Shown piece after piece: positions 1 to 64,000 of a DNA stretch of 64,000 nucleotides. Positions within the stretch are counted from its first letter, which is position 1; every line of letters begins with the position of its first letter. The notes below the pieces were generated by a model. That model was not told the origin of the DNA, made no database searches, and worked only from the letters and a program-made list of their open reading frames with translations. Made by a program: the position numbers and the translations under genes. The DNA is taken from positions 441,345,261 through 441,409,260 of the forward strand of contig NC_133620.1 of assembly GCF_048593235.1 (NCBI RefSeq). Reading direction: 5' to 3'. This DNA is from Sminthopsis crassicaudata. Lineage: Eukaryota.

Positions 1-334
1 CCTATTATAAAAGAGCCAAACTAAAACCTTCTCTTTACAGAGGTTCCAAACATGCCAGCTCTATGCTTGACACAAAGGTCTCTGCCCACTGGACTATTGT
101 TTGCAATGCCCTCTTATCGCTACCTTCACCTATTTCCTTAATAAGACTTAACCTTACTTCCAATCCCCATAATAAACCGCTTTTATCAATCTAGGCTTTC
201 GGGTCTCATTTAACTCCCTACCCATGTGCCGAATTCTGAGGGGTTGCAGGGAAGCTCCATTTGACTCTCTGAACCCCGAACCTGCCACTAGACATCCTTT
301 AACTTCCGGACCACCAGAAACCCTAATCAGTATC
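1..334 (+). mobile_element. 3' part of an LTR-like element cut by the window start
   Basis: TATA-like TATAAAA at the start, AATAAA near 172, ends ...ATCA; family not identified. Confidence 0.45.
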
Positions 335-374
335 ATGGAACGAAAAAGATGCTGGATGTAGAATCAGAAGACTT

Positions 375-743
375 TATAATGCCAGAGAAACTGAGCAAGA
401 TAGAGATTAGAGAACATGGGAGAGATTTACTGGGATCAAATGGATCCATGATCTTCAAGAATCCAGCAGTGAATGTCAGATACAAGATTCTTTAGTAGGG
501 AACAAGAACAATGATATAAGGGGGGAAGTACCTGGATGGGGATGACCTAAGTGGGGGAGGAATTTAGGATGAAGATGACAATGGAGGGAGGTACAGGAGA
601 GGCTTTTAATGATGTCTTAAATGGATAAAGAGCTTTATCCTATCAAACATTAAGAGGGAATTGTTATAACCTGAGGCAGAGTAACTGAATAGGACAATTA
701 GGGAAACTGAGTCAGGACATTAAAAGGGAATTGTGGCACAACA
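375..743 (-). mobile_element. Solo LTR, family X (TGTTGTGCCACA...CTCAGTTTCTCTGGCATTACA)
   Basis: Reverse complement matches the termini and body of the LTRs at 1376, 4995, 6496 and 61074. Confidence 0.75.
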
Positions 744-1854
744 GCCTATCTTCTGATTCTAATCCTGCCCACAAAGGCCCACCTGTAGTTGAGTGTTGAT
801 CTCAATGTCAAGAACTAAATTAAATCCAACTTCAGATGCCAACTATATGATTTTGGACAAGTCACCTATCCTCTTCCTCAGTTTCCTTATTTATAAAATG
901 GGGATAATAATAGCACCTACCTCATAGGGATGTTGTGAGGCTCAAATGAGATAACACTTGTAGAGTGCTTAGTCTAACGGTCAGCACATTAAAAACATTT
1001 AAGTTTTATTATTATTGAAAACAATTAACTTTGAATACAATAACTACTAATGATTCAATGAATAACCCTTGTAATGCCAGAGAAACTGAGCAAGATAGAG
1101 ATTAGAAAACAATTTAATATTTTATTTGAAATGGAGAGATTTACTGTGACAAAACGGATCCATGGTTGGTCCCAGGGCTGAATGAGACTACCGTCTCCAA
1201 GAATCCAGCCCTGAATGTCCCATAGCAAGATTCTTTTATAGGGTTACAAGAACAATGACATACTGGAGGAGGTACCTGGATGGGTATAACCAATAATGAC
1301 TATAGCCTAAGGTATCTAAGATATCTTATATCTAAGATATAAGATCTTTATCCTAACATTAGGAGGGAATGGTTATGTTGTGCCACAATTCTCTTTTAAT
1401 TCCCGGACCCAGTTTCCCTTATTGTCCTATTCAATAACTCTGCCTCAGGTTATAACCATTCCCTTTTAATGTTAGGATAAAGGTCTTATATCTTAGACCT
1501 TAAACTATATTTATTCCCTCTTAATGTTTGATGGAATAAAGGTCTGTATCCATTTTAGAAATTATTAGAATATTAGGAGCCTCTCCAGTACTTCCCATTA
1601 TGTCATCCTAGGTGCCTCCCCCCAGTTAGGTCAATCCCAACCAGGTTTCCTTTCCCCATTATGTTATTGTTCTTGTTACCCTGTAAAAAAATGCTGTCTC
1701 CGATATTCAGGGCTGGATTCTTTGAGACAATAGTCTCCCTTCAGCCTTGGAACCAACCATGGATCCATTTGGTCCCAGTAAATCACTCCATTAAATAAAT
1801 TCTGTATTGAATACTCTCTAATCACTATCTTGCTCAGTTTTTTGGCACTACATT

Positions 1855-1874
1855 TTGAAGCTCCCCAGCGAGAT
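1855..1874 (+). promoter_or_regulatory. Primer-binding site, tRNA-Thr-like
   Basis: TTGAAGCTCCCCAGCGAGAT directly after the LTR resembles the gammaretroviral Thr-type PBS TGGAGGCCCCAGCGAGAT. Confidence 0.55.
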
Positions 1875-2885
1875 ATTCGCAAATGAGCAGGATTAGAGAT
1901 AAGAGACTTTCCAGTCTCTGCTTGGGCCTGAGTGGCTGAGTATCTTAATTCTTGGCCTGGAGAGGCTGACCCCCTGAATTTTTTTTTTCCAGAGCCTTCG
2001 GGATAAGTTTCCAGTTACAACAGCCTGATTAGACACCGGCTACAGTCTGTCTGCGTACCTTTTGAGGTACCACCTGTTTTGTTGGTATAAGATCTGTATA
2101 AGGTCTTATACCTGTTCTGTTCTGTATGCTAGCATCTGGATTCCCAGAATTACGAACTGCTGACGGGCATAAATTCTGGGAGTAGGGTCTTCTGGATGCA
2201 GGGGACCCTACCTGGGTGTCTAAGACACATATTTCTGTGTGCCAGTTGGCACAACTCTGGGAATTCCAGAGTATAAGTCTGGGTGTCTTTTTTACAGACA
2301 CCATCTGGCTAAAAAACAAAACAGCAACAACAAAAACTGCAGGCTCTGTTTGGATTATAGAAAGGCAGACTGGAGTTGACAACCTCCCTCAGGGCTATTC
2401 TTTCCAGATAAGCCCCTGATATGTGTTAAATATTTTTGACTGCTGTGCAGTCTATGTGTATTTTGTGTTCTGTGTGATTTGTTTGTCTGCTCTGTTAATT
2501 TAAGAGCTCTTGTTAAGTTTAAGAACAATGATCAAATTTTAGAATTGGTTATTTCAATACTGAACTCTAGCTGGAGAAAACATTTGATTAGGAATTGTAG
2601 GATATTTTAAATTGTGAAAAAAGAAAATTAGGGTTGCCTGTGCTGGCTAGATTTACTTATCTTTAAGTATAAGATCTTAAAAGAACAATAGCTTGTTAAA
2701 ATGAAATTCTGTTAACTTGCCTGAAAGAGGTCATGTGTGTCTAATTAGGTAAAGTATGTAGCAAAAAGGATCTAACTTCTAAAGGCTCCAACTCTGGCCA
2801 AGTTGGAACTTAAGAGAATTATGGCCACGTGGGGCCAGAGGGAGAGAAAGAAAAACTATGCTGTTTCATTATTTGAAATATGATA

Positions 2886-3030
2886 GGAGCGGCAGCTAGG
2901 TGGCACAGGGGATAGAGCACCAGCCCTGAATTCTGGAGGACCAGAGTTCAAGTCTGGTCTCGGATACTTAACGCTTCCTAGCTGTGTGACCCTGGGCAAG
3001 TCACTTAACCCCAACCTCAGGGGGGAAAAA
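2886..3030 (+). mobile_element. tRNA-derived CORE-SINE (WSINE1-like)
   Basis: GGCAGCTAGGTGG head, B-box-like GAGTTCAAG, CORE GTGTGACCCTGGGCAAGTCACTTAAC, A-rich tail. Confidence 0.8.
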
Positions 3031-5779
3031 TGGCCGGAAAAGCAGTTTTATATTATTGGGAATTTAATGCTGTATTTAGTTTGGTTCAGAGTTTGTTACT
3101 TATAGTATAACATTGTAAGTTATGCTTTAAATCCAACTCTGCTGGACATGGGGATTTTATGGAATCTCTCCCCCGCACCCCTCCCATTAATTTCTGTTAC
3201 TTTAAAGGTTGGGTGGGGTAGGTATCTTTTGTCTTCAAAGGTGAAGATTTAAACTAGCCTCTCCTCCCTTCTCCCCCCCCCCCCCCCCCCAGCTACTTCG
3301 GGTATGGAACATCTAGTTACCCTGGAGTGAAGTTTAGTTCCACTTCCCTCCCTTCTGCCTCTTAGGAGGAATCCTTTCCTGCCCCCTCCCTCTAAACTGT
3401 TCCAGCTGTTTTCTATTAAGTTGTAGCCACCTTGTTCTTGGCTAAAAGGAGCAAACTGATCCTTGTAAATATAAGGTTATGATATATATCTGTTTAGGAT
3501 TTATCTGAAACTTTGGTTATTAGAAGTTAATGAAACTTGTTATTGGAGGATAAATTTCTTGGGATTTGTATATGTTTTCCCCTTTTGTAACTGATTTCTA
3601 TAATCAATAATGGTCAATAAGAAACTGTTAATGCAATTCAATTATGTCATACCTTGCTGTTTCCAATCCAGTTATCTGTAATCATTATATCCTAAATACT
3701 TGAGCAAATAAGTATTTAGTCTGGTCATCTATCTATTACTAGATATTACTAGATCTGTTACAGGTTTTGTTTTGTTTGTTTGTTTGTTTTAAGTTTATAA
3801 CTAATGAGAAGCCACAGTCCTTGTGGCAGTCCTTGTGGACCAGTTTTTCTATCTCAGACTGTTCTAACTTTTGTTAGATTTATTTTTGTTTCTAGATTTG
3901 GTCGAATTACAGATACTGACTTGCTTCTGGGACCTAGATTGAGCTTTGATTATCGGCAGTCCACATTATACCCATCCCCCTCCATGGATTGGAGTTTTTG
4001 AGAAAACTGCTCCTGATTAATTTGGACTGATATGGGGGAGTGGGAAAGTGTTTAAATTGTTAAAACTATTACTGTATTTAAGACTTGGGATGGAAATTGT
4101 TAAACTTGCTGTTATATTTGAGGGAATTTTAGTCTGTTATGTATATGTATAGGAATTTTGATTTGCTCTTGGGATTTATATATGGAATGGTTATTTGATA
4201 ATTCATTTCTGTAAGAAAAAAAGAAATTGGGGAAATTGGTGTAGGCACTTTTGCCCTACCCCCTATCTCACTAGTTCAGATTGAATTGGACATCCTTAAA
4301 TTTACTGGACTATGATTTGCTGGTTATGCTTTAACTTTGAATCCCTTATTCTGTTGAATTGCCCTAGCAGACTCAGTTTTTTCAGAAACAGCCAGAAGTC
4401 AGACATCTGGCAGTCTCTCTGATCTGTTTTTCCACTCCTGTAACTCCAGTTCCTTAATTAGTTTTTCAGCGTTCTCAAAGAATCTTGCCGCAGTTTGATA
4501 TCGGGCCTCTAAAAGTTTGGGGTTGCTTGCCTTGGTCTAACTGCATACACTGCTCAGAAATCTGGATACTAGTAGAAGCTCCTGTTCCATTGAGGGGACA
4601 GATGGGGCTACTCCAGGCCCCACTTTTCCCCCTAGGACTTGGAGTGCACCTCTTAGGATGGGCAGCGAATTTAGGACTGTCTTGAGCCCTGATGCTCTAT
4701 AAGCAGAGGCTGAGTTAAATGCACAAATGACCACAGACCTAACTCACAGTGAACGGTCCATATGCTCCCCAACTGCAGAGGACCTACATGATTGCAAGGA
4801 GGAACTTAGTGTATTGCTGATTAACTCTGGGATTATCAGGCAGAGACTTGTCTTTGCCATAAGTCATTGTTCTAGCTTTATTTTAGTTTTTATTTGGTTT
4901 ATTTACTTCACATAGGTTTGGTCAAAATTATGGGGCTAAGACCTTCTAGAGAAAGGTAATTCAAAGATTTGAATAGTAAGAAGAGAGTGTGGAATGTTGT
5001 GCCACAGTTCTCTTTTAAAGTCCTGATCCAGTTTCCCTAATTGTCCAATTCTGTTACTCTGCCTCAGGTTATAACCATTCCCTCTGAATGTTAGGATAAA
5101 GGTCTTATATCTCAGACCTTAGGCTATACTTATTCCCTCTTAATGTTTGATGGAATAAAGGTCTTTATCCATTTTAGATATCAGAATTATCTGGAGCCTC
5201 TCCACTACCTCCCTTCTTTATGTCATCCTAGGTGCCTCCCCCCATTATGTTATTGTTCTTGTTACCCTATAAAGAATCTTGTGTATCTGACATTGTTTTT
5301 GGATTCTTTGAGATGATAAGTCTAGTTCAGCCCTGGGACTAACCATAGATCCATTTGGTCCCAGGAAATCTCTCCATTTAATAAATTCTGTATTGAATAC
5401 GTTCTAATTTCGGTCTAGCTCAGTTTCTCCAGTGTTACATTTATAACCTGAGGCAGAGTAACTGAATAGGACAATTAGGGAAACTGGGTCAGGACATTAA
5501 AAGAGAACTGTGGTACAACAGTGTATCTTTAGAAATGTAAAAACAAAGCATAGCAATAAAAAGAAACAAATGGATATGACTTTGCCATTAAAAAACTGCA
5601 TCATTACCATCTTCTTAGCTGCTGTATACTAAGAACAATGGTACCTTCCCTTTGACGTTCAGCTGAAACCTCCTATATGTGTTGTCTCCTTTATTAGAGT
5701 GTGAACTTCTTGAGAGCAGAGATGGTTGTATCTTCAGGTCTTTTGGATAGTAAAGCACTCACTAAATTAAAAAAAAAAA

Positions 5780-7320
5780 AAAACAAACAAACAAATGATA
5801 ACTTAGAGAAAAAAGTGAATACCTGAAAAAATTACAATAGCCATATCAATGAAGGAATAAATAGACTAAGAAACTCAGTATCAGAAAAAGAAGTGGAACA
5901 AGCCATAAATTCCTAATTGAAAAAAAAAGAAAAATCCAGGACTAGAAAGATTTACATGTAATCCTTTAAATTTTAATCTTCAAATCCATCACATATTCAA
6001 AGAAAAATTGATCCCGATTCTAAAAAAAAATGTTTGCAATGACAAAAAAGTGCACTCTTCCACTTTCTTTTTATGATACAAATATGATATTGTTCCCTAA
6101 TGCACAGAAAGGCAAAAAGAGGAAGAAACTATAGAGCAACATTTCTACTGAACCTTGATATATTAAAAAACAAAAACAAAAACAAAAACAAAAACAAAAA
6201 CAATTAGCAAGTTGCTTAAAACAGTATTTAGAAGTATATCTTGTAACCAGGTAGTGATTTTCTTTTTCTGAAAATGAATTAACTAATTCATTTTTAAATG
6301 AATTAACTGATTCATTTTTAAATGAATTTTATGTAATTCAATATGAATTGAAATAAAAACTAATTATTTTATAACAAGAAACTAACTATAATAAACCATA
6401 TTAGCAATATAAACAATAAAAAACATGTAATTCTGCCAATAGATACTAAAAAAGCTTTTGAGGGAACATTAATTTCTATTAAAAACTGTAGAAATTGTAA
6501 TGCCAGAGAAACTGAAACAAGATAGAGATGAGAGAATTTTTAATATTTTATTTGGATTTCTGAGAAAGAGAGATTGTGCTGGAGGCATGTTGCCCCCAAG
6601 GCTGATGTCTCAAAGCAAATGTGAGTTCTCAATGACATGTATATTACTCTAAGCTCAGGTAGCTAAACAAAGGCAGGGGAGGATTGGAGTCCAAACTCTG
6701 GTGAGCAGGGAATCTCTAGGCAGGGACTATTAATCCAGTTCTGACAGGTTGGGGTTAGGATCATACATTCTTACTAACTGGGAATTAAGGAGGTGTTCAG
6801 CTAGACCCAGGAAGTCTGAAACTTAAAGTTATAAACAATGCCAATTATGTATCTGAGATAGGACCTCTGGAGTTTTATCTTCTGGAATGTCAGATCTCCA
6901 CAGCCCTAATAATCTCGTTCTAATGAGCAGAAAAGGGGAACCAGGGAAACTGAGGCAGAACAATAAAAGGGAACTGTAGCACAACAAAACTATGGGAATA
7001 AATGTATGTTCCTCACAGGACATGGTGTTCACTTTCATTCAAAAGTATTTTATATAATGAAGAAAAGTTAGAATCTTAATAAAATCAGGAGCAAAACAAG
7101 GATATAACCTCCAATATGATCACTACCAATAAAAGGCTTATAAGAAAAAGCTATACACTTTTATAAGCTATAAGAAGAAGAAATTGAGGGAATAAGAATA
7201 GGAAAAAAAGAGACATAACTATGTTTTTTTTTTAATTGAATAGTTTTATATAAAGAAAATTAGATAAAAATTAATTAAAATAATAACTAACAAAATTGCA
7301 GGACATAAGATGAATTTATG
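5780..7320 (+). mobile_element. Old L1 ORF2 relic, interrupted by a solo LTR
   Basis: Degenerate similarity to ORF2 of the L1 at 12.6-15.8 kb (e.g. TCAGAAAAAGAAGTGGAACAAGC, CCAGGACTAGAAAGATTTACATG); boundaries approximate. Confidence 0.65.
6496..6986 (-). mobile_element. Solo LTR, family X-related
   Basis: Starts TGTAATGCCAGAGAAACTG and ends GAACTGTAGCACAACA; flanks AAAT/AAAC. Confidence 0.8.
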
Positions 7321-7566
7321 TAAATCTTCAGCATACCTGATGTGGCTTATGTTCTTCCCCAGTCAGGAAGAAGCCCAAATGGCTTCCCAGAGTATCCTTT
7401 TTCTATAGAATAATGTGATGTTAATAATGGGAGTCTATTGTTAATTCATCCATTTTATCCTCAATCTAGTCAGCATCTTTAAAGATAGTTACAAACTTTG
7501 AGATAACTGTGATGGAAACTTAGCTTTCCCCAATTGTTTTATTATCATAAATTAAGACAGTCATAA

Positions 7567-8014
7567 TGTAACCCCTATAGGACCATAATTGCTTACAAAA
7601 AAGAAGTTAGCTTTCCCAGACTATCTTGGTGCATTCCACCTAGTCTTTGCCTGGGAAACCCCTAAGGTCATATTTCCTGTATAAAATAACTGATTATGAT
7701 GAACTTTTCTAAGTTCTTTTCAGGACTAAGGCCACTATGAGGTTACTCTCTCTTTCCCTCCTTATAGTGCCCATTCCCTCTAATGGTGGCTTTTTCCTTA
7801 CTCTGACTGATCCTGGTTAATCTTAACTATATGTTCTTCTAACTATTTCATATTTGCCACTCTTGGTCCCTATTTTGCCTCTTATTTTTATCTGTAACCT
7901 CTTCTCCTAAATAAATCTGCCTTTTGTCAAAGAGAATGACGATTGTGAATTTGTCATATGTTTATTTCAAACTAGGAACTCCCTAAATCCCATTTTACCT
8001 ATATTTAACCAACA
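7567..8014 (+). mobile_element. LTR-like element
   Basis: TG...CA ends and an AATAAATCTGCCTTTTG segment shared with 8515-9184; no clean TSD. Confidence 0.45.
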
Positions 8015-8057
8015 AAATCTAACAAGAAAGAGAAAATTGTTTAAAATAATGGAATAA

Positions 8058-8198
8058 GGCAGCTAGTTGGTTTAGTGAGTAGAGCACCAATTCTGAAGTC
8101 GGGAAGACCTGAGTTCAAATTTGACCTCGGACATTTAATACCTCCTGGCTGTGTGATCCTTCACAAGTCACTTAACCCCAATTGCCTCGGGGGAAAAA
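8058..8198 (+). mobile_element. CORE-SINE (WSINE1-like)
   Basis: GGCAGCTAG head, GAGTTCAAA B-box, CORE, A tail. Confidence 0.75.
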
Positions 8199-8514
8199 AA
8201 GGAAAGGAATTAATCATAGATTGCTTATCTAAGGCTTTGTTCTTCAAAAATCATCTCTCAACCTTTCAAAAGTCCTTGGCACTAGATCTGGCATTCTCAC
8301 TCACCTGTCTGATTACTCCTTCTCAGTCTCCTTTGGGCTACTTTCCAGATCTGACTTAATAATTTTAGGTGTTCCTCCAAGGTTCTGCCTTGCATTCCTT
8401 TCTCTTCTCTCTGTATTTCATTTGGTGATAACATCAGTTTCCATGAATTCAGTAATAATTCTTATTTATGTAGCTCTAAGCTCTGACCTCTAGCCTCACA
8501 TCTCTAAATTCCTT

Positions 8515-9184
8515 TGATGAGGTCCTAAATGGTGTCTTAGACCAAGAGAAACTGAAGAATTGATCCCTGAGTCAAGGGGGCAGAAGTCTGATAGAGATCA
8601 GTTAAGCTCCCTGGTCCCATCCTTTAGGGAGGTGATCCAGTCCAAAATCAAAAAGTTATGTCAAACTTCTGAGACTCTTCCTACACCCCGTAGAAATCCT
8701 TGTCATGTTCCTGAGATTCAATTTTCCCTATAAAATCTAGTTATGGGCCTAGTCATGAGTGCTACCCTCCTTTGAGTCAACTTGCCACTGGCACTCTGAC
8801 TTGTGGTGTCTTTCTCCTTACCTTTTCCCCCCATGCCATGTGCTATCTCCCCTCACTCCACTCTGCTTCCCAATCCCACTCCTCCTTATACCTAGCTCTT
8901 TTAGGGTACTAAGGCCCTTTTCGGATTCAGCCTACCAGCTAAGGGCATACTCCACTTTCATGGGGTACTTCATTTCTACTGGGTAATTGTGAGTTCCACT
9001 GAGGAACTTGTCTTGCATATGTTCTCCCACTCTATTTCGTATTTACCATTCCCGGTGTCTATTATATCCCTTCATTTTGTCTATAACATCTTCCCTAAAT
9101 AAATCTACCTTTTTGCAAAGGGAATGGTCATTGTGAATCCTTCATATGACCAAACCCCAACTTTTGGTGCTAAACTCCACATCA
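8515..9184 (+). mobile_element. LTR-like element within an L2-like relic
   Basis: TGATG...ACATCA ends, TATA-like CCCTATAAAAT, AATAAATCTACCTTTT; no clean TSD. Confidence 0.5.
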
Positions 9185-10515
9185 TAGGTCACATCACCTT
9201 TTATACAGCTTTAAGTAGATGTCATGTAGACATCTTAAACTATACATAACCAAGTCCAAACTAATTTTCTTTTCTTCCCAAATTCTCTTTTCCAAATATT
9301 ATTCTTATTGCCAACATCATAGCCATCCTCCAAACTACCCAGTCTGGCAAACTATTATGCTGACCTCCTTACTCTTTTAAGTCCCCCTTCCCCCCGGACC
9401 CTCATATCCACTCAGTTACCAAGTCTTGTTGAATCTACATTAATTACATCTCCTTTGTGTGCTCTTCTCTCCTATTCTGAATCCAACCTGCTACTAGTTA
9501 TCATTTCAAGCTTGCAGTAGCCTACTGGTTGATCTCCTTCCTCAAATCACAGTCCACATTTACTCATCTTTCAAATTGATTTTCCTAAAGTTCTATTCCT
9601 TAAAAAGGTGTGTGTCATTGACAGGCAGCTTGGTAGTGCAGATGTAGTGTGCTGGGACAAGAGTCAGAAAAAGTTCAAATTTGTCCTCAGACCACTTGTG
9701 TGATCCTGAACAAGTCACCTAACATCACTCTGCCTCAGTTTTATCAACTGCAAATTGGGAATCATAATAGCATCTAGCAGTTATAAAGATCCAATTAGAT
9801 GGTTAAGTTCTTAGCACAGGGCCTAGACCAAATTAAGTGCTTAAATAAATGTTTACTCCATTCTATGGCACCCCTACCTTCTATTCAACAAATTCCAGAA
9901 CTGCTTATATAGATCAAATATAAAACATCTGTTTGGCTTTTAACGTCCTTTCTAACTTGGTTTCCTCCTCTACTTCTGCTCTTTTTATGCTTTCTTGACT
10001 CTAGACATTTTCATTGAGAACTGTCCCACCTCTTTATTTCCACCTTCCGGCTTTCTTCAGGTTTCAGAGAAAACCCTATCTTCTGCAAGAAACTTTTCTG
10101 GGTGCTCATTAAATTTAGTCCCTTCCCTCTAAGATTATCTCATATGAATGTGTGTGTTGTGTATGTTGTTTATGTGCTGTCCTCTTAAGAGCAATGACAA
10201 TTCTTTGCTCTATTCTGGGGGGAGGGGTGGGGAGAGAGAAGACCCAAAATCCACCTACAAAACAAGGCAACAAACATTTATTAAGGAACTACTATGTGCC
10301 AGGCACTCTGTTGATAACTGAATACACATAAGAAAAAGTTCCTGCTTTCAAGGAGCTTACAATCTAATGGGAGAAGACATGCTATGGAAGAAAGCTAAAG
10401 AGGGGGAAGAAGGGTAGCAGCCAGAGGGGGCGGGTAGGGGGTATGATGATGGTGGAGGCAAACCAAACAAGATAACTGGTAGGAAATGAAGAGCTGGCTG
10501 CAATTCTGAGCCTTA

Positions 10516-11018
10516 TTGTCCTGACTTGGTTTCCCTAATGGTCCTGCCTCAATTTCCCCGAATTATTTTGCCTCAATCCCTCTGGTTGCAACTCTCCTTT
10601 TCTGCCCATTAGAACTGAGATCTGCGGAGATCTGGCATTTCAGAAGATAAAACTCCAGATGTCCTATCTCAGATACCTAATTGGTATCCTCTGAGTTTCA
10701 GACTTTCTGTCTCTAGCTGGATACCTCCTTAATTCCCAGTTAGTAAGAATTTATGGTCCTATCACCCAGCCTGGCACAACAGGATTGATGGTCCCAGCCT
10801 GGAGATTCTTGCTCACTAGAGTTTGGATTCCATCCCCCTTTGTGTATCTGAACTGAGAGTCATATATATGTCACTGAGAACTCATATTTGATGCTGGGTG
10901 CCTTGGACATCAGCCCTGGAGGCAACATGACCCCAGCACAATCTCTCCTCTCAGAAATCCAAATAAAATATTAAAAACTCTCTAATCTCTATCTTGCCTC
11001 AGTTTCTCTGGCATTACA
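10516..11018 (+). mobile_element. LTR, family X-related, 5' end degraded
   Basis: Ends CTCAGTTTCTCTGGCATTACA; body matches the reverse complement of 6496-6986. Confidence 0.7.
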
Positions 11019-11093
11019 GTTAAAGCAAGTGAAGGAGATGATGATGGGGTTGAAAGCATGCGGAGCACCCGGTGGGAAAAACCTGATAGGTTT

Positions 11094-11617
11094 TGTAATA
11101 CCTTAGTTTCTCTGAATTGTAATACCTTAGTTTCCTTGCCTCAGTTTCCCTAAATTGTTCTGCCTCAGTTTTCCTTGTAGCCACCCCCAACCCCCCTTCC
11201 TAACCATTAAGACTGAGAGAATTAGGGCCTCGAAGCTCTGGCCACTCTCACATTCCAGAGTCATAAAACTCCAGATGGCTTATCTCAAATGCCCCCATGG
11301 TATTCACTATCTTTTTGGCCTTCGGCTACCTTCCTGACCCCCCAACCCTGTCAGAATTAAAAAGTTATGGCCCTTCCTGGAATTTTCAATCACCCAGTGC
11401 TCTGCTCCCTCTCCCCCACCCCCACCCCCCCTTGCCTAAACAAAGGAATATAAAAGTCTGGAATTATGTGCTGGGGGGTAGATGCTTTCAGACAAGAGTC
11501 CCATTCAGATGGCTGGGGGCCAGACATGAGTCCTGTTCGGCCGCTAGTCCAGATTCTCCACTTTTAAAATACTAAAAACTTAATCTCTGTCTTACCTCAG
11601 TTTCTCCCAACATTACA
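11094..11617 (+). mobile_element. Solo LTR with 5-bp TSD GGTTT
   Basis: TGTAATA...CATTACA flanked by GGTTT on both sides (11089-11093, 11618-11622). Confidence 0.8.
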
Positions 11618-11861
11618 GGTTTTCCTTTAGGTGGTTACTAAAACATTGATGACTTGAAATAACTATGTTGAGCCAATTAGGCCTGGAAATTGAGAAAAAA
11701 AAAAAAAAAAAAAAAGCTCTGACCACCTTTACATTATCATTGTGTCAAACTCCAGGTGCATTATCTTGATCCTAGCTAGGATAAATCCCCCTCCTTTTGA
11801 GTATTGCTTCTAGACCCAATGAATGTCTCCGGTCCTCCACTTTCTTATCTTGACCCCTATC

Positions 11862-12341
11862 TGTTATGGGCCAGAACTTGAAACAAGGTGCTAAATCACT
11901 GATAGAGACAATGCTTATGTACTTAGGAAGGAGTTCACACCTTTAGAGAGCTTGTATGAGGAGGAGATCACAAGTCAAGGAGATTCACAAGTTGGGCAGA
12001 ACTATAAGAAAGCAGCTCTCAGGGTCAGACCCACAAGCCCATAGAAACCCACAAGCCCACTCTCTGGGAGGAGGAGTCAAGATTTACTCCAATTTCAATC
12101 TTTGTACTGACTGGAGATATTTGACAAGAATGGGAATCAAGGAGAGAGATGGGCCTCAAAGAAAGCTAACCAGGCCCAGGAAAAGACACAAGACTTTGGA
12201 GGAGAAAATAAAGGATCTAGACTTTCACTCCTGGCTGCATTTTGGGATTATTGAACAGAACTGAAAGTTAGGCTGCCTCCAGAAGCTCCCCAAGAAACCT
12301 GCACCCAGAGAACATTATATTTTAGAGAAGAGAACATTACA
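11862..12341 (+). mobile_element. Solo LTR (family Y, TGTTATGGGCCAGAACTTG) with 6-bp TSD CCTATC
   Basis: TG...CA ends; CCTATC at 11856-11861 and 12342-12347; 6-bp TSDs are typical of beta-like ERVs. Confidence 0.85.
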
Positions 12342-12601
12342 CCTATCCTGTCAGGATTAAGTTATTATCCTTTCCAGGAATTATGGCTTGTCTGTCCTCC
12401 CAGTTTCCTTACCCCCCTTATCTGCCTTTGTTTCCCCTATAAGCTTATATATTCAGGTTATATATTCTGTTTGCAAACCCTAGTTAGCTCAAAACTTATG
12501 AGGCAGGTTACCTGCCTCGGTTTATCTGGACCAACTGCTTTGCACAAGAGTCCCATGCAATCAGCAAGCTTAAATTTGACTGTTAAGATTAAAAACCAAT
12601 C

Positions 12602-15600
12602 CCCCAACCAAAAATTAAACTTGAAATACAAAAATTAAAAGGAGAAATCAATAATATTGAAAGTAAAAAAAACTATTGAATTAATAAATAAAACCAAGAG
12701 TTGGTTTTATGAAAAAGCAATAAAATAGATAAACCTTTGGTAAATCTGATCAGAAAAAAGAAAGAGGAAAATCAAATTGTTAGTCTTACAAATGAAAAGG
12801 GGGATATTTCCACCAATGAAGAGGAAATTAGAGAAATAATAAGGAGTTACTTTGCCCAACTTTATGCCAATAAATTTGATAACTTAAGTGAAATGGATGA
12901 CTTCCTCCAAAAATATAGGCTCCCTAGATTAACAGAGGAGGAGATAAATTGCTTAAATAGTCCCATTTCAGAAAAAGAAATAGAACAAGCTATTAATAAA
13001 CTCCCCAGGAAAAAATCCCCAGGACCAGATGGATTTACATGTGAATTCTACCAAACATTTAAAGAACAATTAGCCCCAATGCTATATAAACTATTTGAAA
13101 AAATAGGGGATGAAGGAGTCCTACCAAACTCCTTTTATGACACAGACATGGTACTGATACCTAAACCAGGTCGATCGAAAACTGAGAAAGAAAATTATAG
13201 ACCAATTTCCTTAATGAATATTGATGATAAAATCTTAAATAAGATATTAGCAAAAAGACTTCAGAAAATCATCCCCAGGATAATACACTATGATCAAGTA
13301 GGATTTATACCAGGAATGCAGGGCTGGTTTAATATTAGGAAAACTATTAGTATAATTGACTATATTAATAATCAAATTAATAAAAACCATATGATCATCT
13401 CAATAGATGCAGAAAAAGCATTTGACAAAATCCAACATCCATTCCTACTAAAAACTCTTGAGAGTATAGGAATAAATGGACTATTCCTTAGAATAATCAA
13501 GAGCATATATTTATGACCATCAGTAAGCATAATATGCAATAGAAATAAACTGCAACCTTTCCCAGTAAGATCAGGAGTGAAACAAGGTTGCCCACTATCA
13601 CCATTACTATTCAATATAGTACTAGAAACGCTAGCCTCGACAATAAGAGCCAAGAAAGAGATTCAAGGAATTAGAGTAGGAAATGAGGAAATCAAACTAT
13701 CACTCTTTGCAGATGACATGATGGTATACTTAGAGAACCCCAAAGACTCTGCTAAAAAGCTATTAGAATTAGAATCAGAATTTTAGCAAAGTGGCAGGAT
13801 ACAAAATAAATCCACATAAATCCTCAGCATTTTTATATATCACCAACAAAATGCAACAGCAAGAGATACAAAGAGAAATTCCATTCCAAACAAATGTTGA
13901 GAGCATAAAGTATTTGGGAATCCATCTACCAAAGAATAGTCAGGAATTATATGAGAAAAATTACAAAACACTTGCCACAAAAATAAAGTCAGATTTAAAT
14001 AATTGGAAAGACATTCAGTGCTCTTGGATAGGCCAAGCGAATATAATAAAGATGACAATACTCCCCAAACTAATCTATTTATTTAGTGCTATACCAATCA
14101 GACTCCCAAGAAACTATTTTAATGACCTAGAAAAAATAACAACAAAATTCATATGGAAGAATAAAAGGTTGAGAATTGCAAGGGAATTAATGAAAAAAAA
14201 GTCAGAGGAAGGTGGTCTAAGTGTACCTGATCTAAAGCTATATTATATAGCAGCAGTCACCAAAACCATTTGGTATTGGCTAAGAAATAGACCTGTAGAT
14301 CAGTGGAACAGATACAAAGGACAAAAAAGGGTACATCTATAGCAATCTAGTCTTTGACAAACCCAAAGATACAAACATTAGGGATAAAAATTCATTATTT
14401 GGAAAAAACTGTTGAGAAAACTGGAAATTAGTATGTCAGAAACTAGGCATGGACCCACATTTAACACCACATACTAAGATTAGATCAAAATGGGTCCAAG
14501 ATTTAGGCATAAAGAACGAAATCATAAATAAATTGGAGGAACATGGGATGGTTTACCTCTCAGACTTGTGGAGGAGGAAGGAGTTTGTGTCCAAGGGAGA
14601 ACTAGAGACCATTATTGATCACAAAATAGAAAATTTTGATTACACCAAATTAAAAATTTTCTGCACAAACAAAACTAATGCAAACAAGATTAGAAGGGAA
14701 GTAACAAATTGGGAAAACATTTTTACAGTTAAAGGTTCTGATAAAGGCCTCATCTCCAAAATATACAGAGACTTAAATTTATAAGAAATCAAGCCATTCT
14801 CCAATTGATAAATGGTCAAAGGATATGAACAGACAATTTTCAGATGATGAAATTAAAACTATTTCCACTCATATGAAAGAGTGTTCCAAATCACTATTGA
14901 TCAGAGAAATGCAAATTAAGACAACTCTGAGATATCATTACACACCTGTCAGATTGGCTAAGATGACAAGAACAAATAATGATGAATGTTGGAGGGGCTG
15001 TGGAAAAACTGGGACACTGATGCATGTGAAAGAAACCAACCATTCTGGAGAGCAATCTGGAATTATGCCCAAAAAGTTATCAAAATGTGCATACCCTTTG
15101 ACTCAGCCGTACTACTCCTGGGCTTATATCCCAAGGAAATACTAAAGAAGGGAAAGGGACCTGTATGTGCCAAAATGTTTGTGGCAGCTCTTTTTGTAGT
15201 AGCTAGAAACTGGAAGATGAATGGATGTCCATCAATTGGAGAATGGTTGGGTAAATTATGGTATATGAATGTTATGGAATATTATTGCTCTGTAAGAAAT
15301 GACCAGCAGGAGGAATACAGAGAGGTTTGGAGAGACTTACATGAACTGATGCTGAGTGAAATAAATAGAACCAGAAGATCTCTGTACACTTCAATGTTGT
15401 ATGAAGATGTATTCTGATGGAAGTGGATATCTCCAACATAAAGAAGATCCAACTCACTTCCAGTTGATCAATGATGGACAGAAATAACTACACCCAGAGA
15501 AGGAACACTGGGAAGCGAATGTAAATTGTTAGCACTACTGTCTATCTACCCAAGTTACTTATACCTTCGGAATCTAATACTTAATGTGCAACAAGAAAAT

Positions 15601-15794
15601 GGTATTTACACACATATATTGTATCTGGGTTATATTGTAACATATGTAAAATGTATGGGATTGCCTGTCATCTGGGGGAGGGAGTGGAGGGAGGGGGGGA
15701 TAATTTGGAAAGATGAATACAAGGGATAATATTATAAAAAAAATTACTCATGCATATATACTGTGGGGAAAAAAAATTCTAAATAAAAAAAAAA
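12602..15794 (+). mobile_element. 5'-truncated L1: disrupted ORF2 (RT and C-terminal region), 3' UTR and poly(A)
   Basis: [21 protein letters not shown] and FADDM motifs; 17-bp TSD AAGATTAAAAACCAATC (12585-12601, 15795-15811) at a TT/AAGA endonuclease site; several stops and frameshifts. Confidence 0.95.
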
Positions 15795-15849
15795 AAGATT
15801 AAAAACCAATCTCTGCTTGCCTCAGTTTCTCTGGTATCACAACTACAGA

Positions 15850-18000
15850 AGTTTAAATATATATATATATATAATTGAAAAACACTATTTGACAAAGATT
15901 AAATTAAAATTAAAGTTAAATCACAAATATTTGGAAAAATATTAAATGCTCACAAGTAAAATTGACAAAATAAAAACTAAAATACATGCTAAATTAGTTT
16001 ATTTGGTGCTGTACCAAACTTAAAATATTTTGTATACCCAGCGTGAAAAAAACAACAAAAAATTCCCAAGAGGAACAAAAGAAATCTAGAACACACAAGG
16101 GTAATAATGGAAAAAGAGGGGAAAAAAGGAGTTGAATACTACCAGTTCTCATCAGTTTATTTAACCCAACTGTACTAATAAGCAATAATCATGTAAATGA
16201 GTTGGTACTTTTTTTAAAAAGAGAGAGCAGTTGATCAGGAGCAATGGGAGAGCAGCACACAGAAGGGAATGATTAAGAAGTTGATAAATCCAAAGACCCC
16301 AGTTATTGAGGGAAGGACTTATTTGATAAAAACTACTAGAAAATAGGATATTAATCTGACATAAAGTAGGGTTAGAACGATGCCTTGTAGCATATAGTAA
16401 GAAAAACTACAAATGGTTCATGGCTGTCAAGTTAGAGGAGAATGGAAGAAAACAGCTTTCATTTCTACATTATATATGGGGAAAGATTTCATGACTAATT
16501 AGGCAATAAAATCACAAAATAAAATAAAAAATTCTGATTATATAAGATTAAAAATTTTTGTATAAACAAATCTAATGCCATAAAAATTAGAAGGAAATGA
16601 GTATGTGGGAAATTATTTTTGAAACAAGTTTCTCTGCTAAAGATATCATTTCCAAAATGGATTCAGATGTACATTTTATAAGATTAAGAGCCATTAGATA
16701 CCTAGGAATACAATCCATTGGCAATCATATTTAAATTAGTAAGAGAATTAATGCAAATATGAGATTGTATGTCACACTGATGAGACTAGCAAAGATAACA
16801 AATTTGGAAAATGATAAGTGTTAGGGGGACTACGGGAAAAGAAGTATACACATTCACACTGTTGGAAAAACTGTTGAATTGGATCAGAGATTCTGGAATG
16901 AATGCGAAATTAGGCTGGATATGATAAATGTGGAAATATGTTTAGAAGAATTGCACATGTTTAACCTATATTGGATTACTAGCTGTCTAGGGGAGAGGGG
17001 AGGAAGAAAAATTTGGAACACAAGGTTTTGAAAGCATGAATTTTGAAAAGTGTCTTTGCATATATTTATTTTAAAAAAGAAATTAGGCTAGAAAATTATC
17101 TTTAAACTGTTTATATACTTTGACTCAACTATACTACTACAAGATTGTACAGGGTCTTGAGGGAGGACTAACCTCTCTGCTGTGAGGGCTTGTCCATCCT
17201 TGTTCATCCATCTCTTGATGTCCAACTGGTCACTGAACTTCTACCTGTGGCTCCAAGAAACTGTAGCATATTTCAGCAGATGGGCTAAACTAGGTTGAAG
17301 TTAATTGATAGGCTTCAAAGCATGTGAAAACATTTTGTTTCAGTGGCTATGAAGGTGGCTGAAGCAGATGTTTAGAGCTTGGTCAGACATCAAAGGCTTC
17401 AAGGAAGGTTGTCCATTTCATCCCAGGCCATTACCAGTCTTGACATTTGTCCTGTTATTGGACTTTGATGACTCTGGAAGAAAGAGTGAAGATGATGACT
17501 GTGCAACTCGGCCTAACAAATTCAATTCATAAATAAGTGATCACCCTATATGGTCCTCTTCAAAAAGGGATTCCTAAATCTATATAATCCCTCACCAAAA
17601 GAAAAAGGATCCACATGTAAATAAATTTTTATAGCAGAGTAGTCAAAAATTGGAAAGTTAGGTGCTCTTCTCATATTAGGAAATGGCTAAACAAATTGTA
17701 GTCTGTGAAGGTAATAGCATGTTATTGGGCCATAAAAATAATATAATGGACAATTTTAGTGGGAATTGGGACAAACCTCTATGAATTGCCATGTAAGGAA
17801 ATAACAAGAATTTGTGCTACTTAAGAAATTATAAAGAAAAACATCTTTGAAAGATTTTAGAATTCAGGAACACAATAAATTGCAAAAGAATGAAGATGAA
17901 ATACATCACACATCTCTAGCCAGAGAGGCGAAATTTAAAATGCAGGAGACATACATTTTTTTTTTTTAATCCCTTTATAGTTATGTGCTGAAGGGTTTAA
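15850..18000 (+). mobile_element. Old L1 relics (ORF2 3' half and UTR) with an RTE-like fragment at about 17150-17530
   Basis: Degenerate matches to the younger L1; families and boundaries approximate. Confidence 0.5.
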
Positions 18001-19656
18001 AAAATTTTTTTGTCCAGTGTGGGAAGTTGGTTTGTCAGATGAAGAATAATGAGAGCAGAAAATTAAAAAAAAAAAAAAAAAACTACCCTAAGGGGGGAAA
18101 AAAAATTCTGTTCATATCCTTTGACCTTTTATTAAAGGGTTTATTTAATGTGTTTATAATATAACCTTTTTTATTTAAGTAATATATGGCAAGATCATGG
18201 TAATAGGAGATATTAGTATATACACCTACATTCTGGCAAACTTTTTTTCCCCCCCAGCAGTTTTCATTAAATATTGCCTCATTACTTCAATAGTTGAAGT
18301 ATTTGGATTTATTCTACAAAAGACAAGGTTCATTTTTATCTTTTTGTAGTACATCTGATCTTTCCTATAGATCATCTCTATTTTTAAACCATTATGAAAT
18401 CATTGTGATGATTAGCTGAATATTAAAGTTTGAGGAACGATATTCCTAAAACTCCCTAGTTTCCCCCCAATCTTTTCCTACCTAATGCTATGAAATAATT
18501 GTTGGGCAAATCTGAGTGATATAGCATTTAAAAAGTAAATCGATTTAAATAATATTGTCATTTTTATTATATCATTTCAGTCTATAACAACATTTCAATA
18601 TTCAGGACTATTTCCACAAGGAATAGTTTGTAGTTACATTAATCATAATGGAAATGATGGTAGTATTGATTATGGATATCCTTGTTAATCCATTTTATCC
18701 CAATTTACATATAAAGCCATCCCTTGGTTTTAGATGTTATTTATCTGACATTATATATTATAAGCTATATAAGAAATATTATTTATAATAATTAAGGGTC
18801 CCTTTATTGTGATATTTACTTGTTTAATGAACATAAATGGAGATTTATTTCATTAAAAGCTTTTCCTGCAGTTATGACTATAATACTGATTTGGGTTGCT
18901 AATTATAGATGAATGTAATCTATATTACCAGTAACTTTCTTAATACCTAAACAAACTACATTTCTAACATAAATTCAATCTGGCTAAAATAGTTAATATT
19001 ATCAGTATATTGATGGACTGATAATTTTTCAAACTTCCCCCAGTGTTCATTAGGAATACGAATCCGTGGTTTGTTTTGACTTTTAAATCCTCACGTTTAG
19101 ATATGAAAAGTATGTTGGGATCTCTGCTCCTTTTCTCAAATATGAATTAGTTTTGAGAATTGAACTGTACTGAACTTCTTACCCAAATGGATTAAATAAT
19201 ATAAGTGATGAGACAAAGGAAAAGAACCGGAAGAACCTGTATGGAAAATAAAGAGAACCGGGAGTTCAGGCGGGACTCAGGGGATTATCAGGTTTTTTTT
19301 TTTTCCCGTAATGGAAAGGGAGGATTGAATTTGCCCTAGGGAGGTTTCATAACCCCAAAGGACTTGTGAGGAGCATGCGCGTCGAAGCTGCGGGTGTCCG
19401 GGATGGAGGGCGGAGAGTAAGCAAGCAAAGGGGAGCCAGAGTTGCCAGGCAAAGGTCCAGGGAAAGTTTAAAGGACGGCAAGCGCTGAAGGTGTTTTTCC
19501 GCCGCCTTTGAGTGCCTCGGTCCGGGGGCGTGCGGGGAAGAGGTGGGCTTCCAAGTTTTTGGGCGAGCAAGGAAGCGGGGCAGACGTGTGGGTGAGAGCG
19601 AGCAACTTTTAAAGGACTTTTGGCGCGAGACAGCTCCTTCGCGAGAAAAGGTGGGT

Positions 19657-19672
19657 GGCTCTGAAAAGAGCC
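19657..19672 (-). terminator. Histone mRNA 3' stem-loop (H2B)
   Basis: GGCTCTTTTCAGAGCC on the minus strand, then ACCCAC and HDE-like GAAGGAGCTG. Confidence 0.97.
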
Positions 19673-19720
19673 TTTGTTTCGGGGCGGGGGCGGCGCGAGC
19701 GACTCCGGNNNNNNNNNNNN

Positions 19721-20101
19721 NNNNNNNNNNNNNNNNNNNNNNNNNNNNNNNNNNNNNNNNNNNNNNNNNNNNNNNNNNNNNNNNNNNNNNNNNNNNNNNN
19801 NNNNNNNNNNNNNNNNNNNNNNNNNNNNNNNNNNNNNNNNNNNNNNNNNNNNNNNNNNNNNNNNNNNNNNNNNNNNNNNNNNNNNNNNNNNNNNNNNNNN
19901 NNNNNNNNNNNNNNNNNNNNNNNNNNNNNNNNNNNNNNNNNNNNNNNNNNNNNNNNNNNNNNNNNNNNNNNNNNNNNNNNNNNNNNNNNNNNNNNNNNNN
20001 NNNNNNNNNNNNNNNNNNNNNNNNNNNNNNNNNNGAGCCTTGGTCACGGCTTTCTTGGAGCCCTTCTTGGGGGCAGGGGCGGACTTGGCCGGCTCGGGCA
20101 T
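19721..20101 (-). CDS. Histone H2B, core masked by Ns (19709-20034); stop position inferred from a 126-aa length
   Basis: MPEPAKSAPAPKKGSKKAVTKA visible; octamer/TATA promoter and stem-loop present. Confidence 0.9.
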
Positions 20102-20873
<772 letters not shown>

Positions 20874-20918
20874 GCCGACTCGGCTCCCGGGGCCGAAAGG
20901 CTCACTCCCGAAACCAAC

Positions 20919-20934
20919 GGCTCTTTTCAGAGCC
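20919..20934 (+). terminator. Histone mRNA 3' stem-loop (H2A)
   Basis: GGCTCTTTTCAGAGCC-ACCCA, then HDE-like GAAAAGGGGCTG. Confidence 0.97.
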
Positions 20935-22148
20935 ACCCACCCTGTCAGAGAAAAGGGGCTGTTTCCGAACTTCGGCTTCGTTCCCGATCCCGGTGGCCGC
21001 CGGCGCCCGAAAGCGGCGTGATGAGCCGCGTACGTACCCCTTTCCCGTCCCTCAGTTCCGGCACGAACCGGAGTCGCCCCAGTCAATACTCAGCAACCCG
21101 AGTACGGGAGGAAAGTCCCCGCTTCCCTTAGCGAGGTCGAGTCAGGACCCCCGTTTCTCTCTCGCTTCACCCAGTTAGCTGATTCCCCTCCCCCCAGTCC
21201 GCAAGGCTGTTGGTCACAACGTTCAATGCCACTTTGTCCCGACACATAAGGCGACCAAGTTTTGTCCGGCGCCCCAATGTACTGCACTTGACAGGAACGT
21301 CGACCAGTGTGGCCGGCCGACTGCCGTTCTCGGGGCGATGACCCCCAGGGCGTTGGAAGTGACTCGCTAAAGTGCCCGTAGCCCAAACTTTCCCTCGGAT
21401 AACTCGGGAGCTTCACTCCCGGCCAATCCGCCGCTTAGGCGGGCTTTTCGTTCGCAGTCCTGAGCCCCATACGCAATGGAACCCTGGGAGGGAGGGAGGA
21501 ACGGGTTGGTGAGGGGAGGAAGAGACGGTGGTGGCGGTGGTGGCAGAGTTTCTGGCTGCTGGAAGTAGCGTCCCGCACCTTTAGGACTACTGTTGTAACT
21601 TAACAGGAGGGAGAAGTGGAAATAAAACCGAAGTTCCTGGTCCCTGTGGTCTCGGGAGTGCCGGCCGGTGTTTTTTTAAGCGGGCGTTGGGTGGGTGCCC
21701 TGAAAAGCCAAGGGCGTGCCCTGGAGAAGCGCGGGAGGGTCAAGTCGGTGGCCGGCCGCGCAAAAATTCCAGCGAACTGTGGAAAGTTGGGGGAATCCAT
21801 CGGGCACGGGCACACGTCAGCGCCCCGAACAAACGTCTGAGGTGTTCTTTTCCCGCCGAACAGAGGGAGAGGGCGAACAGGAAAGGGGGAGGTGGGAGAA
21901 AGGCAAGGAGACCCAGAGTTTGCGGGGAAGGGACTGCACAACTTTTTCGACGGACTGGTTACCAGAAAAGCCAGTGGTGGGAGAAGGGATGAACAAACGA
22001 GATCTACTCAGCGGGCTCAGGTTTTTCCGCGAGGGTCAAGCTGGGGTGGGGGGTGGGGCCGAAGTGAAAGGGCGGAGGAAGAGTGGGGTGGGAGGGGCGT
22101 GGGAAGGGTTGAGGGGCGGGGCGGCGGAGAGACGGCAAACCGGGAGGT

Positions 22149-22734
<586 letters not shown>

Positions 22735-22772
22735 GGTGCCGCTTTCCGCCCGTGGAAGTCTACACCCCCAAA

Positions 22773-22788
22773 GGCTCTTTTCAGAGCC
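22773..22788 (+). terminator. Histone mRNA 3' stem-loop (H3)
   Basis: GGCTCTTTTCAGAGCC-ACCCA, then GAGAGTAGCTG. Confidence 0.97.
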
Positions 22789-23593
22789 ACCCACGATCTC
22801 ACGAGAGTAGCTGTAATCGCGCCCATTTTTTTTTTTCCTTCCCTCCCTCCCCTAACCTTGCAACTGGCACTTATTTCTGGGTTTCGCTGCATATAGAAAT
22901 GGAATTCATGGGCCTTCCCTTGGACGGTCAGCGGATTTTCAGGGTTTTGATTCTTGTACAAATGACATGGCAACTTGGCAGGTGGGTCTTTTCGGCGGAA
23001 GTAGCCGCGAAACGGCAGCTTCCTCTTGGTCCCTGCTGCTGTCTTGACCCAATGACGAAGGACTGACTCCCGCAAGTGCCCGCGTACTGCGGAGACAGAT
23101 GGTTAGCTAGTGAATGCGCCGAGGGCGGCGCTGCGTCCAATTCCTTTTGCCCTCCCTGCCCTCCCTGCTGGTTTTACTTGCGCGCACGCACACAAGTCAG
23201 GAGTGGAGCATGCACACTGGCAACTAAACGTTTTTTAGTAAACTTCCGATTTGGGGGAGAAAGAGGGGGGAAAGAGCAAAGCAAAACCCCTCTCCTTGTT
23301 CAACGCACAGACTTTGGCCAACTGGGCAAGGGAGACAGACGGGGGACGGGACATTTTTTTTTCTTAACACTGCCATCAGCACAAGGAAAACGAGGAGGAG
23401 CGAAGAACATTGGGTTGGATGGATATATGCTACTTATTATTAAATAATTTTTACGATATCTTACTTTTATTTGCGAATTTTTTTTTTTTTATTTGCTCAT
23501 TTAGGTGGGTTTTTTATTTTAATAGGATTGCAATATTTTCTCTAGAAACTGGCGGGGTCGAGAGGTTCAGCTCTTTTCCTGAGGCGAGTGGGT

Positions 23594-23609
23594 GGCTCTG
23601 AAAAGAGCC
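23594..23609 (-). terminator. Histone mRNA 3' stem-loop (H1)
   Basis: GGCTCTTTTCAGAGCC-ACCCA on the minus strand, then HDE-like AGGAAAAGAGCTG. Confidence 0.97.
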
Positions 23610-23641
23610 TTTGGGTGGGTCAAGGTTCGAGCGCTACCTCT

Positions 23642-24300
23642 CTACTTCTTGGCTGTCGCCTTCTTGCTTTTGGCGGCTTTGGGCTTCGCCGTCTTGGGCT
23701 TGGCCACCTTCTTGGCCTTGGCCGCCTTGGGCTTAGCTGGGCTCTTGGCCACCTTCTTGGGCTTGGCCGCCTTGGCCTTCTTCGGGCTCTTGGTCGCCTT
23801 CTTGGCGGCCGCCGGCTTCTTGGCTTTCTTCGGGCTCTTCTTCACCGTCTTCTTGGCGCCTGCGGCACCCGTCGCCTTCTTGGGCTTCTTGGCGGCACCG
23901 GCAGCCTTCTTGGTCTTGGCCGAGGCCGGCTTCTTGGCCTTAGTCTTCGTGTCGGCCGTCGGGGCCTTCTTGTTCAGCTTGAAAGAGCCCGAGGCGCCGG
24001 TGCCCTTGGTCTGCACCAGGGTCCCCTTGCTCACCAGGCTCTTGAGCCCCAGCTTGATGCGGCTGTTGTTCTTGTCCACGTCGTAGCCCGCCGCCGCCAG
24101 CGCCTTCTTCAGGGCTGCCAGGGACACGCCATTGCGCTCCTTGGAGGCGCTCACGGCTTTCGTGATCAGCTCCGACACGGGCGGACCCGCGGCCTTGCGC
24201 CGCGCTCCCCGGCGGCCGAAGCCCGCTTGCCCTTCTTCTTGGCCGGAGCCTTCTCCGCGGGGGCCGGGGCAGCGGGAGCGGCGGGGGCCGTCTCGGACAT
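23642..24300 (-). CDS. Replication-dependent linker histone H1 with a 1-bp frameshift at the C4 run 24207-24210
   Basis: [11 protein letters not shown] start at 24300; globular domain (GPPVSELI...[38 protein letters not shown]) and KSPKK tail; ATG to stop is 659 bp, and one extra base gives 219 aa. Confidence 0.9.
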
Positions 24301-24389
24301 GGCAGCGAAGGGACCGTACAGCAGCGACAGCGAGAAGTCACTAGAGGACGCCGCGGACTCGCGAATAAGCGAGCTCCGCGCTGACCCAC

Positions 24390-24440
24390 TTATATATAGG
24401 TAAGGGCTGCGCCGTGATTGGTGCGCTGCCCCCAGCCCTC
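24390..24440 (-). promoter_or_regulatory. H1 proximal promoter
   Basis: CTATATATAA at 24390-24399, CCAAT at 24417-24421, GC-box-like GAGGGCTGGGGGC just upstream. Confidence 0.75.
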
Positions 24441-37810: not shown

Positions 37811-38720
37811 TAAATTTCCTAGGCCCAGAGGTTCAGGTAGTTTCTGGACCATGATAGGTTCTTTAATGCCTCGTGCATCTTTTCCAAGGCCTTGGCCAGG
37901 CAAAAATCCCTGTCTGAGCATCTGAGAGGTCACAACCTCATTGGGACTAAACATCACTAGGCCCATTTGTGAAAGGAGATCTCGTCCCCACAGGTTAAAG
38001 GGGAGCCCCGGGAGGACATAAGGTTGAATGGTACCTGAATTATTTTCAGAGGCCTCCCATGTAAGCATTTTAGACTCTGCTCAGGGTTGGTAGTTTGGCC
38101 AATGCCCCCAATGTGAGTCAGGGAAGCTGATAATGGCCATGACTTGGGCCATTCTTCCTTTTTTAAAACCGTGGCATCCGCACCAGTTTCAATAAGGCCC
38201 TCAAAGCTTTTTCCATCTAATTTGAGGCTCTGCATAGGTTTTTGTGGCAGAATGCTCTGGACCCAGTAGGCATTAGACGAACCAAAACTCCCCGAGCCAT
38301 GATGGCAAACCCATAAATGTTATTTAGAGGTAAAAGAAGGAGCTGAGCAAGTCTAAGGTCTGCAGGGATCGTAATAGGGAAGGAGTGAGCAGAGGCTGTG
38401 AGTTTAATGAAAGTCACTGTCTACCACAACACCAGGGGGAATGGGGAGGCCAGCAAGGGTAGAGCTGGCTCTTCCCAAAATAAGTCCAAAAAGCCCTTCA
38501 GGGCAGGGGCCATAAATGCCAGTGGGCAACACCTGAGGTCCCATATCGGGTGTTAGTACTGGGCGGGAGGTGGAGCAGAGGTCCAGTCCTGCGCTTCCTG
38601 AGGTGGCTCTGGCCAGTTCTGTGATGCCCCGAGGGCAGGATGGGGGAACCGGGTCAGCCGAGTCGCCCCAAGGCTGAACCCTGGATTTGCTGCCGGGCCT
38701 GGGGCCGGCCCCGAGGGAAG
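37805..38720 (-). pseudogene. pro (dUTPase-protease-G-patch)
   Basis: SGSAGLDL dUTPase, FEGLIETGAD (catalytic D changed to E), G-patch QMLRQGFLPGQGLGK. Confidence 0.9.
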
Positions 38721-40568
38721 TTTCCCTGTTCCGACTGCGGGTGGCCATTGTTATCTGTCCTCTAGCGGCACTGAGAGGCCCAGTGTTTGCCTTTCTCACA
38801 TCTGGGGCAAACGCCAGGATGTCCAGGGCGACCCCGTTTAGGGACGTTACATTGTTTTGCGAAATGACCGAAGCCGCCACAATTAAAGCATTTTGTCTGG
38901 AGCAGGAGTGGAGACGGCCCCGAAAGGGCATCCCGAATGGCCGCGCCAATGGCAACGCCTATCTGACGGCGCACTGGCGAACGTAGTCAGAAAGCGTGCC
39001 CCGCCTTTTAAAACGGCGAATGGCAGCCTGGCAAGCAGAACTGGCGTTGTCAAAGGCAAGTCGGCGAACAAAATCACTGTCCGCCTCAGAAGCGCCGAGG
39101 AGTCTTTCGGCGGCCTCCGTGAGGCGGCTGATAAACTCAGAGTAGGGCTCCTCCGCTTTTTGGCGGATGTTGGCCACGGAAGTGGTGGCGGACCCCTTAG
39201 GGGGGAGTCTTCCCCAAGCTTTGGTGGCCGCATTTTGGATTTGGGTAAATAGGCCCGCTGCATACCGAGTCTGGGCTTCATTGGTGTCATAGGGGCGGGC
39301 GCCAACGAGCATTTCAAAAGACCAGCCAGCACTGTCCCCTCCAGCCTCAGCATTCCGGCGGGCGGTGTCTTTACAAATCTCTTTGAATTCAGATTTCCAC
39401 AGCACAAAGTCCCCCCCACTGAGTGTAGCCCGAGCAAGATGGTGCCAGTCAATGGACGTTAGCCAGAGGTGGTCAAGAGCCTCAAGGATAGAAAGAGTAA
39501 ACGGGGCAACGGGACCATACTGAGAAACAGCAGACTTGAGCTCTCTCAACGTCTTATAGCCGAAGCGTCTACACTCTCGGCGAGGCTCAGGATCCTCCTC
39601 CTCATCTGATTTAACAGGGTGGGCTTCAATTACAGGAAAGGGTTGGAGAGAGCTAGAGGACTCCGAACGCGAACCGCGGGAATGGGAAGACTTAGGCGCA
39701 GGGCGGGGGGGGGGGGGGGCGGGGGGAGCGGGGGCGGCGGGGGCAGGCTGTTGGGAGAGTTCTAAGTCTAAAAGCCTGAGTTCCTTTAAAAGGTCATTGC
39801 GCTCTTTTGTGAGTTGTAAAGTTTCTCGGAGGGATCGGACCTGCGTTTTCAGGTCGCGGGGAGAGGGAGCGGGGGCGGCGGAGGGGGCAGGAGCGGTGTT
39901 AGAGGAGGAGGGGAAAGCGGGCATAATGCAATAGGGTGGCGGGCGCAGAGGGGCAGTAATGTTAGCCTTAGAAAGAACAGGAAAAGCACAATCAGGGTCC
40001 TTGTATCGGGCGGCTTCTCCTCCTAGTTCGGCTGAGCTGGCAGGGTCCAGCGGCTCGTCCCTCAAAGCTACCAAGGGATTCTCCCCGAGAGAGGGGTAGA
40101 TTTTTTTTGTCCGTAGTCTTAGCGGGGAATTGTTTGAGGTCTTGTCTAAAGGCGCGGTAATGGACACAGAGTCCTCCTCCTTTTGTTCTTTTTCATTGTT
40201 AGCTGGGCCTAACTCAAGACTAGAATAGGTGCGCCTGAGAGCACCTTCCAAAAAGGAGGCGCTGTCCTGGATGACTTTATTTACATCGTCATCGTGGCGA
40301 TGGACGGCAGTGAGATCATTGATGCACTCCCAGTAGTTAAAGGCTGTGAGGGGGACCTTGTCAGGCCCAAAAGTTCTGTAATGTCTTTCAGCCATCCACT
40401 CTCTTCCACCTTTTTTCATCTATAGTGCCCTCTTGTGGGAACCACGGGCAAACGGCCTCCAGAAATTGAAACAATTTTACCAAGTCCTTTTTCTTAACCT
40501 TTACGCGTCCTTAAAGAGTCTTTGAGACCCTCAATAAATGGATCGTGAACACTAATGTCCTGTCCCAT
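38690..40568 (-). pseudogene. gag, few frameshifts, 486-codon open central part
   Basis: MGQDIS myristoylation start at 40568, [15 protein letters not shown] late domain, MHR-like IRQKAEEPYSEFISRL, two CCHC knuckles; 3' limit approximate. Confidence 0.92.
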
Positions 40569-40715
40569 TATGCAGACGCCTCACTTACCTCGGGTCTCTG
40601 TGCCTCGGGTCAGGCGGGCCCGCGGCGACCTTTCTTTCTATTTCTCAGACTGCAGTCTTCCTTTCTCCAAGAGTTCGATCCGACAGAAACCGTTGCCTGT
40701 TCCATGATTCTTCGG

Positions 40716-40733
40716 GCCCCACGTGGGGCACCA
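40716..40733 (-). promoter_or_regulatory. PBS, tRNA-Lys1,2-like
   Basis: TGGTGCCCCACGTGGGGC versus TGGCGCCCAACGTGGGGC (2 mismatches), two bases after the LTR CA. Confidence 0.85.
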
Positions 40734-40735
40734 AT

Positions 40736-41068
40736 TGTCCGGTCCAGCGGGGCAAAAACGTGGACCCTAGAAGAGAAGAAGAGGGAACCGGGGACAGGAG
40801 GCGCGAAGAATGGAGACAAGACAGGCTTTCTGATGAAGTCTCGTTTATTGTAGGGATAAGCACAACAGTACACAAAGGGTTAGGAGGAAGTGGGGGATTT
40901 CCATAGGTCTAATGGGGGAGGAGTTAGAACAGTCAGTTTAACCACTGATGGCGATAGTTAAAACAAGGGTATGGTTAGAACAGGGAGCAGAGCGTTGTTA
41001 CTTTGGGTGGGCACTTTCTGAAAATTTGACCTTTACTGGCTTCTTATAATCAGCAATGGTTCCCCACA
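40736..41068 (-). mobile_element. 5' LTR (333 bp)
   Basis: TGTGGGGA...CCGGACA, with AATAAA at 40844-40849 (minus strand). Confidence 0.85.
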
Positions 41069-41172
41069 TTCTGCCCTTCACCCCTCCCCCAAGACAACCA
41101 ATCAAGATACAGGTTGTACATGCAACAATTATATAAAACATTTTCATATTATCCATTTTGTTCAGGAAGAGC

Positions 41173-41218
<46 letters not shown>

Positions 41219-41545
41219 AAGAATAGCATGCTTTAGACACTATCAATTCTTTCTCTGGAGGCAAATAGTATGCTTCATCATTTATTCTTTAGGATTTGTC
41301 TTAGATCACTGTATTGTTGAGAATAGCCAAATCATTCACAGTTGTTCATCAAACAATATTGCTGTTACTGGGTATAATGTTCACCTGGTTCTGTTCACTC
41401 ACTTCATTTTGTATCATGTCATGTAATTCTTTCCAGGTTTTTCTGGTATTATCCTGCTTGTCACTTCTTATACAACAATAATATTCCATACAATAGGCAT
41501 CCCCTTGATTTCCAATTCTTAACCACCACAAAAACAGCTGCTACA
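41069..41545 (-). mobile_element. Old L1 3' UTR fragment, the insertion target of the provirus
   Basis: Minus-strand MEYYCCIRSD-like tail similar to the other L1 3' ends; limits approximate. Confidence 0.6.
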
Positions 41546-41938
41546 ATTATAAAATCCCCTTTTTTTCAAGAAGCCTTTCTCAATTAAACCTAATGCTAAT
41601 GCTTTCCCATTGTTGATTTTCTCCAATTCATCTTTTTTGGGCATAATGGTTTAGATTTTGTTCTTACATTTAGACTGTGAGCTCTTTGAGAACAGAGAGT
41701 AACTACATTTTGTCTTTCTTTTACCCAGTGCTTAGTAAGGTGCTTGGTGCATATTAGATTATTAATGGTTATTTGATTGATTGTTATCCATTCTTTAGGG
41801 AGATCAAAATGACACACCTATGTTAGAATGACGTTACAGTGTGTCTTATTATGTTGATCAGATCAGCACAAATTCAGGATGCTTCTGCCTCAGGCCAGGC
41901 AGAAAAAAATTCACATGAATATTTGGAGTAGATTCTCT

Positions 41939-41941
<3 letters not shown>

Positions 41942-42020
<79 letters not shown>
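41942..42020. repeat. (CT)n microsatellite
   Basis: Seen directly. Confidence 0.95.
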
Positions 42021-42023
<3 letters not shown>

Positions 42024-42893
42024 AATTTTTGCTACTTCAATTCTGCTTTGGTCAAAGCACACATCAGCTTCTTTGATATGGGCTCAACATGCTGGGCCAT
42101 CCTGTGCCAGTGTCTCCCATGTCATACAATCAATTCTAAAGTTCTAAAGAGATCTTGAGATCTTTTTCTGACTACCATATGATCATTTGGCCTCTGTGAA
42201 TTATCCATAAAAGGTTTTTGTGGGGTTTTTTGGTGGTTTTTTTTTTGTTGTTGTTTTTTGTGGAGGATAAAAAAAGGTATTTAATAAATCTTTGTTTACT
42301 AGACTTCTGCAAATTCATTCAAACCTTCACTCAGCACAGCATTTGACACCTAGCAAATGACTGTTGAATTAACTTCCAAGCATCAATTCAAATTCTTCCT
42401 TTTTCTTTCATACTTAGTATAGAGCCTGGCAAAATAATAAACCTTAATTTTTTTTTTTAAATTCATTTATACTATTACTATTTTCCTTTTCTGTTAGCAC
42501 CTTGTTTCCACCTTTTATAAAATCCTAACCCTAAATGCACTGGTCCAGTCCTGATAAAGTTAACAACTGCTAAGCAACTTCCTCAAATTTATTATATTAT
42601 ATATTATTTATTATTATTGTTCAACTCAAATTCAAAATAATACATCTACTTTATTTTCCATCTGATGAAAGACTTTTATTAAAATGTAGGTGTTGACAGC
42701 CTGCCCAGTTTTCATTATTCCAGGATTTGAGCTTATTTCCTAGTGAATGATTATCCCAATTATTGGAGTCCTTTAAATGGAATTCCTTGTACAATTATTC
42801 TGTAGAAATAGAAAGGCTCCTACTGAACAAGATTTCACCTCCTCCCAGAACTATCCTTTTTCTTTATATATGGTGAAGTAATTCCCAAAAGCA

Positions 42894-43881
42894 ATTCTTC
42901 ATAGGTAACAGTTCTCTCCTCCAACCATCATAAGGGATTTATTTTCAGATTGATCCTAAAATCCAGAGACTGAATTTTCTTTTTAAGAACCCTATATTTT
43001 GGATGTAATTATCTTCCTATTTATCATAATTCTTTTTCCCCTTTGTAGATCTCTTCATGTAGAACATTCAAACTTCTAAATCATTTCCTAAGCAAAGAGG
43101 AGAGAATCTGGAGCAGTAGTCTCAAACTTTTTTTGATTGCATGTCTCTGAAAGAAAATTTTTGATCTCACTCTCTGAATAAATATTTACTTATTTACAAA
43201 TTACATATATGTCCTAATAATCTTGTAAAGCTTACACAAAATTATAAAAAGTATGAGATAAAGATAAAATGATATTATATTTTATTCCCAATTGGGAATG
43301 AATAAATGATTAGATTGGTGATTTGTGAAAATTGTTTTGGTAGGTGTGTGAAGGATAGATTAAAGAGAGACCAGAGACAAAGAGACTAATTAGAAAAGAA
43401 TCAGAATTAGTGAGGGTATGAACTACATTAGTGGCATTTAGATAAAGTATGGATATACAAGAGATTTTGGGGGGTAGAAATGACAAGATTTGGCATTTGA
43501 TTAGATATATGGGGTAAGGGATATTGATGGGTCAAGGAAAATACCAGGTAATTGAAGAGATAGTAATGCTTTCAATAGAAATAGGGAAGTTTAGAAGAGG
43601 AACAAGATTGGGATGAAAGGTAATGTAATCCCTACCTACATGTGCTTGCGCATCTTGTGCTAACTAGTTCCTCTTCCACTAATACTTACTCACTTACTAG
43701 ATTGTGCTAATGGCAGGCAGTGAGTGGATAAGTTGCTTTAGGTCTCTATGTGTAGAGTAAGGTTATTACCTCCCTATCCAAGTCGTGCTAGGCTTGTCTC
43801 CATCACAAGCAACAACCTTTATCCCCAATTATTCTTACTATTCCCTACCCTAAAAAGCAGCAGCTTCAGCCATTAGAAAAA

Positions 43882-43947
<66 letters not shown>

Positions 43948-45398
43948 CTCACACAAACTCCTCCTCCTGATGACCTGTGACTATGGCAAGCTCACCATAG
44001 AAGGTGGGTTTTTGTCCTTCAGACAGTATGTTAAAAGGCATCTCCAGTGAACTAGGAAAACATCTTAACAGTTAAATGTTCTGATAAAGGCCTCATTTCC
44101 AAAATATACAGAGAATTGACTCAAATTTATAAGAAATCAAGCCATTCTCCAATTGATAAATGGTCAAAAAATGTGAACAATTTTCAGATGATGAAATTGA
44201 AACTATTTCTACTCATGAAAAGGTGTTCCAAACCATTATTGATCAGAGAAATATAAATTAAGGCAACTCTGAGATACCACTACACACCTGTCAGATTGGC
44301 TAAGATGACAGGAAAAGATAATGACAAATGTTGCAGGGGATGTGGGGAAACTAATGCATTGTTGGTGGAATTGTGAATACATCCAGCCATTCTGGAGAGC
44401 AATTTGGAATCATGCTTAAAAAGTTGTCAAACTGTGCATACCCTTTGATCCAGCAATGTGTTTATATCCCAAAGAGATCTTAAAGGAGGGAAAGGGACCC
44501 CGTATGTGCAAGAATGTTTGTGGCAGCCCTCTTTGTGGTGGCCAGAAACTAGAAACTACATGGATGCCCATCTGTTGGAGAATGGCTGAATAAATTGTGG
44601 TGTATGAATGTTATGGAATATCATTGTTCTGTAAGAAATGACCAGTAGGATGAATACAGAGAGACTTGGAGAGACTTACATGAACTGATGTGAGTGAAAT
44701 GACCAGAACCAGGAGATCATTATACACTTCCACAACGATACTATATGATGATCAATTCTGATGGACACGGGTGCCTTCCATAATGAGAGGATCCAAATCA
44801 GTTCCAATTGATTAGTAATGAACAGAACCAGCTACACCTAGCAAAAGAACTATGGGAAATGAATGTGGACCACAACATAGCATTTACACTCTTTCTGTTA
44901 TTGTTCTTGCATTTTTGTTTTCCTTTTCAGGTTTGTTTTTTTGTTTTGTTTTGTTTTTAACTTTCTAAATCTGATTTTTCTTGTGTAGCAAGACAACTGT
45001 ATAAATATGTATACAAATATTGTATTTAACATATATATACTTTAACATATTTAACATGTATGGGACTACCTGCCATCTAGGGGAGGGGGTGGGGGGAAAG
45101 GAGAGGAAAAATTGAAACAGAAGTTTTTGCAAGGCTCAGTGTTGAAATATTACCCATGCATACATTTTGTCAATAAAAAGCTATTTTAAAAATTAAAATA
45201 AAAATAAATTCTTGGAGAAAAAAAAAGACTTCTTTTTTGATTTAAAGTGAGACTAAGTGGCACAGTATAAACAGGCATAGTGGGATTAGTAATTTTATTG
45301 CAGATCTCAATACATTCTCTTCCTCCTCACTTCCTTTTCTAAACTTTTTTTATTACTGTCAAGATCACCTCCATTCTGGTTACCCAGATTCACAATCT
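42894..45398 (+). repeat. Direct segmental duplication, right copy (2505 bp; probable donor)
   Basis: Matches 31162-33656; its flanks show no truncated elements. Confidence 0.97.
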
Positions 45399-45499
45399 AA
45401 GTTTTATCTTTAACTTATTGTTCCCCTTCATTTTACTATTTGTTTGGTTGACAAATTTGGTTATTTCATCTTCTAAAATAACTTCTGCATGTATCCACT

Positions 45500-45725
45500 G
45501 AGTCACTATTTCATTTCAGGCACAGTGGACTTGGGGTCAGAAAATCTGAGTTCACATCTGGCTTCAAACAGTAGTAGTGTTTTGGGGCAAGTCTCTTCAC
45601 CCTGAATGCCTTAGTTTTTTCATCTATCAAATAAACTGGAAAAGGAAATAGCAAACCACTGCAGTAATAGCAAACCACTGCCAAGAAAACCTCAAATAGG
45701 GTCACAAAGAGTCAAAAACAACTTT
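45500..45725 (+). mobile_element. Mar1-like CORE-SINE with RTE-type tail
   Basis: CORE followed by GAAAAGGAAATAGCAAACCACT...GGGTCACAAAGAGTC. Confidence 0.65.
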
Positions 45726-46328
45726 GCAATGGTCACTAATTGGCCCTCCTGACTCGTCTCATCCCTTCTAATTCATTTTCTTGATTGCTCCTAAAAATTA
45801 TTTTCTTAATGATATGTGATCATGTCATACAGACTCCAGTCATCTCTATTGATTCTGGGATCAAATAACATCTCAGCTTTATCTCATTTAACTTTTATTT
45901 AACTTTCTCATTTCTATTTTGATATATTTTGTAGTTCTTAGTATTGCAATAGTACATTATATGATTTAGAAGAAAATGAACCTACAGTGGGGCCATACTT
46001 TTAAAATGTTTTACATAACTTGATATGGAATCCAAAAAGTGTGGAGATGGCTAGTCTAAAGGATTATCATTTGGAAGACAACAAAAATTTCATTAAATTA
46101 ATTCACCTGAAATGCTACCTTCTTGATTAAGTAAAGTATTTGGCTTAGAAGAGTGATCCTTTCTAAATTTGTAAGGATATTAAGGTTTCTAATATAACTT
46201 TCTTTCAATAAAAGTAAAAAAGAACACCACCATTATCACCCAGGGCCTAAGAATGCAGGATTCACTACACCAGGCTATTTCTGGGATCAATTCTGACTGA
46301 ATGTAAATAGTAATGTCCTTTCTGTGTT

Positions 46329-46478
46329 NNNNNNNNNNNNNNNNNNNNNNNNNNNNNNNNNNNNNNNNNNNNNNNNNNNNNNNNNNNNNNNNNNNNNNNN
46401 NNNNNNNNNNNNNNNNNNNNNNNNNNNNNNNNNNNNNNNNNNNNNNNNNNNNNNNNNNNNNNNNNNNNNNNNNNNNNN
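46329..46478. other. 150-N run of unknown content
   Basis: Seen directly; lies in TE-free sequence downstream of H2B. Confidence 0.95.
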
Positions 46479-47983
46479 CTGCCTCATTTCCTACCTATTT
46501 AGGTTAACTTGAAAAGGCCCAGATTTCCCATTGCATCCAGAGCTATTTCCAGTCATCCTAGGAAGCACAATCGTTTCAACAAAACTCTATAGAGATTTTC
46601 CCCCCTCTCCCTACCTATAGAAAAGTAAAGTTAACTTTGGGGAAAGCATAGGTTTGGCAGTCAAAGGGCCCATATTCAAATCCTGCTTTTCCAGTAATAG
46701 CCTGTCCCAATTTGGGCAACTGACATCCCATCCCCATAATTGTTTTCTCTTCCTGAGCTCTAGACATAGACTTTGGCTTCCCGACATAGATGGGCTGGTT
46801 AATATTTTTAGTTGCTTGTTTATTAGGCAACCCTAGGTCTGGATTCCAGATCAACTACTCTTTTTTAAAAAAGCTTTTTTCTAGACTCACATTAAATCTA
46901 TCTTATTTTGTCCTCAGACTAATGTTAGTAAAAATGTGCCTGATGTGATTGGCTAATATTTTCTAAGAAGGATTTACTTTTTCTAGCTCAGCCGCTGAAG
47001 AAAGTGAAAAAGATGAAAGCAGGAGGAAAAGTCTCTAGGGAAGGATTTTCTTCCGCAGGTCATTGTTAAAACTTGATTGAAGCTCATTTGAAAAGGGAAA
47101 TCGGTTTAATCCTTTGAGGGGGAGAGGGAGGAAGGGGAAGAGCAAAATACCTTCTCTAGGTCTCCCATTCTTGTTTGTTTTCTTTAGCACACAGCCCTGA
47201 ACATTGTAGATGCTCATGTTGTTTTAGAAGATGAAATCTTTCACCTTGTATTGGAGTATTTTGATTCGAAATAAAATGTATGTACTTGTTCCATAATGTC
47301 AGGCATTTAGAGATTGTTTTCACAAATATTCACAAAACTATAACAGATTGAAGGAAAAGATAGAAATGGAATAGAGGAATAGTTTGTTCAATATCTTACA
47401 ATGAATTACACAGTGCATGGAAATCCTGTATTGTAATGCATGGAAGAAGTCCAGGAGGCTCGGAAGTCCTCCAGTGAAAGGAGAGTAAACAGTATCCATT
47501 AGCCAATTCGAAAACGGCGAGGGACTTTCGAATTTTAATGCTACCCAATGGCAAAAGGAGTCCAGTGAATTGGGAGGGTAAAGGTTTTGCTGAAATCAAG
47601 GCATGTTAGCCAGTAATAAAATTTTGCTCCCCACCATCCCACCCCCACGATTTTAAACGACTCCCTATTAAGGTCTTTTTACTTTCATACATCTTAAAAT
47701 AGTGGGACTTGTGAAATGGATGCTGCAAAAAGCAGTCAGCTGCTGAGCTCCATGCAAATAGGTGCCCAAACAGCACGCATTTTAGAAATTGACTACACAA
47801 AGAGGATTTAATTGGACACCAAAAGTTGTTAGGTTAACACAAATCATTTCTAAGCCTGAAGTTCCAAAGCTGGTAAATTTCAACAGCCATTGCTACTTCC
47901 AAGGACATCCCCAGGAAAGCAAGTCATGCTTGCACAACTTCACGGCTTAAGTTAGTTAGAGCTCTTTTTAGGACTAGATAAGT

Positions 47984-47999
47984 GGCTCTGAAAAGAGCC
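47984..47999 (-). terminator. Histone mRNA 3' stem-loop (H2B)
   Basis: GGCTCTTTTCAGAGCC on the minus strand, then HDE-like AAAAAGAGCTC. Confidence 0.97.
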
Positions 48000-48038
48000 T
48001 TTTGTTCACAGGGAGCCTGCCCCTTNNNNNNNNNNNNN

Positions 48039-48419
48039 NNNNNNNNNNNNNNNNNNNNNNNNNNNNNNNNNNNNNNNNNNNNNNNNNNNNNNNNNNNNNN
48101 NNNNNNNNNNNNNNNNNNNNNNNNNNNNNNNNNNNNNNNNNNNNNNNNNNNNNNNNNNNNNNNNNNNNNNNNNNNNNNNNNNNNNNNNNNNNNNNNNNNN
48201 NNNNNNNNNNNNNNNNNNNNNNNNNNNNNNNNNNNNNNNNNNNNNNNNNNNNNNNNNNNNNNNNNNNNNNNNNNNNNNNNNNNNNNNNNNNNNNNNNNNN
48301 NNNNNNNNNNNNNNNNNNNNNNNNNNNNNNNNNNNNNNNNNNNNNNNNNNNNGAGCCTTGGTCACGGCTTTCTTGGAGCCCTTCTTGGGGGCAGGGGCGG
48401 ACTTGGCCGGCTCGGGCAT
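48039..48419 (-). CDS. H2BC21: Histone H2B, core masked (48026-48352); stop inferred
   Basis: MPEPAKSAPAPKKGSKKAVTKA; position and orientation match H2BC21 relative to the two H2A genes and BOLA1. Confidence 0.88.
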
Positions 48420-49146
<727 letters not shown>

Positions 49147-49188
49147 TTTTGGTCTAGCAACTTACACGTGATAACACCAAAGACAAAA

Positions 49189-49204
49189 GGCTCTTTTCAG
49201 AGCC
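49189..49204 (+). terminator. Histone mRNA 3' stem-loop (H2A)
   Basis: GGCTCTTTTCAGAGCC-ACCCA, then AAAAAAGAGCTG. Confidence 0.97.
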
Positions 49205-49293
49205 ACCCATTACATCAAAAAAGAGCTGAAACGCTGAGATGTTGAATTATTTTTTTTCAGTGATAATAGCCCCTTAATCTGATAGAGGAGGGT

Positions 49294-49309
49294 GGCTCTT
49301 AAAAGAGCC
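49294..49309 (-). terminator. Histone mRNA 3' stem-loop (H2A), TTTA loop variant
   Basis: GGCTCTTTTAAGAGCC on the minus strand, then weaker HDE-like TAAGGGGCTA. Confidence 0.95.
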
Positions 49310-49353
49310 GTTTGGGGGGGGTGGAGGGACAAGTTCTAGTCCCCCTTTATCGC

Positions 49354-50084
<731 letters not shown>

Positions 50085-50465
50085 ATGCCTGAACCAGGAA
50101 AATCGGCTCCTGCCCCCAAGAAGGGCTCCAAGAAAGCCGTGACCAAGGCTCNNNNNNNNNNNNNNNNNNNNNNNNNNNNNNNNNNNNNNNNNNNNNNNNN
50201 NNNNNNNNNNNNNNNNNNNNNNNNNNNNNNNNNNNNNNNNNNNNNNNNNNNNNNNNNNNNNNNNNNNNNNNNNNNNNNNNNNNNNNNNNNNNNNNNNNNN
50301 NNNNNNNNNNNNNNNNNNNNNNNNNNNNNNNNNNNNNNNNNNNNNNNNNNNNNNNNNNNNNNNNNNNNNNNNNNNNNNNNNNNNNNNNNNNNNNNNNNNN
50401 NNNNNNNNNNNNNNNNNNNNNNNNNNNNNNNNNNNNNNNNNNNNNNNNNNNNNNNNNNNNNNNNN
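50085..50465 (+). CDS. Histone H2B variant (MPEPGK), core masked (50152-50477); stop inferred
   Basis: MPEPGKSAPAPKKGSKKAVTKA, with promoter and stem-loop. Confidence 0.88.
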
Positions 50466-50504
50466 NNNNNNNNNNNNGGAGTCATCGACTTCCCATGAAA
50501 CAAA

Positions 50505-50520
50505 GGCTCTTTTCAGAGCC
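50505..50520 (+). terminator. Histone mRNA 3' stem-loop (H2B)
   Basis: GGCTCTTTTCAGAGCC-ACCCA, then GAAAAAGATGCT. Confidence 0.97.

Positions 50521-64000: not shown

What the first reader, a model, noticed from the sequence alone, without database searches (positions are those of the whole stretch)
23594..24440. A linker histone H1 gene inside the HIST2 cluster
Seen: a complete H1 with TATA/CCAAT, stem-loop and HDE follows H3 on the minus strand, in a locus anchored by H2AC21 and BOLA1. Established: human and mouse replication-dependent H1 genes are all in HIST1, and HIST2 has none. The equivalent slot and orientation in human holds H4C15 (as recalled), and no H4 occurs in this window. With H1, this small cluster has representatives of all histone classes except H4 (possibly outside the window). 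Inference: an ancestral HIST2 H1 lost in eutherians, or a marsupial-specific H1 subtype. It has DVDK where the canonical motif is DVEK.
Basis: partly seen in the sequence, partly recalled or inferred. Interest (0 to 1): 0.75.

Follow-up and report, generated by a model that had tools for sequence, protein, structure and literature searches.

The report
Frameshifted H1 gene in marsupial HIST2
A linker-histone H1 gene of an old marsupial lineage does sit in the fat-tailed dunnart's BOLA1-linked (HIST2-type) histone cluster, where placental mammals have none, but in this assembly one missing base breaks its reading frame, so whether it still makes protein is open.

Summary
It has an H1-type CCAAT element, a TATA box, an Rfam-scoring histone stem-loop and a purine-rich downstream element, and it lies tail-to-tail with H3. 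The cluster is anchored by an H2AC21-type H2A and BOLA1. The window is fat-tailed dunnart assembly GCA_048593235.1.

The gene is not "complete" as assembled. One base is missing at codon 32 (window 24206-24210, a G run in 74% GC). The ATG frame stops after 44 codons, and the globular domain and tail lie in another frame with no start codon. The H1/AC box is also absent.

The gene's only close relative is an opossum model, UniProt A0A5F8GZN5 (clade support 100/98). A recent copy of the sampled dasyurid H1 type is rejected (AU p = 0.017). The globular domain is identical to the opossum protein, so the gene was under selection until very recently.

I favour an assembly indel or a very young lesion over an old pseudogene. 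Whether the gene is ancestral to all mammals or marsupial-specific is unresolved. A platypus unit has the same H1-H3-H2A-H2B order.

The scan earlier found a comparable TRIM11-linked five-class cluster on other DNA of this genome.

The parts
23568..23614 (-). 3' end signals of the H1 mRNA: stem-loop at 23594-23609 and purine-rich downstream element (GGAAAAGAGCTG) at 23568-23579
   Evidence: Exact stem-loop consensus. Rfam RF00032 match at 23569-23614, 35 bits against gathering 34, E = 1.6e-7. Sequence read.
23642..24205 (-). H1 coding part 2 (frame B): end of the N-terminal tail, the winged-helix globular domain and the Lys/Ala-rich C-terminal tail, 187 codons plus the stop at 23642-23644
   Evidence: Translation. 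88-96% identity to mammalian H1 proteins that carry PF00538, E down to 5e-67. The tail is 40% Lys+Arg with three S-P-x-K sites.
24206..24210 (-). Frameshift site: GGGGA where GGN-GGA (Gly-Gly) is expected, so one base is missing
   Evidence: The opossum relative P0054 reads AAGGARRK here. The local GC content is 74%.
24208..24300 (-). H1 coding part 1 (frame A): ATG and 31 normal N-terminal codons. As assembled this frame runs on to a stop at 24166-24168.
   Evidence: The N-terminus is near-identical to P0054 and to other H1s.
24390..24426 (-). Core promoter: H1-type CCAAT element (24409-24426) and TATA box (24390-24398). There is no H1/AC box upstream.
   Evidence: Alignment with the Antechinus and platypus H1 promoters. 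No AAACACA within 800 nt.
22324..22788 (+). H3 gene (partly masked) with its stem-loop; the convergent neighbour of H1
20481..20934 (+). H2A gene (130 aa) with stem-loop
19657..20101 (-). H2B gene (middle masked) with stem-loop, on the same strand as H1 and downstream of it
47984..50520 (.). Quartet H2B(-) H2A(+) H2A(-) H2B(+), conserved in Antechinus, koala, Dromiciops, opossum and brushtail possum. The H2A at 49354-49746 is the H2AC21 type.
62562..62987 (+). BOLA1, the synteny anchor
   Evidence: 99% identical to Antechinus BOLA1. Antechinus has SV2A next to it.

Best explanation
This is a genuine replication-dependent-type linker histone H1 gene. It belongs to an H1 lineage that already existed before Australian and American marsupials split, and it lies in the dunnart counterpart of the HIST2 cluster.

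Shown: the gene, its position, its cis elements, its opossum relative, and its strong protein conservation.

Inferred: in the animal the gene is, or was until very recently, intact and encodes about 219 aa. The inferred way it works is as follows.
- It is transcribed from a CCAAT/TATA promoter that lacks the H1 box.
- Its mRNA ends at the stem-loop through SLBP and U7 pairing with the downstream element.
- Its product binds the nucleosome dyad and linker DNA through a winged-helix domain and a basic tail with CDK sites.

The single missing base at codon 32 is most likely a consensus indel error of the assembly at a G run in very GC-rich DNA, or a lesion of the sequenced haplotype, and not the mark of an old pseudogene.
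For: - All 3' and core promoter signals are intact.
- There is only one lesion. It sits in GGGGA, where the opossum relative has Gly-Gly.
- The globular domain is identical to opossum P0054. There are 8 differences in the 117 compared columns outside the stretch I masked (93% identity), and one more by eye at the end of P0054's H1 part, despite about 80 My of separation.
- Dunnart and Antechinus intergenic DNA here is 83-89% identical. Neutral decay since that split would therefore have given roughly 10 replacements in the globular domain alone. None is seen.
- CpG observed/expected is 0.83 across the gene.
- Four small RNA-like runs from two studies hold 0.59-0.60 of the sampled words.
- First-reader notes of this scan list many single-base frameshifts in conserved genes of this assembly, for example IFT22, ACP5 and P2RX5 exon 1 (unchecked leads).
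- Earlier dunnart drafts were PacBio CLR + Flye + Pilon (PMC11091235, PMC12563553).
Against:
- The three H2A genes and BOLA1 in the same window are intact, so local base accuracy is not obviously poor.
- The sequencing technology behind GCA_048593235.1 was not established.
- NCBI has annotated this assembly (XP_ records), yet no protein from this locus is in the protein collection.
- No protein of this lineage is on record from NCBI's opossum, Antechinus, devil, Gracilinanus, Dromiciops or bilby protein sets (seen). The only record is a chimeric Ensembl-derived opossum model.
- The H1/AC box is missing.
Confidence: 0.55

Rival explanations
1. Young unitary pseudogene. The one-base deletion is real and fixed, or common, in dunnarts. 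The gene lost its H1 box and then its frame. It now yields at most a 44-residue peptide, and the HIST2-type cluster is in the course of losing its H1, as the placental cluster already has.
For: - The frameshift is in the assembly.
- The H1 box is absent.
- No annotated protein comes from this locus, nor from this lineage in NCBI sets of other marsupials.
- The other coding sequences of the window are intact, so an error here would be a local exception.
Against: - There is only one lesion.
- The globular domain is unchanged relative to opossum, the CpG content is kept, and the 3' signals are perfect.
- The loss would have to be at most a few million years old.
- It cannot be shared with Antechinus, given 11-17% intergenic divergence.
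- Human H1.1 also lacks the H1 box and is a working gene (PMC12240685).
Confidence: 0.36
2. A recent dunnart- or dasyurid-specific transposed copy of an H1 from the large TRIM11-side cluster.
For: Histone clusters exchange genes, and both clusters lie on one chromosome.
Against: - Its nearest relative is an opossum sequence (100/98).
- A clade with the sampled dasyurid H1 is rejected (AU p = 0.017).
- The order H1-H3-H2A-H2B is also found in platypus, whereas the Antechinus TRIM11-side unit differs.
- Not every dunnart H1 paralogue was sampled.
Confidence: 0.04
3. An assembly misjoin placed an H1 from elsewhere beside H3.
For: None found. Only one assembly of this stretch was available, because L006 and L017 are the same assembly as the window.
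Against: - There are no gaps other than the deliberate masks between H2B, H2A, H3 and H1.
- The 3'-to-3' spacing of H1 and H3 (about 800 bp) matches the platypus unit.
- From window position 29.5-30.1 kb rightwards (towards the quartet; for Antechinus on through BOLA1) the window is collinear with Antechinus, koala and Dromiciops.
Confidence: 0.03

Closest known systems
Opossum model UniProt A0A5F8GZN5 (P0054), filed as 'Histone H2B'
   Same: Its first 152 residues are the same H1 lineage. It shares an identical globular domain that includes DVDK, the SASKERNG stretch and the KKAP-x-ADTK start of the tail. The clade has 100/98 support.
   Different: It is a chimeric annotation spliced onto an H2B. 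Its genomic place is unknown to me. Its N-terminal frame is intact, reading Gly-Gly where the dunnart copy lacks a base.
Placental somatic replication-dependent H1.1-H1.5 of the HIST1 cluster
   Same: Tripartite protein, intronless gene, H1-type CCAAT element, TATA box, stem-loop and downstream element.
   Different: It lies in the BOLA1-linked cluster, not in HIST1. It is not assignable to any H1.1-H1.5 subtype because the tree backbone is unresolved. It has no H1 box, a trait shared among human H1 genes only with H1.1 (PMC12240685). Its frame is broken as assembled.
Marsupial TRIM11-linked proto-cluster with H1 (PMC13396413; scan note s1-176095)
   Same: A marsupial histone cluster that still holds an H1, while its small placental counterpart has none.
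   Different: A different cluster. That one corresponds to HIST3/HIST1 and lies 139 Mb away in dunnart and 141 Mb away in Antechinus. Its H1 is a different lineage. The paper does not treat the BOLA1-linked cluster.
Platypus histone unit on CM014225.1 at 3.82 Mb (L008)
   Same: The same order and orientation, H1(+) H3(-) H2A(-) H2B(+), with similar 3'-to-3' spacing of H1 and H3. It lies on the chromosome that carries BOLA1.
   Different: It lies about 1 Mb from BOLA1, is followed by an H4, and sits beside a cathepsin L/V-like gene that is not a 1q21 marker. Its H1 has an H1 box. Orthology of the units is not shown.

Membership tests
Replication-dependent linker histone H1 gene | Winged-helix globular domain (Pfam PF00538) flanked by a short N-terminal tail and a long Lys/Ala/Pro-rich C-terminal tail with S/T-P-x-K sites | tested here: met
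   88-96% identity to H1 proteins that carry PF00538, E down to 5e-67. The tail is 40% Lys+Arg and 28% Ala, with SPKK twice and SPAK once.
Replication-dependent linker histone H1 gene | Uninterrupted intronless reading frame from the ATG to the stop | tested here: not met
   One base is missing at 24206-24210. The ATG frame stops at 24166-24168, and the second frame has no start codon. Whether this is true of the animal is untested.
Replication-dependent linker histone H1 gene | 3' stem-loop followed by a purine-rich downstream element instead of a poly(A) signal | tested here: met
   Exact stem-loop at 23594-23609. Rfam RF00032 at 35 bits against a gathering score of 34.
Replication-dependent linker histone H1 gene | H1-type promoter: TATA box, extended CCAAT element and upstream H1/AC box (AAACACA) | tested here: inconclusive
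   TATA and GCGCACCAATCAC are conserved. The H1 box is absent, whereas the Antechinus and platypus H1 promoters have it 57-58 nt upstream of the CCAAT. Human H1.1 also lacks it (PMC12240685).
Replication-dependent linker histone H1 gene | S-phase expression with a non-polyadenylated mRNA | not testable with these tools
Run shares of 0.59-0.60 in four small RNA-like runs are only a hint.
HIST2 (cluster 2) orthologue | Direct linkage to BOLA1 (and SV2A), with an H2AC21-type H2A and its H2A/H2B partners next to BOLA1 | tested here: met
   BOLA1 at 62562-62987. SV2A-like gene beside BOLA1 in the collinear Antechinus locus. The 130-aa H2A is identical to the one 8.5-9 kb from BOLA1 in two placental assemblies.
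Old (decayed) histone pseudogene | Several lesions, replacement changes in conserved domains, loss of CpG and of the processing signals | tested here: not met
   One lesion only. The globular domain is identical to opossum, CpG o/e is 0.83, and the stem-loop is perfect.

The most novel reading that the evidence does not exclude
The BOLA1-linked H1 is a working marsupial linker histone retained from a five-class ancestral mammalian histone unit (H1-H3-H2A-H2B, as still seen in platypus). On this reading placental HIST2 lost its H1. Because this gene lacks the H1 box, it would be a replication-type H1 regulated independently of the CRAMP1-read H1 promoter motifs.
Probability: 0.3. Interest if true: 0.55.

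Novelty: new member of a known kind. Interest (0 to 1): 0.38.

Why it matters
Human and mouse keep all replication-dependent H1 genes in HIST1. A 2026 paper (PMC13396413) showed that marsupials keep a fuller proto-cluster for HIST1/HIST3. This locus extends that picture to the third cluster, because the marsupial HIST2 counterpart still carries an H1 of an old lineage. That lineage is not described in the papers I could search, and the protein searches found it only as a mis-joined opossum model.

If the gene is intact in the animal, it adds an unrecognised H1 subtype with an unusual promoter to an emerging marsupial laboratory model. If the frameshift is real, it catches a cluster in the act of losing its linker histone. 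If the frameshift is an assembly error, it is a warning about single-base indels in GC-rich genes of this assembly.

Tried and rejected
Local scripts masked them for BLAST and for the tree.

2. Reaching the orthologous H1 place in other marsupials.
- The exact look-up of BOLA1 was blank.
- Loci around BOLA1 and around the two variant H2A genes end at window-equivalent 29.5-30.1 kb in Antechinus, koala and Dromiciops. That is 5-6 kb short of H1.
- Opossum and brushtail possum gave no DNA.
- I did not look up the canonical H2A, H2B or H3, because their products are shared with human and would return unrelated and possibly human contigs.

3. A search with the tail of the opossum model found no other member of the lineage.

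4. I first took the cathepsin beside the platypus cluster for CTSS/CTSK of 1q21. It is cathepsin L/V-like, so I dropped it as a marker.

5. DVDK as a hallmark was rejected, because it recurs in bat H1s.

6. An alternative start codon for the second frame does not exist.

7. Literature. The H1.1-H1.5 evolution paper has no marsupials, and the H3.4 paper does not treat the BOLA1-linked cluster.

8. L006 and L017 turned out to be the window's own assembly. I did not read or use their letters under the window's N runs. I took no fetched contig for human.

Full report
WHAT IS THERE. The minus strand between 23568 and 24426 carries a histone H1 gene.
- The ATG is at 24300 and the stop at 23642-23644.
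- An extended H1-type CCAAT element lies at 24409-24426 and a TATA box at 24390-24398.
- A perfect 16-nt stem-loop lies at 23594-23609, and a purine-rich downstream element at 23568-23579.
- Rfam's Histone3 model matches 23569-23614 at 35 bits, against a gathering score of 34. The neighbouring H2B, H2A and H3 genes score about the same.
- The protein part from residue 33 onward finds mammalian H1 proteins carrying PF00538, at 88-96% identity over the globular domain and E down to 5e-67.
- The C-terminal tail is 40% Lys+Arg and has three S-P-x-K sites.

The window holds eight histone genes with stem-loops:
- H2B(-) at about 19.7-20.1 kb;
- H2A(+) at 20481-20873;
- H3(+) at 22324-22734;
- H1(-);
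- after a retroviral stretch, a quartet of H2B(-), H2A(+), H2A(-) and H2B(+) at 48.0-50.5 kb.
BOLA1 follows at 62562-62987. No H4 is present in the unmasked sequence.

The gene is not complete as assembled.
- From the ATG, 31 codons read as a normal H1 N-terminus. The frame then runs into nonsense and stops at 24166-24168, after 44 codons.
- The rest of H1 (187 codons, 23645-24205) is in another frame. That frame has two stops in the 5' leader and no ATG.
- The two frames meet at GGGGA (24206-24210). The opossum relative reads Gly-Gly at that point. Antechinus and platypus paralogues have GGC-GGA there.
- So exactly one base is missing, inside a 74%-GC stretch.

SOURCE GENOME AND CLUSTER.
- A locus fetched through the variant H2A is 100% identical to the window. 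It comes from GCA_048593235.1, record CM109184.1. A 2026 preprint names that assembly as the fat-tailed dunnart genome.
- BOLA1 is 99% identical to that of Antechinus flavipes.
- The Antechinus BOLA1 locus is collinear with the window and has an SV2A-like gene on the far side, as in human.
- The H2A at 49354-49746 is identical in protein to the H2A lying 8.5-9 kb from BOLA1 in two placental assemblies. There it is followed by the same H2A(-)/H2B(+) pair.
- The quartet is also called in opossum, koala, Dromiciops, brushtail possum and Antechinus.
- The cluster is therefore the HIST2 counterpart.

KINSHIP OF THE H1.
- The only close relative found is UniProt A0A5F8GZN5 of Monodelphis. It is filed as 'Histone H2B' and is a chimeric model. 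Its first 152 residues are H1 and the rest is an H2B.
- Its globular domain is identical to the dunnart translation, including DVDK. There are 8 differences in the 117 compared columns outside the stretch I masked (93% identity), and one more by eye at the end of the model's H1 part.
- In a maximum-likelihood tree of 25 H1 proteins, the two form a clade with 100/98 support on a stem of 0.12. The backbone among marsupial, monotreme and placental H1 groups is unresolved.
- AU tests reject a pairing with the sampled dasyurid H1 of the other cluster (p = 0.017). They do not reject a single marsupial clade (p = 0.12) or a clade with the monotreme H1s (p = 0.27).
- The two annotated Antechinus H1 genes found here (the top-120 hits) lie at 181.6-181.7 Mb of the chromosome that carries BOLA1 at 40.67 Mb.
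- So the H1 is not a recent copy of that sampled type. Its lineage predates the split of Australian and American marsupials.
- I could not find where the opossum gene lies. An H2B downstream on the same strand fits both kinds of unit.

ANCESTRAL OR MARSUPIAL-SPECIFIC? This stays open.
- In platypus an H1 lies about 1 Mb from BOLA1 on the same chromosome. It sits in a unit H1(+) H3(-) H2A(-) H2B(+) H4(-). That is the same order, orientation and roughly 800-bp 3'-to-3' spacing of H1 and H3 as in the window. The Antechinus TRIM11-side unit has no H3 between H1 and H2A.
- This hints that the dunnart unit is a relic of an old five-class repeat. But the platypus cluster is not next to BOLA1, and its neighbour is a cathepsin L/V-like gene with no bearing on 1q21 synteny.
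- No histone gene or stem-loop lies within 10 kb of BOLA1 in platypus, opossum, a turtle or an alligator.
- Attempts to reach the H1 position in Antechinus, koala and Dromiciops stopped 5-6 kb short.

GENE OR PSEUDOGENE? An old pseudogene is excluded.
- Intergenic DNA of dunnart and Antechinus here is 83-89% identical. Neutral decay since that split would have put roughly ten replacements into the 70-odd codons of the globular domain. There are none relative to opossum.
- There is a single lesion, CpG observed/expected is 0.83, and the processing signals are perfect.

That leaves two readings: an assembly or haplotype indel, or a very young loss.

For an assembly indel:
- The site is a G run in very GC-rich DNA.
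- Earlier dunnart drafts were PacBio CLR assemblies polished with Pilon (PMC11091235, PMC12563553).
- First readers of this scan have listed dozens of single-base frameshifts in conserved genes of this assembly, such as IFT22, ACP5 and P2RX5 exon 1. These are unchecked leads.

For a real loss:
- The other coding sequences of the window are intact.
- I could not establish how GCA_048593235.1 was sequenced.
- NCBI has annotated this assembly, yet no protein of this locus is on record. No protein of this lineage is on record from NCBI's sets of other marsupials either.
- The H1/AC box is missing. It is present 57-58 nt upstream of the CCAAT in the Antechinus and platypus H1 promoters, and no copy lies within 800 nt here.

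The last point is not decisive. Human H1.1 also lacks the H1 box and the CH1UE, and it is a working gene (PMC12240685).

Four small RNA-like runs from two studies hold 0.59-0.60 of the sampled words of a 1301-base query. The predicted mRNA makes up 0.58 of that query. This would fit expression, but I could not lay the runs.

I put an intact or barely broken gene at about 0.55-0.6 and a real young pseudogene at about 0.35.

LIMITS AND COMPLIANCE.
Local scripts masked them for BLAST and for the tree.
- L006 and L017 are the window's own assembly. I did not read their letters under the window's N runs.
- I took no fetched contig for human.

COMPARISON WITH WHAT IS KNOWN.
- The idea that marsupial histone clusters are fuller than their small placental descendants, H1 included, was published in 2026 for the TRIM11-linked cluster (PMC13396413).
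- The papers I could search do not treat the BOLA1-linked cluster, nor this H1 lineage.
- The finding is thus a new member of a known kind. It is of moderate interest, and its functional status hangs on one base.

Noticed in passing
L014:11345-20393 (Antechinus) and L016:11660-20393 (koala); equivalent to the H2B at window 48039-48419(-): NCBI gene models splice the quartet's outer H2B to an exon more than 8.7 kb downstream, running towards the H1 side. The products are 131 aa in Antechinus and 126 aa in koala. This suggests a spliced, probably polyadenylated, H2B isoform conserved in marsupials.
   Followed up: no
L008:11538-11985 (platypus CM014225.1): An H3 gene with a stem-loop lies between H1 and H2A but is not among the called genes of that locus.
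   Followed up: partly
window 48039-48419 versus L012 and L015: Marsupials have an H2B on the H1 side of the H2A/H2A/H2B trio, and also one on the BOLA1 side (window 50085-50465), which makes a quartet. The two placental loci that share the identical H2AC21-type H2A show only H2A, H2A and H2B, and lack the H2B on the BOLA1 side.
   Followed up: partly
window 41078-47650 and 31162-33656: Much of 41-47.6 kb aligns at 66-77% with koala and Dromiciops and at 83-84% with Antechinus, so it is old host DNA and not provirus. 31162-33656 is a 98.6% duplicate of about 42.9-45.4 kb. This bears on the scan's note about a templated insertion.
   Followed up: partly
window 23471-23523 (-): Three AATAAA/ATTAAA signals lie 70-125 nt downstream of the H1 stem-loop. 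Read-through polyadenylated H1 transcripts are therefore possible and could explain capture in poly(A)-selected libraries.
   Followed up: no
one search hit list (P0012, P0016, P0035, P0059, P0088, P0091, P0054): Many database 'H1' or 'H2B' proteins of mammals are chimeric H1 plus core-histone models. This is a recurrent annotation artefact in histone clusters and can hide real H1 genes.
   Followed up: no
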